The position numbers were made by a program, and so were the translations under genes. From NCBI GenBank assembly GCA_938023735.1, contig CALJDK010000041.1:53-64052 (forward strand): a stretch of DNA of 64,000 bases, written 5' to 3'. This document shows positions 1 through 64,000 of the stretch, one piece after another; the first letter of the stretch is position 1, and each line of letters starts with the position of its first letter. The DNA comes from an uncultured Acidimicrobiales bacterium (GTDB taxonomy: Bacteria > Actinomycetota > Acidimicrobiia > Acidimicrobiales > SHLQ01). Below the pieces are notes generated by a model. It was not told where the DNA came from, did not search any database, and worked only from the letters and a program-made list of their open reading frames with translations.

Positions 1-7
1 ATCGCTT

Positions 8-1222
8 CTACTCGATGCGCAGACCCGAGATAGCACGGCTGATTACCAGCTGCTGGATCTGCTCGGTTCCTTCGAAGATGTCGTGAATCTTGGCATCACG
101 GTGCCAGCGCTCTACCGGGTACTCGCGGGTGTAGCCGTAGCCTCCGAGGATTTGGATAGCTCGCTCGGTGACCCAGGTGGCGGTACGACCGGCCTTCATC
201 TTGGCCATGGAGCCTTCGGCGTTCTGGAACTTGCCGTTCTTGCCCAGCCACGCAGCACGCTGAATGAGCAGGCGACTGGCGTCGATCTCGGTTGCCATGT
301 CGGCGAGCATGAATGCAATCGACTGGTTCATGATGATCGGACGACCAAAGGCTTCGCGCTCTTTGGCGTACTGGAGCGAGTACTCGTAGGCGGCGCGAGC
401 AACACCGAGTGCCTGAGCACCAACCGCGGGGCGGGTGGCCTCGAAGGTCTGCATGGCAGCCTGGGCGTTACCCTTCTTGCCTTCACGGACTCGAGCAAGA
501 CGCTCGTCGAGCTTCTCTTTGCCGCCAAGCAGGCAGCTTCCGGGAACGCGAACTTCGTCGAGAACAACCTCGGCGGTGTGACTGGCCCGAATACCGTGCT
601 TCTTGTACTTCTGCCCCTGGCTGAGGCCGGGGGTATTGGGCGGAACCACGAAACTGGCGTGACCCTTCGACTTGAGCTCGGGGTCAACGACGCCGACCAC
701 CACGTGAATGTCGGCCATACCACCGTTGGTGATCCAGGCCTTGGTGCCGTTGAGCACCCACTCGTCCTTGGCCTCGTCGTACTTGGCCGACAGGCGGTAC
801 CCGCCAACGTCGGATCCGGCGTCGGGTTCGCTGGCGGCGAAGGCGCCGGTCTGGATCTTGTCGGCGGTGCCGTAGCACTGCGGCACCCATTCCATGACCT
901 GCTCGGGCGTGCCTGAAGCGGCAATACCTGCGGCCGCGAGGCCTGAGCCCATGATGGCCATGCCGATGCCGGCGTCGGCCCAGAACAGCTCTTCGATGGC
1001 GGTGACCATGGAAAGACCCGTTGGGTCATTCATCATCATCTCGGCCATGAACTCCCAGCTGTACAGCCCGATCTTGGCGGCCTCTTCAACGATGGGCCAC
1101 GGGAACTCTTCTTTTTCGTCCCACTCTTCGGCGGCGGGACGGATGACGTCGACACCAAACTCGTGGATCCACTTCTGGAGTTGAAGTTGGTCTTCGTTCA
1201 GTTCGAGGGAGAACTCTGCCAT
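8..1222 (-). CDS. acyl-CoA dehydrogenase
   Basis: Full-length 404-aa ORF with typical ACAD layout. The C-terminal GGYGYTREYPVERWHRDAKI...EGT.QIQ motif is characteristic of the family. The overlapping + strand ORFs are high-GC shadows. Confidence 0.9.
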   Translation of the reverse strand: MAEFSLELNEDQLQLQKWIHEFGVDVIRPAAEEWDEKEEFPWPIVEEAAKIGLYSWEFMAEMMMNDPTGLSMVTAIEELFWADAGIGMAIMGSGLAAAGIAASGTPEQVMEWVPQCYGTADKIQTGAFAASEPDAGSDVGGYRLSAKYDEAKDEWVLNGTKAWITNGGMADIHVVVGVVDPELKSKGHASFVVPPNTPGLSQGQKYKKHGIRASHTAEVVLDEVRVPGSCLLGGKEKLDERLARVREGKKGNAQAAMQTFEATRPAVGAQALGVARAAYEYSLQYAKEREAFGRPIIMNQSIAFMLADMATEIDASRLLIQRAAWLGKNGKFQNAEGSMAKMKAGRTATWVTERAIQILGGYGYTREYPVERWHRDAKIHDIFEGTEQIQQLVISRAISGLRIE

Positions 1223-1333
1223 TTGTGTGAGTCTTTCGTTATCGCTGAATAGCGGCGTATCGGGAACAGCACGCCTGTGCTCATAATCGGCGCTTTTGCC
1301 GAGACTTCAATCGAAGTCGCCCGCAAATTGGGG

Positions 1334-1349
1334 GTTACTAGTGAGTAAC
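1334..1349. promoter_or_regulatory. perfect 6-bp inverted repeat GTTACT-AGTG-AGTAAC in the divergent intergenic region
   Basis: Read directly from the sequence. It lies about 110 bp upstream of the acyl-CoA dehydrogenase start. Calling it an operator is speculative. Confidence 0.2.
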
Positions 1350-1541
1350 TTACAGAATGCGGACAGAAATGCAACCATTTCTTCTCGGCAGTACTTCCCT
1401 CTATCTTCTCCCCCACCCACTCCCCACGCACTCGCCTTTCCCTCGCCCCTATCTCGACGGAATGGTCAAACCGGCCTTCCGAGCGCCGATTGGACCCCCA
1501 TGGCACTTCCGCCAACACTCCGGTCACCAGGCCGCGCCACC

Positions 1542-2765
1542 ATGGCGGTCCTGGTACTTCTCGTCATCACCGCAGCCATCAGCACCCTCGCCAACAAGTT
1601 TCTGCTTGGCGATCTGTCGCAGGGCTGGGCGCTGGCAGTAACCGGCCTGCTCGTGGTGACCATCGGCGGATCGCTCTTGACGAGGTTCGTGGCCTGGCCC
1701 CTGGCCTCGCGCCAAGCCGAGCTATTCGACACCACACAAACCTCGCAAAACGCGCTCAGCCACGACGAACATTTCCGCCAGCAGTTCGCTCAACTCGACC
1801 GAGAACTCGCGGCTGCACCCTCGGAACCCGCCGCCATCAAGGTCCTCGGCGATTACCTCAGCGAGTTGGGCATCAGCGACCTCATCGAACTCCACGTGAT
1901 CAACGCCTTCGACGACACGCTCGACTTTGTGGCCGCCAACCGCAGCATGGTCTTGCCATCGAGTCCCGCATCGCCGTGGGATTGCAAAGCCGCGGTTGCT
2001 AGCGCCACGGTCACCACCGAAACCACCAGTAGTCCCGATGCCTGCGCCCATTTACGAACGCGGGTTTCGGCCCCCGTGTCTGCTGTGTCGGTGCCACTTA
2101 CGGCGCAGGGTGGCATCCTTGGCGTGCTTCACGCCACGGGGCCCGAAGGCGATCCGCCCACCCCTACAGCGGTCATCATTCTGGAATCCTTCGCCGCTCG
2201 TGCTGCGCTGAACATTGCGCTCCAGCGCTCGTCGACAGAAGCATGGCGACCACACATCGACACCACCACCTCGCTTCCCACCGACGACGACGTGGCCATC
2301 GTGGTGGCGCGGGCACTGGCCGACAATCGACCTCAAGCGGTCGGTTGGCTCAGCATCGACAACCTCACCCGTCTTGACGCTGAGCACGGTTCCGAGGTGA
2401 CGAGGGGGTACCAACGCTGGCTCGCCAGCCTGCTCCTCAGCCTTCTCCCACCCGGCTCGTCCATCGGCACCCGACCCGACGGCGATTTCCTGCTCGCTAT
2501 CGACCTGCCCGGCGGCAACACCGCCGAAAACTCTTCAGCCGCAGGTTTTGCCGACGCCGTCGAACGAATCGAGCTGGTGCGGGCCGCTGTGGCGCAACGG
2601 AGAGGTCGCGACCTGCCCGACGTCACCGTAAGCGCAGGGGTGATCGGATCCACCGGCGCCCCGTCGACCATCGCACTCCTGGCCCGAGCACGGGCCGGCC
2701 TCGATCACGCTCGGAAGAGCGGCGGCAACATCGTCGTACAACAAAGCGGTCAAGCCAGCTCCTAG
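1542..2765 (+). CDS. membrane protein with GAF-like middle region and degenerate GGDEF-type C-terminal domain
   Basis: Hydrophobic N-terminus starts at the internal Met (MAVLVLLVITAAI...). The C-terminus (WLSIDNLTRLDAEHGSEVTRGYQ...RPDGDFLLAI...SAGV...ARARAGLDHARKSGGN) follows the diguanylate cyclase fold, but PDGDF sits where GGDEF is expected. The longest ORF starts at 1296, so the start is uncertain. Confidence 0.6.
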   Translation: MAVLVLLVITAAISTLANKFLLGDLSQGWALAVTGLLVVTIGGSLLTRFVAWPLASRQAELFDTTQTSQNALSHDEHFRQQFAQLDRELAAAPSEPAAIKVLGDYLSELGISDLIELHVINAFDDTLDFVAANRSMVLPSSPASPWDCKAAVASATVTTETTSSPDACAHLRTRVSAPVSAVSVPLTAQGGILGVLHATGPEGDPPTPTAVIILESFAARAALNIALQRSSTEAWRPHIDTTTSLPTDDDVAIVVARALADNRPQAVGWLSIDNLTRLDAEHGSEVTRGYQRWLASLLLSLLPPGSSIGTRPDGDFLLAIDLPGGNTAENSSAAGFADAVERIELVRAAVAQRRGRDLPDVTVSAGVIGSTGAPSTIALLARARAGLDHARKSGGNIVVQQSGQASS

Positions 2766-2923
2766 AGCACCGACAACCACCACCCGCTGGTTCGCCGCCA
2801 CGAGACGGTTGTGCTTTAGCCTGCAAGGCAATGAGTTCTCCCGCGTCACCCCCGTCACCGTCCCCCGCTTCGTCTCCGTCATCCTCGTCATCCTCGGTTT
2901 CCGCACCAACCGAGCTGGCCAAG

Positions 2924-5900
2924 ATGTACTCGCCGGCCGACACTGAGACCGATGTGCGGACTCGCTGGGAAACCGCCAACGCCTTTGCCGTCGAGCCAAC
3001 CACCAACCCCGACGACCCCACCTACAGCATCGTCATCCCGCCACCCAACGTCACGGCGGCGTTGCACCTCGGGCATGCGCTCAACAACACCTTGCAGGAT
3101 GTTCTGACCCGATACCACCGCATGCGGGGCGATCGCACGCTGTGGATGCCAGGCACCGACCACGCTGGCATCGCCACCCAAACCGTGGTGGAGAAGCGAC
3201 TCCTCTCCCAAGGCATCAAACGACTCGACATGGGCCGCGACGCCTTCATCGAAAAGACCCAGGAGTGGAAGGACGAATACGAGGAGGTCATCCTCGAACA
3301 GCTGAAGGCGATGGGAGCAAGCTGCGATTTCGACCGCACCCGGTTCACGATGGACGACGTTTGCGCCACCGCCGTGCGCCACGCCTTCTTCCTTTTGTTC
3401 CAAGACGGCCTGATTTACCGGGGTAAGCGCCTGGTCAACTGGGATCCTGTGACCCGCACCGCGCTGTCAGACGACGAGGTCGAGATGGAAGAGGTCGAGG
3501 GCCATATGTGGTACCTCAACTATCCGCTGGCCGATGGTTCAGGTCACGTGACCGTGGCAACAACCCGGCCTGAAACCATGCTTGGCGATACCGCCGTTGC
3601 CGTGAACCCCAACGACCCGCTGGCCGAAGCCGTGCGAGGCAAAGATGTGCTGCTGCCCATCGTTGGCCGCACCATCCCCATCGTCGAGGACGACTATGTC
3701 GTGATGGCCGACCCCGAGGGCGACACCAAAGCAAAGATCGCTAGTGGTTTCCTGAAGGTCACGCCGGCACATGACCCCAACGACTGGGAGATCGGGCTGC
3801 GTCACGACCTGCCCGTTATCAACGTGATGGGTCCCGACGGTGGCATCACCGACAAGTACGGCTGGGATGACCCCAGCCCGGAATCGCAGCAGTTCATCGG
3901 CATGAGCCGAGAGGACGCCCGGGCAGCGATCGTGGAATGGTTCGACACCAACGGCCTACTCGACAAGGTCATCGACTACAGCCACTCGGTCGGCCACAGC
4001 TACCGAAGTCATGTGCCGATCGAGCCGTGGTTATCCGACCAGTGGTACGTGGCGGTCACCGACGACAAACTCCGTGGCGCCGCAATCCGCTCGCAGGTGA
4101 CCGATCAGGCCGGAGAGGTTCCCGAAGGCGTCACCGGTCCTGCCGACGCTGAAGGCGACGGTGGTCTCCGGTTCTACCCGCCCCGGTACGCCCGCACGTT
4201 TCACTCGTGGCACGAGAACATTCGCGACTGGTGCATCAGCCGCCAGCTCTGGTGGGGCCATCAGATTCCGGTCTGGAACCGCACCGTGGCGATGGCCGAC
4301 GCGACCCCCGAGGTCGTCGCTGCGCTCACCAACGCCAATGTCGACTCGGCCCAGCCAGTCGAAAGTGCGTGGGTTGCCGCGGGAGCCGCCCACCTGGCCC
4401 GGCTGGTTACCACCGACGAAATCGAAGAGAGCGTGTGCGTGCCGCCCGGCAGCTCGCTACAGCGCCTCGAACGCTCCGACACGGCGATGGACGAACAGCA
4501 GCTCATCGCTGCGCTCGAATCCGATGGCTATGTGCGCGACCCCGATGTTCTTGACACCTGGTTCTCGTCGGGCCTCTGGCCCATGTCGACCATGGGTTGG
4601 CCGTGGCCCGAGGACTTCCCCGAAACCGTTGGCCTTCTCAACTCCTTCAACCCCACATCGCTGCTCACCACCGCCCGCGAAATCATCACGCTGTGGGTGA
4701 GCCGTATGGTGATGTTCAACCGCTACTTCATGGATGGCCAGCTGCCCTTTGACGACGTGTTCATTCACGCCATGATCCAGGACGGGCACGGTCAGAAGAT
4801 GTCGAAGAGCCTGGGCAACGGTGTGGACCCGCGCGACATCATCCACACGCACGGCGCCGATGCAATGCGGTTCAGCCTGACCCAGATGACGACCGACACG
4901 CAGGACCTGCGAATGCCGGTCGACACGATCTGCCCGCACACCGAAGAGGTGTTTACGCCCGAGTTCATCACGACGCCTGCGGGCCACACCGTCGCAGCTC
5001 CGATTCAGCAGTCGCCCGGCGGCGACGGCAAGACCATGGTGAGTATGTACGGCGTGGCGACCGGCCAGGTCGAACCATCGGACGATCAGCCGCTGGCCCG
5101 CAACACCTCACCCAAGTTCGATGTGGGTCGGAACTTCGCCAACAAGGTCTGGAACGCAACCCGGTTTGCGTTGGGCAGCATTCAGCTTGATGAAACCACC
5201 ACACCGTCGGACCCCGTTGCCATGAACACAACCGCCTTTGTCGACCAGTGGATTGTCTCTCGGCTTGCCGAGACCACGGCCACGATTGACAAGGCGCTCG
5301 CCAACTACCAGTTCAACGTGTACGCCGACACGCTCTACCACTTCGTATGGGATGACTTCTGCGATAACTACCTCGAAGCCATCAAGCCAACCGTGCGCGA
5401 CACCCCAAGCCAGCAAGTGGTGCTGGGTGCGGTGCTCGACGCCGTGCTGCGACTCATGCACCCGGTCTGTCCCTTTGTTACCGAGGCGCTCTGGGCCAAT
5501 GTGGTCGCGGCGCGAGGTGGCGAGGTTGCCGGACTGGATCTTGGCGATCGCTCCTCGCTCGAGCTGCTGGTTAACGCTCCGTGGCCAGTGCTCGACGAAT
5601 CGCTCATCGACGCCAGTGCGGCCAAGACATTCGACCGTGCTCACGAACTTGCTACCGAGATTCGCCGGTTGCGTTCGCAGCGTGCGGTAAAACCAAAACA
5701 ACAAATCACGGTGCATGTCGATGCCAAGGTGCAGGAGCTCATCGACGCTGCGGGCGGAATGATCGAGACCCTTGCGGTGGTCGGCGACGTCTACAGTTCG
5801 GATGACGAACTCCCACAGGTATCGAGCGCCATTGCGTTTGAAGGCTCGCAAGTGATCGTGTCGGACCTGGTTGAAGAGGTTGATCTCGATGCCGAGGCCG

Positions 5901-6082
5901 GGCGACTCGACGGCGTCATCGCCGATCTCGAGGGCACCATCAAGAACCTCGAAGGCCGCCTGAGCAACGAGGGTTATGTCAAGAACGCCAAGCCAGAGTT
6001 GGTGCAGGAAAGCCGTGATCAGCTGGCCGCAGCCCAAGCCGACCTCGCCGCAGCAACAACAGCACGAGAAGCGCTCAGCTAG
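2924..6082 (+). CDS. valS: valine--tRNA ligase
   Basis: Has the HIGH-type motif (PPPNVTAALHLGHALN), KMSKS (KMSKSLGN), WWGHQIPVW and DVLDTWFSS, plus a C-terminal coiled coil. The longest ORF begins at 2831 with a Ser/Pro-rich extension. Met at 2924 (MYSPADTE...) is the more likely start. Confidence 0.93.
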   Translation: MYSPADTETDVRTRWETANAFAVEPTTNPDDPTYSIVIPPPNVTAALHLGHALNNTLQDVLTRYHRMRGDRTLWMPGTDHAGIATQTVVEKRLLSQGIKRLDMGRDAFIEKTQEWKDEYEEVILEQLKAMGASCDFDRTRFTMDDVCATAVRHAFFLLFQDGLIYRGKRLVNWDPVTRTALSDDEVEMEEVEGHMWYLNYPLADGSGHVTVATTRPETMLGDTAVAVNPNDPLAEAVRGKDVLLPIVGRTIPIVEDDYVVMADPEGDTKAKIASGFLKVTPAHDPNDWEIGLRHDLPVINVMGPDGGITDKYGWDDPSPESQQFIGMSREDARAAIVEWFDTNGLLDKVIDYSHSVGHSYRSHVPIEPWLSDQWYVAVTDDKLRGAAIRSQVTDQAGEVPEGVTGPADAEGDGGLRFYPPRYARTFHSWHENIRDWCISRQLWWGHQIPVWNRTVAMADATPEVVAALTNANVDSAQPVESAWVAAGAAHLARLVTTDEIEESVCVPPGSSLQRLERSDTAMDEQQLIAALESDGYVRDPDVLDTWFSSGLWPMSTMGWPWPEDFPETVGLLNSFNPTSLLTTAREIITLWVSRMVMFNRYFMDGQLPFDDVFIHAMIQDGHGQKMSKSLGNGVDPRDIIHTHGADAMRFSLTQMTTDTQDLRMPVDTICPHTEEVFTPEFITTPAGHTVAAPIQQSPGGDGKTMVSMYGVATGQVEPSDDQPLARNTSPKFDVGRNFANKVWNATRFALGSIQLDETTTPSDPVAMNTTAFVDQWIVSRLAETTATIDKALANYQFNVYADTLYHFVWDDFCDNYLEAIKPTVRDTPSQQVVLGAVLDAVLRLMHPVCPFVTEALWANVVAARGGEVAGLDLGDRSSLELLVNAPWPVLDESLIDASAAKTFDRAHELATEIRRLRSQRAVKPKQQITVHVDAKVQELIDAAGGMIETLAVVGDVYSSDDELPQVSSAIAFEGSQVIVSDLVEEVDLDAEAGRLDGVIADLEGTIKNLEGRLSNEGYVKNAKPELVQESRDQLAAAQADLAAATTAREALS

Positions 6083-6136
6083 TCCATTTGGCCCCTCTTC
6101 CCTCACAGGACTCGCGGAGAAAGTACTCTCGGGTCT

Positions 6137-6931
6137 ATGACCGAATCCGCCAGCGCTTGGCGACTCCCCAAACGGTCGATCGCAGCTCTGCTTTGCGTGC
6201 TGGTTCTCCTACCGCCGCTGGTCGGGTTTGTTGTCGCCTCGATGCGCCCCGAGATGTATCGCGCCGAAGCCGACGCCTACCACCGGGTAGAGAGCCCAGA
6301 GTTTGCGGTAACCGATCGCCTCTTGGCATCCCAGGAATTGAAAGCCAACGCCCGAGCCCTTGCGGTTGAGGTTGGCGAAGCCAACGGCATGACCGCCCAA
6401 CAGGTGGTCGACAAACTCAGCATCGACAATGTGAGCATCGGCGTAAACGACGACAGCACCGTGCTTCGGTTCCACATTCTCGACCAAGACCCTGACGTCG
6501 CGTTGAAGCTGGTTCAGGAGTACGTCGATGCCTATCTTCGATCGGTCGCTCCCGAACGCGAAGTTCCTGGCCTGGTCGACAACAAGGCCGAACTTGAAAA
6601 GCTCGAGGCCGAACGCAACGACATCCGGGCCCGCCTGGCCGAGGCCGTGACCGCCGGCGATATCGACGCTCAAGAACGTATCGGCATCCAATACGACCGG
6701 GTCGTCACCGAGATGGAGATTCTGGTTGAGGTCTGGAACAAGCTGCAGCCCGAACAGCCGGTAATCATTGCCGAGCCGACTGCGGCATCGTGGGTTACCG
6801 ATTCACCGGTAGAACCTCGTCCGCTTCGCACGGCGGCAATTGGCCTGTTCGGCGGATTGGTACTTGCCGCTGCGGCGCTGGTGCTGCTGCGCCGCACAAC
6901 CCCGGCCCGGAGCAACGAACTCCAGCAATGA
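6137..6931 (+). CDS. polysaccharide chain-length determinant (Wzz/PCP)-like protein
   Basis: N-terminal TM helix, then a coiled-coil-rich soluble region, then a C-terminal TM helix preceded by a Pro-rich segment (SPVEPRPLRTAAIGLFGGLVLAAAALVLL). It is translationally coupled by an ATGA overlap to the next membrane protein. Confidence 0.45.
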   Translation: MTESASAWRLPKRSIAALLCVLVLLPPLVGFVVASMRPEMYRAEADAYHRVESPEFAVTDRLLASQELKANARALAVEVGEANGMTAQQVVDKLSIDNVSIGVNDDSTVLRFHILDQDPDVALKLVQEYVDAYLRSVAPEREVPGLVDNKAELEKLEAERNDIRARLAEAVTAGDIDAQERIGIQYDRVVTEMEILVEVWNKLQPEQPVIIAEPTAASWVTDSPVEPRPLRTAAIGLFGGLVLAAAALVLLRRTTPARSNELQQ

Positions 6932-8520
6932 CGGCGTCGCTCTCCCCCACCAATCCTTCCAGCCCCAACCCCTCCGGTCCCTCCAGCTCTGCCGACTCGG
7001 TCTCTCCTGGCTCGGCCTCTCCTGGCTCTGTCTCCCCAGGCTCTTCTGGCGGTTCTCCCCCTCTTGGCGGCGCTGGTGTCGGCAACGACGGGGGCGCTGC
7101 GGCGCTTTTGGCTGCGCTCGTTGCGGCTGCGGTCCTGCTTGGACTCGCCACGGCATACGGTGAGCTCTTCGCTCTCGTCGGCCTTCTCGCTCTGGCCTAC
7201 GTAGTTGCGGTTGCCCGAGTGCCCATGATCGGCGTGATCTCGATTCTCACCGTCACCCCACTACTCGCCGCGCAGGAACGGGGCTACATCGTTCCCGGAT
7301 TCCGCGTTCACGAAGCGGTGATCTTTGCCAGCATTGCCGGCGTTGGCTTGCGAGCACTCGCGGCGCATCTTTGTGGCTGGGGAGTGAAGATCAAGCCGCA
7401 TGCGGTTGACCTTGCCTTCACCGTGGTGGCGTTCACCGGTTCGGTCGTTCCAGCGCTTCTCATGGTCAGCCGCGGCCGCTCCATCAGCACCGAAGGCATC
7501 GGCCAATTGATGGTCTTTCCCAAGTACTTCGGGCTGTATGTACTCATGCGCTGCTCGGTTCGAAGCTTCGAGCATCTTCGCATCGCGCTGCTCACCATCT
7601 GTGGAGTTGGCACGGTGGTGTCGCTGGTCGCCCTCGTTCAGACCGCCGCGACCCAGCGGGTAAACGACCTGTTTCTATCATTCGGTTGGGAGATCACCGA
7701 ACACTTCTTTATCGGCAAGACCACATCCACCATCGGCAACGCCATCTTGCTCGGCATGTACCTCTCCATGCTGCTTGCGGTGTCGCTGTCGTTGCTGTTC
7801 CGCACGCTGGCGCGCCGCCAAGAGGCCATCTGGGCAAACCCCAAAGGTCGCCGCAACACCGCGGCAATCACGGGCATCGCTGGCATCATCTTCCTGGCCT
7901 GCTTGTCGACCGGGCAGATGTCGACCCTCATCGCCATCTTCTGCGCCGTGGTGATTGGCTTGGTCGCCGTTCGACGGGCCCGCTATCTCGGACTCTTCCC
8001 CCTTGTCGGCGCGGCGGCCGTGGTGCCGCTCTGGCCGGTCATCAACAAGCGTATCGAAGAGTTCAACGGGTTTAACGAGCTTCCGCGGAGCTGGGCCGAT
8101 CGGGTCGCAAACCTCCGAACCCACTTCCTGCCCGAGCTGGCAGCCGACGACAACTGGTTCTGGAGCGTTCGGCCCGAAACCGCAAAGTTCGACGGGAACA
8201 ACATCACCGGCACCGTCTTTTTAGAGAGTGGCTATCTGGCCATGTTGTGGATTGGCGGAGTGTTCCTGCTCGCGGCAGTCGTAGCGTTTCAGATAGCGTC
8301 GCTGCGCAGCACGTGGCGGGTGATTCGCCATCCGAATCCTTGGGTTGCCGCCGCGGCCACTGGCGCATTTGTTGGATTCTTCGCCACCATGTTTCTTATG
8401 TTGATCGACTCGCACCTCACCTTCCGAGGTAGCGCCGACCTGCTCTACACCCTGTTGGCGTTCTCGCTCATCACCGCCGCACCACCGCTACTAATCGGAA
8501 CACCCAGCAAGCGGATCTAG
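6928..8520 (+). CDS. O-antigen ligase/polymerase-like polytopic membrane protein
   Basis: Ser/Pro-rich N-terminus followed by about 10-12 predicted TM helices, with a larger loop as in Wzy_C-type proteins. The ATG at 6928 overlaps the upstream stop. The longest ORF starts at 6790. Confidence 0.5.
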   Translation: MTASLSPTNPSSPNPSGPSSSADSVSPGSASPGSVSPGSSGGSPPLGGAGVGNDGGAAALLAALVAAAVLLGLATAYGELFALVGLLALAYVVAVARVPMIGVISILTVTPLLAAQERGYIVPGFRVHEAVIFASIAGVGLRALAAHLCGWGVKIKPHAVDLAFTVVAFTGSVVPALLMVSRGRSISTEGIGQLMVFPKYFGLYVLMRCSVRSFEHLRIALLTICGVGTVVSLVALVQTAATQRVNDLFLSFGWEITEHFFIGKTTSTIGNAILLGMYLSMLLAVSLSLLFRTLARRQEAIWANPKGRRNTAAITGIAGIIFLACLSTGQMSTLIAIFCAVVIGLVAVRRARYLGLFPLVGAAAVVPLWPVINKRIEEFNGFNELPRSWADRVANLRTHFLPELAADDNWFWSVRPETAKFDGNNITGTVFLESGYLAMLWIGGVFLLAAVVAFQIASLRSTWRVIRHPNPWVAAAATGAFVGFFATMFLMLIDSHLTFRGSADLLYTLLAFSLITAAPPLLIGTPSKRI

Positions 8521-8575
8521 CAGTCTCTGTAGCCGGACCAGTAAGCCGGAGAGCAGCTCTTCTACACTCCGAAGC

Positions 8576-9448
8576 GTGAAATCACTTGTCGTGGGCGGCG
8601 TTCCTGAACACTTCAACCTGCCGTGGCATCTGGCCAACGCAACGGGTTCGTTTCATCGGGTCGGTACCGACCTTGATTGGCGCGACCAGAAAAGCGGAAC
8701 CGGGCAGATGATGGCGGCGCTTCAAGCCGGCGAGCTCGATATCGCCGTGGCCCTCACCGACGGCACGATCAAGGCCATCGCTGAAGGCAACCCGTCGAAG
8801 ATCGTCAGGCTCTACACCACATCGCCTCTTCAGTGGGGTGTGCACACCGCCGCTGCGGGAGCAATCGACCACGAGACCGACATCACCGCCGACCATCGAT
8901 TCGCTATCTCACGCTTCGGGTCGGGTTCGAACCTGATGGCCTACGTACTCGCCGACCGACTCGGACTCACCTTGCATCCCGAAGAGTCCTTCGTGATCGT
9001 CGGCACCCTTGATGGCGCGCGAACGGCGCTGCTCGCAGGAGACGCCGACGTGTTTCTGTGGGACCGGTTCATGACCTCACCGTTGGTAACCGCCGGCGAT
9101 TTCATCTGCGCCGATGTGCAGCCCACGCCGTGGCCGTCGTTTGCCATCGCGGTTCGAGACGACGTTCTTGCCGAGCGAGCTGATGAAGTGAAAGCGGTGC
9201 TCGATGTTGCGGCGACCTGGGCCAAAACCTTCGAAGGGCTTCCCGTCACCGAGGCCGCGTCGGCGGTGTCGAAACATCACCACCTCGACCCGGCAATAGC
9301 GGCCGACTGGTTCTCGGTGACCTCGTGGGCAGGTGGCGAAGCGATCGACCCGATCGTGATCGATGACGCCATGGCCACACTGGTCGGCCTGGGCGTGCTG
9401 GCCGAAGCAGTGCCGGTCACCAAGATCATCGCCGACTTGCCCGGATAA
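8576..9448 (+). CDS. NMT1/THI5-like (SsuA-type) periplasmic-binding-fold protein, no signal peptide
   Basis: The N-terminus MKSLVVGGVPEHFNLPW... and the overall 290-aa size resemble the NMT1-like substrate-binding family. Confidence 0.5.
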   Translation: MKSLVVGGVPEHFNLPWHLANATGSFHRVGTDLDWRDQKSGTGQMMAALQAGELDIAVALTDGTIKAIAEGNPSKIVRLYTTSPLQWGVHTAAAGAIDHETDITADHRFAISRFGSGSNLMAYVLADRLGLTLHPEESFVIVGTLDGARTALLAGDADVFLWDRFMTSPLVTAGDFICADVQPTPWPSFAIAVRDDVLAERADEVKAVLDVAATWAKTFEGLPVTEAASAVSKHHHLDPAIAADWFSVTSWAGGEAIDPIVIDDAMATLVGLGVLAEAVPVTKIIADLPG

Positions 9449-9601
9449 CCGAAACCCCTGTTCTCACTGTGCGTCCACAGCTTGACTACTCTGTGTGCTG
9501 GTGATTCACTGGTCAAGCCCTCCGCGGCAGGAGCGAAGGGCAGCCTCGTTGAAGGCATCACCAGACGAACTTGCGCGAAGTTCGAGTGAGGGAACCACAC
9601 C

Positions 9602-10798
9602 ATGAATACGCCGGCTGCAGCCCTTTCGAGGGCGACAATGCTCCGCAAGCTAGGAGTCATCGCCTCGGCGTTCCTCCTCGTAATGACGGCGGCCTTGTTC
9701 ATCGACAGTGCACCAGCATCGGGCGATACGTCCGATGCACCGGGCGACACCGCACAAATCACTGGCGCAACAAAGGCAGTGAAGCCAGGAACCGCCAACC
9801 ACATGGCACTTATCACTGTCTTTAATGGGTCGAACCAACCCATTCTGGAATGCCACGGCGTCCTTATCAGTCCGACTTGGGTTCTGGGTAGCTCAGGCTG
9901 CGCCGATACTCCTACCGGCGAGCGCACCCTTGTGACTCTGGGCGCAACCAACGTGTCCAAGCCCGTCAAGTTTGACTTCGAAAACCGTGCCGCCGTGCAG
10001 GCCGTCAAGCATCCGAATGCCGACGATGCCGCCTGGGGTAGCTACGCCTACGAGATGGCGCTGTATAAACTCAACAAGGCGTCGACTCGTCGTCCCGCCA
10101 TCCTTGGCGCAAACAACCTCTCTGCGGCCGGAAAGAGCGGAAGCCTTCAAGGGTACGGACCCACCGTCACCCGCGGCAGCGATGGCGGAACGCTCCGACA
10201 GGGCAAGGTTTCGTTCGGCAGCCGAGCTCATGTTCTTGACATCTTCGGAAAAGTTGGGCTCAACCCGTCAGGCGCACCATTGGCCGACTTCATCCTCAGC
10301 ACCGGAGCCGAATCAAATCACGTGAAGTCCTGTGACGACCCTGGCGCCCCCATCATCACCAACCAAAAGGGCAAACCGGTACTCCTAGGCCTTGCGAGCC
10401 GTCAGTACATTTTCACCGCCAGCTTCGGTTCGCCTGTCTGTAACGACGCGGCAGGCGACTTTGTTCACTTCTACTTCAACGTCACCTCGCCGACGAACAG
10501 CAAGTGGATCAAGTCGGTTGTTGGAAAGACCGGTCCGGCCAAGGACGTCAAGTGCGCTGGCAAGCCAGCCACGATCTTTGGCACGAGCGGCGTCGATAAG
10601 ATCGTCGGCACCGCAGGCGCAGACGTCATCGTGGGCCTCAACGGTAACGACATTCTCAACGGCGCCGGCGGCAAGGATCGCCTTTGCGGAGGCTCTGGAG
10701 TCGATGCGCTCATCGGTGGAGCCGGCAAGGACATCTGCGACGGCGGCAAGCAGAAAGACCGCAAGCCACAGCAATGTGAGAAGAAGAAGAAGATCTAG
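9602..10798 (+). CDS. secreted trypsin-fold pseudoprotease with C-terminal RTX (GGxGxD) calcium-binding repeats
   Basis: Signal/anchor sequence, then an ITGA start of an S1 fold. WVLGSSGC replaces WVLTAAHC, YEMALYKL replaces NDIALLKL, and SCDDPGAP replaces CQGDSGGP. The tail reads GTAGADVIVGLNGNDILNGAGGKDRLCGGSGVDALIGGAGKD and ends in EKKKKI. Confidence 0.7.
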   Translation: MNTPAAALSRATMLRKLGVIASAFLLVMTAALFIDSAPASGDTSDAPGDTAQITGATKAVKPGTANHMALITVFNGSNQPILECHGVLISPTWVLGSSGCADTPTGERTLVTLGATNVSKPVKFDFENRAAVQAVKHPNADDAAWGSYAYEMALYKLNKASTRRPAILGANNLSAAGKSGSLQGYGPTVTRGSDGGTLRQGKVSFGSRAHVLDIFGKVGLNPSGAPLADFILSTGAESNHVKSCDDPGAPIITNQKGKPVLLGLASRQYIFTASFGSPVCNDAAGDFVHFYFNVTSPTNSKWIKSVVGKTGPAKDVKCAGKPATIFGTSGVDKIVGTAGADVIVGLNGNDILNGAGGKDRLCGGSGVDALIGGAGKDICDGGKQKDRKPQQCEKKKKI

Positions 10799-10833
10799 GC
10801 GACTCATCCCGAGTTTCTCGGGACGTCACCTCG

Positions 10834-10863
10834 AGGGCCCCGGCTTCGGTCGGGGCCCTTTAC
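10834..10863 (+). terminator. intrinsic terminator after the pseudoprotease gene
   Basis: 9-bp GC stem AGGGCCCCG / CGGGGCCCT with an 8-nt loop, followed by a T-containing tail (TTTACCGTTT). Confidence 0.6.
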
Positions 10864-10876
10864 CGTTTCCAACCTA

Positions 10877-10890
10877 ACTTGCATTTGCAA
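10877..10890. promoter_or_regulatory. inverted repeat CTTGCA-TT-TGCAAG upstream of the mod regulator
   Basis: Perfect 6-bp arms read from the sequence, 25 bp upstream of the likely regulator start. Its function is not established. Confidence 0.2.
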
Positions 10891-10914
10891 GGTATTTTGC
10901 TCAAAACTCTCCTA

Positions 10915-11313
10915 ATGCAAGAGTTTCGACTAGGAGAAGCGGCCACCCTATTGGGCGTTGGTGTGGATACCCTGCGCCGCTGGGCCGACGACGGGGCCTT
11001 ACGCACCACCCGAACAGCCGGTGGGCAACGTCGTATCGCCGGACATGAGTTAGCTCGATTCGCCGTGGCCCGAGCCGAGGAAGGCGCCGACGACTCCGGA
11101 GCCGAGTTGTCGGCCCGCAATCGCTTCGTTGGGTTGGTCACCCGAGTCACCACCGACACCGTCATGGCTCAAGTCGAGCTTCAGGCTGGCCCCAACCGGA
11201 TCGTGTCGCTCATCTCCAGCGAGGCCGTACGCGACCTCGGCCTTGAGGTAGGGGTGGTTGCCGTGGCTGCGGTGAAGGCCACCAATGTCATCATCGAGCG
11301 ACCCGACCGTTGA
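10915..11313 (+). CDS. HTH (excisionase/MerR-like) plus TOBE/Mop molybdate-responsive regulator (ModE-like)
   Basis: The N-terminus EAATLLGVGVDTLRRWADDGAL is a helix-turn-helix. The C-terminus SARNRFVGLVTRV...AQVELQAG...VKATNVII is a TOBE/Mop fold. It lies directly upstream of modABC. The longest ORF starts at 10879. Confidence 0.75.
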   Translation: MQEFRLGEAATLLGVGVDTLRRWADDGALRTTRTAGGQRRIAGHELARFAVARAEEGADDSGAELSARNRFVGLVTRVTTDTVMAQVELQAGPNRIVSLISSEAVRDLGLEVGVVAVAAVKATNVIIERPDR

Positions 11314-12119
11314 CGTGGCCGCGGCGGAGATCTCGCGCTATCCCCCTTCCTTCCTGGCTCGGCATTACCGTCGGTCTTGGTCTCGGCGCATTCTTGCTCG
11401 CTGGGTGCGGCGATCGCGCGCCGACGTTGCGCATCGACGCTGCCAGTTCACTGCAGCCGGCCTTCGAACAACTCATCGAAGAGTTCTCGAATGAGCCTGG
11501 CGCCAACCGAGGCGACCTGGTGATCGAGCTGAATGTTGCGGGCAGCGCCACACTGGCCACCGGAATCATCGAAGGCACCCAGCCCGACCTGTTTGCCTCG
11601 GCCGACCAGCTCACGATGGACCGAGTCGTGGCATCGAATCTGGTTCAGGGACCGCAGGTATTTACCCGAAACCACCTGGCGCTGGTTACGCCGTCTGATG
11701 ATCCGGCCGGGCTGGCCGACACCCTTGCGTCAGCCGGCCTGACCGCCCTCGGTCAGCGACTCGGCGAGGTGTCGATCGCGCAGTGTTCGCCCCAGGTTCC
11801 CTGTGGTCGCTTGGCCGAGAACGCCCAGCAGATGCTTAGTCTTCCGGTCGAACCCGCCACCGAGGAAACCAACGTGCGGTCGGTGTTGGCCAAGGTCGAG
11901 GCTGGCGAGGTCGACGCGGGATTCGTGTACCTCACCGATGCGCTGGCCAGCGATGTTCAGATCGTTGCCGTCGATGGTATTGAGACCTTTGTCAACGAGT
12001 ATCCCATCGCGGTGCTCGAGGCCTCTCAAAACCCGCAAGCAGCAATCGACTTCATCGATTTCGTTCTGTCTGCACGCGGCCAAGAACTTCTTGCCGAATG
12101 GGGGTTCCTTCCCCGATGA
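11310..12119 (+). CDS. modA: molybdate ABC transporter substrate-binding protein
   Basis: Lipoprotein-like N-terminus (LLAGCG) and ModA-like pattern (AASSL...F, GEVDAGFVY.TDA). It is the first gene of an overlapping three-gene ABC operon. Confidence 0.8.
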   Translation: MTWPRRRSRAIPLPSWLGITVGLGLGAFLLAGCGDRAPTLRIDAASSLQPAFEQLIEEFSNEPGANRGDLVIELNVAGSATLATGIIEGTQPDLFASADQLTMDRVVASNLVQGPQVFTRNHLALVTPSDDPAGLADTLASAGLTALGQRLGEVSIAQCSPQVPCGRLAENAQQMLSLPVEPATEETNVRSVLAKVEAGEVDAGFVYLTDALASDVQIVAVDGIETFVNEYPIAVLEASQNPQAAIDFIDFVLSARGQELLAEWGFLPR

Positions 12120-12910
12120 GCAGCAACGCGCCGATCACTAGCCCGCCCCGAATCGTCACCATCGGCGCCATCATTGCGCTCGCACTGCTCCTTCTTCCGC
12201 TGGTCGGGCTGCTCGAACGGGCGCCCTGGGGGCGAATGTGGACGTTACTCACCAGTCCGTCAGCGCTCACCGCCCTGCGTTTGTCGCTCATCGTCAGCGG
12301 TGCTGCTCTTGTGCTCGTCACACTGTTCGGGTTTCCCTTGGCCTGGCTCCTTGCCCGCGGAGACATCCGGGGCCAGCGGTTGGTTCGAGCGCTTGTGCTG
12401 CTGCCCATGGTGCTGCCTCCGGTCGTTGGCGGCACCGCGCTGTTGTTTGCCCTTGGTCGACGTGGCTTTGTCGGCGCAGCGCTCGACCGGTGGTTCGGCA
12501 TCACGCTGCTCGGTACAACTGCAGCTGCGGTATTGGCGGCCACCTTCGTTGCGCTCCCCTTCTTTGTCACCACGGTCGAAGCGGCGCTGCGAGAGGCCGA
12601 TGCCGACATCGAAGAGGCCGCTTCCACGCTGGGCGCATCGCCCGCCTTCATCATGCGCCACATCACCCTTCCCCAGGTAAAGGGTTCGATGGTGGCCGGC
12701 CTGGCATTGGCCTGGGCCCGAGCGCTCGGCGAATTCGGAGCCACCATCACCTTCGCCGGCAACCGGGCCGGAACAACCCGAACCCTCCCGCTCGAGATCT
12801 TCCTGGCACTCGAAAGCGACCCCGACGCAGCGATTGCCCTAAGTCTGGTTCTGATCGCGGTGTCGTTGGGTGTGCTGCTCATCACCCGTAACCGGTGGTT
12901 ACCACGATGA
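12116..12910 (+). CDS. modB: molybdate ABC transporter permease
   Basis: Six-TM permease with an EAA-type loop (EEAASTLGASP...ITLP). ATGA overlap with modA. The longest ORF starts at 12098. Confidence 0.85.
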   Translation: MSSNAPITSPPRIVTIGAIIALALLLLPLVGLLERAPWGRMWTLLTSPSALTALRLSLIVSGAALVLVTLFGFPLAWLLARGDIRGQRLVRALVLLPMVLPPVVGGTALLFALGRRGFVGAALDRWFGITLLGTTAAAVLAATFVALPFFVTTVEAALREADADIEEAASTLGASPAFIMRHITLPQVKGSMVAGLALAWARALGEFGATITFAGNRAGTTRTLPLEIFLALESDPDAAIALSLVLIAVSLGVLLITRNRWLPR

Positions 12911-14001
12911 GCCTCGAACTCTCCGGGTTGTGCACGGTAGGCGCTACTGCCAGCGATACTGCCGACCCGTTCACCCTCGATATCAACCTCACAGCGAACG
13001 CTGGCGAGCGGGCAACGCTCATTGGGCCAAACGGGTCGGGCAAGAGCAGCGTGCTGCGGCTCATTGCTGGCCTCGAAGCACTACGGAGGGGCGAACTCAC
13101 CGTCGCTGGCCGTGCCTATGATTCGACGGGACCGGGTGAGCCGTCGAAGCGGTTCTTCCTTCCCCCAAGAGAACGGTCGGTGAGCCTGGTTTTCCAAGAC
13201 CACCGCCTGTTCGACCATCTCTCCGTCGAACAAAACGTGGCCTTCGGTCTCGAAGCGCGCGGCACCACCCGAGCCGAGATCAAGCGTGTTACCACTCACC
13301 TCCTCGACGCGTTTGATCTTGGCGCCCTATCCGGTCGGAACCCCACGAGCCTGTCGGGAGGCCAACGAGCACGCGTTGCCCTGGCCCGAGCCCTAGCCCC
13401 CTCGCCGGCGATTCTGCTGCTCGACGAACCCTTTGCTGCGGTCGACGTGGAAACCCGAGCACATCTACAACAGGCGCTCATCGACAACACCCCACCCGAA
13501 ACAGCCACGGTGATGGTGACCCACGATCCCATCGAAGCCCGGGTTCTGAGTCATCAACTGGTGGTGCTTGATGACGGCAACGTGACCCAGCACGGCACGC
13601 CCGACCAAGTGGCGTCGTCTCCCACCACATCGTTTGCCGCCGATCTGTTAGGCACAAACCTCATCGCCGGATCGGCCCACGGCACCGAAGTCACGTTGGC
13701 TACTGGCGCCAAGCTCATCACCGCAACATCGGCCAGTGGTCCGGTGCATCTCACCTTCTCGCCGAGCGCCATCACGCTGCATCAGACCAAGCCGCAGGGA
13801 AGTGCCCGAAACGTTTGGCCCGCCGAAATCGCTGACTTCACAGATCTGGGTGGGCGGGTGCGCGTGGCGCTTCGGGGACCGGTGGAGTCTGCGGCGATGG
13901 TGACCCCGGGCGCCGTCGCCGACCTTGGCCTCACCCGTGGTACCAACTGCTGGGCATCGCTGAAGGCCACCGAAATCACCGTGGTTGCGCAGCAGCGCTA
14001 G
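12907..14001 (+). CDS. modC: molybdate ABC transporter ATP-binding protein with C-terminal TOBE domain
   Basis: Walker A GPNGSGKSS, signature LSGGQRARVALARAL, Walker B LLLDEPFAAVD and a C-terminal TOBE-like region. ATGA overlap with modB. Confidence 0.85.
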   Translation: MSLELSGLCTVGATASDTADPFTLDINLTANAGERATLIGPNGSGKSSVLRLIAGLEALRRGELTVAGRAYDSTGPGEPSKRFFLPPRERSVSLVFQDHRLFDHLSVEQNVAFGLEARGTTRAEIKRVTTHLLDAFDLGALSGRNPTSLSGGQRARVALARALAPSPAILLLDEPFAAVDVETRAHLQQALIDNTPPETATVMVTHDPIEARVLSHQLVVLDDGNVTQHGTPDQVASSPTTSFAADLLGTNLIAGSAHGTEVTLATGAKLITATSASGPVHLTFSPSAITLHQTKPQGSARNVWPAEIADFTDLGGRVRVALRGPVESAAMVTPGAVADLGLTRGTNCWASLKATEITVVAQQR

Positions 14002-14025
14002 CTCGCTTGCAACGGGCCTCGCTGG

Positions 14026-16161
14026 CTAGTGGGTAAGCGCCTCTCGGAGGAACTCGACCTGCAACAGCAGGAGGTTCTCGGCGACCTCTTCCTGCGGCGT
14101 CATATGAGTGACACCCGAAAGCGGTAGCACCTGATGGCTTCGCCCCGACTCGAGCAACGCTCGGGATAACTGCAGGGTATGAGCCGCCACCACATTGTCG
14201 TCGGCCAGACCATGGATGAGTAGGAGCGGCTTGGTGAGCTTCGGGGCCAGCGGCAGCAGCGAGCTGATGTCGTATGCCTCGGCGCTGGTGGTGGGATGCC
14301 CGAGATAACGCTCGGTGTAGTGCGTGTCGTACAGCCGCCACTCGGTCACCGGCGCCCCGGCAACGGCCGCATGAAAGACATCGGGCCGCTTCAGCACCGC
14401 CAGAGCCGCCAGGTACCCGCCAAAGGACCACCCACGGATCGCGACTCGACTCAGGTCGAGCTGCGGGTACTCGTCGGCAACCGCATGAAGCACGGCCACC
14501 TGATCGTCGAGTACCGGGTCGGCGAGGTTGCCGTACACCTCGCGCTCCCACGCAGGACCTCGGCCCGGGGTGCCCCGACCATCGGCAACGATGACGGCAA
14601 ACCCCTGATCGGCAAACCATTGCGACGCATACATGGCCGACTGCGCCTTCTGCACACGCAGCGCGTGCGGGCCTCCATAGGGGTCGAGCAGCACGGGAAG
14701 CGAACCCGGCTCGTGCTGACCCTCGGGAAGAAGCACCGCCGTGTTGATTGCCCGGTCGGTGAGCTGATGGAACGACACAACCGGCTGAAGCACCGGCGTC
14801 TCGCGATGAGACTCGATAACGATGGCCTCGTCACCAGTAGAGGGCTGAAAGGTTGCCGTGGAGCCCGGCTGACTCATGGTTGCCGAGATGATGACCGACC
14901 CGCCGCGTCCTATCACCCCGCTATGTACGCCCGGCTCATCGGTGAGCGCCGTAACCGCGCCGTCGAAACCAATGCGGAAGAGCTGAATCTCGGTTGCGTC
15001 GTAGCCACCGGCCACCACCACATCGTCAGCGGTAGCGCCCAGTACTCGGCGCACCTGAAGACCCGCTGGGCCAAACGGCTCGCCATCGAGCGCAAGCGTC
15101 ACGGTATCGGTGGTGTCGCTAGTGGCGGAAGTGGTGGTCATCGTGAGCAGCTTGTCGTCCGCCCAGCGTGGAACGCCGCTCATCAGCTCGACCCAGACCT
15201 CGTCGCTTTGTCGGTGAAGTTCGGTGGTGTTGCCTGTGGCCGGGTCTACCTCGAGCACTGCCAATGTTTGCTGATCGCGCGACTGCACCACGAGCCACGG
15301 ATTCTCGCGTGAGCCCCAAGCTGCCGACGCCAGGTATTCCCATTGGGCTTCGCCCGAGAAGTTCGCCGGGCCACCGGATCGCCAGTCGACATCGACGCGG
15401 TTCCCGTCGAGGCCGATGATGGCAAGGTCGACGATGGCATTGTCGGTGCCTGCCTGTGGGTACCGAATCGACCGAGGTTCGGCAGCTGGATCTACCGGCG
15501 CAGCGATATGCCACTCGTTGATTGGATTGGCATCGACTCGGGCCACCAGAAGCCGCTGCGCATCGGAACACCACCAGTAGCCATGACCTCGGCCCATCTC
15601 TTCGGCGGCCACAAACTCGGCCGAGCCCCACGAAATCAGACTTGCCGGGTCGGGCTCGTCGGATCCGTCGTCGCTTATGACCAGTCGGTCGCCATCGGGC
15701 CCCGATACCCGAAGGGTCGCCCCCGACACGTACGCCACGTTGTGGCCGTTCGCGTCGAACTGGGGGTCGAACGCGTTTCCGGGTGTTTCGAGCTGCACGG
15801 CTTCGCCGGTGCCGATGTCGGCAACGTAGAGCCGGCCCGCCAACACAAAGCAGGCCTTCGATGCATCGGCGGTCGCCTGATAGCTGACGATGCCCCCACC
15901 GGCTTCGCGGGCTCGTTCACGACGCGCCTTCTCGGCATCGGTAAGCTGGTCCTCGGCATCGCCGAGAAGACGGGCGTCGACCACCAGTCGTTCGGCGCCG
16001 GACTCGGTATCGAGCGCCCATAACGAGTTGACGCCATCGTCGCCCGACGTCGACCGAAGAAACAGCACCACCGAGCCGTCGGTGGCGATCGAGAAGTTGC
16101 GAGGGGCACCGCAGGTAAAGCGTCGGGTTCGGGCATTTTGGCGCGGAAAGGTGTCGGTCAC
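14026..16161 (-). CDS. S9-family dipeptidyl aminopeptidase / prolyl oligopeptidase
   Basis: 711 aa with an N-terminal beta-propeller-like region. The C-terminal alpha/beta hydrolase carries the nucleophile elbow GWSFGGY and downstream Asp/His regions (HGLADDNV, GVTH). Confidence 0.85.
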   Translation of the reverse strand: MTDTFPRQNARTRRFTCGAPRNFSIATDGSVVLFLRSTSGDDGVNSLWALDTESGAERLVVDARLLGDAEDQLTDAEKARRERAREAGGGIVSYQATADASKACFVLAGRLYVADIGTGEAVQLETPGNAFDPQFDANGHNVAYVSGATLRVSGPDGDRLVISDDGSDEPDPASLISWGSAEFVAAEEMGRGHGYWWCSDAQRLLVARVDANPINEWHIAAPVDPAAEPRSIRYPQAGTDNAIVDLAIIGLDGNRVDVDWRSGGPANFSGEAQWEYLASAAWGSRENPWLVVQSRDQQTLAVLEVDPATGNTTELHRQSDEVWVELMSGVPRWADDKLLTMTTTSATSDTTDTVTLALDGEPFGPAGLQVRRVLGATADDVVVAGGYDATEIQLFRIGFDGAVTALTDEPGVHSGVIGRGGSVIISATMSQPGSTATFQPSTGDEAIVIESHRETPVLQPVVSFHQLTDRAINTAVLLPEGQHEPGSLPVLLDPYGGPHALRVQKAQSAMYASQWFADQGFAVIVADGRGTPGRGPAWEREVYGNLADPVLDDQVAVLHAVADEYPQLDLSRVAIRGWSFGGYLAALAVLKRPDVFHAAVAGAPVTEWRLYDTHYTERYLGHPTTSAEAYDISSLLPLAPKLTKPLLLIHGLADDNVVAAHTLQLSRALLESGRSHQVLPLSGVTHMTPQEEVAENLLLLQVEFLREALTH

Positions 16162-16224
16162 GGCCCGACACTACTGGCTGCAGATTCCCCGGCGCGAGTA
16201 GTGATCGACGGTTTGGTGAGTGCA

Positions 16225-16704
16225 ATGATGGGCGGCGTGAGCGATCAAAGTGCACTCGATGAAGAAACGCTGATTTCCTTGGAGCTGTTCAACCAGCACC
16301 TGAAGGCCACCGCCCAGGAGAACAAGGCAGCAAAGGCAATCGCCAAGGCCGAACGAGCCAAGAAGGATGCCGCTGCTGCTGTGTCAAAGCTCAACAGTGA
16401 CTCGAATGCCTCTGCCGAGGATAAGGCCGCCGCCGAGACCGCCTACCGCGACGCCGTGGCCGCGCTGGCCGCCGTCAAGGCCGACCCGCTGGCCGCTCCA
16501 CCAAAGGCCTCCAAGGATGAGGCCGACAAAGATGAGGCCGCAGACCAAGACGAAGAGGCCGAACAAGCTGAAGAAGCCGAAGAGGCCAAAGAAGAAGCCA
16601 CCGCCGAGGCTGGTGCTGCTGCGGCCGCTGACGATCACGCCGAAGATGCCCCGGCCGAGGAAGCTGCTGAGGCTGCCGAGTCGGCTGAGACCGAGCAGGA
16701 ATAG
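16225..16704 (+). CDS. hypothetical Ala/Glu/Lys-rich acidic protein
   Basis: The ORF has a low-complexity acidic tail (EEAEQAEEAEEAKEEATAEA...). Starting at Met 16225/16228 avoids overlap with the divergent peptidase gene. No recognisable domain. Confidence 0.45.
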   Translation: MMGGVSDQSALDEETLISLELFNQHLKATAQENKAAKAIAKAERAKKDAAAAVSKLNSDSNASAEDKAAAETAYRDAVAALAAVKADPLAAPPKASKDEADKDEAADQDEEAEQAEEAEEAKEEATAEAGAAAAADDHAEDAPAEEAAEAAESAETEQE

Positions 16705-16738
16705 CTCTCCAAATCGCACTGTTTCAGAAGCACTGCTA

Positions 16739-16792
16739 CAAAAAAGCGTATGGCACCGATTCGGCGGGAGAATCGGTGCCATAGCGTTTTTT
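16739..16792. terminator. bidirectional intrinsic terminator between convergent genes
   Basis: 14-bp perfect stem TATGGCACCGATTC / GAATCGGTGCCATA with a 7-nt loop. It is flanked by an A6 tract on the 5' side and a T6 tract on the 3' side. Confidence 0.65.
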
Positions 16793-16950
16793 GGGGGGAA
16801 TTCCCGGAGATGCAGGTGAGGGAACCTCGAAAAGTGGGGGGAACTTTGCGAACTACTTCCGGGAGTACGAACCACCGATGGCTGAATTTCTCTTCAGCGC
16901 CGAGCGCCTCGTACATGTTGTAGACGCTTAGCAAGGCAGGAAAGTCGCGA

Positions 16951-17544
16951 CTATTCAGCGGAGACGGTCGAAGACCCCAATATGGGCACCAAGGGGTCGG
17001 TTCGCACGGCCTCGGGCCATCCCTCGAGGGCCACGGGCGTAATGTTGTCGACCAACAAAAGGCATCGCTCAGCGAGCGACCGCAAACCGGTTGGAGAACC
17101 CGGGAGCTCGCTAACGAGCACGAAACGATCCTCGATGGCCACCTGACCGCCGGGCGGAAGTTGCCGCAACAACTCGGTCATCGAGTCATGCATCACCAAC
17201 GTGGTGAATGACTCATCTGCCCCCGACACCAGAAGCTCCGAGGCTTCTCGCAACGGCCTACTCACGACAAGCTCGGGAACGACGCGGTCGAGTACGGCGA
17301 CTGCGCAGTTGGCCACCTGTTGATCCGTGGCGCTGAGCCGAGCGGTTCGGCCCCAAAGTTCAAACGCCCGCACGGGCCATCGGGTCGGCAATGGTTTCGG
17401 TTCGGCTTGTTCTGCCGGCACGGTGTTCACCCCAACGAGGTTCCGAGCCGACGCATTGAAGTACCGCAGCGTTCGAAACGGTAGGCGGCCGGGCAGCGTG
17501 TCGTCACGCGGGAAAAAGTGCACCTGTTCGAAAGTTCTCACCAC
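16951..17544 (-). CDS. hypothetical protein
   Basis: 197-aa ORF with coding-like composition and no domain I recognise. It is divergent from the sigma-like gene. Confidence 0.4.
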   Translation of the reverse strand: MVRTFEQVHFFPRDDTLPGRLPFRTLRYFNASARNLVGVNTVPAEQAEPKPLPTRWPVRAFELWGRTARLSATDQQVANCAVAVLDRVVPELVVSRPLREASELLVSGADESFTTLVMHDSMTELLRQLPPGGQVAIEDRFVLVSELPGSPTGLRSLAERCLLLVDNITPVALEGWPEAVRTDPLVPILGSSTVSAE

Positions 17545-17630
17545 CCGTGTTTCGGCCTCCGAAAGTAAAACTGAAGCAGTGCCCCGAGAACTAGTAAAGA
17601 CTCCCCCACCAGTGCGCCGATACCAGCTTC

Positions 17631-18503
17631 ATGAATTCTTCTCTTGCGTCAGAAGGCGAATGGTCGGTGCTCGTTGGAGCATCGAACGAAGCTGACCTCA
17701 TCGCCAAAAGCCGCGACGGCGACCACACCGCCTATGTCTCGCTTCTCCAGCTCCACGACGCGCACCTTCGCCGATTCGTCTTTAACAGCTTCGGATCGAC
17801 CGAGATGATGGACAACATTCTCGAAGAGGTCTACCTGGACGCGCTCGGACCACTGCGATCCGAGATTGACGAACCGCCCTTTGGTACCTGGCTCTTCGGC
17901 CGAGTGTTCGGTATCTGCGAAGCTGCACGAGCCGACCTTTCCGACAAGCACTCCCCCGACGAAGACGATTCGGACGTTGCCGTCGCGCTACTCGAGATGC
18001 CACTCGATGACGTTGCGGCAATCTCGATGGTTGCCGGCGAGATGGTCGACGAGGACACTGCAGCAGCGATGCTCAGAACCGATCCCAAGCCATTTGCGCG
18101 AATGGTTGCCGACGCCCGGGAACTCCTCGAACCGCTCGTCAACGACGACAACGCTTACCCCGACGAACTCATCGCCAGCTATCGACCTGCCCGACATGGG
18201 CAAGATTTCTGGGTATCGGTGAACCGATCCTTTGGCCCCGCACCGACCCCTCTCATCAGCGGCAAAGGGAAAAAGAAGGCCGCGAAAGCAGCCAGCAAGA
18301 ACGACGAGGCAACCGACGACAAGGCCTCGGCAACCGGACGCCGGTGGTTGCCCAGAATGTCAGGATTGGTGGCGCTGCTAGCCGCCGTCGTTGTGGCCAT
18401 CATCGCCCTTACTGCGATGTTCGGCGGAAGCAACAAGGACTCCAACGAAGATGAGGGAACGGCCCCAGCACCGATGGTTCTGGTGCTGAGCCAGACCAGC
18501 TAG
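17631..18503 (+). CDS. ECF-type sigma-70-like protein with C-terminal transmembrane extension
   Basis: Region-2-like segment (DLIAKSRDGDHTAY...LRRFVFNSFGS...DNILEEVYLDAL...FGTWLFGRVF). Region-4-like segment (VALLEMPLDDVAAISMVAGEMVDEDTAAAML...). These are followed by a Lys-rich linker and one TM helix (LVALLAAVVVAIIALTAMF). Confidence 0.6.
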   Translation: MNSSLASEGEWSVLVGASNEADLIAKSRDGDHTAYVSLLQLHDAHLRRFVFNSFGSTEMMDNILEEVYLDALGPLRSEIDEPPFGTWLFGRVFGICEAARADLSDKHSPDEDDSDVAVALLEMPLDDVAAISMVAGEMVDEDTAAAMLRTDPKPFARMVADARELLEPLVNDDNAYPDELIASYRPARHGQDFWVSVNRSFGPAPTPLISGKGKKKAAKAASKNDEATDDKASATGRRWLPRMSGLVALLAAVVVAIIALTAMFGGSNKDSNEDEGTAPAPMVLVLSQTS

Positions 18504-20065
18504 ATCGTTCGTCCCGCCGCACTCCAATATTCGTCTTTCAACAGGCGCTTATACAGCTTGCCGGTTGGATGACGCGGAAGCTCCTCTCGGAAATCCACCG
18601 AACGCGGGCACTTCACGTCGGCGAGTTGCTCGCGACAAAAGGCAATGAGCTCGCGCTCGAGTTCGGGACCAGCTTCGGCCATGTCGACCGGCTGCACCAC
18701 TGCTTTGACCTCTTCGCCAAAGTCGTCGTTGGGAACACCGATAACGGCCACGTCGAAGACCTTGGGGTGCATAGTGAGAGCGTTCTCCGCTTCCTGCGGG
18801 TAGATGTTCACGCCGCCCGAGATAATCATGTACGCCTTGCGGTCGGTGAGGTACAAAAAGCCGTCCTCGTCGACCTTGCCAACGTCGCCCAGGGTCGACA
18901 TCTCGCCCATCCGTGAATCCTTGGTTTTCTCTTCATCGCCGTGATACTCGAAACCGCCACCGCCCGAGAAGTACACCCCACCTTCTTCACCCGCTGCGAC
19001 CTCGTTGCCGTCGTCATCGAGGATGTGCACGACTCCAAGCAACGGCTTACCGACCGACCCCTTGTGGGTCAGCCAGTCTTCGGAGTTGAGGTAGGTGAGC
19101 CCGTTTCCTTCGGTGCCCGCGTAGTACTCGTGAAGCACGGGACCCCACCAGTTGATCATCTTCTCTTTCACGTCGATCGGACATGGCGCCGCCGCGTGCA
19201 CGGCATGAGCCAGGCTGGAGACGTCGTACTTTTCCCGAGTCTCGTCGGGAAGCTTAAGCATGCGAACAAACATGGTGGGAACCCACTGGCTGGCACTGAC
19301 CTTGTACTTTTCGATGGCCTTCAGTGCCTCTTCAGGGTCGAAGCGTTGCATTGCCACGACCGTCGCTCCCATCCGCTGAAACGACATACAAAATCGCAAC
19401 GGCGCAGCGTGGTACATGGGTGCAGGCGATAGGTAGATGGCGTCCTCGCGAGCGCCAAAAAGAAATTGCGCAAGGGTCAACAGCCCCGGGGCGCTGCCAA
19501 GAGGCTCGCCACTTAGCGGCACCTTGATGCCCTTGGGACGTCCGGTAGTGCCCGACGAGTACAGCATGTCCTGACCCTCGACCCGGTCGGGCAGCGGCTC
19601 GGCCGGATGCTTGGCGAGCTCTTCGGCGAAGTCGGCGTAGCCGTCGACACCCCCGCCTACCGCCATGCGGATCCGAACGTCGGGCATGAGTTCGGCGAGT
19701 TCGGCTGCCTGGTCGGCCTTGTAGGCCGAGGTGATGAATGCCTGCGAGGTGGAGTTCTCGATGATGTAGGCCATCTCGTCAGTTTGGAGACGACTGCTGA
19801 TGGCCGTGTAGTAGAGCCCGGCGTAATGGCATCCCCATGCGATGGCCAGATACTCAAGGCGGTTTTCGAGACAGAAGGCCACATGGTCGCCAGGACCCAG
19901 GCCCTCGGCAGCAAACAACTGCGACAGCTGGTTTGCCATGGCATCGAGCTCGGCATAGGTCATCTGCTCGCCGGTACCGGCCATGATGATTGCGGGCTTG
20001 TCCGGGTTCTTTCGCGCCATCTCCCCAGGGAAGAGTGGCGGAGTTTCTTCGGCAGTATCGGTCAT
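18500..20065 (-). CDS. acyl-CoA synthetase (AMP-forming, FadD-like)
   Basis: AMP-binding motif YSSGTTGRPKGI, then YAGTEG, GDVG..DEDGFLYLTDRK and a C-terminal PRHPTGKLYKR. Confidence 0.9.
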   Translation of the reverse strand: MTDTAEETPPLFPGEMARKNPDKPAIIMAGTGEQMTYAELDAMANQLSQLFAAEGLGPGDHVAFCLENRLEYLAIAWGCHYAGLYYTAISSRLQTDEMAYIIENSTSQAFITSAYKADQAAELAELMPDVRIRMAVGGGVDGYADFAEELAKHPAEPLPDRVEGQDMLYSSGTTGRPKGIKVPLSGEPLGSAPGLLTLAQFLFGAREDAIYLSPAPMYHAAPLRFCMSFQRMGATVVAMQRFDPEEALKAIEKYKVSASQWVPTMFVRMLKLPDETREKYDVSSLAHAVHAAAPCPIDVKEKMINWWGPVLHEYYAGTEGNGLTYLNSEDWLTHKGSVGKPLLGVVHILDDDGNEVAAGEEGGVYFSGGGGFEYHGDEEKTKDSRMGEMSTLGDVGKVDEDGFLYLTDRKAYMIISGGVNIYPQEAENALTMHPKVFDVAVIGVPNDDFGEEVKAVVQPVDMAEAGPELERELIAFCREQLADVKCPRSVDFREELPRHPTGKLYKRLLKDEYWSAAGRTI

Positions 20066-20105
20066 GGTGTCCCCAAGCGGCTTGTATTCGTGTGCCCGTG
20101 AAGTT

Positions 20106-20867
20106 ATGAGAAATTCAGGCGTTAAGAAAATCTCATCGACTGCCGATCACCAGTATGTGGCAGATCGTCGCGCTCGCACGCCGGTAGCTGATCAGCTCCG
20201 GCCACTTATCCCACTCGGTGTGGTGTGGCTTGTCGCGCTTGTGATGTTGCTGGCGCTGGTGAGCCAGAACGTCATTCCCTACCGCGAACTGCTGCTTGAT
20301 CCGTCCTATGCCAGCGGCGTTCCCTGGTACACCGGCTTGGTATCGAACCTGGGAATTCTGGCTTGGACAACCGCAACGGTTGCCGCCGCCTCAGGAGCTT
20401 GGGTGGCCTGGCTGGGTGGCCGAAAAGGCGCGGCGGCGATGCTGCGTGGCGGCGCCGTTCTTTCGCTGCTCCTTCTGCTCGACGACCTGTTCCAGTTTCA
20501 TAGCGTTATCCCGAACCGCCTCGGCGTGCCGAAAGCCAGCTTCTATGTGATGTATCTGGTGCTGACATGGTGGTGGGTAGTGAGCGAACGCTCCGAACTC
20601 CGACGTACCAACAACAAGATGCTCATCGCAGCGGGCGCCGCCTTTGCCGCGTCGATCATGGTCGACCAGGTCGGCGTGGGGTCCAAAGACGTCAGTCTGG
20701 TACTTGAAGACGCTGCCAAGTTCCTGGGCGTGCTGGCCTGGGCGATGTATTTCGTGACCACCGCTCGCGATATCACCCGATCGATCGTTACCGAACTGCG
20801 GCTCAAAGCGGCGCGGGCCGAAAGCGAAGCAAGCTCGCTCCGGAACCCAGCGGAGTGGCACGCATAA
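20106..20867 (+). CDS. hypothetical polytopic membrane protein
   Basis: Several hydrophobic helices. The start at Met 20106 removes overlap with the divergent fadD-like gene. The longest ORF starts at 19983. Confidence 0.5.
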   Translation: MRNSGVKKISSTADHQYVADRRARTPVADQLRPLIPLGVVWLVALVMLLALVSQNVIPYRELLLDPSYASGVPWYTGLVSNLGILAWTTATVAAASGAWVAWLGGRKGAAAMLRGGAVLSLLLLLDDLFQFHSVIPNRLGVPKASFYVMYLVLTWWWVVSERSELRRTNNKMLIAAGAAFAASIMVDQVGVGSKDVSLVLEDAAKFLGVLAWAMYFVTTARDITRSIVTELRLKAARAESEASSLRNPAEWHA

Positions 20868-20956
20868 CCAGCGCAGATTGGCGGCCGAGCGTTACCCACC
20901 TGGCAACCGGCCCGCTTAACCCGGCTGTCGGCGATCCGCACTAGGGTTTTGCCATC

Positions 20957-22552
20957 ATGAGTGATCTTTGGACCACGATCCCTTCGCTGGTCGAATCTGC
21001 CGCTGCAACATGGCCCGACGACGAAGCCCTTGTCGAGGGCAATCTTCGGCTCACCTTCGCCGAACTTGGGGCCCACATCAACAAAGCGGCCCGGGCGTTC
21101 CTTCACAATGGGCTCGAGGCTGGCGACCGTATCGCCGTCTGGGCCCCCAACATCAGCGAGTGGATTGTCGCTGCGCTCGGCGCCCACATGGTGGGGGGCG
21201 TGGTTGTTCCCATCAACACCAGGTTCAAGGGCCGCGAAGCCGGGTTTGTTCTCAGCAGAAGCAAGGCCCGGTTCCTGTTTACCGTCACCGATTTTCTCGA
21301 CACCGACTATGTCCAGCTGCTTCGCGACGCCGGTGCCGACGAAGATCTCGAAGAGATCATCGTCATGCGGGGCGAGATTGCCGAGGGCACTACGGCCTTC
21401 GTAGATTTCATCGATCGCGGCGACGACATCGACGACGCGATACGCGCCGAACGCAGCACGGCGGTTTCCGGCGACGACCTGTGCCACATCATGTTCACCT
21501 CGGGTACCACCGGAGCCCCCAAAGGCGCCATGCTTCGCCACTCGGCAATCTGCCGGGCGTACAAATCGTGGGCCGATGTCATTGGACTCGAACAACGCGA
21601 CCGCTACCTCATCATCAACCCGTTCTTTCATTCGTTCGGGTTCAACGCCGGCATCCTGGCCTGCCTCATGACCGGCGCCACCATCATCCCGCACACAGTG
21701 TTCGATGTTCCGTCGGTAATGGCCCGCATCCCCGAGGAGCGCATCACCATGCTCCCCGGGCCTCCGGCCATCTACCAGACCATTCTCAACCACCCTGACC
21801 TCGACAGCTTCGATCTGTCGAGCCTGCGTCTTGCCGTTACCGGCGCCGCGGCGATTCCGGTCGAGATGATCACCCAGATGCGCGAGAAGCTTGGCTTCGA
21901 GAACGTGGTCACCGGCTACGGGCTTACCGAGTCATCGGGCATGGCCACCATGTGTCGCCACGACGACGACCCCCGCACCATCGCCACCACATCTGGCCGG
22001 GCCATCGACGATGTCGAAGTGTTGATCGTCGATGACGAAGGCAACGAAGTTGAGCGGGGCGAGCCGGGCGAAATCGTCATTCGGGGCTACAACGTGATGG
22101 TCGGCTATCTCGACGACCCCGAGCAGACCGCCGAAGCCATCGACGCCGACGGCTGGCTCCATACCGGCGACATTGGGGTCATGGACAAGCGCGGTTACGT
22201 CGATATAACCGACCGCAAGAAAGACATGTTCATCGTTGGCGGGTTCAATGCCTATCCGGCCGAAATCGAGAACACGCTCTCGTCGCATCCCGATGTGGCT
22301 GCGGCATCGGTGGTTGGCGTGCCCGACAAGCGACTCGGCGAAGTCGCGATGGCATGGATCGTGCCCGCCACCGACAGCGAAAGCACCGAAGATGACCTTC
22401 GCAAGTGGTGCCGCGAAGAGATGGCCAACTATAAGGTCCCGCGGTTCTTCCAGTTCGTCGATGCGCTGCCGTTGAACGCAAGCGGCAAGGTACTGAAGTA
22501 CGAGCTTCGCTCCCGCGGCGCCGAGATCGCCGCCGACGCTGCCGCCGAGTAG
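20957..22552 (+). CDS. AMP-dependent acyl-CoA synthetase/ligase
   Basis: Motifs FTSGTTGAPKGA, GYGLTE, GWLHTGDIG..DKRGYVDITDRKKD and GKVLKYELR. Confidence 0.9.
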   Translation: MSDLWTTIPSLVESAAATWPDDEALVEGNLRLTFAELGAHINKAARAFLHNGLEAGDRIAVWAPNISEWIVAALGAHMVGGVVVPINTRFKGREAGFVLSRSKARFLFTVTDFLDTDYVQLLRDAGADEDLEEIIVMRGEIAEGTTAFVDFIDRGDDIDDAIRAERSTAVSGDDLCHIMFTSGTTGAPKGAMLRHSAICRAYKSWADVIGLEQRDRYLIINPFFHSFGFNAGILACLMTGATIIPHTVFDVPSVMARIPEERITMLPGPPAIYQTILNHPDLDSFDLSSLRLAVTGAAAIPVEMITQMREKLGFENVVTGYGLTESSGMATMCRHDDDPRTIATTSGRAIDDVEVLIVDDEGNEVERGEPGEIVIRGYNVMVGYLDDPEQTAEAIDADGWLHTGDIGVMDKRGYVDITDRKKDMFIVGGFNAYPAEIENTLSSHPDVAAASVVGVPDKRLGEVAMAWIVPATDSESTEDDLRKWCREEMANYKVPRFFQFVDALPLNASGKVLKYELRSRGAEIAADAAAE

Positions 22553-23019
22553 CCGGTTGGCTTAGGCGAGTCCTCGGCCGCCAGGGTCACCACAAACACC
22601 ACCAGCAAAAGCCCGGCGACAGCCGCAGCGATCGACGACGAACGGGCCGTGCGGCGAATCACTTCGAGCGCGTCGCTACTAAGCGGAACATCGACCTGGG
22701 TGCCGCTGCGTCCCCGCACGCCCCACACGACAGCGAGCGCGAGGATTCCGGCCGGGCCCAGCAACAACAGGAGAAACCAGTACGCGGGGAGGCTCTCGGA
22801 GCGCTCAGCAGCCAAGCCATGCGCTTTGGTGCCGGTCTTGGCGCAGACCATGGGCAGCGTTCCGGCCAACGCGTCCGCTACCGGCACCGCAATGGTTCGA
22901 TCGGCTCCCGAGCCGCGCACCAGCGAACTCCCCAGGTAGCGAACCGCCAGCACCGGCATCGCCAAGATGACGGGAAACGCCAGCAGGATCAGGAGTTCGG
23001 CGGATCCCAGCGAGCCCAC
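22429..23019 (-). CDS. hypothetical membrane protein
   Basis: Three predicted TM helices. The 3' tail overlaps the convergent ligase gene by 124 nt, so the C-terminal 40 aa are doubtful. Confidence 0.4.
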   Translation of the reverse strand: MGSLGSAELLILLAFPVILAMPVLAVRYLGSSLVRGSGADRTIAVPVADALAGTLPMVCAKTGTKAHGLAAERSESLPAYWFLLLLLGPAGILALAVVWGVRGRSGTQVDVPLSSDALEVIRRTARSSSIAAAVAGLLLVVFVVTLAAEDSPKPTGYSAAASAAISAPRERSSYFSTLPLAFNGSASTNWKNRGTL

Positions 23020-23024
23020 TGCAG

Positions 23025-24239
23025 CTAGACCCCGCTCACCACTCCACGATCGTGCAGACCACCAATCTCGGCGTCGGTGAGACCGAGAAGTTCGGCGAGC
23101 ACCTGATCGGTATGTTCACCAAGTACCGGCGCCCGGCCCACAGGAACCCGGTCAAGGGCCGAGAAGTTGAGCGTGGAACCGTTCATGAGGAATTCGCCAA
23201 GCTGCGGGTGTGCGACCGTCTCGAACATTGGGTTGGCCGGCGAGCAGCGTTCGTCCTCGGCTACCAATTGCTGGAAGGTTTGGTAGGGGCCCCAACACAC
23301 GCCGTGTTCGTCGAGCTTGGCGGCGGCATCGGCCAAGGTGTGCGCAGCGAACCATGGTTCAAGAAGCGAGGTAATGCGGTCGCGTGCGGCGAATCGATCG
23401 CCTTCGACCGCAAAATCGAGGCCGTTGTCGACACCGAGTTGAGCCACTGCCGTCTCGGTCTCGGTGCAGGCAAGCAAGCTCGACCATTGTCGCGACGTGA
23501 TGCCCACCACCATGACCCGCCGGCCATCGCTGGTGGGAAAGTCGTGGCCGTACGCGCCGTAAAGATCGTTGCCGTACCGAGGTCGTTGCTCGTCATTGAT
23601 CTGCGCCTCGGCAACATGGCCAAGGTTGGAAACCGCCATCAGCGCAATATCGGCCAGCGACAACGACACCAGTTGACCGGTGCCGGTCCGAGAACGGTGA
23701 CGCTCGGCAGCGAGCACCCCAAGCGCAGCCTGCTGGCCAGCGATGAGATCCCACGCGGGAAGGACATGATTGATTGGCTCCGATGACCCGATCGGCCCGG
23801 TAGCGTCGGGATACCCGACCGCACAATTCACCGTGTAGTCGAGCGCCGTGGATCCGTCGCGGTTTCCCGTAAGGTTCACCATGATGAGATCGTCGCGTTG
23901 GGCACGAAGGCTGTCGTAGGACATCCAGCCTCGGGCCGGGAAGTTCGAAAGGAAGATACCGCCGTCGGGTCCCGGTTTCGCGATCATGGCGGTGAGGAGC
24001 TCGCGACCTTCGTCAGATCGAAGGTCGACCGCCACCGACTTCTTGCCTTTGTTCAGGCTTGCCCAGTAGATCGAGTCGCCCGAGTCCGATAGTGGCCAGC
24101 GTTTGTAGTCGATACCTCCCCCGATGGTGTCGAAGCGAATGACCTCGGCACCTAATTGGGCAAGGGTCATCCCACCAGAGGGGGCGGCTACGAAGGCCGA
24201 ACCTTCGATGACTCGGAGTCCGTCGAGGAGGTCATACAT
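23025..24239 (-). CDS. family III CoA-transferase (CaiB/BaiF-like)
   Basis: The N-terminus LDGLRVIEGSAFVAAPSGGMTLAQLGAEVIRFD is typical of the family. 404 aa. Confidence 0.88.
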   Translation of the reverse strand: MYDLLDGLRVIEGSAFVAAPSGGMTLAQLGAEVIRFDTIGGGIDYKRWPLSDSGDSIYWASLNKGKKSVAVDLRSDEGRELLTAMIAKPGPDGGIFLSNFPARGWMSYDSLRAQRDDLIMVNLTGNRDGSTALDYTVNCAVGYPDATGPIGSSEPINHVLPAWDLIAGQQAALGVLAAERHRSRTGTGQLVSLSLADIALMAVSNLGHVAEAQINDEQRPRYGNDLYGAYGHDFPTSDGRRVMVVGITSRQWSSLLACTETETAVAQLGVDNGLDFAVEGDRFAARDRITSLLEPWFAAHTLADAAAKLDEHGVCWGPYQTFQQLVAEDERCSPANPMFETVAHPQLGEFLMNGSTLNFSALDRVPVGRAPVLGEHTDQVLAELLGLTDAEIGGLHDRGVVSGV

Positions 24240-24241
24240 CG

Positions 24242-25243
24242 TTATGCGTTGACGTCGACGACGACGCGGCCGCGAACCTTGCCCTCGATGATATTGTCGG
24301 CAACGCCGATGACATCGGCGAGCGATACCTCGGTGGTCATCGACTCAAGCTTGGCCGCATCGAGGTCGTTGGCGAGCCGCTGCCAGGCCACCTTGCGCTT
24401 CTCCTGGGGAACCGTGACCGAGTTGATACCAGCCAGGGTGACGCCGCGAAGAATGAACGGTGCAACCGACGACGGTAGATCCATGCCCTGGGCCAAGCCA
24501 CAGGCAGCGACGCAACCGTCCGGCTGGGTCATCGACAGGACATTGGCGAGCGTGTGGCTTCCGACCGCATCGACACCACCCGCAAACCGGGTCTTGTTGA
24601 GGGGTCGGGCAGGACCCGAAAGCTCTTCGCGATCGATGATCTGCGAGGCGCCCAAGGCCGTGAGGTAGTCGGATTCTTCTGGCCGGCCAGTCGAGGCGAT
24701 GACTTCGTAGCCAAGCTTCGACAGGATCGCAACCGCCGTCGAGCCCACGCCCCCTGCGGCGCCGGTGACGATGATTGGCCCCGAGTCGGGGGTGATGTCG
24801 TGCTGCTCGAGCGCCATCACACAGAGCATTGAGGTGTATCCGGCGGTGCCGATAGCAGCGGCCGTGCGGGTGCTCATGGCGTCGTCGAGAGGCGTCAACC
24901 ACTCGGCGCTCACCTGTGCTTTCTGAGCCAAGCCGCCCCAGTGTTTCTCACCAACTTCCCAACCGTTCAAAACCACTCGGTCGCCGGCGCTGAACGAATC
25001 GTTGGTGCTTGCACTGACCGTTCCGGCGAAGTCCACACCAGGCACCATTGGCCACGTGCGGACGATGGGCGACGTGTTGGTGATGGCGAGGCCGTCTTTG
25101 TAGTTAATGGTCGAGTACTCGACGTCGACGGTGACATCGCCTTCGGGAAGATCGGCTTCGTCGACCTGAGTGATCTCGGCAGAGAACGTGGCGTCGCCAC
25201 CGTCGTCAGCATCTTCTTTTCGCAAAACCAGAGCGTTGAACAT
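24242..25243 (-). CDS. YhdH/AcuI-type NADPH-dependent acrylyl-CoA/quinone reductase (MDR superfamily)
   Basis: LPEGDVTVDVEYSTINYKDGLAIT...WPMVPGVDFAGTV closely parallels E. coli YhdH. It also has the nucleotide-binding motif VTGAAGGVGS. Confidence 0.88.
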   Translation of the reverse strand: MFNALVLRKEDADDGGDATFSAEITQVDEADLPEGDVTVDVEYSTINYKDGLAITNTSPIVRTWPMVPGVDFAGTVSASTNDSFSAGDRVVLNGWEVGEKHWGGLAQKAQVSAEWLTPLDDAMSTRTAAAIGTAGYTSMLCVMALEQHDITPDSGPIIVTGAAGGVGSTAVAILSKLGYEVIASTGRPEESDYLTALGASQIIDREELSGPARPLNKTRFAGGVDAVGSHTLANVLSMTQPDGCVAACGLAQGMDLPSSVAPFILRGVTLAGINSVTVPQEKRKVAWQRLANDLDAAKLESMTTEVSLADVIGVADNIIEGKVRGRVVVDVNA

Positions 25244-25396
25244 GGGCGAGTTTTAGCACCGCTGTCCGCTCGGGTACGAAACGCCGCACGCTGGTGCCCG
25301 TATCCGGCCACATCGCCCGGTCGCAATGTGGCGCAAGTGAAGATTGGGGCTGTGGTGAATGAGGCCATTTCGATATTTTTTAGTACTCTTCGATTT

Positions 25397-26659
25397 ATGT
25401 CGACTCAACTGCTTACTCCGCCGTTTGCTCTCTCGTCTGCGTCTCGAGCCTTTTCCCACAAGGTTCTTGCCGTCTTTCTGGCAATCGCCTCGGCGACCAT
25501 TGGTCTGGCCGTCGCTATCGCCGAGCCCGCCGATGCGCAGGGCATCGCCGCACCGGGCGTGTGTGCGGTAACCAATGCCGACGCCGGTGCCTTCGTTTTC
25601 TGGTCCGCCGTGCCGGGGGCGAACGAATACGTGTATGCAACCCGGTTCAACAACAGCGGCGAGCGCTTTGCCCGCACGCCAGAATCCTCGCTGTTCATTC
25701 CTCGCGAGGAGGGTCGGGTCACCGCGCTGCGCGTGGCAACTGTTATCGGGGGCGCTACATCGAACTCAACGATCTGCAGCATCGACGGCGCTGGCGGTCC
25801 ACCGCCGCCTCCTACCCAGCCACCCGCAACCCAACCACCCGCAACCCAACCACCGGCCACGCAACCTCCTGCTACCCAGCCACCCGCCACGCAACCACCC
25901 GCCACGCAACCACCCGCCACCCAACCTCCTGCTACCCAGCCACCCGCAACCCAACCACCCGCAACCCAACCACCCGCCACGCAACCACCCGCAACCCAGC
26001 CACCGGCCACGCAACCTCCTGCTACCCAGCCACCCGCAACCCAGCCACCCGCCACGCAACCACCCGCCACGCAACCTCCTGCTACCCAGCCACCCGCCAC
26101 GCAACCTCCTGCCACCCAACCACCCGCCACGCAACCTCCTGCTACCCAACCCCCTACTGCGAGCGGCTGTCATGTCACCCATGACCCCATCGGTGTTGCG
26201 GCATCCTGGGATGCGGTGCCCGGAGCAGTCGAGTACGTGTACGCGCTTCGCTACAACGGCGTCCTCCGGTTCGACCGGGTGGCGGGCACCTCGACAAAGA
26301 TTGCGGTGACGCCAGGCAAGGACGTCAACGTCGATGTCTCGGCCGTGTTCGCCGATGGCAGCTACAGCCCTGCCGTCGACTGTGGAACCGCCCGCACAAC
26401 CGACACATCCAGCGGCGGGTGCGTTTCACAAGCCCTCGACGGAGCGATTCAGGTCGACTACCCGGCCACCGACGATGCGGTCGCCTACGTGTTTGCGCTT
26501 CGAGTCAACAGCGGTCCGGTATTCTACAACCGCGTCGAATTCACTTCGCTGCGGTTCGAAATCGGATCGGGCGCAACCGGCCACACCACGATCTCGGCGG
26601 TGTTTGCTGACGGCACTTCCACCGAAGTCGCCACCTGCGCCAGCGTGGCCGCCAACTAG
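25397..26659 (+). CDS. secreted protein with three Cys-bracketed beta-sandwich (FN3-like) repeats and a (PPATQ)22 linker
   Basis: Signal peptide (LAVFLAIASATIGLAVAIAEPADAQG). Three paralogous segments of about 75 aa each carry W/Y..VPGA.EYVYA.R.N. Met 25397 lies after the end of the antisense reductase gene. The longest ORF starts at 24941. Confidence 0.7.
   Translation: MSTQLLTPPFALSSASRAFSHKVLAVFLAIASATIGLAVAIAEPADAQGIAAPGVCAVTNADAGAFVFWSAVPGANEYVYATRFNNSGERFARTPESSLFIPREEGRVTALRVATVIGGATSNSTICSIDGAGGPPPPPTQPPATQPPATQPPATQPPATQPPATQPPATQPPATQPPATQPPATQPPATQPPATQPPATQPPATQPPATQPPATQPPATQPPATQPPATQPPATQPPATQPPATQPPATQPPTASGCHVTHDPIGVAASWDAVPGAVEYVYALRYNGVLRFDRVAGTSTKIAVTPGKDVNVDVSAVFADGSYSPAVDCGTARTTDTSSGGCVSQALDGAIQVDYPATDDAVAYVFALRVNSGPVFYNRVEFTSLRFEIGSGATGHTTISAVFADGTSTEVATCASVAAN
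25820..26149 (+). repeat. 15-bp tandem repeat x22 encoding PPATQ
   Basis: Counted directly: 330 bp, 22 in-frame units. The units differ only at synonymous positions (for example ccacccgcaacccaa, ccaccggccacgcaa, cctcctgctacccag). Confidence 0.9.
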
Positions 26660-27441
26660 CCCTGTTTCTTGGACTTCATCTCTTCAAGATAACGACGGGC
26701 GCTCTCGCGACCTTCTTTGTCACGAAGTCCAACCAGCAGACCATCGGCATCAGACCACGACCGATCGGTTCCGACCATCTGGCTGGTAACCGCGTTGGTG
26801 TGTGATTTCGTGGCCAACAGCGCATAACGAGGCTTCGACGCCAGCGTCTCGATAAGCGAGTCGACCTCGGCATCGAGTTGACCGGCGGGCACGACCCGGT
26901 TCAGGAAGCCGGCGGCCTTGCCTTCGGCGGCGTCGAACGGACGACAGGTCATCACCAGTTCTTTGGTGAGCGCCGGGCCAATTTCTCGAACCAGTCGCGG
27001 AATGCCACCCCAAGCCAACGGAATACCCAGATCGATCTCGGGGATGCTGAACATGGCGTCGTCGGCGGCGACGCGCAGATCGCAGGCAGCGGCGACGACT
27101 AGTCCGCCACCCACACACCAGCCGTGAATCTTTGCCACCGCAACAGCACGCATCCGCTCGAGCGCCTCGGCCATAAGCCGGCCTGCGTCGCCATCAACCA
27201 CCGGATCGGAGGTGGTGGCACCATCGCCGAAGGCTTGAACGTCGGCACCGGCGGAGAACACCCGTCCGGCGCCCGAAACCATCACCACCTTTACTTCGGG
27301 TTGGGTGTCAATGAACCGAGCCGCCAAAGCCAGTTCCTTCAACATCGCAGTGCCCAACGGATTGAGCTTGGCCGGAATATTCATCGTTATCGACGCCGTC
27401 ACCCCGTCGACCGCAACCTCAACATGTTCAAGCTCGACCAT
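26656..27441 (-). CDS. enoyl-CoA hydratase/isomerase (crotonase family)
   Basis: 261 aa with the crotonase pattern (SGAGRVFSAGADV......AKIHGWCVGGGL.....CDLRVAA..A.FS.PE..LG). Confidence 0.88.
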   Translation of the reverse strand: MVELEHVEVAVDGVTASITMNIPAKLNPLGTAMLKELALAARFIDTQPEVKVVMVSGAGRVFSAGADVQAFGDGATTSDPVVDGDAGRLMAEALERMRAVAVAKIHGWCVGGGLVVAAACDLRVAADDAMFSIPEIDLGIPLAWGGIPRLVREIGPALTKELVMTCRPFDAAEGKAAGFLNRVVPAGQLDAEVDSLIETLASKPRYALLATKSHTNAVTSQMVGTDRSWSDADGLLVGLRDKEGRESARRYLEEMKSKKQG

Positions 27442-27492
27442 TCTTCTCCCCTAACGCAAAGCTGGTTCAGGGATCATAAACAGAAGACGGTT

Positions 27493-27550
27493 CCCGGGAA
27501 TAGAGCGGATAGGTCAGATTTCTAGTTTACAAACCGCTCTATTCCAGGGG
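27493..27550. repeat. palindromic element copy A: GGAATAGAGCGG-N25-CCGCTCTATTCC
   Basis: 12-bp perfect inverted arms (27497-27508 and 27534-27545) with extended imperfect pairing. It lies in the intergenic region between the M50 protease stop and the crotonase start. A second copy with the same 25-nt spacing is at 40232-40280. Confidence 0.5.
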
Positions 27551-27604
27551 CTGGCCCATTGGCCTCCGGCCATTCCGCGCAGCCCCCAGACACCGTATTT
27601 CGTT

Positions 27605-29014
27605 TTAGGAGAGGCGGCCGCGTAGGGCGCCGTACTCGACCGTGTGCCGGTAGGGAGCGAAGTCGGGGTCCGCATCGAGGGTAGCTCGGTCGTTCCAGCC
27701 TCGATCGATGGCCTCGCTGAGGCGGGTCATGGCTCGCTCGGAGTTCCCACTACGTGCCCAACCGCAGGCGGTGTTGTAGAACGCCTTGCCCGCAGGCTCG
27801 GCCACGGTGGCCAGATGAAGTTCACCAACCTGCACACCGGCATCGACAAAGTTGCGGGAGTGCAAGGTGTGCTGCACCGACCCGAGGATCGAGGGGGTCA
27901 GCCACGTTGCTGGTCCTGACCCGATTCGGGTGACCACGTCGTTGGCTCGACCGGCCCCGATGTAGCCCAGTGTAAGAATGTGAGCGGCGGCCGGGCTGGG
28001 TTCGCTGTGCATAGCGTCGTCGAGTTGTTCGATGGCCGACGGGTCGCCCTCGTGAAGGGCAACCAAGCCGTACAGCGCAGGATGCACCGCACCCGGCAAC
28101 TCGGTGAGTTGAGCCCGCGCTTGAGCCACATTTCCTCCGGTGGCCGAGCGTTCAACCACCAGCATCTTCGAGTACTTCTGCACGGTCGGGTCGCTGGATT
28201 CTCGGGCCAGAGATTCGAGCGTCAGCAGTGCCGAGTTGTCGCCGGTGTTCAACTGAGCGATGGCACTTTCAAGCGCATCGCGATCTTCGTCGCGTTTGGT
28301 GGAGCGGCTTGTTGTGGCCAGTAGCACTCCGACGTTCTGCGCAGCGAAGAGGGCAAAGAGGAAGGCGGCGATGCCCATGTTGTCGACCGATTTCCAGAAG
28401 AACCAGGTAAGCGCCACGCCAACCAGCACCGACATCAGAGCTGCGATTCGACGTCGCCGCAACTCGTCGCCTGGCATCAGGCTCTCCATGACATGCCCGC
28501 CGTCGAGAGGCAGCACCGGTGCCAGGTTGATGGCTCCCCAACCCAGGTTGATGAGGATCAGAAAGCGCCAGGCATTGTCTTCCAAACTGCCCGAGACCGG
28601 GTCGTCCACCACCTGGCGGGCCAGCAACACGATGAGACCCAACGCAAAACCGGCGAAGGGACCAGCCAGGCTGACGCCGATGGTTTGCAGTCGAGTTGGT
28701 GGTGACGGCGGCATGAAGTGAGTAACGCCGCCCATCACGTGGAGTCGAATGGTTGGGTGCGCTCCCAATGACCGGGCGGCAAAGGCATGGCCAAGTTCGT
28801 GCACCAGAACCGACGCCGCGATGACCACCAGGAACATCGCTATCCACAGCAGCGCCTCCCACCGAAGGCTCACCACCTGAAATCCGATGACCGCTCCGAT
28901 CAGAAAGAAGCTGAGGTCGATGTTTACCGGAAAACCGAACACCGAGAACTTGAGCCCGCGACCCGTGGCAACAACCGGGGGTCGAGGAGTCGGCGTTGGC
29001 GCGGTGGTTGTCAC
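27605..29014 (-). CDS. M50-family (site-2 protease-like) membrane metalloprotease with C-terminal helical-repeat domain
   Basis: HELGH zinc motif in a TM helix (LVHELGHAFAA), multiple TM helices and a second conserved LPLDGGH motif. The soluble C-terminal half of about 230 aa looks TPR-like. Confidence 0.8.
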   Translation of the reverse strand: MTTTAPTPTPRPPVVATGRGLKFSVFGFPVNIDLSFFLIGAVIGFQVVSLRWEALLWIAMFLVVIAASVLVHELGHAFAARSLGAHPTIRLHVMGGVTHFMPPSPPTRLQTIGVSLAGPFAGFALGLIVLLARQVVDDPVSGSLEDNAWRFLILINLGWGAINLAPVLPLDGGHVMESLMPGDELRRRRIAALMSVLVGVALTWFFWKSVDNMGIAAFLFALFAAQNVGVLLATTSRSTKRDEDRDALESAIAQLNTGDNSALLTLESLARESSDPTVQKYSKMLVVERSATGGNVAQARAQLTELPGAVHPALYGLVALHEGDPSAIEQLDDAMHSEPSPAAAHILTLGYIGAGRANDVVTRIGSGPATWLTPSILGSVQHTLHSRNFVDAGVQVGELHLATVAEPAGKAFYNTACGWARSGNSERAMTRLSEAIDRGWNDRATLDADPDFAPYRHTVEYGALRGRLS

Positions 29015-29047
29015 GATCTAGATGGTAGCGAGAGTCCGACCCAAAGG

Positions 29048-30247
29048 TCAGTCGACCTCGGTACCCAAGATGCTGACGAACCCGACCATTTCACCCGGAT
29101 ACCCGCCAAGGTTATGCACCAGGCCAAGCTTACGGTCGCGGCCCGAGAGATCGATCTGACGTTCAGGCTCGGCCTTGCCACGCAGCTGCTGCCACAACTC
29201 GTAGTGCATTCGAAGACCCGAGGCCCCCACTGGGTGACCAAAGGCTTTCAGGCCACCGTCGGGGTTTACGGGAAGTTCGCCATCGAGGTGGAAGGTTCCG
29301 TCGAGCACATCGCGCCAAGCCGTGCCGGGTTCGCTGAAGCCAAGGTCTTCCATCAGCAGCAACTCGGTTGGGGTAAAGCAGTCGTGTACTTCGGCAAGTG
29401 CAATCTCGGACCGCGGGTCGGTGACGCCGGCCTGGGCGTAGGCGTCGTCGGCGGCCATTTTGCATTCGGGCAGGCTGGTGAAGTCGTAGTCGGGGTCGGT
29501 GACGCCCGATCCGTTGCCCGAAACAAACGACAACGCCTTGATGTAGAGCGGGTCATCGCAGTACTTGTGCGCATCTTCGGCTCGAACCACGATCGCGGCA
29601 GCGGCGCCGTCGGCCACGCCGGCGCAATCAAAGACGCTCAGTTCGCCAGCAACTGCGGCCATGCCGCAGATCTTTTCCGCCGACACCTCGCGACGAAACT
29701 GCGACAGCGGGTTTCGTGCGCCGTTGTAGTGGTTCTTCTCGGCGATCTTGGCGAGCACCATTCGAAGCTCACCTTCATCAACTCCGTGCTTCTGTGCATA
29801 CGCTGGCAGAATGAGGCTGTACATACCAGCCGCAGTGAGACTTCTCTTGGTGCCATCGTGAGGAATGGGAAAGGCGTTGAGGCCTTGATAGCCGCCGTCC
29901 TTCACCTTCTCTGCCCCAATCGCCATCGCGACGTCGTAGGCACCGCTGGCCACGGCGTAGCTGGCTTGGCGAAGCGCTTCAGATCCGGTGGCGCAGTAGT
30001 TCTCGACCCTGGTCACCGGCTTGCCTTCGAGCTTGAGCGGAATCGACAACGACAGGCCTGACGCCGCAGACTGCGACGTACCGAACCAGAACGCATCGAT
30101 ATCGTCTTTGGCCACTCCTGCCGACTCGCAGGTGAGCACAGCCGCATCGATCAGCATGTCATCGAGGCTTGCCTCCCAGTGCTCGCGAAACGGGATGCAT
30201 CCCATTCCAATGACGGCAACCTGGTCTTTGATTCCGTGTGAACCCAT
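29048..30247 (-). CDS. SCP-x/archaeal-type thiolase (acetyl-CoA C-acyltransferase-like)
   Basis: Nucleophile region VENYCATGSEAL, His region FGHPVGASGL and C-terminal HNLGG. 399 aa. Confidence 0.88.
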   Translation of the reverse strand: MGSHGIKDQVAVIGMGCIPFREHWEASLDDMLIDAAVLTCESAGVAKDDIDAFWFGTSQSAASGLSLSIPLKLEGKPVTRVENYCATGSEALRQASYAVASGAYDVAMAIGAEKVKDGGYQGLNAFPIPHDGTKRSLTAAGMYSLILPAYAQKHGVDEGELRMVLAKIAEKNHYNGARNPLSQFRREVSAEKICGMAAVAGELSVFDCAGVADGAAAAIVVRAEDAHKYCDDPLYIKALSFVSGNGSGVTDPDYDFTSLPECKMAADDAYAQAGVTDPRSEIALAEVHDCFTPTELLLMEDLGFSEPGTAWRDVLDGTFHLDGELPVNPDGGLKAFGHPVGASGLRMHYELWQQLRGKAEPERQIDLSGRDRKLGLVHNLGGYPGEMVGFVSILGTEVD

Positions 30248-30265
30248 GGTGTGTTTGTATGCTCT

Positions 30266-30321
30266 CTGATCTGTGCTGTCTGATCTGTACTGTCTGATCT
30301 GTACTGTCTGATCTGTGCGTG
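30266..30321. repeat. 14-bp tandem repeat x4 (CTGATCTGTRCTGT) in intra-operon spacer
   Basis: Counted directly: 30266-30279, 30280-30293, 30294-30307 and 30308-30321. It lies between the HMGCS-like::DUF35 stop (30349) and the thiolase start (30247) on the minus strand. Confidence 0.9.
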
Positions 30322-30348
30322 CTCGGTGTGATCGGCGGGGCTTCCGAG

Positions 30349-31743
30349 TTATCGGAGCGGCCGGGCTTTCCAGAAGTAGTTACTGATTCCATCGCCCGCA
30401 TAGAGCCGACGAAACGTCATCTCGACCCGGTCGCCAACGGCAACCTGGTCGGCGTCGACGTCGGCAATCTCGATGGGGAGTCTTCCGCCACCATCGAAGT
30501 CGACGACGCCAAACACCACCGGCGGGCTGGGCGAGTACACCAACTTGTCGATGGTGAACGTGGCCACGGTTCCGACGGCATCGGCCATAGGGATGTGGTC
30601 CATCTGATCGACGGCGCCATCGGCCGAGACCCGTGACGGCGGCATGTACATTCGCTGCGACTCCTGGTCGCGCGAGGCCACGAGACCATATTTCCAGTCG
30701 GCGTTTCGGTAGGCAGCCGATGAGCTTGGCCGGTCGGGCTCGGGGCGTCGGGGTGGTTCGATGGGCAACATGTCGCGCCACGACAAGAACTTCGCGTACC
30801 CGACGGACCCGCCAGCTTCGATCTGCGATGCGATGGTGCGAGCCGCTTGGTACTGGGCGATCGCATCGGTGACCCGAAACAGCGACACCTGCACACCATC
30901 GGCATAGGTAATGAGCGCCACCACATCGCCCGGGCTTGACGACTCGAGCATCGAACAGAGAAGTAATCCGGGGTGCGCGGCGCCGGTGTTGCCAACCGAG
31001 CCGGAAAGGTCGTCGGCCAGGTTATCGATACCCAGCTTGGCGCCGGTACGGGCAACGGCTCTGGCATGGAGACCCGTGAGTGCGGCGGTGGTGATATCGC
31101 CCACGGTCAGATCGGTAGCTTCGAGAGCGTCGGCCCACGCCTGCACCGAAAGCTCGCCGTACACAATCTCGCCGAAGCGCTCTTCCCAGAGCTTGCTTTG
31201 TGCAGAGCCCGGCTCACGCCAGCGATCGACGAACTCGCCAGTGGCAACGGCGCCGCCGAGATACTCGGCAATGATGGGCGACCCGGCATCATCGTCGCCG
31301 ATAAGGATGGCCGACGCGCCATCGCCGCCCGCTGCTTCATCGGCGCTCGACGGAAGCCCGATGCGAATATCGGACCCCACTACCAGATGGGTTCCCGTCG
31401 ACCGCAGCGCCAACTCGAGGGCTCCGACAGCCGAGCGTTGCGAGCCGAGGGCATCGAAGGCCGCCGTGGTGCGGTGAAGCCGAAGCGCCGCATGCAACAC
31501 GGTGGCGTTGGTGCGATCGAAATATGCCGGCGACACCGAGGCAAAGGAAACCATCGACGGCATGGCATCAACGTTGGCGAGAGCTAGTCGAGCCGCCTCG
31601 ACACCCATGGATGTGGTGTCCTCGTCGAAGGACGCAACCGTTCGGGTTCCGCGACCGCCGCCTTGGCCGAGCACCGCGGTGATCTCGGACCGGTCAAGGC
31701 GACGAAAGGGTAGATAGCCGCCAAGAGAAATGATGCCTCGCAT
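30349..31743 (-). CDS. HMG-CoA synthase/KAS-III-like domain fused to DUF35-type OB-fold domain, nucleophile Cys absent
   Basis: The N-terminus MRGIISLGGYLP...SFDEDTTSMGVEAA and VGNTGAA resemble HMGCS. The C-terminal 120 aa (GTVATFTIDKL......FGVVDFDGGGRL...I..VD...V.VGDRVEMTFR) resemble the DUF35 OB fold. The whole protein has only one Cys (LLLCSML). Confidence 0.75.
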   Translation of the reverse strand: MRGIISLGGYLPFRRLDRSEITAVLGQGGGRGTRTVASFDEDTTSMGVEAARLALANVDAMPSMVSFASVSPAYFDRTNATVLHAALRLHRTTAAFDALGSQRSAVGALELALRSTGTHLVVGSDIRIGLPSSADEAAGGDGASAILIGDDDAGSPIIAEYLGGAVATGEFVDRWREPGSAQSKLWEERFGEIVYGELSVQAWADALEATDLTVGDITTAALTGLHARAVARTGAKLGIDNLADDLSGSVGNTGAAHPGLLLCSMLESSSPGDVVALITYADGVQVSLFRVTDAIAQYQAARTIASQIEAGGSVGYAKFLSWRDMLPIEPPRRPEPDRPSSSAAYRNADWKYGLVASRDQESQRMYMPPSRVSADGAVDQMDHIPMADAVGTVATFTIDKLVYSPSPPVVFGVVDFDGGGRLPIEIADVDADQVAVGDRVEMTFRRLYAGDGISNYFWKARPLR

Positions 31744-31773
31744 AAGCGATGAGCATAGTTTCCCGGCCTTGGT

Positions 31774-33360
31774 TTACTGCAGTCTTGGATCGGTGCAGTT
31801 GTCGGTACCGCCGGTGCCAGTGGAGCCACCATCGACAAAGTCGGGCAGGAATCCACTGCCGCTGTCGTCGGTGGTGAGAAAGCGTTCGATGGCATCAACG
31901 ATGGCCACGGCTTCGGTGTCGCGCACATCATCGCGGGCAAATAGCAGGGCTTCGGCCCGGTTGCTGAGATAGCCGGCCTCGGTGATTACCGATGGAATCG
32001 TTGGGGTGTAGCGGTGGATCCCGTAGAGGTCTTCACCGTTCTCTTTCAAGCGTGAGCTCACCCCGTTGCGGACGGTTCCGACCCAGGTGATGTCGTACTG
32101 ATCGAGTGCCGCCGTGAGCTCTTCGAAGAAGATTCCTCCGGCGCGTTGGGACTCGACGCTTCCGGTTTGCACGAAGATCTCGGTGCCCGGCGTACCTTGA
32201 GGCCGCACCGCTCCGCCGTTGTGGTGAATCGACACGAAGAGATCTGGCTTGAGGGCGTTGGCGATTTCGGCTCGGGTCCGTAACGGGATTCGATGATCGG
32301 TGGTTCGAGTGAGCACCGAACTGATGCCTCGAGCCTCGAGGATGGCTTTCACCCGAGTTGCGATCGAAAGGTTCAGCGTCTTCTCAAAGAGGTTGTTGTG
32401 GCCCACAGCACCCGATTCGGCGCCACCATGTCCGGGGTCGATGACTACCTGCGTCCCGGCGACGAAGGTGCCCTTGGTGATGCGAGCGGTGCGGACGCAT
32501 GGGGTCCACACGGTCCAGCCGTCGTTATGGGTTTCAAGGACCGGGGTAACGATGCCGGTCGGCGTGATGACCACGCCGGGCCCACCACGAGAGACATCGC
32601 CCCGAACCACTGCTGTTCCGCAGCCCAGCTTGCGGTTGAGACCTTCACCGTTGTTGACCGCGTGGGCACAGACTTCATGAGTTCCGGGTCGTAGTGTGAC
32701 CGTGGTGGAGAAGCCATGGCGCTTCCCCATGTCGTAGCGGCGGCCGATGTCGGCGCGTTTACGGCCGGCCCGAGTGGTCTTGGTGTACTCGCCGTCAACA
32801 TAGATGTCGACATTGATGGGTCGCTTGGTATCGGGATCGATGGCGAAGCCAACCAGAGTGGCCTTGGCTCCATCGCTGGTGATCTTGTCGACCCCCCCAA
32901 ACGGGCGGGCGGCCTGCACCTTTGTCTTGGCGTTCACCTTTACCTGGGCGCAATCGATGTTTCGGGTAACACCGGTGGGTCCGGCGTTGATGCCATCGAC
33001 ACACACCTCGTGGGTGCCAGCCGATGCCTTCACCCGAACGACATACCCAAAGTTGTTGCCCTTTTGATGAATAGCGTTGGCGTCGGCCCGGTTGCCGTTT
33101 GCGAGCTTGGTACGCACGCGCTTGCCGTCGACGGTGACCCGCACCTTGATGGGGCGCGTGGAGTCGCCGTCGACCGCCCACCCGCGAACCGTGATGGAGT
33201 TCGGCCCACCGGCCGCGCTGTCGAGAACGCCCCAGGGCGAAAAGACCTCGGCTTGGGCAGACACGCTGCTTGGCGTGAGGAGCGCGGCCAAAAGAGCGCT
33301 GACGATAACCACAGCTATCGCTGCGACTGCGGAAGTTCTGAACGGAGGAACGATCTTCAC
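31774..33360 (-). CDS. secreted N-acetylmuramoyl-L-alanine amidase (Amidase_3) with two N-terminal paralogous domains
   Basis: Signal peptide and two repeats of about 110 aa (GWA.D.D...PI.V...VDG...GTHEVC). The C-terminus VIDPGHGGAESGA...LFVSIHHNGG...TEAGYLSN is typical of Amidase_3. GTG start. Confidence 0.85.
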   Translation of the reverse strand: MKIVPPFRTSAVAAIAVVIVSALLAALLTPSSVSAQAEVFSPWGVLDSAAGGPNSITVRGWAVDGDSTRPIKVRVTVDGKRVRTKLANGNRADANAIHQKGNNFGYVVRVKASAGTHEVCVDGINAGPTGVTRNIDCAQVKVNAKTKVQAARPFGGVDKITSDGAKATLVGFAIDPDTKRPINVDIYVDGEYTKTTRAGRKRADIGRRYDMGKRHGFSTTVTLRPGTHEVCAHAVNNGEGLNRKLGCGTAVVRGDVSRGGPGVVITPTGIVTPVLETHNDGWTVWTPCVRTARITKGTFVAGTQVVIDPGHGGAESGAVGHNNLFEKTLNLSIATRVKAILEARGISSVLTRTTDHRIPLRTRAEIANALKPDLFVSIHHNGGAVRPQGTPGTEIFVQTGSVESQRAGGIFFEELTAALDQYDITWVGTVRNGVSSRLKENGEDLYGIHRYTPTIPSVITEAGYLSNRAEALLFARDDVRDTEAVAIVDAIERFLTTDDSGSGFLPDFVDGGSTGTGGTDNCTDPRLQ

Positions 33361-33754
33361 AAGAGCACCTGAGGGGAAAAAGCAGTACCGAAAGTATTAG
33401 CCATCGCGCCGGTTCTCAGAAACACCGGTGGAAACACCGAGGAAAGACTGGCGGATCAGCGCAGGCTATCGGCGATCAGCGAAAGTTCCCGCAATACTCG
33501 CCCGCTTCTTTCTTCCAACCTGTTTCTCCGGTTTCTCATCCTTTCTCGCGCTTCTCCGTCCTTCCCAAATCTGCACTATTGGACGCGGCTACCAGCAATG
33601 AGACTAAGGTCACACTTGTCAAGCATTACCCGCCGACCGGTTTTGAGAATTGTCACTCTCAGTGGCTTTTTGCGGACGAAAAACCGGTGAGCGTTAATCT
33701 TCGGCAAAACCTGTCAGGTTCTCGCGACCTTTCGCCTGAACCGCCGTCATATTT

Positions 33755-35593
33755 GTGACTGACGCAACACTTCGGTTCCCCCACACACATCCTCCGATTG
33801 CCCACTGGGGAACCTTCCGAGAAGGGACCACCCATACCGTGGCCGATAAGAATCCAGCCGATGAGGCCGCCGATAAGGCGAAGAACAGCGCTACAGACGG
33901 CGCAAAGAACGCGGCGAATGCCGCTCGTGAGAAAGCTGGCGGCGCGACCGGCAAGGCAGCCGGCGCAGCCGGGGCCGTTGGTGGCGCTGCAGCCGGACTT
34001 GGTGGCAAAGCCACCCGAACCATGAAGGGCGTTTCTGGGATGTCCGCGACGGGCAATTCCGGTCGAGGCGACGGCCGCGGCCGATGGCTTCGTCGAAACA
34101 AGGCTGGAAAGCCTTGGAAGCGCCCAACCGCAATGCTCGGGCTTCTTCCGCTTCTTGGCCTCATTGCCTTCACGCTTCCGTGGGCCGTCGATCACATCGA
34201 GGACGATCTCGAGGACGCCACCATCGTGCAGATGCGCGATGAGTACGGCATCAACCTCACCAAGGATCAGATCGACTTCGACGGACGCGACGGTGAGATC
34301 ACCAACTTCACATTGCCTGAAGGTGTCACCAACGAGGAGATCGAAGAATTCCTCGAGGACCGAATCGAACGCGATGGCGGAGCAATTCGAGAGGGCGACA
34401 CCTCGCAGATGACCGTTCTCGGCACCGAAGCGGCTCCCGCACCCACGGGCAGCCACGACGTGCGAGTCACCGCAACGGGCGACCAGATCACCCTCACGGG
34501 TGATGTGCTCAACCAGGCCGAGTACGACGAACTGCAAGCTGCGGCCGTCGACGCGGTCGGCGAAGCCAACGTCACCAACAACCTCAACATCCTCGATGTC
34601 GAGGCCAGCAAATCGGGCTCGGCAGCCCGGGTAGCCGGACTCGCTGGGGCGGTAGCGCTTATGACTGGCGACAACATCGTGAGCGGCGACGCCCACCTCA
34701 CCGATGATGCGCTCGACGTCAACGCAATAGCCGTCAACGAAGATGCCAAAGCGGCACTCGAGGGCGCGGTTGGCGGAGTCGAGGGAGTCGACATCAGCGA
34801 CAACGTAACGGTTGCGGCTCCTGACTCTGGTCCACTCGATGTTCAGGTCAGCACCGACGGAGCCAGCATCACGTTGGACGGCACCGTGCTCAACGAGACC
34901 CAACACGACGCGCTGGTAAGCGCCGCCGAGGCCGAGGTTGGCGAAGCCAACGTCATCAACAACCTCACCATCTCCAACCTTGCCGAGATGGCTCCCAACG
35001 CCGACGGAAAGGTTGCCGATATGGCTGCCCTGTTCGACGGATTCGACGGCCTGGTGGAAGGATCCGGCTCAGTTACCGACGGCGCACTTACCTTCACCGG
35101 AGTCGCCAGCGATGAAGCCAGCAAAGCAGCCATCGACGGCTTGGTAGGTACCGCCAACGACACCAACAACGTCGATGTCACCGTCGCCGAGGTGACGGTC
35201 GAGGACGAGGTCGGGCTGCTACAAGCCGAGCTCGATGCCCTCCAGGCCGAGATTCTCGAGAACGTTGTCTTCGATGTCAACAGCGATGTCATTACGCCAA
35301 CCGCTGCGGGCACCCTCGACAAAGTCGTGGCTGCCATGACCAGGTACCAGCGACCAGCGGTACTTGTCGGCGGACACACCGACTCCGATGGCGACGATGC
35401 CTTCAACCTCGATCTCTCCGATCGCCGGGCAAAGTCGGTTAGCCAGTACATCGCCGATCAAGGAATCGACATCAATCGTCTGAGGGGCCAGGGCTTCGGT
35501 GAAACCGAACCGGTTGCCGCCAACGACACGCCAGAAAACAAGCAACAAAACCGACGGGTCGAATTCACCGCACTCGCCGAATTCACCAACTAA
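33755..35593 (+). CDS. ArfA-like envelope protein: TM anchor, BON-like repeats, C-terminal OmpA/MotB peptidoglycan-binding domain
   Basis: The C-terminus FDVNSDVITP....LDKVV......PAVLVGGHTDSDGDDAFNLDLSDRRAKSV..Y....GID..RL...GFGE..PVA.N......NRRVEF is a classic OmpA_C. Several segments of the form TGDVLN..E.D.L..AA....GEANV.NNL are BON-like. The start is uncertain because there are several in-frame Met/Val codons. Confidence 0.75.
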   Translation: MTDATLRFPHTHPPIAHWGTFREGTTHTVADKNPADEAADKAKNSATDGAKNAANAAREKAGGATGKAAGAAGAVGGAAAGLGGKATRTMKGVSGMSATGNSGRGDGRGRWLRRNKAGKPWKRPTAMLGLLPLLGLIAFTLPWAVDHIEDDLEDATIVQMRDEYGINLTKDQIDFDGRDGEITNFTLPEGVTNEEIEEFLEDRIERDGGAIREGDTSQMTVLGTEAAPAPTGSHDVRVTATGDQITLTGDVLNQAEYDELQAAAVDAVGEANVTNNLNILDVEASKSGSAARVAGLAGAVALMTGDNIVSGDAHLTDDALDVNAIAVNEDAKAALEGAVGGVEGVDISDNVTVAAPDSGPLDVQVSTDGASITLDGTVLNETQHDALVSAAEAEVGEANVINNLTISNLAEMAPNADGKVADMAALFDGFDGLVEGSGSVTDGALTFTGVASDEASKAAIDGLVGTANDTNNVDVTVAEVTVEDEVGLLQAELDALQAEILENVVFDVNSDVITPTAAGTLDKVVAAMTRYQRPAVLVGGHTDSDGDDAFNLDLSDRRAKSVSQYIADQGIDINRLRGQGFGETEPVAANDTPENKQQNRRVEFTALAEFTN

Positions 35594-35629
35594 TCGACCC
35601 GATACTTCGCACGAAGGGAAACACACATA

Positions 35630-37939
35630 ATGCTGTACACACTTGGGGAAATTCTTATCCCCCTAATCCTTGCAGCCCTAGGCGGCCTCGGCCTCGGCTG
35701 GTTGCTCTGGCGCTGGCGCCACAGCCATGTCAACGGGTCCGACTGGGACTCGGTCCAGGCCCGGGCAGGCGACTACGACCGGGTCAACAGCGACTACCAG
35801 ACGCTTCACAAGCAATCCGCTGGTCTCAACGACGAGAAGCGGGCGCTCGAGGGCCGAGTTTCCTCACTTACCGGGGACCTCAACGGCGCCAACGCACGAA
35901 TCGGCGAGCTCGAAGGTGAAGTCAAGACCGAGCGCACGAAGGCATCGGCGCTTTCGGGCGACCTCGATGGCCTTCGGGCAACGGTCAGCACCAACGAAGG
36001 ACAGCTTCTGTCGATGCGAGGTGACCTCGACGGTTCCCAGGCCCGTATCGGCGAGCTTGAAGGCGAACTGCAAGGTGCAAACGCCCGGGCAAACTCGCTG
36101 CAGAGCGATGTCGAAGGCGCCAATGCCCGAGCAACGTCGCTGCAAGGCGACCTTGAGGGAGCAAATGCCCGAGCGGCAGCGCTTGAGGGTGACCTCAACG
36201 GCGCAAACGCCCGGGTATCGGCACTCGAGGGCGACCTTGACGGCGCTAACACCCGCCTTGCCGCACTGCAGGGCGACGTCGACGGAGCAAACGCCCGAGC
36301 CAAAGCCCTCGAAGGTGAACTCGAAGGCGCCAACGCCAGAGTCTCCGCACTCGAAGGCGAGTTGGGTACGGCCAACGGACGAATCAGCGCACTCGAAGGT
36401 GATGTTGTTTCAATGACCGCACGCACCACCGAGCTCGAAGGTGAGCTTGGCGGTGCCAACAACCAGCTCATGGGATTCGCATCGCTTCAGGGCGACTTCG
36501 ATGGTGCCAACGCCAGGGCATCGGCACTCGAAGGCGACCTCGCCGGAGCCAACGCGCGGATCAGCGCCCTCGAAGGCGACCTCGCCGGGGCCAATGCACG
36601 GGCGTCGGCACTCGAGGGTGACCTTGCTGGAGCTAACGGGCGTGTCGCTGACCTCGAAGGCGAACTTGCTGGCGCCAACGCCAAGGCATCTTCACTCGAA
36701 GGCGACCTCGCCGGAATGAGTTCGCTACAAGGCGACCTCGACGGAGCCAACGCCAAAGCGTCGGCACTTGAGGGTGACCTGGCTGGAGCCAACGGCCGAA
36801 TCGGTGAACTTGAAGGCCAACTGGCTGGAATGGCATCGCTGCAAGGCGACCTCGACGGAGCCAACGCCAAAGCGTCGGCACTCGAAAGCGAACTAGCCGG
36901 CGCCAACGGCCGAGTGGCCGACCTCGAAGGCGAACTCGCTGGCGCCAATGGTCGAGTCGGCGAACTTGAAGGCCAACTTGGCGAACTCGGCCAACTCCGA
37001 GGAGACCTCGACGGAGCCAACGCCAAAGCGTCGGCACTCGAGGGTGACCTGGCTGGAGCCAACAAACGGGTCGGCGAACTCGAAGGCCAGCTCGCTGAAC
37101 TCGCCAAGCTCCGAAGCGAGCTCGACGGAGCCAACAAACGAGTTGGAGCCCTCGAAGGCGACCTCAATGGTGCGAAGGCCAAAACGACAGCGCTTCAAGG
37201 CGACTTCACCAACGCCAACAGTCGGGCAACTGCGCTTCAACGAGATCTCGATGCGTGTGCAAAACGCACCACCTCGCTTTCGGGCGACATCGAAAAGCGC
37301 AACGCCAAGATTGCCGAACTCGAAGCCAAGCTCGCCGCAGCAAAGGCAAAACCTGCCCCGAAGCCTGCGGCAAAGCCAAAGAAGAGCACGCTTGAAGTCA
37401 TTACCAAGGACAAGGCACCATCAAAGTCCGAACGTGATGACCTTCAGCTCATCAACGGCATCGGCCCACAGATGGAAGAAATGCTTCACGGTGAAGGCAT
37501 CTACTTCTTCCGTCAACTCGCAGCACTCGACAAAGCCGGCGTGAACGAGCTCAACGAGCTCCTTCCCGGATTCCCTGGCCGCATCGAACGCGACGAATGG
37601 GTACCGCAAGCCCGAGGCTACCGAGACGGCAAAACACCAGCTGCCAAGGCAAAGCCTCCTGCGAAGCCGAAGAAGACGAGCACCCTCACCAAGATCAGCA
37701 AAGATAAGGCACCATCAAAGTCCGAACGCGACGACCTCAAAGAGATCAGCGGCGTCGGACCACAGATGGAGAAGCTGCTCAACGGTGAAGGCATCTACTT
37801 CTTCCGCCAGGTTGCCGCACTCGACAAAGCCGGCGTCAAGGAGCTCAACGATCTGCTCCCCGACTTCCCCGGCCGCATCGAACGCGACAACTGGGTACCG
37901 CAAGCCAAGCAGCTCCAGAAAGCAAAGTACGGAAGCTAG
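35630..37939 (+). CDS. TM-anchored repeat coiled-coil protein (about 35 x 14-aa units) with two C-terminal helix-hairpin-helix modules
   Basis: The N-terminal helix ILIPLILAALGGLGLGWLLW is followed by RWRH. Residues 82-565 are tandem units with consensus GDL.GANAR.SALE. A Lys/Pro-rich linker follows, then two modules of about 72 aa (KDKAPSKSERDDL..I.G.GPQME..L.GEGIYFFRQ.AALDKAGV.ELN.LLP.FPGRIERD.WVPQA). A terminator lies downstream. Confidence 0.85.
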   Translation: MLYTLGEILIPLILAALGGLGLGWLLWRWRHSHVNGSDWDSVQARAGDYDRVNSDYQTLHKQSAGLNDEKRALEGRVSSLTGDLNGANARIGELEGEVKTERTKASALSGDLDGLRATVSTNEGQLLSMRGDLDGSQARIGELEGELQGANARANSLQSDVEGANARATSLQGDLEGANARAAALEGDLNGANARVSALEGDLDGANTRLAALQGDVDGANARAKALEGELEGANARVSALEGELGTANGRISALEGDVVSMTARTTELEGELGGANNQLMGFASLQGDFDGANARASALEGDLAGANARISALEGDLAGANARASALEGDLAGANGRVADLEGELAGANAKASSLEGDLAGMSSLQGDLDGANAKASALEGDLAGANGRIGELEGQLAGMASLQGDLDGANAKASALESELAGANGRVADLEGELAGANGRVGELEGQLGELGQLRGDLDGANAKASALEGDLAGANKRVGELEGQLAELAKLRSELDGANKRVGALEGDLNGAKAKTTALQGDFTNANSRATALQRDLDACAKRTTSLSGDIEKRNAKIAELEAKLAAAKAKPAPKPAAKPKKSTLEVITKDKAPSKSERDDLQLINGIGPQMEEMLHGEGIYFFRQLAALDKAGVNELNELLPGFPGRIERDEWVPQARGYRDGKTPAAKAKPPAKPKKTSTLTKISKDKAPSKSERDDLKEISGVGPQMEKLLNGEGIYFFRQVAALDKAGVKELNDLLPDFPGRIERDNWVPQAKQLQKAKYGS
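35873..37324 (+). repeat. 42-bp (14-codon) tandem repeat array, about 35 units including four 30-bp short units
   Basis: Units counted on the translation. Three exact 35-bp copies of gacctcgacggagccaacgccaaagcgtcggcact start at 36734, 36848 and 37004. All six frames are largely stop-free here, which generates several spurious ORFs. Confidence 0.9.
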
Positions 37940-37986
37940 CTACTACCGCTAGCCAGCAAAGCTAGTCAGTACAGACAATCAAGATG

Positions 37987-38025
37987 GTGCGGTCCTCCTG
38001 TTCGGGAGGGCCGCACTTTCGTTTT
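37987..38025 (+). terminator. intrinsic terminator after the repeat-protein gene
   Basis: 12-bp stem GTGCGGTCCTCC / GGAGGGCCGCAC with one G-U pair and a 6-nt loop, followed by TTTCGTTTT. Confidence 0.7.
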
Positions 38026-38048
38026 CTGGCGCCGATCGCCCTATACCT

Positions 38049-38783
38049 GTGGACATGGATCACGCACTGCCTCACTCGGGACATCAGGAGATAGGTCTTC
38101 TCGACGGACTGGCCACCACTCGCGCCATTCGCCGGTACACCGACGCCGAGGTCACCGACGAGCAACTCAACCAAGTTTTGTTTGCCGCTTCGAGGGCGCC
38201 GTCGGGATCAAACCGGCAGTTGTTTCGCTTCATCGTGCTTCGCGATGACGATGCTTCGAAGCCGGCGAGGGAACTTCTTGCGCAGGGAGCACGAAAGATC
38301 TGGGGAGCCAAGAAGACCGCCGACAAGTACGACCGAACAAGCTCCACCGAGAGCGGTGCGCTCTCGCCCAAGGCGCGCATGGCAGCCACGATGGAGCACT
38401 ACGTCGACAACTTCGCCGCCGCGCCAGTAATCATCCTGCCGTGCCTCATCCGTCATCGCGATCCCACGCCTACCGAGGGCGCTTCGGTCTACCCAGCGGT
38501 TCAGAATCTTCTGCTGGCGGCCCGAGCCATCGGCCTCGGCGGCGCGCTCACCAGCATGCACCTTCCCGTCGAGGCCGAGCTTCGCGAGCTTCTCGGAATC
38601 CCCGACGAGGTCTTGCTTGCCGCCACGATGACCCTCGGTCAGCCACAGGGCAGCCATGGCCCGGTGCGCCGCCAACCTTTGAGCCACTTTGTCTTCGAGT
38701 CGACGTGGGGCGCCCAACCCGCCTGGGTCGAAGACCCACCGGGGACCACCTTCACCCAAGCCGGCCCGCCAACCACCAACTAG
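38049..38783 (+). CDS. nitroreductase family protein
   Basis: The N-terminus LLDGLATTRAIRRYTDAEVTDEQLNQVLFAASRAPSGSNRQ.FRFIVL is the canonical nitroreductase signature. Confidence 0.85.
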   Translation: MDMDHALPHSGHQEIGLLDGLATTRAIRRYTDAEVTDEQLNQVLFAASRAPSGSNRQLFRFIVLRDDDASKPARELLAQGARKIWGAKKTADKYDRTSSTESGALSPKARMAATMEHYVDNFAAAPVIILPCLIRHRDPTPTEGASVYPAVQNLLLAARAIGLGGALTSMHLPVEAELRELLGIPDEVLLAATMTLGQPQGSHGPVRRQPLSHFVFESTWGAQPAWVEDPPGTTFTQAGPPTTN

Positions 38784-38837
38784 GTCGGAAACAGCGCGAC
38801 GGGTGTCGGGTCGATCGCACGTCGTACAATCGGCTTT

Positions 38838-40016
38838 GTGAGCACGAACGCCGAAGATGCCGTCGCCGTTGAAGCGCCCATCAGCGCGCCCGCGCACAAG
38901 CCCCTCAACATTGGGCCGCTCGAGGTCTGGCCACCGGTGGTGCTTGCGCCGATGGCGGGCGTCACCGACGTACCGTTTCGCACGTTGTGTCGAGGATTCG
39001 GCGCAGGCATCTACGTGAACCAGATGCTCACGGCACGAGCCATCTGCGAGCGTCACGCCCGCACCCTCAAGCTCGCCGAATTCGCCGCCGACGAGTCACC
39101 GCGGAGTGTGCAGCTCTACGGTGTCGACCCGTACTGGACCGCCGAGGCCACCAAGTGGTTGGTGAACGAACATGGCGTCGACCACATCGATATGAACTTT
39201 GGTTGTCCGGTCAAGAAGGTCACCAAATGTGGCGGCGGCGGAGCGTTGCCGGTCAAACGCAATCACCTCCGAGCCATCATCGCCGCCACCGTGAAGGCCG
39301 CCGGCGATATTCCCGTCACCATCAAATTTCGCATGGGTGTCGACGACGACAACCTCACCTATCTCGATGCCGGAAAGATCGGCGAAGAAGAGGGCGTGAA
39401 GGCGGTTGCGCTTCATGCCCGCACAGTCGAGCAGCTTTACTCTGGCTATGCCGACCGCTCGGCAATCGCCGCGCTGGCCGAACATGTCACCACTATCCCG
39501 GTGCTTGGCAACGGCGATATCTGGGAAGCCCACGACGCGGTCGAGATGATGGCCGAAACCGGCTGTGACGGCGTGGTCATCGGTAGAGGCTGCCTTGGTC
39601 GGCCCTGGTTGTTTCGTGATCTGGTCGACATTTTCGAAGGCCGCCCGGTGCAGCCACCACCCACGATGGCCGACGTTGTGCCGGTCATTCGCCGGCATGC
39701 ACACCTATTGGTCGAGTGGACCGAGTCTGAGTTGTCGCTCCGATCGTTTCGCAAACATGCGGTCTGGTACCTCACCGGTTTTCCGGTCGGACCAAAGATC
39801 CGCCGGCGCCTGAATATGGTGACGTCGCTCGACGAACTCGATGACGTACTGGGCGATATCGACCCCAGCCTGCAGCTTCCGCTCGAGGCAATGCGGATAC
39901 CTCGGAGCCATACCGGTGGACCCAAACCGGTCACGTTGCCCGAAGGTTGGCTCGACGACCCGTATGGTCCGGCGGTCATGGGCAAAGAGGCCGAAGCGAT
40001 CGTGTCGGGTGGGTAA
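38838..40016 (+). CDS. dus: tRNA-dihydrouridine synthase
   Basis: VVLAPMAGVTDVPFR.LC......Y.EM, QL.G.DP, IDMNFGCPV.KV...G.GALP and ITIK.R.G are Dus hallmarks. GTG start. Confidence 0.9.
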   Translation: MSTNAEDAVAVEAPISAPAHKPLNIGPLEVWPPVVLAPMAGVTDVPFRTLCRGFGAGIYVNQMLTARAICERHARTLKLAEFAADESPRSVQLYGVDPYWTAEATKWLVNEHGVDHIDMNFGCPVKKVTKCGGGGALPVKRNHLRAIIAATVKAAGDIPVTIKFRMGVDDDNLTYLDAGKIGEEEGVKAVALHARTVEQLYSGYADRSAIAALAEHVTTIPVLGNGDIWEAHDAVEMMAETGCDGVVIGRGCLGRPWLFRDLVDIFEGRPVQPPPTMADVVPVIRRHAHLLVEWTESELSLRSFRKHAVWYLTGFPVGPKIRRRLNMVTSLDELDDVLGDIDPSLQLPLEAMRIPRSHTGGPKPVTLPEGWLDDPYGPAVMGKEAEAIVSGG

Positions 40017-40785
40017 CCAGTCAACCTCTTTGGTTCTCGCATCAAGCTCACCAAGACGCCAGCAACTCCTCACCGACGCCGGCATCGATTTCGAAGTACT
40101 CATCCCCGATGTCGACGAACAAGCAATCGGCCAGGACATCCTCGACGCTGGCGGAACCCCAACCGACTACGTCACCGCCCTCGCCGAAGCCAAAGTCGTA
40201 TCGACATCCATCAATTTGAACAAGGTGTCTGGGACTAGAGCGGACAGTCATTCGAGAGAGTCTGCCGTCCGCTCTATTCCTGGAACTGGCTCATCGGGCG
40301 AAGCCCGATCCGGGCAGTTCCCTGGAACCGTGCTTTGTTTGGCGGCTGACACGGTGGTGGTGCACCGAGGGAAGATCTTGGGGAAGCCTTCGAACCGCAA
40401 CGATGCGCGGGCGACGTTGCTGAGCATGTCGGGCGGGTCGGTGGATGTACTGACCGCGGTTGCCCTGTTCGATGGTGGGGCTGGGGACGGCGGCGCTACC
40501 GAGGTGCGGGTCGTAACCACCACGCTCAAAGTGCGGCCGCTCTCCCCCGCCGAGGTCCACGGCTACGTCGCTACCGGCGCTGCCGACGACAAAGCCGGCA
40601 GCCTGGCGGTGCAGGATGACGCCCGCGACTTCATCGTCAACATCGATGGCTGTTTCAGCAATGTCGTTGGTCTACCAATGTGCGAGGTCGCCGACGTGAT
40701 TCGGCGGGCCGAAACAGGCGACCTCAGTCGCCGAGAGCCTGAACCTCATCAGGCGCCGGAATGTCTTTGCCCGACAATGTCGTAA
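40009..40785 (+). CDS. maf: Maf-like nucleoside triphosphate pyrophosphatase carrying a 40-aa insertion
   Basis: LVLASSSPRRQQLL...G..FEV...DVDE, AADTVVV..G.ILGKP, DKAG and VVGLP are Maf motifs. The start is GTG 40009 or TTG 40030. The longest ORF (39841) overlaps dus. Confidence 0.8.
   Translation: MGNQSTSLVLASSSPRRQQLLTDAGIDFEVLIPDVDEQAIGQDILDAGGTPTDYVTALAEAKVVSTSINLNKVSGTRADSHSRESAVRSIPGTGSSGEARSGQFPGTVLCLAADTVVVHRGKILGKPSNRNDARATLLSMSGGSVDVLTAVALFDGGAGDGGATEVRVVTTTLKVRPLSPAEVHGYVATGAADDKAGSLAVQDDARDFIVNIDGCFSNVVGLPMCEVADVIRRAETGDLSRREPEPHQAPECLCPTMS
40232..40280. repeat. palindromic element copy B: GGACTAGAGCGG-N25-CCGCTCTATTCC, inside maf coding sequence
   Basis: The arms are at 40232-40243 and 40269-40280 with one mismatch, and the spacer is 25 nt as in copy A. 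It is followed by a second hairpin (ATCGGGC-GAA-GCCCGAT, 40293-40309) that sits between 8-bp direct repeats CCTGGAAC at 40279 and 40321. Confidence 0.5.
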
Positions 40786-42148
40786 GGACCTCGTCGGTCA
40801 CTTCCTGACTGTTTTCGAGCATGGCCGACAGGTTCACTGCCTGACGGGCAACCGCAGCCTCGAACAGGTTGCGCGCCGCCCGGCCATTTCCGAATCCCTT
40901 GCCGCGGTCGGCCGCAGCAAAGAACGCGGAAACCGCCTCGCGAGCCGAGTCGTCGATCTGGAAGTGGTTCTTGGTAGCGATGATCTCAAAGATCTTGAGC
41001 AGTTCATCGTCTTCGTAATCGGGAAACGAAATCGTCTTCGGGAACCGAGATTTCAGGCCCGGGTTCGCGTCGATGAGCTGGGCCATCTCGTCGGGGTACC
41101 CGGCCATGATTACCACGACGCTGTCGCGGCGATCCTCGACCAACTTCACCACCGTATCGATGGCCTCACGGCCGAAATCCTTCTCGCCACCGCGCACCAG
41201 CGAATAGGCCTCATCGATTATGAGCACGCCCTGGTCGGCCCGGTCGAAGGTCTCGTTGACCTTCGTCGCGGTCTGGCCAACAAACCCGGCGACCAAACCG
41301 GAGCGGTCGGTCTCGACAAGATGGCCCCGCTCGACAACACCAAGAGTCCGGTAGATCTGCGCCAGTAGTCTGGCAACGGTGGTCTTGCCCGTGCCCGGGT
41401 TCCCCACAAACACCAAGTGACGGCTCGATTCGGTGACTTCAAGGCCTCGCTCTTCGCGTACCTGCTGGACGCGCAGCAGCGCTGCAACAAGCTTTACTTC
41501 TTCTTTGACCTCGTCGAGCCCAATGAGCTCATCGAGCTCGGCCAGGAGCTCATCGATGGGACGCTCGGGCGGAAGGTCGATGGTGGGGTCGATGCCCTGT
41601 TCGGCATCGCCGACCGCGCCCATGGCTGATTGTGCATTGCCGCTGACCCCGCCCGATTTGATGGAGCGAAGCAGCATTGACCGGAACTGTTCGACAGCAC
41701 TGAGTTCGAGTCGAGATGTGTACTCGTCGAGGCTGATAACCGTATGGGCCACCCGCATGGCGTGCTCGTAGTAGACGCTGGAGTACTGCGAGCCCCGCTT
41801 CGCATCGACGCGCACCAGGGTTCGAAACAGACCCGATGGCTCATCGAGCCACGCCTTCTTTTTGTCGAGCAGCTTTGCCTCACGCACGTCGGCTGCGGTG
41901 AGGTCGGCCGGCATGAGATCGGGGAGATAGCGCCCAAGGGCTTCCATGAACCCGAGAATCTCAAGTTCGGAGTGCCGGTCATCGCAATCGATGAAGGCGG
42001 CGGAAAGGTTGTGGGCCTCGATGATGAGCTTGTGTCGCAACTCGTCGCCCGAGACAGCAAACACCTCGTCGCGCAAGGGTTCGATGGTGTTGCCAACCCG
42101 ATCGAGAAACTCATCGACGGCATCAGCAAGCCCAGTTTCGTTGTTCAT
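40724..42148 (-). CDS. CbbX/SpoVK-type AAA+ ATPase with uncharacterised N-terminal domain
   Basis: Walker A GNPGTGKTTVARLLA, VGQTA.K, Walker B GVLIIDEAYSL, then VIMAGYPDEM and GNGRAARNLFE. The start overlaps the stop of the upstream oxidoreductase by 4 nt. Confidence 0.85.
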   Translation of the reverse strand: MNNETGLADAVDEFLDRVGNTIEPLRDEVFAVSGDELRHKLIIEAHNLSAAFIDCDDRHSELEILGFMEALGRYLPDLMPADLTAADVREAKLLDKKKAWLDEPSGLFRTLVRVDAKRGSQYSSVYYEHAMRVAHTVISLDEYTSRLELSAVEQFRSMLLRSIKSGGVSGNAQSAMGAVGDAEQGIDPTIDLPPERPIDELLAELDELIGLDEVKEEVKLVAALLRVQQVREERGLEVTESSRHLVFVGNPGTGKTTVARLLAQIYRTLGVVERGHLVETDRSGLVAGFVGQTATKVNETFDRADQGVLIIDEAYSLVRGGEKDFGREAIDTVVKLVEDRRDSVVVIMAGYPDEMAQLIDANPGLKSRFPKTISFPDYEDDELLKIFEIIATKNHFQIDDSAREAVSAFFAAADRGKGFGNGRAARNLFEAAVARQAVNLSAMLENSQEVTDEVLTTLSGKDIPAPDEVQALGD

Positions 42149-44397
42149 CCCATCAACGCTACCGGCGCAACAGTGACCGGCACGCCGTTAAGCACGCTGT
42201 TGCCCGACGGAACATCGGTGACCGCGTCGTCGATGAGCTCGTTGAGGTTGGCACCGATCTGCTCACGAGCGATGGACATTCGTGTTCCTTCGACGTTGTG
42301 CCCCCATCCGTGGGGCAAACAAACAACCCCGGGCATGAGGTCGTCGGTTAGCTCAACGGCGGTCTCCACCTCGCCGACCTGAGACGCAACCAGAACGGTC
42401 GAACCGTCATCGATCTTTCGAGAAGCCGCATCGTCGGGGTGCATATACAGCGCAGTGCGGCTCTTTCCCTTTACGAGCACGTTGATGTTATGCATCCACG
42501 AGTTGTTGGACCGGACATGCCGTCGCCCAATCAGCAGCAGCCCGTCATCGAAACCGCTGTCGCTCGATGCGGCGGCCTGCAGCGAAGCACGGAAGCGATC
42601 GAAATCGTCGACCACGAGTTGCGGAGCCATCTCGAGTTTTCCGCTGGCGGTCTTGAGCGCTCCGGGAAGACGTTCGACCAGCGGTCCGTAATCGATGCCG
42701 TGCGGGTTCTCCTTGAGCAGCGCAATGGAGAGGCCACCTGGGTTCGCCCCGAACCCATCACCAAACCGGCCGGTACGGAGCCGAAGATCGATGATGCGCT
42801 CGACCGCCGGAAGTTTGTTGAGCTCGGCCAGAATTTCATCTCGGTCACGGCCGCAGATAGGGCTGTGCTCGGTTTTGAGCTCACGATCGAGCACGCCGGT
42901 AACGAGCTGGGTATGAATGAACTCGGGGTCGGCGTCGACGCCTGCGCCACCAAGAATGAGCGCCAGCCGGGCCAGCGTTTCGGCCTCGTCGGGCCCGGAC
43001 GGTTCGAAGACCGCCTCGGAGAAGTTGGTGACAACCCGAATGGCGTTGCCCTCGAACGCGAAGTCGTAGTGGGGGCGTTCGAGCGGGTCGAGCGCCGGCA
43101 GAACGACGTTGGCATGGCGGGTGGTCTCGTTGAGATACATGTCAACCGAGACCATGAAATCGAGGTCGGCAAACGCCGCGTCGAGACGCTCGCTGTTGGG
43201 GAACGAACGAATCGGGTTGGTGGCCACGGTGATGAGTGCTCGGATCTGACCATCGCCTTCGGTTTCGATCTCCTCGGCCAGCGACGATGCCGGGAACTCG
43301 CCGTTCACTTCGTGCCGATCGCTTACTCGGGAGTTCCACCGACCGGTGGAGTACCCACGTCCTCCCGGTTCTTCGTGGTCGATTCGGATCGTTGCCGGGC
43401 TCGCAAACATTGCCCCGCCGGGAGAGTCGAGGTTGCCGGTGAGGATGTTGATGACATCGGCCGCCCACGAGGTAAGCGTGCCGAACTCGACGGTGTGGTT
43501 TCCCATACGGCCATAGACAACGGCGGTGGGTGCAGCGGCAAGCTCGTCGGCGATGCGGCGAATGGTGGTGGCGTCGATGCCGGTGGCAGTCGCGGCGGCG
43601 TCGATGTCGACCTCGGCGGCCAACTCGCGAACAATCTCGAAGCCATTGACGAACTCGCCAATCCGGCCCATATCGACCAGGTCACGATCGAAGAGCTCCT
43701 TGATGATGGCCAGCAGCAGGTGCAGATCGGCGCCCGGTTTGATGAAGTGGTGCTCTGATGCGATAGCTGCCGTTTCGGTTGAACGCGGGTCGATGACAAC
43801 GACCTTGCCACCCCGCCCGATAATGCCCTCGAGGCGACCCGGGAAGTCGGGTGCGGTAACTAAGCTGCCGTTTGATGCCACCGGGTTTGCACCCAACATG
43901 AGCAGATAGTCGGTGCGGTCGAGGTCGGGAAGCGGAAACATATTGGCGTTCCCCCACATGAGACCAGCCGTGAGGTGTTTCGGCATCTGATCGACGGTGG
44001 ATGCCGAAAAGATGTTCTTGGTACCAGCCGCATGAATGAGCGGACGGAGGTAGTAGGTGCCCACCAGATTGTGGGTGTTGGGGTTTCCGAGCACGATTCC
44101 CAACGACTCACGACCCCGCTGCTCGAGCAGCGGCATCAGGCCTTCCTGGATCGCGGAAAACGCCTCATCCCACGAGGCTTCGACAAGTTGGCCGTTTCGG
44201 CGAACCATCGGCGTGCGGAGGCGGTCGGGATCCTCATGCAGCTGCTTCAACGTCGACCCTTTGGGACAGATAAATCCCCTACTGAAAACATCGTCGCGGT
44301 CGCCGCGAATACGCACCACCTGATCGCCATCGGTGGTGATCTCAAGGCCACAGGTGGCCTCACAGAGTGGACAGGTACGAAAGTGCGTCTTGGACAT
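42145..44397 (-). CDS. molybdopterin (bis-MGD) oxidoreductase, formate dehydrogenase/nitrate reductase-like
   Basis: N-terminal 4Fe-4S motif CPLCEATCG...FICPKG. Its size and the C-terminal ...VCLPHGWGH... region are typical of the molybdopterin dinucleotide-binding family. An alternative start is at 44433. Confidence 0.88.
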   Translation of the reverse strand: MSKTHFRTCPLCEATCGLEITTDGDQVVRIRGDRDDVFSRGFICPKGSTLKQLHEDPDRLRTPMVRRNGQLVEASWDEAFSAIQEGLMPLLEQRGRESLGIVLGNPNTHNLVGTYYLRPLIHAAGTKNIFSASTVDQMPKHLTAGLMWGNANMFPLPDLDRTDYLLMLGANPVASNGSLVTAPDFPGRLEGIIGRGGKVVVIDPRSTETAAIASEHHFIKPGADLHLLLAIIKELFDRDLVDMGRIGEFVNGFEIVRELAAEVDIDAAATATGIDATTIRRIADELAAAPTAVVYGRMGNHTVEFGTLTSWAADVINILTGNLDSPGGAMFASPATIRIDHEEPGGRGYSTGRWNSRVSDRHEVNGEFPASSLAEEIETEGDGQIRALITVATNPIRSFPNSERLDAAFADLDFMVSVDMYLNETTRHANVVLPALDPLERPHYDFAFEGNAIRVVTNFSEAVFEPSGPDEAETLARLALILGGAGVDADPEFIHTQLVTGVLDRELKTEHSPICGRDRDEILAELNKLPAVERIIDLRLRTGRFGDGFGANPGGLSIALLKENPHGIDYGPLVERLPGALKTASGKLEMAPQLVVDDFDRFRASLQAAASSDSGFDDGLLLIGRRHVRSNNSWMHNINVLVKGKSRTALYMHPDDAASRKIDDGSTVLVASQVGEVETAVELTDDLMPGVVCLPHGWGHNVEGTRMSIAREQIGANLNELIDDAVTDVPSGNSVLNGVPVTVAPVALMG

Positions 44398-44440
44398 GAA
44401 CCACCCTGTCACAGTGGGTCGCGTCGGTGCCAAAACTTCC

Positions 44441-44472
44441 GGTAGCCGGCGCCCCTAGGGGCGCCGGCTACC
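44441..44472 (-). terminator. perfect 32-bp palindrome downstream of the surface-protein gene
   Basis: GGTAGCCGGCGCCCC-TA-GGGGCGCCGGCTACC read from the sequence. On the minus strand it is followed by GGAAGTTTTGG. Confidence 0.6.
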
Positions 44473-44519
44473 AGGTTCATCTCAGAAGTTCAGGAATACA
44501 GCCTTTCGGCAGTACTCGT

Positions 44520-45419
44520 TTAGCTGTCCGAGCCCTCGGGCTTACGAGCTTGAAGCATTACTGCACCGAGCACGATGAGCACCGTTGCGGCACCAGCAAG
44601 TGGGCCAGCGGTGCTACCGGTGAAGGCCAGCGAACCGGCTGGGTTGGTTCCGCCGGTGGTTCCACCATTGGTTCCACCGGTGCCGTTGCCACCGCTCGGA
44701 TCAACGTCGGCAACTCGCACAACAAGCGAGGAGCTGTTGGACGAACCGTCGGCGCTCGTTCCGGCAGCAGTGACCGTGTGGCGACCGGGTGAGGTCGTGA
44801 CGGGAACAGCGATCGAAGCGTTGACGTCTCCCGAAGCGGGGACGATGACCGTTTCGACGACGACACCATCAAGGGTGATGGTGAGGGTCGAGCCTGGGAG
44901 AAGGCCGGTACGGGTGACGTTGATGGTGTCGCCGACCGAAACCACTGGGGTTCCATCGGTGTCTACCGAGTCGGGGCTAGGGACCGAGATCGATCCGCTG
45001 CCTTCGCCTTCGCCACCGCCACCGCCACCGGTGCTACCGGCGTCGATGCGTACTGCGGTGCTTGCACCACAGGCGTTTCCGTTGGCATCCGAACCAGACG
45101 CAACGATGGTGTAGGTACCATCGCCGAGACCAGCGGGAATCTGGAAGGTTCCAGCGAGTACACCCGAAGCAGGAACGGTGAAGCTAGCAACGGTGAGTCC
45201 ACCGACGGTAACGGTCACGGTCGAGCCGGGAAGCATGTTGGACAATGACACTGCGGCGTCGCCGCCAGCTGCGACAACGGCGGTGCCGTCGGCGTCGATG
45301 CTGGCCGGATTGGTAACGGATACAGATCCACAACCACTTCCGGGGTCATATTGCGCTGCAGCCGGACCGGCAACAGCAAGAAGCGCTACGAACGCCATGA
45401 TGAGGATTCTACGAATCAT
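44520..45419 (-). CDS. sortase-anchored (LAFTG) cell-surface protein with repeated Ig-like domains
   Basis: Signal peptide MIRRILIMAFVALLAVAGPAAAQ. Repeated segments follow the pattern GSTVTVTVGG..VA.FTVPASG....F.IP. The C-terminal sorting signal is LAFTG, then a hydrophobic helix, then RK. The longest ORF starts at 45464. Confidence 0.7.
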   Translation of the reverse strand: MIRRILIMAFVALLAVAGPAAAQYDPGSGCGSVSVTNPASIDADGTAVVAAGGDAAVSLSNMLPGSTVTVTVGGLTVASFTVPASGVLAGTFQIPAGLGDGTYTIVASGSDANGNACGASTAVRIDAGSTGGGGGGEGEGSGSISVPSPDSVDTDGTPVVSVGDTINVTRTGLLPGSTLTITLDGVVVETVIVPASGDVNASIAVPVTTSPGRHTVTAAGTSADGSSNSSSLVVRVADVDPSGGNGTGGTNGGTTGGTNPAGSLAFTGSTAGPLAGAATVLIVLGAVMLQARKPEGSDS

Positions 45420-45548
45420 GATTTTTTGGGACTCCTGAGAGAATTGAACTATGACCAGTTCCAAATCGGATCTTCCGAACGACCTTTGAGGACTTCGAAC
45501 AGCCTTTGAGTCAAAAGACCCAGATCGACGTTTTGCCTAGCCAGACCG

Positions 45549-47975
45549 CTAGTTGGGCCAGATAAGCCGGGTCGATTCGGTCAACGAGAGCTCTTGTTCG
45601 ATGCCGTCAACCGTTACCTCGTAGCTGTCGGTGGTGACGGTTGGTTGGTGATGCACCCAGAGATCGTGCTGGGTTGGATCCGAGTCGACCATCCCAACAC
45701 CGAACCTTCCGGCCAGTTCGAACTCGACGGTGCGTGTCTCGCCTTGGGGAACGACGACGAAGATTTCGTGGCGCCAGAGCCCGTACTCGTAGTAGCTGTC
45801 GACCGTTGTGAGATTCCCATCGATGCTTGAGGTAGCAACATTCAACGGCGAATGAACGATGAGAAGGAGCCGGTTGGTGGCCGGGTCAAGGTTCCACCGG
45901 TTGCTGGTGACGTAGTCAGAGAGACCGTCTGGGGCCCGGTTTTCGAGGCCAACCTGCAACACCGCGGAGACACTCTCATCAGCATTCCCGGCGTCAGTGT
46001 TCTCGGTGGTACCGCTCGGATTGGTCGTGACCTCGTAGGAAACTGTGCGGTGGAGGTACGGATCGAGCTTGTTGGGTCCGCCGTTGGCATGCATGACCGA
46101 AAGGAAATCGTCAAAGAATTCTTGGCGGAACCGCTGGGTCAGACCGAGGTCGGTTAGCACTGCGGTATCGGATGCCTCAAAGGTGACCATTCGAAGCCGC
46201 CCCTGGGAAACCATCGGCGACATCGTGTCGATGACTTCGCCCATCGATGGCAACCCTCCAAACTGCAGCTGTCGGAAAACCTCGGCGGCGACGACGTCGA
46301 GCACACTGGTTCGAGCCGAGCGGTCATCGATCAGTGCATATTGATCGACGAGGAGAAACTGCGGCAGCGTCGTGGCATCGAGCACGAGTCCCAAGGCATC
46401 GATGGTTATCGGTCCGGTTAGCTCGGTGAGCGCACCCAAGGCATAGGGGTCGATGTACACAACACCATCGATTTCCGACCCACCCATCGCTGGGAACACC
46501 TCGCGCAACGTGGTGGCTGCAACGGTCAGGTCGGGTGTGCCGGTGTAGTTCTGCGCGTACGTCCACGGCTCGTACTGCGCGAAGCGATCGGGAACGACAC
46601 CATCGATGGCGGGTGCTTCACTAGCCTTGAGATCGGTGGAGCGGCCAGATTGCACCAGCTCGATCTGGCCGTCGTCGACCCGGACGACGGCGAATCCGCC
46701 GGTGAAGCCACCGAGCTCGCGGGTCTCGGTTGGGTTCGCGATGAGTACCAGGTAGTTCCGCGGACTGCCGGCTCCCAGCAACTTGGGCAGCACCTCGAGG
46801 CGGGGCAACTGCTCATCGATTTGTTCGATTGCGTCGCGGGATCTCGCTGCTCCCGACGCGAGTTCGTCACGAAGCTGCGGCAGAAGCCAGGGACCCCGCT
46901 GGGCTTCGAATACCCTGGCGCTGTCGTCGAGGACCTGACGAAATTCTCGGGCGTTTCCGGCCGCTTCGTCGATGGCCAGAACATCGATGCCACCCGACGT
47001 TGACCGCAGCGCCGACGCATCGACCGAGTCGACGGCCCGAGCCGCCGCGATCGTCGAGCGCTCAAGCGCATCGAGGGATTCGACCAGGGCCTGATAGTTC
47101 TGCGCCACCACGGGAACAAGGCGTCCGGTTCCGGCCCAGGTCGACTCGATCGACTGGCGTGCGGCCACCAGACTTCGGCGGGCCAAGATCACATCGGTCG
47201 AGGCTTCTTCAATCGAGCGAACGTCGGGCGCGGCAAGCCCGTTCTCGAGCCGGACGGCGGCGCTATCGAGGTCGGACTTGGCGCCGTACAGCACCGTGGC
47301 CAAATTGACCGCCCCAAAGAGCACTACAAACAGCAAGCTCATCGTGACGATTTCGAGGGCACCACGAACCCGGCCATGGGTCGATCGAATCGCTGACACG
47401 ACAAGAACCACGGTGGCGAGTCCGGCAGCGACCGCAGACAGCCGAGGTATGCCGTAGTCGCTCAGGTGCAAATAGCAAACGACGAGCAGCGGTCCGAGCG
47501 CACTACCGCCCACAGAGATGAGGCCGTTCTGGCCAGCGAAACGAGTGCGTGACGTGCGCACCGATGTCATCAGCACCAGCAGCGCCGCTACCGCACCGGC
47601 GGCCAGCCAGCCGCCGGGCAGCAATACACAGGGAACGAGGGCAAGTACTCGGCCCAGGCGGCCACAAAACCGAGCGCACGCCGCGACCATGGCACCGAAC
47701 AACAGCAGATACGTGGTGTCGATGGTGTCGATACCGGTTGGCTGTCCGCCCAGCCACAACGAGAGTCCGGCGCCGGCGAGTGCGCCGAGCGCCACGCCAA
47801 TGAGTCCGTTTCGAGACTTCTTCGACTGTCCCTCGACAGGAAGATCTTCAGCCAGATCGCGGCTCTCGCCCAACGAATAGCCGACCCACGTATCGGGTTC
47901 GACCTCGGTCCGGCTGGCTGGCCGCTCGATGATCTGAGGTTCATCGAGATCGCGTATCGGATTTGTCGGGAGCAT
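45549..47975 (-). CDS. DUF4012-domain membrane protein
   Basis: N-terminal TM helices, then a large extracytoplasmic region containing NYLVLIANPTETRELGGFTGGFAVVRVDDG, which is reminiscent of DUF4012. It lies adjacent to polysaccharide genes. Confidence 0.7.
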   Translation of the reverse strand: MLPTNPIRDLDEPQIIERPASRTEVEPDTWVGYSLGESRDLAEDLPVEGQSKKSRNGLIGVALGALAGAGLSLWLGGQPTGIDTIDTTYLLLFGAMVAACARFCGRLGRVLALVPCVLLPGGWLAAGAVAALLVLMTSVRTSRTRFAGQNGLISVGGSALGPLLVVCYLHLSDYGIPRLSAVAAGLATVVLVVSAIRSTHGRVRGALEIVTMSLLFVVLFGAVNLATVLYGAKSDLDSAAVRLENGLAAPDVRSIEEASTDVILARRSLVAARQSIESTWAGTGRLVPVVAQNYQALVESLDALERSTIAAARAVDSVDASALRSTSGGIDVLAIDEAAGNAREFRQVLDDSARVFEAQRGPWLLPQLRDELASGAARSRDAIEQIDEQLPRLEVLPKLLGAGSPRNYLVLIANPTETRELGGFTGGFAVVRVDDGQIELVQSGRSTDLKASEAPAIDGVVPDRFAQYEPWTYAQNYTGTPDLTVAATTLREVFPAMGGSEIDGVVYIDPYALGALTELTGPITIDALGLVLDATTLPQFLLVDQYALIDDRSARTSVLDVVAAEVFRQLQFGGLPSMGEVIDTMSPMVSQGRLRMVTFEASDTAVLTDLGLTQRFRQEFFDDFLSVMHANGGPNKLDPYLHRTVSYEVTTNPSGTTENTDAGNADESVSAVLQVGLENRAPDGLSDYVTSNRWNLDPATNRLLLIVHSPLNVATSSIDGNLTTVDSYYEYGLWRHEIFVVVPQGETRTVEFELAGRFGVGMVDSDPTQHDLWVHHQPTVTTDSYEVTVDGIEQELSLTESTRLIWPN

Positions 47976-48056
47976 GCGCTAGTCCAATCGGCCCAAATTG
48001 CCGGTCCATGAGACCTAATCCTCAGGTCGTGGCGCGATACGCCGATCGGATCTGCG

Positions 48057-48866
48057 ATGAGTGAAGCAAGACTGCGAACCACCGGCGTTTCTCTTGCGCC
48101 GAGCGCAACGCGGGTTCCACGCGATATTCAGGTTGTCGACCTCGATGTCGATCTTGATCTCGGCACAGATCGCACCCTTGACCAGACTGCCAACGACACT
48201 GCTGCCGATCTCGGTGCCGCAGCACCGTGGACCCCTCCCCTGAGTTGGCGATACTCCGGTTGGCGCATCGCCGCCAAGCGAAGCATCGACATCGTTGGCG
48301 GGTCGCTCCTCATCGTGGCTCTCCTACCAGTACTGATCATCGTCGCTCTCGCGATCCGGCTGACATCTCGAGGCTCGGCCCTCTTTTCTCAGGAACGAAT
48401 TGGCATCGAAGGACGATCGTTCCGGATGCTGAAGTTCCGCACCATGCATAGCGACGCCGACAAGCGACTTCGGGCCGAGCCCGAACTTTGGGCAACCTAT
48501 GTGGCGAACGACTACAAGCTTCCGCCCGAAGCCGATCCTCGCCTTACGCCGATTGGCAATCTTCTTCGAAAGACCAGCCTCGACGAACTCCCGCAGCTCT
48601 TCAATGTGGTGCATGGTTCGATGAGCCTGGTTGGCCCCCGTCCCGTCGTCGTTCCCGAATACGACCACTACCGCCGCACCGACTCCTACCAGTGGCTCAA
48701 ACCCGGCGCCACCGGACCTTGGCAGGTCAGCGGCCGCTGCGCAGTGAGCTACCCCGAACGCAGCCACATCGTCGACGACTACGCCGAGAACTGGAGTCTC
48801 GCCGCCGACGCAAAGATTCTCCTCAAGACGATCCCCACCGTCCTCGGTCGCCGAGGCGCGCACTAG
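48057..48866 (+). CDS. undecaprenyl-phosphate sugar phosphotransferase (bacterial sugar transferase, WbaP/EpsL-like)
   Basis: KR..D......L.....P......A.....S.G...F.Q.R.G..G..F...[23 protein letters not shown] and GITG.WQV-like ([10 protein letters not shown]). Confidence 0.88.
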
Positions 48867-49046
48867 ATCTCGCCGTTCCCCGGCCACGGAGGCCGCCATT
48901 TCCCGGCTATGTACGCCGCCGGTCCACGGCTCTGGGGTGGGTAAAACAACCCAGGGGCTTAAGTCCTTTCGGACTATGCCGATTGATACCCATCGTTGGA
49001 AATCCGGCAGGTGCCGGGGCGACTCCCCAGGAGGGACACCCACCCC

Positions 49047-50795
49047 ATGTTCTCGTTCGAAGAACGAGAGATCGATCTTGATCTCCGTAGCTATTTGGCC
49101 ATTCTGCGACGTCACCGTCTGCAGGTTTTGGCCTGCACCCTGCTGACTCTTTTGGCCGCTGGTGCAATCACTCTTGCGCAGAGCAACCGCTATGAAGCCA
49201 CCGCTGATCTTCTGGTCGAAAGCCGCTCGACCGGCGACATCTTCGCCACATCGAATGGTGGCCGACAAGACGCCGACCGCGAGCTCGACAACCAGGTCGA
49301 GTTTCTCAAGAGCACCACGGTCTTTAACGCCGTAACCGCCGAGCTCGGTGAAGAACCTGAAGTATCGGTGACTACCTCCAACGATGGCGACGTCATTTCG
49401 GTTACCGCTAGTGCCGGCGAGCCCGAACGTGCCGCCGAAATCGCCAACGTGTACGCCACCACGTACCTCGACCTTCGCAAAGACCGCATCGTCGACGACT
49501 ACGCCCAAACGTCGGCCGCTGTGCAGTCACAGATTTCGGCCATCGATAGCGAGCTTCGTGCCCTCGATGCGGCCCACGAGGAAGAGCTGATCGAGATCGA
49601 CGACAGCATCGCGGATGAGCGACGCGCTGAAGATGTGGATCGGGCCCTGGTGTCGAGTCTTGAACAACAACGATCCGAACTCGTTCGTCGCCAAACCGAA
49701 CAACGGGCGCCGCTCATCAGTCAGCGCGCCGTGTATACCCAGGGCCTCACGACCCTGCAACTCAACACCGACCTTGCCAGCGGCGGAATCGCACAGGTGA
49801 TTTCGGGCGCCGAGGAACCGGAAGGGCCAGCGAGCCCCCGACCCGTACGCAACCTCATTCTTGGTCTTCTGGCCGGTCTGCTCCTCGGTGTCGGTGCAGC
49901 GTTCGCCCTGGAGCAACTCGACGACGCCGTGGTGACTCCCGAAGATCTGGGCCGGGCCACCGGCCAGCTGCCGATCCTTGCCACCATCCCACAATCCGGC
50001 AAAATTCGATTCTGGAACCGCAACAAACGCCAGGCCGTCGAACGTACGCCAGCCGTTACCGAAGCGTTTCGTTCGTTCCGAACCTCATTGCAGTTTGCGG
50101 CCCTCGATAGCCCGCTTCGAGTCGTGCAGGTCACCAGTGCGTTGCCCGGCGAGGGAAAGAGTGTCACCACCGCCAACCTTGGTCGCCTTCTGGCCGAGGC
50201 CGGGAAGCGAATCTGCATCATCGATACCGACCTTCGTCGATCCTCGATCCATAAGTACCTCGATGTAGAACCGAAAAGCGGCTACCCCGAGTACCTCCTC
50301 GGTAAGAAGCCGCTCAACGAGATCTTCGTTCGGGTCGACCCCGAACAGCAGCTCTATCTGTTGCCCGCAGGAAACACTCCCCCAGACCCCGCCCAGCTGC
50401 TGAGTACTCGAGCCATGGCCGAACTCATCAACAAGCTGGCCGGAATGTTCGATCTGGTTCTGGTTGATTCACCTCCGGTTCGCCCAGTGAGTGATCCACT
50501 AATCGTGTCGAAGCTGGTTGACGGCGTTGTGGTGGTCGCCCGGTCTGGCGTCACGAAACGAGAAGAGATCCACGAGTCGATCAACTCGCTGCAACGAGTC
50601 GGCGCCCCGCTACTCGGCACCGTTCTCAACGGCCACACCGCACCGAATGAGTACAAGCGCTCCAGCTACTACCTGGACGAAAGCGACAGCGACCTTGACC
50701 TGCGGGAGCTGATTCCGGCCCGGGCAGAAACCGCCGACGCCACCGGAGCAATCGAGCTTCGCGACTCGGCTGCCCCAAAGCACCCAAAGAACTAG
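49047..50795 (+). CDS. polysaccharide co-polymerase / tyrosine autokinase (Wzz + BY-kinase)
   Basis: N-terminal Wzz-like region with 2 TM helices and a coiled coil. The C-terminal P-loop VTSALPGEGKSVTTANL, then IIDTDLRR and VLVDSPP. The longest ORF starts at 48996. Confidence 0.85.
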   Translation: MFSFEEREIDLDLRSYLAILRRHRLQVLACTLLTLLAAGAITLAQSNRYEATADLLVESRSTGDIFATSNGGRQDADRELDNQVEFLKSTTVFNAVTAELGEEPEVSVTTSNDGDVISVTASAGEPERAAEIANVYATTYLDLRKDRIVDDYAQTSAAVQSQISAIDSELRALDAAHEEELIEIDDSIADERRAEDVDRALVSSLEQQRSELVRRQTEQRAPLISQRAVYTQGLTTLQLNTDLASGGIAQVISGAEEPEGPASPRPVRNLILGLLAGLLLGVGAAFALEQLDDAVVTPEDLGRATGQLPILATIPQSGKIRFWNRNKRQAVERTPAVTEAFRSFRTSLQFAALDSPLRVVQVTSALPGEGKSVTTANLGRLLAEAGKRICIIDTDLRRSSIHKYLDVEPKSGYPEYLLGKKPLNEIFVRVDPEQQLYLLPAGNTPPDPAQLLSTRAMAELINKLAGMFDLVLVDSPPVRPVSDPLIVSKLVDGVVVVARSGVTKREEIHESINSLQRVGAPLLGTVLNGHTAPNEYKRSSYYLDESDSDLDLRELIPARAETADATGAIELRDSAAPKHPKN

Positions 50796-50856
50796 CACCT
50801 GCGCTCCTTGGCGCGAAGGCACGCCGGTCGAAGCTGCGAAGTAGCCTCGGCCACCT

Positions 50857-53418
50857 GTGACCGACTCGCCGCCCACCCAAACACTCCCGCCGCTCGTTCG
50901 GCGACTGCCACCGGCGCCCGACCCCGACGCCATGCTCGATGCGTTCTTCGAGCATGCAATCGATCAGGGCATCGAGCTGTATCCGGCTCAGGAAGAGGCT
51001 GTGTTCGAGCTGGTTTCGGGTAACAACGTCATCCTCAACACACCAACCGGTTCGGGAAAGTCTCTGGTAGCGGTGGCCGCCCACTTCGTGGCACTAGCCG
51101 GCGATCGACGGTCGTTCTACACCGCCCCGATCAAAGCGTTAGTAAGCGAGAAGTTCTTTGCGCTCGTGCGAGAGTTTGGGCCCGAACGCGTCGGCATGAT
51201 CACCGGCGACGCATCGGTCAACGCCGATGCTCCCATCATTGCCTGCACCGCCGAGATCGTGGCCAATCTGGCGCTTCGCGATGGCGCCGAGGCCGATATC
51301 GATCTGGTCATCATGGACGAGTTCCACTACTACTCCGACCCACAACGCGGCTGGGCGTGGCAGGTTCCGCTGCTCGAACTCCCCCAAGCGCAGTTCTTGT
51401 TGATGTCGGCCACCTTGGGCGCAACCGACCACTTCGAAGCCGAGCTCACCGAACGGACCGGGCGCGATACAACGCTGGTGCAGTCGAGCGTTCGGCCCGT
51501 GCCCCTCACCTTCGAATACCGCGACACCACGCTGCACGACTCGATCGAAGAGCTCATCGAGTCGGGGCGCGCTCCGGTGTATGTGGTGCACTTCACGCAG
51601 CGGGAAGCAACCGAGGCCGCGCAGGCGTTTACCAGTATCGATGTGCTCACCAAGGACGAAAAGCGCCAGGTGGCCGAACTCATCGGGGGGTTCCGGTTCG
51701 ACTCGCCGATTGGCAAAGACCTCAAGCGGTTCCTGACGCACGGCATCGGTGTGCACCACGCCGGACTCCTTCCGAAGTACCGCCTGCTGGTCGAAAAGCT
51801 GGCGCAGGCCGGCCTCCTGAAACTCATCAGCGGCACCGACACGCTGGGTGTCGGGGTGAACGTGCCGATCCGGTCGGTGCTGTTCACCCAGCTCTGCAAG
51901 TACGACGGTCAACGCACCCGCGTATTGTCGGTGCGCGAGTTTCAACAGATCGCCGGCCGCGCCGGACGCAAAGGGTTCGATACCGAAGGCCATGTTTGGG
52001 TGCAGGCCCCAGCGCACGTGGTCGAGAACCTGCGGGCGTTGGAGAAGTCCGAGAACGACCCTAAAAAGAAGAAGAAGCTCGTAAAGAAGAAGCCGCCCGA
52101 GCGCGGCTACTCGCATTGGGACGAGGCCACCTTCACCAAGCTCAGCACCGGCGACCCCGAAGAGCTCACGTCGAGCTTCGACGTGAGCCATGGCATGTTG
52201 CTCAACGTGCTCGACCGTCCCGGCGATGGCTGCGGCGCCATGAAGACCATCCTGCTCGACAACCACGAGACTCAACGCCGCCAACGCCGCCACATCAAGC
52301 GGGCCATCGGCATCTACCGGTCGCTGCTCGACGCCGACGTCATCGAACGACTCGACGCGCCCGACGACCTTGGACGCCAGGTTCGGGTAACCATCGACCT
52401 GCAAAACAACTTTGCCCTCAACCAGCCGCTTTCGCTCTTTGCCGTCGAAGCGATCGAGTCGCTCGACCCCGAGGCCGATGGGTATGCGCTCGATGTGTTG
52501 AGCGTGCTCGAGTCGGTGCTCGAGAACCCCGGCGTCATCGTTGCGGCGCAGCTCGATCTGCTTCGAAGCGAGACGATCGGTCGGCTGAAATCCGAAGGGA
52601 TGGAGTACGACCAACGGATGGAGGAGCTCGACAAACTCGAAGCTCCCAAACCGCTCGGCGAATTCTTGTTTCCCGCCTTCGACATCTTCCAAAGCCATCA
52701 TCCATGGGTCGGCGGCGACACGATTCGCCCGAAGGCGGTAGCTCGCGATCTCTACGAGCGGGCGATGACCTTCTCGGAGTTTGTGAACCACTACAAGCTC
52801 AAGCGGAGCGAAGGTGTGGTGCTGCGGTACTTCTCGGACTGTTTCAAGGCCCTGGTGCAGAACGTTCCAGAGGACGCAAAAACCGAGGAGCTCTACGACC
52901 TCACTGAATGGTTGGGAGCCTTGGTTCGTCAGGTCGACTCAAGCTTGATCGACGAGTGGGAGAAGATGCGGAACCCCGAACCCGACGGCTCAGATACCTC
53001 TGGCACCTCGAACAACGCCAACGACGAGTCGGCCGATGACGCCCCACCCGATATCACCCGCAACGAGCGAGCGTTCGCCGTAATGGTTCGCAACGAGGCG
53101 TTCCGTTGGGTCGATCTGCTGAGCCGCAAGCGGGCCCACGACCTGGCCGAGTTTGCCCCCAACCTCAGCCCCGAAGACATCAAAGCCGACATGGCTCCCT
53201 ACTGGGAAAGCTTCGACGAGATCCGCACCGGCGCCGACGCCAGAGCCCGAGAGCTGTTCTTGTACGAGCGCGACTCCGGCCGGGTGCGTCAGATCCTCGC
53301 CGACCCCGAGGAGTTCCACGAATGGCATGTGCTTGGCCATGTCGATCTCGATGAGTCGCGAGAGCAGGGCCGGGCCGTGGTCTTCGTTGACCAGATCGTC
53401 TCAGCGCAGAACGCCTGA
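50857..53418 (+). CDS. Ski2-like DEAD/DEAH-box helicase with C-terminal DUF3516-like region
   Basis: Motif I TPTGSGKSLVA, motif II MDEFHY, SATL, VHHAGL and QIAGRAGRKG. A long C-terminal extension follows. GTG start. Confidence 0.85.
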   Translation: MTDSPPTQTLPPLVRRLPPAPDPDAMLDAFFEHAIDQGIELYPAQEEAVFELVSGNNVILNTPTGSGKSLVAVAAHFVALAGDRRSFYTAPIKALVSEKFFALVREFGPERVGMITGDASVNADAPIIACTAEIVANLALRDGAEADIDLVIMDEFHYYSDPQRGWAWQVPLLELPQAQFLLMSATLGATDHFEAELTERTGRDTTLVQSSVRPVPLTFEYRDTTLHDSIEELIESGRAPVYVVHFTQREATEAAQAFTSIDVLTKDEKRQVAELIGGFRFDSPIGKDLKRFLTHGIGVHHAGLLPKYRLLVEKLAQAGLLKLISGTDTLGVGVNVPIRSVLFTQLCKYDGQRTRVLSVREFQQIAGRAGRKGFDTEGHVWVQAPAHVVENLRALEKSENDPKKKKKLVKKKPPERGYSHWDEATFTKLSTGDPEELTSSFDVSHGMLLNVLDRPGDGCGAMKTILLDNHETQRRQRRHIKRAIGIYRSLLDADVIERLDAPDDLGRQVRVTIDLQNNFALNQPLSLFAVEAIESLDPEADGYALDVLSVLESVLENPGVIVAAQLDLLRSETIGRLKSEGMEYDQRMEELDKLEAPKPLGEFLFPAFDIFQSHHPWVGGDTIRPKAVARDLYERAMTFSEFVNHYKLKRSEGVVLRYFSDCFKALVQNVPEDAKTEELYDLTEWLGALVRQVDSSLIDEWEKMRNPEPDGSDTSGTSNNANDESADDAPPDITRNERAFAVMVRNEAFRWVDLLSRKRAHDLAEFAPNLSPEDIKADMAPYWESFDEIRTGADARARELFLYERDSGRVRQILADPEEFHEWHVLGHVDLDESREQGRAVVFVDQIVSAQNA

Positions 53419-53484
53419 CCGTCAGGTAGCAGGCCCTGCTGCCCTACTGCCCTGCTGCTCACCCCGCTCTACTGCCCTATTGCC

Positions 53485-54789
53485 CTACTGCTCTACTGCT
53501 AGTGCCAACCGGCCGACCGCGTCGTCAACGACGCTTCGAGGGCAGGCGAGGTTGAGGCGCACATAGCCGTCGGCGTTGGCACTGAACATGTTGGCACCTT
53601 CGAGAAGCAGGCCCGTCGTTTCGGCCACATGGCGGCTGATAGAGCTCTCGGCGCCGAAGTAGTTCGAGAGATTCACCCAGGCCAGATACGTAGCCTGGGG
53701 AATCTCAAACCGGGCCTCGGGAAGTTCGTCGGCCAACCGTCGGTGCAGCAGAGCAAAGTTTGCATCCAGATACGTGCGCAGCTGATCGAGCCACGCCTGA
53801 CCGTCACGAAACACCGCAGTGGTGGCGGCAAGGCTTACCGGATTCACCAGCGACGACACGCAATCGTCCCATCGTTGGCGGTACTGATCGTTGGGAATGA
53901 TGACATGGGCCAAGCCCAGACCAGCCAGGTTGAAGGTTTTACTCGCCGACATGCAGGTGATGATCTGATCGGAGTCGGGCAACAACTTGGACAGCGGCGT
54001 ATGGCTGACCCCCACCCGCTGAAGGTCGCAGTGGATTTCGTCGGACACCACCACCACATCGTTGGCGAAACAGAGTTCGGCCATTCGAGTCAGCTCGTCG
54101 TTGGTCCACACCCGGCCCGACGGGTTGTGCGGGTGACACAGCAGAAACATGCGCATCTGCGGGTCGGCGACTTTGGCAGCAAAGTCGTCAAAATCGATGG
54201 CATAGCCGGTGTCCCCTGGGCCAGGGAATAGATCCTCGAGGTCCGACATCACCAGTTCGCGGCCGTGTCGGTTGCAGGCTTTCTCGAATTGTCCGTACGC
54301 AGGGGTCAACGTGAGAACCTTCTGCCCGGGTTCGACAATCTGCTCGATGAGGTCGCGGATTGCCTGCACGACTCCGCGTGATGTGACGATGTGCTCCGAT
54401 TGCGGCGCCCAGCCGTAGTGATGCTCACACCATGTACCAAGGGCGTCGAAGAGGTGGTCGTCGAGCACGCCGGTATACCCAAAGACCGGACGCTCGATCC
54501 GCTCGGCCATGGCCTTGGTAGCCACCGGCGGCGCCGCGAACGCCATATCGGCCACCCACATCGAAAGCGTCTCATCATCGGCGCACGGCAGCTCTACCAT
54601 CGGCCCGTCGTCGCCGAAGAGGGACTTCCGAAAGCCCTCCTGGGCCATCGAGTTGATGCCGCGGCGATCGAGAACTTCATCAAAGTCGACTTCCACGCTG
54701 CGCTCCCCCTCTTTCAAAACTCGCGGCCACTCTAGAGCCCAACGCCGCTGGACTATTGTTTCGCCAATGACCAGCGGGGCATTCACCAA
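53485..54789 (-). CDS. PLP-dependent class I/II aminotransferase, MalY/PatB cystathionine beta-lyase-like
   Basis: FDEVLDRRG.NS, P.FGYT, LLCHPHNPSGRVW and the PLP-Lys region SASKTFNLAG. Confidence 0.85.
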   Translation of the reverse strand: MVNAPLVIGETIVQRRWALEWPRVLKEGERSVEVDFDEVLDRRGINSMAQEGFRKSLFGDDGPMVELPCADDETLSMWVADMAFAAPPVATKAMAERIERPVFGYTGVLDDHLFDALGTWCEHHYGWAPQSEHIVTSRGVVQAIRDLIEQIVEPGQKVLTLTPAYGQFEKACNRHGRELVMSDLEDLFPGPGDTGYAIDFDDFAAKVADPQMRMFLLCHPHNPSGRVWTNDELTRMAELCFANDVVVVSDEIHCDLQRVGVSHTPLSKLLPDSDQIITCMSASKTFNLAGLGLAHVIIPNDQYRQRWDDCVSSLVNPVSLAATTAVFRDGQAWLDQLRTYLDANFALLHRRLADELPEARFEIPQATYLAWVNLSNYFGAESSISRHVAETTGLLLEGANMFSANADGYVRLNLACPRSVVDDAVGRLALAVEQ

Positions 54790-55303
54790 CCAATCGGTTC
54801 CACTGACCGGCGCGCCACAACTTACCGATGGCGACTTTCAGCCGCTCGAGCGCAAGCTCCTCACGCTCCGGTTGGTGCTTCTCGCGATTCCCGTCGGCAT
54901 AGCTGTTCTCGCTGGGCTTGTCGTTACGGTGCTCATCGACGACCCCCGCTGGCTTGGGTTGCTCGTCATCCTTGCTGTCCTCATCATTGCCGCGATCCTT
55001 TTCACCGCAACACGCCTCAGCTTCTCGTTTTGGGGATATGCCGTGCGGGAACACGACCTCACGGTTCGCAAAGGTGTTCTTATCCGCACCGCAACCACCG
55101 TGCCGTTCAACCGGGTGCAACATGCCTCGGTACACAGTGGCCCGCTCGAACGTTTCATGGGCCTGGCCACGATCCGGGTGTTTACCGCCGGAGGCGCCGG
55201 CGCCGACCTCTCTATCGAGGGCCTTACCACCAACGCAGCGGGCGTTTTGAAAGACCAGATTCTGGCTCGAGTCGCAACCACCGGCCCTAGCTCGGTCCTC
55301 TAG
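54767..55303 (+). CDS. YdbS-like bacterial PH (bPH2/DUF304) membrane protein
   Basis: Two TM helices, then Y.V....L.VR.G.L.R....VPF.RVQH......PL.R..GLA....FTAGG. The longest ORF (54509) overlaps the antisense aminotransferase. Confidence 0.7.
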   Translation: MTSGAFTNQSVPLTGAPQLTDGDFQPLERKLLTLRLVLLAIPVGIAVLAGLVVTVLIDDPRWLGLLVILAVLIIAAILFTATRLSFSFWGYAVREHDLTVRKGVLIRTATTVPFNRVQHASVHSGPLERFMGLATIRVFTAGGAGADLSIEGLTTNAAGVLKDQILARVATTGPSSVL

Positions 55304-55309
55304 CCGCCC

Positions 55310-56869
55310 GTGGAACCCGGACCTCCGCAGACTCGCGTCGATTCGCTCGGCACACCGCAGCGGCAATCTCCCATCGCCATCGTCGCCGATATCTTCAATG
55401 TGCAGGCGCTTCAAGGCTTGATTCCGATTGTGGTGTTGGGGTTCGGCAATCGACGCCTGCTTGGCCTCGTGCTGTTGCCCATTGGACTGCTCGTGCTCGT
55501 TGGCTTCTCGGCACTGTCGTGGAGCCGCACCAGATTCTGGGTCGAGAACGGTGAGATGGTTTTGGAAAAAGGCATTCTCAACAAGAGCCGCACCCAAATT
55601 CCACTCGACCGGATTCAGCAGATCGGTACCGAGCAGGGAATCATCCAACAGCTCTTTAACGTGCGGCGTGTTTCGGTGGATTCGGCTGGCACGGCAGCCT
55701 CGGAGTTTGCACTCCCCGCGGTTACCGACAGCGTTGTGGCCGAGCTTCGAGCCCGAATCGTTGGCGTCGACAAGGCCGGTTCGGCGCCCGCTCCCGTTGG
55801 TTCTGCGGGCACTCCCCCGCTCGACCCGATGGGACAGCCCGGCGGCACGGTCGCCCCTCCAACCGGTGTCGGCGTGTCGACTCCTCACGAAGACCGCCGA
55901 ACCATGGTGCTGCGACATGAGTTTTCCGATCTGGTTCAACTGGCAGTCTCACGGCCCAGCCCGCAGGCGATCTTCGGACTCCTGGCCCTCGGTGGTTTGG
56001 GTCTTGGCGGAGCGATCGAACGGTTCCTCACCGAGAACATCACCGGGATTGTCGGAGCCGTCATCGTCGCCGCATTCGTCTTGGTGCTGAGCGTCGTCGT
56101 ACTCCTCGTAAGCACGATGATTCGAGAATTTCAGCTGACGGTTTGGCGAAGTCAGGAAGGTCTGCGGCTTACCGCCGGACTCTTCAACAAGCGGGAGCGC
56201 CTTGCCCGAACCGAGCGGGTGCAGTTTGTTCGGCAGCGCCGCAACCCCATCGAGCGGTTCTTCCACCGCACCTCCATCTACCTCCCCCAGGCTGCGGCTA
56301 CCCAGGTGGAAATCGGCACCGCAATCGGGCAGTTCTCTATTCCCGGAGCTCCCGACGAGAAGGCTCGCGACATCGCCGAGTTGTTCCTTTCCCCGCATCG
56401 ACCCGAAGCCACCAACCCCATCGACGCCCGCATCATCAACCGCAAGACGCTGCTCGAAGGTGTTCTTCCGGCCGCACTTCTCGCTCTGATAGCCCTGGTC
56501 GTCTGGCAACTCGAGGACGCCAGCAACTGGTTCGTGGTTCCGCTGCTCATCGGATCGCTGTATTTGCTGGTGCAGACCCGGATATCTGCGGTGCTGTATC
56601 ACCGGCGTTGGGGGTGGAACATCGATGACGAACACGTCGTGCTCCAACACGGCTTTGTCACCGTCGAACGCACCGAGGCCGCAGTGCGAAAGGTGCAGTC
56701 GGTGCGGATCCGCCAGGGAATCTGGCAACGACGCAAAGGCCTCGCGACCTTGCAGCTGGGCACCGCTGGCGGGTCGTTCACCATTCCCCATATCTCGCTC
56801 GACACCGCCCACCAGCTCCGCGACCGAATTCTTGTCCGCGTCGAGACCGACATCGGCGCGTGGATGTAG
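55310..56869 (+). CDS. YdbT-like protein with three bPH domains
   Basis: Three repeats of a TM pair plus a ...G.L.....IP..RIQ.V......Q...G...L pattern. It is the typical partner of the YdbS-like gene. Non-ATG start. Confidence 0.7.
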   Translation: MEPGPPQTRVDSLGTPQRQSPIAIVADIFNVQALQGLIPIVVLGFGNRRLLGLVLLPIGLLVLVGFSALSWSRTRFWVENGEMVLEKGILNKSRTQIPLDRIQQIGTEQGIIQQLFNVRRVSVDSAGTAASEFALPAVTDSVVAELRARIVGVDKAGSAPAPVGSAGTPPLDPMGQPGGTVAPPTGVGVSTPHEDRRTMVLRHEFSDLVQLAVSRPSPQAIFGLLALGGLGLGGAIERFLTENITGIVGAVIVAAFVLVLSVVVLLVSTMIREFQLTVWRSQEGLRLTAGLFNKRERLARTERVQFVRQRRNPIERFFHRTSIYLPQAAATQVEIGTAIGQFSIPGAPDEKARDIAELFLSPHRPEATNPIDARIINRKTLLEGVLPAALLALIALVVWQLEDASNWFVVPLLIGSLYLLVQTRISAVLYHRRWGWNIDDEHVVLQHGFVTVERTEAAVRKVQSVRIRQGIWQRRKGLATLQLGTAGGSFTIPHISLDTAHQLRDRILVRVETDIGAWM

Positions 56870-56882
56870 CAGACTCTCAGGC

Positions 56883-57911
56883 GTGATCGATCTACGTTCC
56901 GACACTGTTTCCCAGCCCACCGACGCGATGCGGGAAGCCATCGCAACCGCAGCGGTCGGCGACGACGTCTACGGCGACGACCCAACCGTCAACGAACTCG
57001 AAGCATTCGCCGCCGACCTTCTCGGTAAAGACGCAGCGATGTTTGTTCCCACCGGAACCCAAAGCAATCTGTGCGGGTTGATGGCCCATTGCCAGCGCGG
57101 CGACGAGTACATCGTCGGCGACCACGCCCACACCTACTCCTATGAGGCCGGTGGTGCGGCGGTGCTGGGTAGCATCCAACCGCAACCGGTTCGAATGCTC
57201 GACTCTGGCATGATCGATCTCGACCATGTGCGAAGCGTGGTCAAGGCCAATGATCATCACTTTGCACGGAGTCGCCTTCTCTGTGTCGAAAACACCACCG
57301 ATGGCAAAGCCATACCGCTCGTCCAACTCGAAGCGGGGGCGGCTGTTGCTGACGAGTACAACCTTGCGTATCACCTCGATGGCGCACGGCTATTCAATGC
57401 TGTTGTCGAACTCGACACCACGGTGGCCACGCTGGCCGCACCGTTCAACTCCATCTCGATCTGTCTTTCGAAAGGACTCGGTGCCCCGGTGGGGTCGATC
57501 CTGGTCGGCGACGAAGCTGTCGTGGCCGAAGCGCGTAAGTGGCGGAAGATGCTGGGCGGAGGTTGGCGCCAGGCCGGCCTGCTTGCAGCCGCCGGGCGTT
57601 TTGCGTTGGAAAACAACGTCGATCGACTCGCCGATGACCACGTCAATGCCCAGCGGCTGGCCGATGGCCTGGCCGAGATCGATGGTGTCGACGTGCAGGC
57701 CCGCAACACCAACATGGTGTTTGCAAACTTTTCCGCAGCCATCGCCGCCTCGCCACTGGCATCCGCAGCGGCCTTCGGCGAGGCCATGAAGGATCACAGC
57801 GTCATCATGAGCGCCCAAGAGTCCACCACTCGATTGGTAACTCACATTGGGATCGCTGAAAATGACGTCGATACGGTCGTGGCCGCGGTCCGTTCCTGTC
57901 TAGCGAGTTGA
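56883..57911 (+). CDS. ltaE: low-specificity L-threonine aldolase
   Basis: IDLRSDTVSQPT..MR.A......GDDVYGDDPTVNELE and TGTQSNL, with the PLP-Lys region SICLSKGLGAPVGS. GTG at 56883 gives a protein of about 342 aa. The longest ORF (56625) overlaps the ydbT-like gene. Confidence 0.85.
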   Translation: MIDLRSDTVSQPTDAMREAIATAAVGDDVYGDDPTVNELEAFAADLLGKDAAMFVPTGTQSNLCGLMAHCQRGDEYIVGDHAHTYSYEAGGAAVLGSIQPQPVRMLDSGMIDLDHVRSVVKANDHHFARSRLLCVENTTDGKAIPLVQLEAGAAVADEYNLAYHLDGARLFNAVVELDTTVATLAAPFNSISICLSKGLGAPVGSILVGDEAVVAEARKWRKMLGGGWRQAGLLAAAGRFALENNVDRLADDHVNAQRLADGLAEIDGVDVQARNTNMVFANFSAAIAASPLASAAAFGEAMKDHSVIMSAQESTTRLVTHIGIAENDVDTVVAAVRSCLAS

Positions 57912-59167
57912 GTCCTGAACCTGTGTCTTCCGATAGTCCCCCTCCCCTTCTCGACGGTGTTCGCATCATCGATTTCTCGATCCTTGGCCCGGGCTTACTG
58001 AGCACGTTTTTCTCCGACCTCGGCGCCGATGTCATCAAGGTCGAACCACCGGCCGGCGACTACGTGCGCCAGATGACCTGGCCGATCGTCGAGGGTGTTT
58101 CGCTGCTGCACCTTCACACCCATCGCAACAAACGCAGCATCACCATTGACCTAAAGAATCCCGAGGGCATGGGAATCTTCGAAGATCTCATCGCCGGCGC
58201 CGACGCGGTGATCGAGGGCATGCGGCCCGGAGCTCTGGCCCGCATGGGCCTCACCTGGGAGCGCCTCACCGAACTCAACCCGCAAATCGTGTTCTGCGGG
58301 ATCAGCGGCTACGGGGCAACCGGCCCCTACCGCGACATGCCGAGCCATGGCATTGCCTATGACACCTGGGCCGGGCTTATTCCGCCCGAGGTCGACGACG
58401 ACGGCTTTACGCGAATTCCCTCGTTTCCCAACGTAGGAATCAACGTTGGTCCGATGCTTGGCGCCTTTGGTTTGCTGGCAGGTATCACCCGGGCTCGAGC
58501 CACTGGCATCGGCTCGCAAATGGAAATCGCGCAGAGCGACGCCGCTGCATACATGAACTGGTACGTCATCGAAACCAACCTTGCGTATCGACGCCCCGAG
58601 ACCGAAGTAACCGGCAACGCCGCCGACAACTACGAGCGTCGACCGCCTGGTCTTGCCGGCATGTACGAGGGCGTTCGCTACCAGATCTATGAATCGTCCG
58701 ACGGCCATGTGCTCTTTATGGCGAGCGAGCAGGCGTTCTGGAAGAACTTCTGCGAAGCGGTCGATCGCAACGACCTGTTCGAGAAGTTCCCCGGCTCAAA
58801 GTACGCCGATCATGCCCGGGGCAACACCGAGATCCAGACCGAGCTTCGCGACATCTTCCGCACGAAAACCACCGACGAGTGGCTGCAGTTCTCTATCGAT
58901 GTCAACACCCCCATCGCCCCGGTGTATGACGGAAAGTCGATGTCGGACGACCCCCAGTTCAAGCACCGGTTCCCGCTGTATCCTGTCGAGCAGCTGGGGT
59001 CCGAGCAGATGCCGCTACCCCTGAAGTTGGTGGGCGAGGAGTTACCCGAACCCACCAAGGCACCGACCGCGGGCCAACACAACGACGAAGTCCTCCGCGA
59101 CGTTCTCGGCTACGACGACGAAAAGGTAGAAGCGCTCAAGAACGCCAACGCCCTCGGCGAAAAGTAG
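57908..59167 (+). CDS. family III CoA-transferase (CaiB/BaiF-like)
   Basis: LLDGVRIIDFS.LGPG...T..F.DLGADVIKVEPP.GD. A TTGA overlap with ltaE suggests coupling. An alternative GTG start is at 57923. Confidence 0.85.
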   Translation: MSPEPVSSDSPPPLLDGVRIIDFSILGPGLLSTFFSDLGADVIKVEPPAGDYVRQMTWPIVEGVSLLHLHTHRNKRSITIDLKNPEGMGIFEDLIAGADAVIEGMRPGALARMGLTWERLTELNPQIVFCGISGYGATGPYRDMPSHGIAYDTWAGLIPPEVDDDGFTRIPSFPNVGINVGPMLGAFGLLAGITRARATGIGSQMEIAQSDAAAYMNWYVIETNLAYRRPETEVTGNAADNYERRPPGLAGMYEGVRYQIYESSDGHVLFMASEQAFWKNFCEAVDRNDLFEKFPGSKYADHARGNTEIQTELRDIFRTKTTDEWLQFSIDVNTPIAPVYDGKSMSDDPQFKHRFPLYPVEQLGSEQMPLPLKLVGEELPEPTKAPTAGQHNDEVLRDVLGYDDEKVEALKNANALGEK

Positions 59168-59205
59168 TCTCACACGGTCCCAAGGGGCGTCTTACTTTTT
59201 GAGGC

Positions 59206-61977
59206 CTACTTTTCGAGGAGTTCGGTCAGGAATTCGTCGGGGCTGCTGAAGAGTACTTCTTTGTCGCAGCCGTTTTCTGTCTCGTCGGCTGCGTGGTTGG
59301 GGCTGGTCGAGAACGGGGCGGAGTCATATCCGATATCGGGTGCGAGGAACGGCGTCGTGTACACATCGACGTGGGTTTCGCCCGAGCACGTGACTTCCTC
59401 GATGCGGCGGGCTCTGGCCAGCACGTCCCTTGGAATCGGCAAGTTTCGCAGCCCCTGGTCGAACGCTCGGAGACCAGGTTCGAGACTGCGGGCCTGCTTT
59501 ACCACCAGCCGACTCGGCTCGACGCGGCCTTCCTGCTGCGGCCAGCCCTCGGCCATCACCTTGAACTCGTAATCGAGGGTGACGGTACTGACCTGCTCAT
59601 CGGCAGCGAGCGACGCGTTGATTCGTGAGAGCCAAAGCTCGGCCACCGACTCGAGCTGAGCGTGAAGTTCGGTGACCTGGTCGTCGGTAAGGACATCGAC
59701 CCCGGGCGACAGCGTTGACTCGGCGACGCGCGTAATGGTTGGCGCCCCGGCCTCTACCCGCATTTCGATGACCTCAGGGAGTTCAACCTCGTCGGGATCG
59801 GGGTTGGTCACACTCACGGCGCCCTTCTGCACGTTGATGATCGCTACCGACGCCGCGGCATCGGGCCCGCTCGAAGGGTTGATTCGAAACGTGGCAACGC
59901 CGTTGGCCAGCTCGAGATCGTCGTCGAACCTGGCGTGCACCAGGACGGCCATTGCACCACTGGTGTGGTCTACCTGTTCGCGCCGACGTTCTTCGTAGGC
60001 CTCAAAACCCCAATACGACGCCCACGTCTTCTTTATCGAGCGCTCGATGGTCTTCTTCTGATCGTCGCTTTCTTGGGCGTCGGCATCGAGAAACCCGGTG
60101 TTCGAGTCGTACAGGCCGGCGCCGCTGAAGCCTTCGATGTCCTCAACCGAACTCGACGATCGAAACCGAAGCCCCTGGCCGACCCCATAGGCGCCGTACG
60201 TCTCTTCGAGCGACGCCGTGATATCGGCGAGTGTTTGGGCGTTCATCGATGCATCGCGTAGGTAGTCGCCGAACCCGCCAGCGGCAACCACCTCGGCGAG
60301 CACCGGATCGTTGCCGTCGAAGAATTGGTCGGCGTAGCGCTGATCGGGTTCGTCGGGGTAGGCCTCGTCGAATGTGTCGCGACCCTCAAGCAGTAATACC
60401 CGCAGCCGCGTGTTGGCCGAGCTATCGAACCCGTCGAGTCCAAGCATGGCGTCGAGGGCTGGACGAACCTGATCGAGATGCTCCTCGTACACCGGCGTGG
60501 TAATCACCATCGGCTCGGGAGGTGCGGTGACGCCATCGGCTGCCAGCAGCGACAGGAATCCAGCGGCTTTGCCGCCAATCACCGGCAGCAGCGCATCGAT
60601 ATCGGCTTGGTCGTCGATGGTCTCGGCCAGGGTTGTGAGATCGAGCACCCCTTTCGGTGCGCCCGACGGAAGCGGCGGAACGCTTATGGGATTTTGGCCG
60701 AGAAGATTCAGCCATGCCCGGTAGTCCTCGAGCCGGATGACGGTGATCTCGAGATCGCCATCGGCCGTGGTTCGCACCACCACCGGAGCTCGGGCTGCTG
60801 CGTGGCGGCGGATACTGGCGTCGTCGAGCAGACCGGACCGAGAGGCGTTGGGGATGCCACGATTTCGGGCGAGCAGGTTGACATGAGCCAGCGGAGTCTG
60901 TGGATCCGAGGTGATGATGGCATTGGCGGGCGGTAGGAAATCGGGAACCCGCTCCATAACGATGATGTCGGTGTCGCGGGCGTCCGACAGTTTCTCGCCG
61001 TCCGCCTCGACCAGCAGCAGCCGGCCGGCGGCGATCCCTTCGTTGTACACCTCGACCTCGCCGGGCGGGACGATGTCGGACCACCGCACGACCCGGTCGG
61101 CGTAGGCAAAGTCGTTGGCCGTCATCTCAACCGCCACATCGTCCTGCTCGGCCGAACGAATGATCCACTCGAGTTGTGACCCGATCTGGTCGGGCAGTGT
61201 CGCAATGACCGAGTCGAAGTAATGGGCTATCTCTTCGGGGGTTACCCGGTCAGTGAACTGCAGTTCCATCAGCCACCTTGCGCCGCTGATGGCGGACGGT
61301 TGGGTCCGGATAATCGAACCCATTCCAACGCTACGGCTTGTGTAGTTGCCGTAAACGTCGCGATCACTGTTGTACTGCAAAGCCTGGGCGTAGAACTCGC
61401 CCACATACAGGCGCTCGCCGGGGCGGTCGGCTGGCGTCCAGCGCAGATCGCCGGGGAGGTCATCGGTCTCCACCCCGGCGAAGTGCTCATAGATCTCTTC
61501 GACCGAAGCGAATTGGCCTTCATCGAGCGGCTCCGAGGGGAAGCCTGGAACCGGTTCGTTGTTGACCAACCGAAAGAACACCCATTCGTCGTGCAGCTTG
61601 AAGAAGTTGCTGTCGAGCCAATAGACATCACCGGCCAGTTCGGGGTCATTGCCGAGAAGGTCGGGAATGACAAACTTGAGAACGCTTTGGCCCGATGGAC
61701 CGTCGGCGGCCAGTGCGTCGAAGTCATCGAGGCTTCGAATTTCTCGCACCGCGTGGTCGTCGAAGCCGCCCGGTTCTCCGGTTACCGGTGGATCGGCCGC
61801 AGGGTCAGACGTATCGGGCAGCGTGGTGCCGGCACCATCGGTGGTTGCTGGTGGCTCCCGGGCTGCCGTCGTCGACACCACATCGGTGGTTGCGGGGGCG
61901 GGAACGGTTGCGCTGCTCGAGCAGCTGGCCGCAAGCAGCGACAGCGCGATGATTACGGCTGCTGGCCATCGTCCCAC
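59206..61977 (-). CDS. putative lipoprotein with C-terminal PEP/pyruvate-binding (PPDK_N, ATP-grasp-like) domain
   Basis: The N-terminus MGRWPAAVIIALSLLAASCSS is lipobox-like. The C-terminal half has IGGKAAGFLSL, RFRSSSSVEDIEGFSGAGLYDS, KKTWASYW and MAVLVHARF...ANGVATF, matching the PPDK_N pattern. I saw no phosphohistidine swivel domain. Confidence 0.7.
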   Translation of the reverse strand: MGRWPAAVIIALSLLAASCSSSATVPAPATTDVVSTTAAREPPATTDGAGTTLPDTSDPAADPPVTGEPGGFDDHAVREIRSLDDFDALAADGPSGQSVLKFVIPDLLGNDPELAGDVYWLDSNFFKLHDEWVFFRLVNNEPVPGFPSEPLDEGQFASVEEIYEHFAGVETDDLPGDLRWTPADRPGERLYVGEFYAQALQYNSDRDVYGNYTSRSVGMGSIIRTQPSAISGARWLMELQFTDRVTPEEIAHYFDSVIATLPDQIGSQLEWIIRSAEQDDVAVEMTANDFAYADRVVRWSDIVPPGEVEVYNEGIAAGRLLLVEADGEKLSDARDTDIIVMERVPDFLPPANAIITSDPQTPLAHVNLLARNRGIPNASRSGLLDDASIRRHAAARAPVVVRTTADGDLEITVIRLEDYRAWLNLLGQNPISVPPLPSGAPKGVLDLTTLAETIDDQADIDALLPVIGGKAAGFLSLLAADGVTAPPEPMVITTPVYEEHLDQVRPALDAMLGLDGFDSSANTRLRVLLLEGRDTFDEAYPDEPDQRYADQFFDGNDPVLAEVVAAGGFGDYLRDASMNAQTLADITASLEETYGAYGVGQGLRFRSSSSVEDIEGFSGAGLYDSNTGFLDADAQESDDQKKTIERSIKKTWASYWGFEAYEERRREQVDHTSGAMAVLVHARFDDDLELANGVATFRINPSSGPDAAASVAIINVQKGAVSVTNPDPDEVELPEVIEMRVEAGAPTITRVAESTLSPGVDVLTDDQVTELHAQLESVAELWLSRINASLAADEQVSTVTLDYEFKVMAEGWPQQEGRVEPSRLVVKQARSLEPGLRAFDQGLRNLPIPRDVLARARRIEEVTCSGETHVDVYTTPFLAPDIGYDSAPFSTSPNHAADETENGCDKEVLFSSPDEFLTELLEK

Positions 61978-62046
61978 AGCTCAAAGTGTACGGCGTCGAC
62001 TACGTCACCGATGGGCAGCACCACAACGTTGGTTGGACAAGATGCC

Positions 62047-62385
62047 CTACGGCGTCCACATCGGCACGTGGCCCGAGCGCTCGATCTCGCGGTCGGCGCA
62101 GGGGCGACAATGCTCGCCTGCCTCGCACCGCGAGTACTTGATGGTTGCATAGATGAGCCCGATGACGGCTACCACCACACCGGCGATAATGACGTAGTTG
62201 TACCAGGTGTCGAATCGATCAGCCCAGAGCTCGTAGTCGAAGAGCCGTTGCTCGGGTTCAGAATCGCCGTCGGCCAGCCAACGCATTCCCTTTCGAAGCG
62301 GCCAACCCAAAACAAAGCCGCTCACCAACAGCGCAAACCAGTCGCTGCGAAAGTGCTTAAGCCAAGCCCGAAACGTTCGCCACAT
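62047..62385 (-). CDS. small two-TM membrane protein with C-terminal Cys cluster
   Basis: Starts MWRTFRAWLKHF, has two hydrophobic helices and ends with a C-terminal CEAGEHCRPC cluster. The longest ORF starts at 62439. Confidence 0.4.
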   Translation of the reverse strand: MWRTFRAWLKHFRSDWFALLVSGFVLGWPLRKGMRWLADGDSEPEQRLFDYELWADRFDTWYNYVIIAGVVVAVIGLIYATIKYSRCEAGEHCRPCADREIERSGHVPMWTP

Positions 62386-62486
62386 GGAAACATCTTTGCA
62401 GATCACGAAGCGACAATGAAACAGGAGGGCGACCGACAATGAAACAGGGAAGAAACCCCCCAGTGTGAGGGTTCCACTCTCTAGCC

Positions 62487-63254
62487 ATGATCGATCCCGA
62501 CACCATCAATCTTGCAAGTTTCGCCCTAGCCTTCGGCGGCGGACTCATCAGTTTTGCGAGCCCGTGTGTCCTCCCGGTGGTACCGGGTTATCTTTCGGTG
62601 GTGACCGGTCTCGACATCACCGAGCTCGAGCAGTCACGGCGATCGAACCTGTTTCCGGTGATCCGCGATACCGGTCTGTTCGTTGTGGGTTTTGGCGCCG
62701 TCTTTACGTTGCTTGGCGTGTCGGCGTCCACCGTTGGTTCGGTGGTTTTCGATAACCAACTTCTCCTGGCGCGAATCTCGGGGGCGCTGGTGCTGGCGAT
62801 GGCGCTCTTTATGCTCGGTTCGCTGTTTCTGAAGGCGCCCTGGCTGTACCAGGAGAAGCGCTTTCATCCGGCTCTTGGCAAGTACGGGCGGGCTGCTCCC
62901 ACGGTGGCCGGGGTGGCGTTTGGCTTCGGATGGACACCGTGTATCGGCCCGGTACTCACCTCGATTCTGGCGATTGCCGCTACCGCCGATCGCCCCGTCA
63001 CCGGCGCTGCGCTTCTGGCCACCTATTCACTTGGGCTTGGTATTCCGTTTCTCCTCACCGGCCTTCTTCTCGGCCGCCTCAGCCGCACCATTGGCTGGGT
63101 CAAGTCCCATATGCCGACCCTTGTGCTCGTCTCGTCGCTCGTGCTGGCTGCACTCGGCCTGCTGCTTCTCTTCGACCGGTTGCTCTGGGTTACCACCCAG
63201 CTGCAGTCGCTGATGGAGGCGATGGGGCTCGGCGACCTCGTCGAACTCGGCTAA
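62487..63254 (+). CDS. ccdA: cytochrome c biogenesis protein CcdA (DsbD-type thiol-disulfide transporter)
   Basis: FGGGLISFASPCVLPVVPGYLS and the second conserved Cys in GWTPCIGPVL. Six TM helices. Confidence 0.88.
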   Translation: MIDPDTINLASFALAFGGGLISFASPCVLPVVPGYLSVVTGLDITELEQSRRSNLFPVIRDTGLFVVGFGAVFTLLGVSASTVGSVVFDNQLLLARISGALVLAMALFMLGSLFLKAPWLYQEKRFHPALGKYGRAAPTVAGVAFGFGWTPCIGPVLTSILAIAATADRPVTGAALLATYSLGLGIPFLLTGLLLGRLSRTIGWVKSHMPTLVLVSSLVLAALGLLLLFDRLLWVTTQLQSLMEAMGLGDLVELG

Positions 63255-63317
63255 CACAAGACCACATCACCCAAACCACATCACCCAGAACTCACGATTT
63301 AGAGGTAGTGAACGCTC

Positions 63318-64000
63318 ATGGCAAACAAAAAGAAGAAAAAGAAGTCCAACAAGCCCCAGCCCAACAAGACCCAGGCCAAGAAAAACAGCCAGAAGCAGAA
63401 CCAGGAGGCGAAGGCGGCTGCGGCGATGGAAGCCGAGCTGGCCGAGATTCAAGAGTCCAATAAGCCCAAGAAGGGGTATACGCCCCCGAAGGGCAAGGCC
63501 ACGCCCAGCCGCAGTGCCCAGAACACGTCAACAGGGCGCAAGGGTTTGTCTCCCGCGGTACTGATCGGCGGCGGCGTTGCGGCGCTGGTTGGACTGGTAC
63601 TCCTGATCACCACCTTTACCGGCGCCGACGACAGCGGTGTCGTAGAGGTTGGCGCCTGGGATCTTCCCGTCCTCGAAGGCGATGATCCCGACGGAGACGG
63701 GCGCGCCACACTCGAGGAGTTTGCCGGCAAACCTCTGGTCGTCAACTTCTTCGCGTCGTGGTGCACCAACTGCGAGAGCGAGCTACCGAGATTCGTTCGG
63801 GCGCAGGATGACTACGGCGACGACGTCACTATCGTCTACGTCAACAGCAGCGAGACCGGAAACTGGAAGCGGATGGCCGATCGCACCGGCATTCGCGACC
63901 GCCTGATTCTTCGCGACATCAAGCGACGTGGCAGCGGCTTTGCCCGTGAGCTCGGCGGCACCGGCGCCATGCCGCTTACCGCCTACTTCGACGCCAACTC
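63318..64000 (+). CDS. TlpA/ResA-like membrane-anchored thioredoxin (partial, runs off window end)
   Basis: This ORF is not in the supplied track because it has no stop codon in the window. My own translation is MANKKKKKKSNKPQ..., followed by the TM helix VLIGGGVAALVGLVLLITTF, and then KPLVVNFFASWCTNCESELP (WCxxC thioredoxin motif). Confidence 0.75.
   Translation, partial: MANKKKKKKSNKPQPNKTQAKKNSQKQNQEAKAAAAMEAELAEIQESNKPKKGYTPPKGKATPSRSAQNTSTGRKGLSPAVLIGGGVAALVGLVLLITTFTGADDSGVVEVGAWDLPVLEGDDPDGDGRATLEEFAGKPLVVNFFASWCTNCESELPRFVRAQDDYGDDVTIVYVNSSETGNWKRMADRTGIRDRLILRDIKRRGSGFARELGGTGAMPLTAYFDAN

Follow-up and report, generated by a model that had tools for sequence, protein, structure and literature searches.

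The window, by which we mean the whole stretch of 64,000 nucleotides that was analysed, belongs to an Acidimicrobiales-type actinobacterium and carries two adjacent forward-strand genes, the second of which encodes a 769-residue protein with a membrane anchor, a coiled-coil rod and two helix-hairpin-helix (HhH) modules. The features of this locus are as follows (window positions, strand).

31774..33360, minus: divergent N-acetylmuramoyl-L-alanine amidase (Amidase_3; Pfam, 124 bits), listed as context and not a proven component
33755..35593, plus: ArfA-like partner gene; G/A/K-rich cytoplasmic tail, membrane helix 124-146 (predicted N-in/C-out), BON repeats, short coiled coil, OmpA-like domain
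35613..35619, plus: Shine-Dalgarno-like GAAGGGA, 10 nt 5' of the ATG, read from the sequence
35630..37939, plus: whole reading frame, 769 aa, ATG start; membrane protein in ArfC position with coiled-coil stalk and two HhH heads
35630..35728, plus: N-terminal anchor, residues 1-33; single membrane helix, L.EI.IPL....G...GWLLW then RWRH, predicted N-out/C-in
35873..37324, plus: rod, residues 82-565; about 36 tandem units in canonical heptads, about 72 nm, net charge about -38
37328..37435, plus: linker 1, residues 567-602; K/P/A-rich (AKAKPAPKPAAKPKK...), net charge +8
37436..37621, plus: HhH module 1, residues 603-664; DDLQLINGIGPQ...GRIERDEWVPQA; charge -6; profile match 96.4 bits; structure predicted
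37622..37729, plus: linker 2, residues 665-700; K/P/A-rich, net charge +9
37730..37915, plus: HhH module 2, residues 701-762; DDLKEISGVGPQ...GRIERDNWVPQA; charge -3; HHH_5 33.2 bits; profile match 103 bits
37986..38027, plus: intrinsic terminator; 14-bp stem with 9 G-C pairs, 4-nt loop, T-rich tail

The initial annotation had described a gene that directly follows a BON-OmpA gene and ends in a strong terminator, and had divided its product into a transmembrane segment, a rod, and a linker with HhH modules; the upstream gene (33755-35593), the three-part anatomy and the terminator (14-bp stem at 37986-38017, then a T-run) were all found to be real. Since the gap of 36 nt between the two genes contains no terminator-like site, the gene of the 769-residue protein is probably co-transcribed with its upstream partner. 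The partner gene was aligned with five orthologues; its translation probably begins at the GTG at 33839, which has the sequence GAAGGGA 11 nt on its 5' side. Rfam and tRNA scans of the window gave no matches; a horizontal transfer island was rejected, as the GC content is uniform across the window (60-64%).

Anatomy of the 769-residue protein

A single hydrophobic segment occurs in the 769-residue protein (residues 1-27, Kyte-Doolittle maximum 2.28), so that hydropathy bears out the single N-terminal helix followed by RWRH that had been proposed at the outset. The helix contains a GxxxG motif, and the anchor residues E7, G19, L20, G23, W27, R28, W29, and R30 are invariant in ten homologues. 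No K or R precedes the helix, and RWRH follows it; in the homologues the helix is followed by WRWRR, and the charge polarity is the same across the family. We infer an N-out/C-in topology from this two-charge bias and from the location of the C-terminal head module in other proteins: the module occurs on cytoplasmic NuoE, L21, S2, phasin, and L4, which supports a cytoplasmic orientation of rod and heads, in keeping with the cytoplasmic C-terminus of the initial annotation. Placement of the rod and heads outside the membrane, in the manner of TolA domain II or the DNA receptor ComEA, would suit a neighbourhood of OmpA-like genes, an amidase, and, in two related loci (L010 and L011), PD40 (TolB-like) genes near the pair; in a further locus (L013), ComEC and HHH_3 genes adjoin the pair. 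Nevertheless, an external topology is extremely unlikely and was rejected on its charge polarity, as no positive residue stands before the helix and RWRH or WRWRR stands after it throughout the family; in addition, ribosomal proteins and NuoE carry the module, soluble proteins with multiple HhH modules are without signal peptides, and a 72 nm rod misfits the wall zone of a probably single-membrane cell.

The rod comprises 484 residues, equivalent to 71.9 nm at 0.1485 nm per residue, and has a lag-14 identity of 0.451 vs. 0.109 +/- 0.014 (maximum 0.164) in 1000 shuffles. It can be segmented into 30 fourteen-residue units, five 10-residue units and one 7-mer; the 14-mers are canonical heptads, as the initial annotation had stated, whereas its count of about 35 units becomes about 36, and its four short units (starting at residues 358, 396, 448, and 486) become five with the addition of NQLMGFASLQ (residues 278-287). 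By register tracking, heptad position a is occupied by L33/V12/A12/I7 and position d by L35/A25; position g is D or R and position e is N or E, and R(g)-E(e') pairs occur at i+5, as expected of a parallel dimer. Because of these canonical a/d heptads and R(g)-E(e') pairs, the chains would be expected to dimerise in parallel. The rod has the hydrophobic a/d positions and complementary e/g charges of canonical heptads; its glycine content of 15% is unusually high and departs from the low glycine content of canonical two-stranded parallel coiled coils. The glycines are confined to the outer c and f positions, and in the orthologue L002 they are often replaced by Ala or other residues (GDLAGANAR vs. 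ADLAAANAK). Regular heptad discontinuities had been anticipated at the short units, and register tracking resolves them as 4-residue deletions (stammers) at 283, 363, 401, 453, and 491, the only five register breaks in 484 residues; an uninterrupted rod of 60-70 nm had also been projected. At the DNA level the repeat copies are no more than 68-81% alike, for which reason recent expansion of the repeat was rejected.

No cytoskeletal or segregation family model scored above its cut-off, in line with the earlier statement that the protein does not look like DivIVA, Scy/FilP or SMC. Identity with SMC, Rad50 or crescentin was rejected on model scores: Rod_CreS reached 91 bits vs. a cut-off of 100 and Filament 38.9 vs. 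40 (Pfam), SMC_prok_B reached 108.8 bits vs. 567 (NCBIfam), and the protein is without ATPase heads. With Scy/FilP, crescentin, DivIVA and SMC it shares a long bacterial cytoplasmic coiled coil; unlike the 769-residue protein, they are without an N-terminal membrane helix plus HhH heads, and the 51-residue repeat described in the literature appears to be absent from the 769-residue protein.

As a filament-forming element beneath the membrane, comparable to FilP, Scy or crescentin, the rod would shape or stiffen the envelope, with the ArfA-like partner linking it to the wall; the heads would then be secondary. The regularity and length of the coiled coil, with its score on the crescentin rod model and 77 bits on the tropomyosin model, are compatible with this role, as are orthologues of 769, 837, and 937 aa whose rod lengths differ by whole repeats. 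A wall amidase is a recurrent neighbour (Amidase_3 family genes also lie near the gene pair in L001, L002, L008, and L011), and in the proteins P0020 and P0041 the tip carries a BON domain; as BON domains are able to bind phospholipid (PMC7806268), such a tip would allow the rod to run along the membrane. Yet matches of the Rod_CreS type, here below cut-off, are generic for coiled coils, and the glycine content of 15%, like the stammers, speaks for flexibility of the stalk and against a stiff filament. Conservation is highest in the heads, which reach about 90% identity between orthologues whose overall identity is 51%. A filament is distinctly improbable.

At the C-terminal end, two basic linkers are arranged with one ahead of each HhH module; both contain AKP motifs, and the linker of P0037 is more lysine-rich still. 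The earlier HhH assignment, based on the hairpins GIGP and GVGP, holds: the Pfam HHH_5 match lies above its cut-off of 27, AlphaFold2 modelled module 2 singly with five or six short helices (pLDDT 88.4, pTM 0.77), where a fold of the (HhH)2 type would have five, and the weak sequence and fold neighbours of the module are HhH domains of RadA/Rad51, UvrC, Dpo4/Pol iota, Pol beta, Topo V, S13, and NusA. Foldseek searches with the single-module model gave query-normalised TM-scores of 0.50-0.63 to the RadA/Rad51 N-terminal domain, NusA AR2 and the Pol theta helicase-like domain, with no significant structural match (best E-value 0.41); with a two-module model (pLDDT 71), Foldseek gave only weak matches in mixed registers. 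Among sequence neighbours of solved structure, NusA AR2 also ranks first (E = 0.03, non-significant), and the acidic modules resemble the protein-binding acidic repeats of NusA. The HHH_5 match, the HhH neighbours, the basic AKP linkers and the tandem copies support the view that the heads may bind nucleic acid; as a caveat, the module charges of -3 and -6 counsel caution. The case for binding to the nucleoid, as the initial annotation implied it, is weaker than presented there, since the modules are acidic, only the linkers are basic, and Foldseek gave no significant match.

The ArfA-like partner and graded relatives of the anchor

The partner protein matches OmpA (72.6 bits) and BON (33.1 bits) in Pfam, and its OmpA-like domain is of the peptidoglycan-binding type; the NCBIfam model ArfA_OmpATb_N gives 51.5 bits, under its cut-off of 81. 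Its membrane helix is preceded by 7 K/R and followed by 5 D/E, and by these charge flanks the partner and the 769-residue protein have opposite predicted topologies. The initial annotation had recorded the BON-OmpA neighbour correctly, but the neighbour is not incidental: it is a conserved partner, an OmpA-type gene being located immediately upstream and on the same strand in 15 loci carrying the anchor motif (the window, L001, L002, L008, L009, L010, L011, L016, and seven metagenome loci). The metagenome search returned 8 loci, of which 7 are positive for the anchor motif, and in all 7 the OmpA-type gene lies upstream. Homologues in L008, L009, L010, and L011 have 33-38% identity; in distant homologues both genes overlap or stand 2-10 nt apart, and the spacing is often 0-10 nt. 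The AT-rich locus L013, outside the anchor family, has the same gene order and a degenerate anchor motif.

This gene order resembles the ompATb/arf operon of Mycobacterium tuberculosis (arfA rv0899, arfB rv0900, arfC rv0901), where a gene for a membrane helix with BON and OmpA-like domains is followed by one for a single-pass membrane protein; the window gene occupies the ArfC-type position, next after an arfA-like gene and on the same strand. In contrast to the arf operon, the window pair is without arfB, and no ArfC model stands among the best 25 of the 41 NCBIfam matches of the 769-residue protein; in contrast to ArfC, the cytoplasmic tail of this protein consists of some 500 residues of coiled coil plus the HhH heads, and its host is acidimicrobial and not a mycobacterium. 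Its N-terminal 81 aa have no NCBIfam match at E <= 10, and a size of 769 aa compares with 160 positions in the ArfC_sunset model and 78-202 aa in the short relatives.

The connection to ArfC runs through these relatives, as the anchor motif (EIxIPL...GxxxGWLLWRWR) recurs in short ArfC_sunset-like proteins. The simplest anchor-bearing relatives consist of the anchor only (78-85 aa); others add a "sunset" domain (177-202 aa) and are collinear with NCBIfam ArfC_sunset, which matches those of L021 (81 bits) and L020 (73 bits) end-to-end (positions 10-156 of 160), under its cut-off of 100. The protein P0019 (locus L016) combines the anchor with a coiled coil and three sunset domains, and passes ArfC_sunset (NF051433) with 194 bits vs. 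the cut-off of 100, driven by the sunset domains. It shares with the 769-residue protein the anchor (22/33 residues identical), the coiled coil (BLASTP E = 2e-38) with its repeat type including the LxGFA(S/G)L break, the upstream partner type and the position of the heads. The sunset head of P0019, about 40 residues long, is unrelated to the HhH module. As an unrelated head occupies the same position, the head is exchangeable: HhH and sunset heads replace each other on the same stalk. Both also decorate ribosomal proteins, the sunset head being found on L17, L4, L20, and S2.

The existence of anchor-only and short-tailed relatives indicates that stalk and heads would be additions to a core function of the membrane pair. 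That function could be the one of the mycobacterial arfABC genes, in envelope or pH homeostasis with ammonia release, with stalk and heads merely regulating or localising it; the gene order and partner architecture match arfA-arfC, and the anchor-only relatives mark the membrane part as the conserved core. Understanding of the mycobacterial function itself (ammonia release at acid pH) is only partial, and the role of rv0900 and rv0901 has been described as elusive (PMC12183614); moreover, the 36-nt gap holds no ArfB-like small gene, and the conservation of a stalk of about 500 residues with two heads would be left unexplained. We consider an arfABC-like role quite unlikely.

The COG3743 heads

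A profile of the HhH module recovered 20,604 representative clusters of the COG3743/HHH_5 family, which carries the label "predicted flap endonuclease-1-like 5' DNA nuclease". The module is found at the C-termini of alphaproteobacterial NuoE, L21, S2, and the phasin PhaH, and of Urf1/protein-O, where it forms the "compact domain" (8YY9, 9WQV), and also on L4 (L014); the profile matches this compact domain at E = 3.8e-28 and 3.5e-27, and the 769-residue protein scores 143 bits on the NuoE model PRK12373 (NCBIfam). As in the 769-residue protein, an A/K/P-rich linker often precedes the domain in these carriers; across the family the 30 residues upstream of the module have a median net charge of -1, and basic linkers are not general. 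Unlike these carriers, which have a single copy on an enzyme, ribosomal or photosynthetic subunit, the 769-residue protein has two at the tip of a membrane-anchored stalk. The initial annotation could not place this architecture; it is not an orphan, as its heads come, by sequence, from a very large and functionally obscure family in which anchor, spacer and tandem modules are the dominant layout of multi-module members (108/147), and it stands in an arfA/arfC-like operon context. The protein itself is real and uncharacterised.

A word-indexed protein search with the 80-aa module gave no candidates, and the matches of its profile version were for the most part short fragments annotated as NuoE, L21 or "flap endonuclease-1-like nuclease"; in the literature on COG3743, the NuoE C-terminal extension, and tethers combining membrane helix, coiled coil and HhH, no functional study was found. 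Recent cryo-EM papers on photosynthetic complexes, which report the domain on Urf1/protein-O and NuoE, call its function obscure, and the domain is disordered in both structures (PDB 8YY9, 9WQV). In Halomonadaceae PhaC2, the C-terminal position holds either COG3743 or histone-H1-like tails (PMC8686332), an equivalence that counts for nucleic-acid binding, although DNA binding by COG3743 itself is speculation only in that source (PMC8686332). Linkers 1 and 2 likewise resemble, in their basic K/A/P-rich composition, the histone-H1-like (AAKP/PAKKA) tails of PhaF, PhaM, and Cobetia PhaC2, proteins that, unlike the 769-residue protein, tether PHA granules and not the envelope. Tandem copies of the module number up to 26, which would suit the binding of a polymer.

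The same heads could instead be protein-docking modules, comparable to the acidic HhH repeats of NusA or to SAM domains, and the membrane protein a scaffold that captures other proteins which bear or recognise such a head, above all ribosomes, at a docking site for translation near the wall-anchored membrane complex. The acidity of both modules agrees with this, and so does the median net charge of -2 over 672 family modules; NusA AR2 is the nearest sequence neighbour of solved structure, and NusA AR2 and SAM tandems appear in the Foldseek list. The HhH head occurs on L21, S2, and L4, its swappable sunset counterpart on L17, L4, L20, and S2, and in L014 a gene for L4 with an HhH head and a gene for an anchor, coiled coil and five HhH modules lie within 5 kb. 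However, the NusA and SAM similarities are all non-significant, and this reading gives no account of the strong basic charge of the AKP linkers in this protein and in P0037; docking is possible, if doubtful.

A possible link between wall and cell interior

The explanation that we tentatively prefer, with confidence short of an even chance, is that the 769-residue protein takes the place of ArfC, as partner of the upstream protein, in a two-gene operon of arfA/arfC-like type and acts as a stalk that ties a nucleic-acid-rich body to a wall-anchored membrane point. The upstream protein, with its one membrane helix, would place its BON and OmpA-like domains outside the cell and hold peptidoglycan. 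The 769-residue protein would insert oppositely, with a tiny N-terminus outside and the remainder in the cytoplasm, and would pair with its partner through the conserved GxxxG-containing membrane helix, so that the membrane helices of both proteins are presumably in contact. Its chains would associate in pairs as a parallel coiled coil about 72 nm long, with two heads per chain at the tip, each consisting of a basic K/P/A-rich linker and a COG3743 HhH module, and these heads may bind nucleic acid without sequence specificity; the most likely target would be the nucleoid, and the alternative ribosomal or other RNA. The pair would thereby tie a nucleic-acid-rich cytoplasmic body to the wall-anchored membrane point, or keep it at a fixed distance; in evolutionary terms, the cytoplasmic tail of an arfA/arfC-like pair would have become a long stalk presenting nucleic-acid-binding heads.

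A wider generalisation, which we regard as unlikely, is that many bacteria possess an envelope bridge resembling the eukaryotic LINC complex in its logic, in which an outer OmpA-type wall anchor and a cytoplasmic stalk with swappable heads, joined through their membrane helices, fasten nucleoid or ribosomes to fixed points of the wall as a shared attachment system, with stalk length setting the distance; the ribosomal proteins that would share heads with such a bridge are S2 and L4 (both types), L21 (HhH), and L17 and L20 (sunset). A parallel in way of working is MFP1 of plant chloroplasts, likewise a membrane-anchored long coiled coil, which is anchored in thylakoids and has been proposed to anchor nucleoids to the membrane (PMC4154389) and reported to position starch granule initiation (PMC10801857). 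Unlike the 769-residue protein, MFP1 is eukaryotic and is without HhH heads and without a wall-binding partner.

The analysis provides context for COG3743, a large orphan domain, and connects it to the mycobacterial arfA/arfC operon, whose accessory genes lack a known role. As the unrelated HhH and sunset domains swap on one stalk and both decorate ribosomal proteins, the comparison suggests that they bind the same abundant cytoplasmic ligand. We know of no characterised nucleoid-positioning system in small marine actinobacteria. The pair may tie nucleic-acid-rich cell contents to the envelope; if the ligand of the heads is DNA or the ribosome, it would constitute a physical link between the cell wall and the cell interior in these small marine actinobacteria.

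Stalk gene, coiled-coil rod and upstream partner

The stalk protein is encoded directly downstream of a gene for a BON and OmpA domain protein, here called the partner, and its gene ends in a strong terminator of its own, as the initial annotation had described.

Features at the stalk gene
33755-35593, plus strand: partner gene (BON-OmpA), upstream of the stalk gene
10 nt upstream of the stalk ORF, plus strand: GAAGGGA, ribosome-binding-like
35630-37939, plus strand: stalk ORF, present as annotated and translating to 769 residues
37986-38017: 14-bp stem, then a T-run; strong intrinsic terminator after the stalk gene

GC content is uniform (60-64%) across positions 1-64000, with nothing to suggest that the stalk gene lies in an island; neither tRNA genes nor Rfam matches at the gathering threshold were found in the 64-kb window. 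The partner probably starts at the GTG at 33839, and the listed GTG at 33755 is probably too far upstream; the GTG at 33839 is preceded at 11 nt by GAAGGGA, the motif also found at the stalk gene, and yields an N-terminus matching that of the orthologue in L002, an uncultured Acidimicrobiales genome. The partner consists of a G/A/K-rich cytoplasmic tail, a membrane helix, BON repeats and an OmpA-like domain, in this order, and since seven K/R residues precede the helix and five D/E residues follow it, an N-in/C-out topology is predicted. In architecture it resembles ArfA/OmpATb of Mycobacterium tuberculosis; the NCBIfam model ArfA_OmpATb_N scores 51.5 bits, under its cut-off of 81. In the stalk protein, residues 1-27 form the only hydrophobic segment, with no K/R before it and RWRH after it, in agreement with the single N-terminal transmembrane helix read initially. 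The charge polarity around the membrane helices is therefore opposite in the two proteins, and a rod lying outside the cell is very improbable in the light of this pattern.

Residues 82-565 of the stalk protein (484 aa) are tandem repeats, and the 14-residue periodicity read from the sequence is borne out by a lag-14 identity of 0.451, against 0.109 +/- 0.014 in shuffles. At the DNA level, TRF finds periods of 42, 84, 114 and 156 nt with 68-81% identity between copies, which indicates an old array without recent expansion. The rod divides into 30 fourteen-residue units, five 10-residue units and one 7-mer; the four short units named initially were recovered, and their count rises to five with NQLMGFASLQ. 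Register tracking yields canonical heptads (a = L/V/A/I, d = L/A; g = D/R and e = N/E, so that R(g) and E(e') pair at i+5) with five breaks only, every one a 4-residue deletion, which we take to be stammers in the usual nomenclature. Taking 0.1485 nm per residue, the regular stretch of the rod comes to 71.9 nm, about the 60-70 nm estimated before. Glycine is unusually abundant (15%) and occurs only at heptad positions c and f, on the outside; in the L002 orthologue (51% identical) these positions often hold alanine or other residues, for example ADLAAANAK for GDLAGANAR, which fits a helix. Among relatives, the heptad rod ranges from none to approximately 700 residues. A skeleton under the membrane, as one reading of the rod, is improbable.

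The closest genomes, uncultured Acidimicrobiales MAGs (L001, 63% identity; L002, 51%), keep the gene order amidase (minus strand), BON-OmpA, stalk gene, nitroreductase, DusB and Maf. Distant homologues (33-38% identity) in L008, L009, L010 and L011 have an OmpA-type gene directly upstream, often with a 1-base overlap or a 2-nt gap, and the same gene order recurs in L013, a genome of 30-35% GC; partner and stalk genes are a conserved two-gene unit. In five loci an Amidase_3 (N-acetylmuramoyl-L-alanine amidase) gene is found only a few kb from the pair, a hint of a tie to wall remodelling or septation.

Amidase_3 genes near the pair
Window 31774-33360, minus strand
L001 4052-5656
L002 2815-4371
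L008 10258-11037
L011 9519-10844

One branch has a PD40 (TolB-like repeat) gene after the stalk gene (L010 8395-9477; L011 8138-9505) and a second BON/DUF748/OmpA gene ahead of the pair (L008 3330-4199; L010 3220-4065; L011 2217-3110), a set loosely reminiscent of Tol-Pal neighbourhoods. In the AT-rich L013, divergent ComEC (DUF4131 + Competence) and HHH_3 (ComEA-like) genes (874-3707) adjoin the two genes for the OmpA protein and the protein of anchor, coiled coil and HhH modules, which may be coincidence.

Anchor family and kinship with ArfC

The N-terminal 33 residues, the anchor, follow the consensus L.EI.IPL....G...GWLLWRWR, with E7, G19, L20, G23, W27, R28, W29 and R30 invariant in ten homologues. 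The anchor is highly conserved and includes a GxxxG motif; the membrane helices of partner and stalk protein might pair. A homologue on a 4.37-Mb contig (P0019; L016 6001-7923) shares 22 of the 33 anchor residues and the coiled coil, including the LxGFA(S/G)L break (BLASTP E = 2e-38), and has the same BON-OmpA partner type upstream; its C-terminus carries three tandem sunset domains in place of HhH modules. P0019 matches the NCBIfam model "channel accessory protein ArfC, sunset domain variant" with 194 bits (cut-off 100). An anchor scan of metagenome contigs returned eight loci; seven of these contain the motif, all seven with an OmpA-like gene immediately upstream, and their proteins grade from the anchor alone up to the 769-residue form.

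Anchor proteins of the metagenome loci
L019 891-1151 and L024 4357-4692: anchor only, 78-85 aa, after an OmpA-like gene
L022: anchor and short helical tail
L021 3189-3737 and L020 1671-2357: anchor, linker and sunset domain, 177-202 aa, after an OmpA-like gene
L017: long coiled-coil form

The L021 and L020 proteins align with the ArfC_sunset model end to end (positions 10-156 of 160), scoring 81 and 73 bits, under the cut-off. Among the best 25 of its 41 NCBIfam matches, the window protein has none to an ArfC model, and its first 81 residues alone match nothing in NCBIfam at E <= 10; its position, topology and relationship to P0019 consequently make it ArfC-like, rather than a demonstrated family member. 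The existence of anchor-only relatives implies that the stalk is an addition to a core membrane function. In M. tuberculosis, the rv0899-rv0901 operon makes ammonia release faster at acid pH, but what rv0900 and rv0901 contribute is still elusive (PMC12183614). A homeostasis role of the arf type, in which the stalk would act as regulator, would suit this kinship and is rather unlikely.

HhH modules and their relatives

Behind the rod, a basic K/P/A-rich linker occurs twice (net charge +8 and +9), each time followed by one 62-residue module (net charge -6 and -3); the Lys/Pro-rich linker and paired helix-hairpin-helix modules annotated initially hold, with a Pfam HHH_5 match of 33.2 bits above the threshold of 27. 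Homologues of the module are named "predicted flap endonuclease-1-like 5' DNA nuclease" by JGI, corresponding to COG3743, and NCBIfam matches show that the domain of the stalk modules is also the one that extends the C-termini of NuoE, L21, S2 and the phasin PhaH in alphaproteobacteria. In the PDB, this domain occurs in two sequences only, Rhodovulum sulfidophilum Urf1/protein-3h (9WQV) and Dinoroseobacter shibae protein-O (8YY9); the domain is resolved in neither cryo-EM structure, and its function is termed obscure or unknown by the authors. The AlphaFold check proposed with the initial annotation gave a confident AlphaFold2 single-module model (pLDDT 88.4, pTM 0.77). Foldseek with this model returned no significant match (best E-value 0.41); its closest structural neighbours (query-normalised TM-score 0.50-0.63) were a Pol theta helicase-like domain, the RadA/Rad51 N-terminal domain, NusA AR2 and Trypanosoma brucei mL85, and the C-terminal half of UvrC reached 0.44. 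Sequence evidence supports the putative HhH assignment, and the model is compatible with it. The non-significant likeness to mitoribosomal mL85 (6yxx_BS/7aoi_BS; query-normalised TM-score 0.52; 72 columns aligned at 25% identity) is curious, as the module occurs on alphaproteobacterial ribosomal proteins.

A profile built from 25 modules retrieved 20,604 representative clusters at E <= 1e-3; at the stricter E <= 1e-10 the number is 12,134. One protein may hold as many as 26 tandem copies. The 150 best-scoring proteins, mostly multi-module, include 147 new entries, 108 of which have a hydrophobic anchor at the N-terminus; several of them (P0087, P0110 and P0037), from lineages of quite different composition, likewise combine anchor, coiled coil and modules. 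Across the family the modules are mildly acidic (median net charge -2, n = 672 modules); the basic linkers are lineage-specific and not a rule of the family.

Several variants extend this architecture. The giants P0073, P0074 and P0075 (2280-3115 aa) carry 20-26 tandem HhH modules, P0073 with an N-terminal hydrophobic anchor; P0001, P0002, P0004-P0007 and P0010-P0013, which belong to a single homologue branch, have an extra HhH module mid-rod (coiled coil, HhH, coiled coil, HhH, HhH). P0020, P0041 and L012 3-995 represent a variant of anchor, coiled coil, a BON domain and one HhH module that lacks a second membrane helix, so that the BON domain would be cytoplasmic, and the gene upstream of P0020 encodes a BON/BON_like protein too. 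On one contig, the gene for a ribosomal protein L4 that ends in an HhH module (L014 2-694; 31.6 bits) lies approximately 4 kb from the gene for P0026 (L014 5001-7523; anchor, coiled coil and five HhH modules).

Possible role of the stalk protein

The heads are exchangeable between HhH and sunset domains, and both types also occur on ribosomal proteins; the sunset domain defines NCBIfam variants of L17, L4, L20 and S2. With this distribution, the stalk could be a protein-docking scaffold, possibly for ribosomes with the same head, a reading we consider less likely than the binding of nucleic acid, for which there is indirect support: the modules fall within the HhH superfamily, the linkers bear histone-H1-like AKP motifs, and PhaC2 proteins carry COG3743 or histone-like tails at the same position (PMC8686332). 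Tandem module arrays suggest a polymer as ligand. Our preferred, still tentative proposal is a wall-to-nucleic-acid tether or spacer, in which the rod would form a parallel dimer reaching approximately 70 nm into the cytoplasm and heads and basic linkers would bind nucleic acid; the acidity of the modules and the existence of anchor-only relatives argue against it. As a caveat, the tether, docking, skeleton, homeostasis and external-rod readings are not fully exclusive.

By kinship, the arfA/arfC operon is the closest known system, and the C-terminal domain of Urf1, NuoE, L21 and S2 is the closest known domain; for the proposed function, the closest analogue is MFP1 of plants, a coiled coil that is anchored to thylakoids and is proposed to hold nucleoids there (PMC4154389). 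Membership in crescentin, FilP/Scy, DivIVA or SMC families was rejected on family-model searches, for the last three as the initial annotation had anticipated. The architecture, which that annotation could place in no characterised cytoskeletal or segregation family, is widespread and not unique. The literature searched contained no functional study of membrane-anchored coiled-coil and HhH proteins. The main outcome is a testable idea: HhH and sunset heads may share one ligand, and arfA/arfC-like pairs may connect the wall with the inside of the cell.
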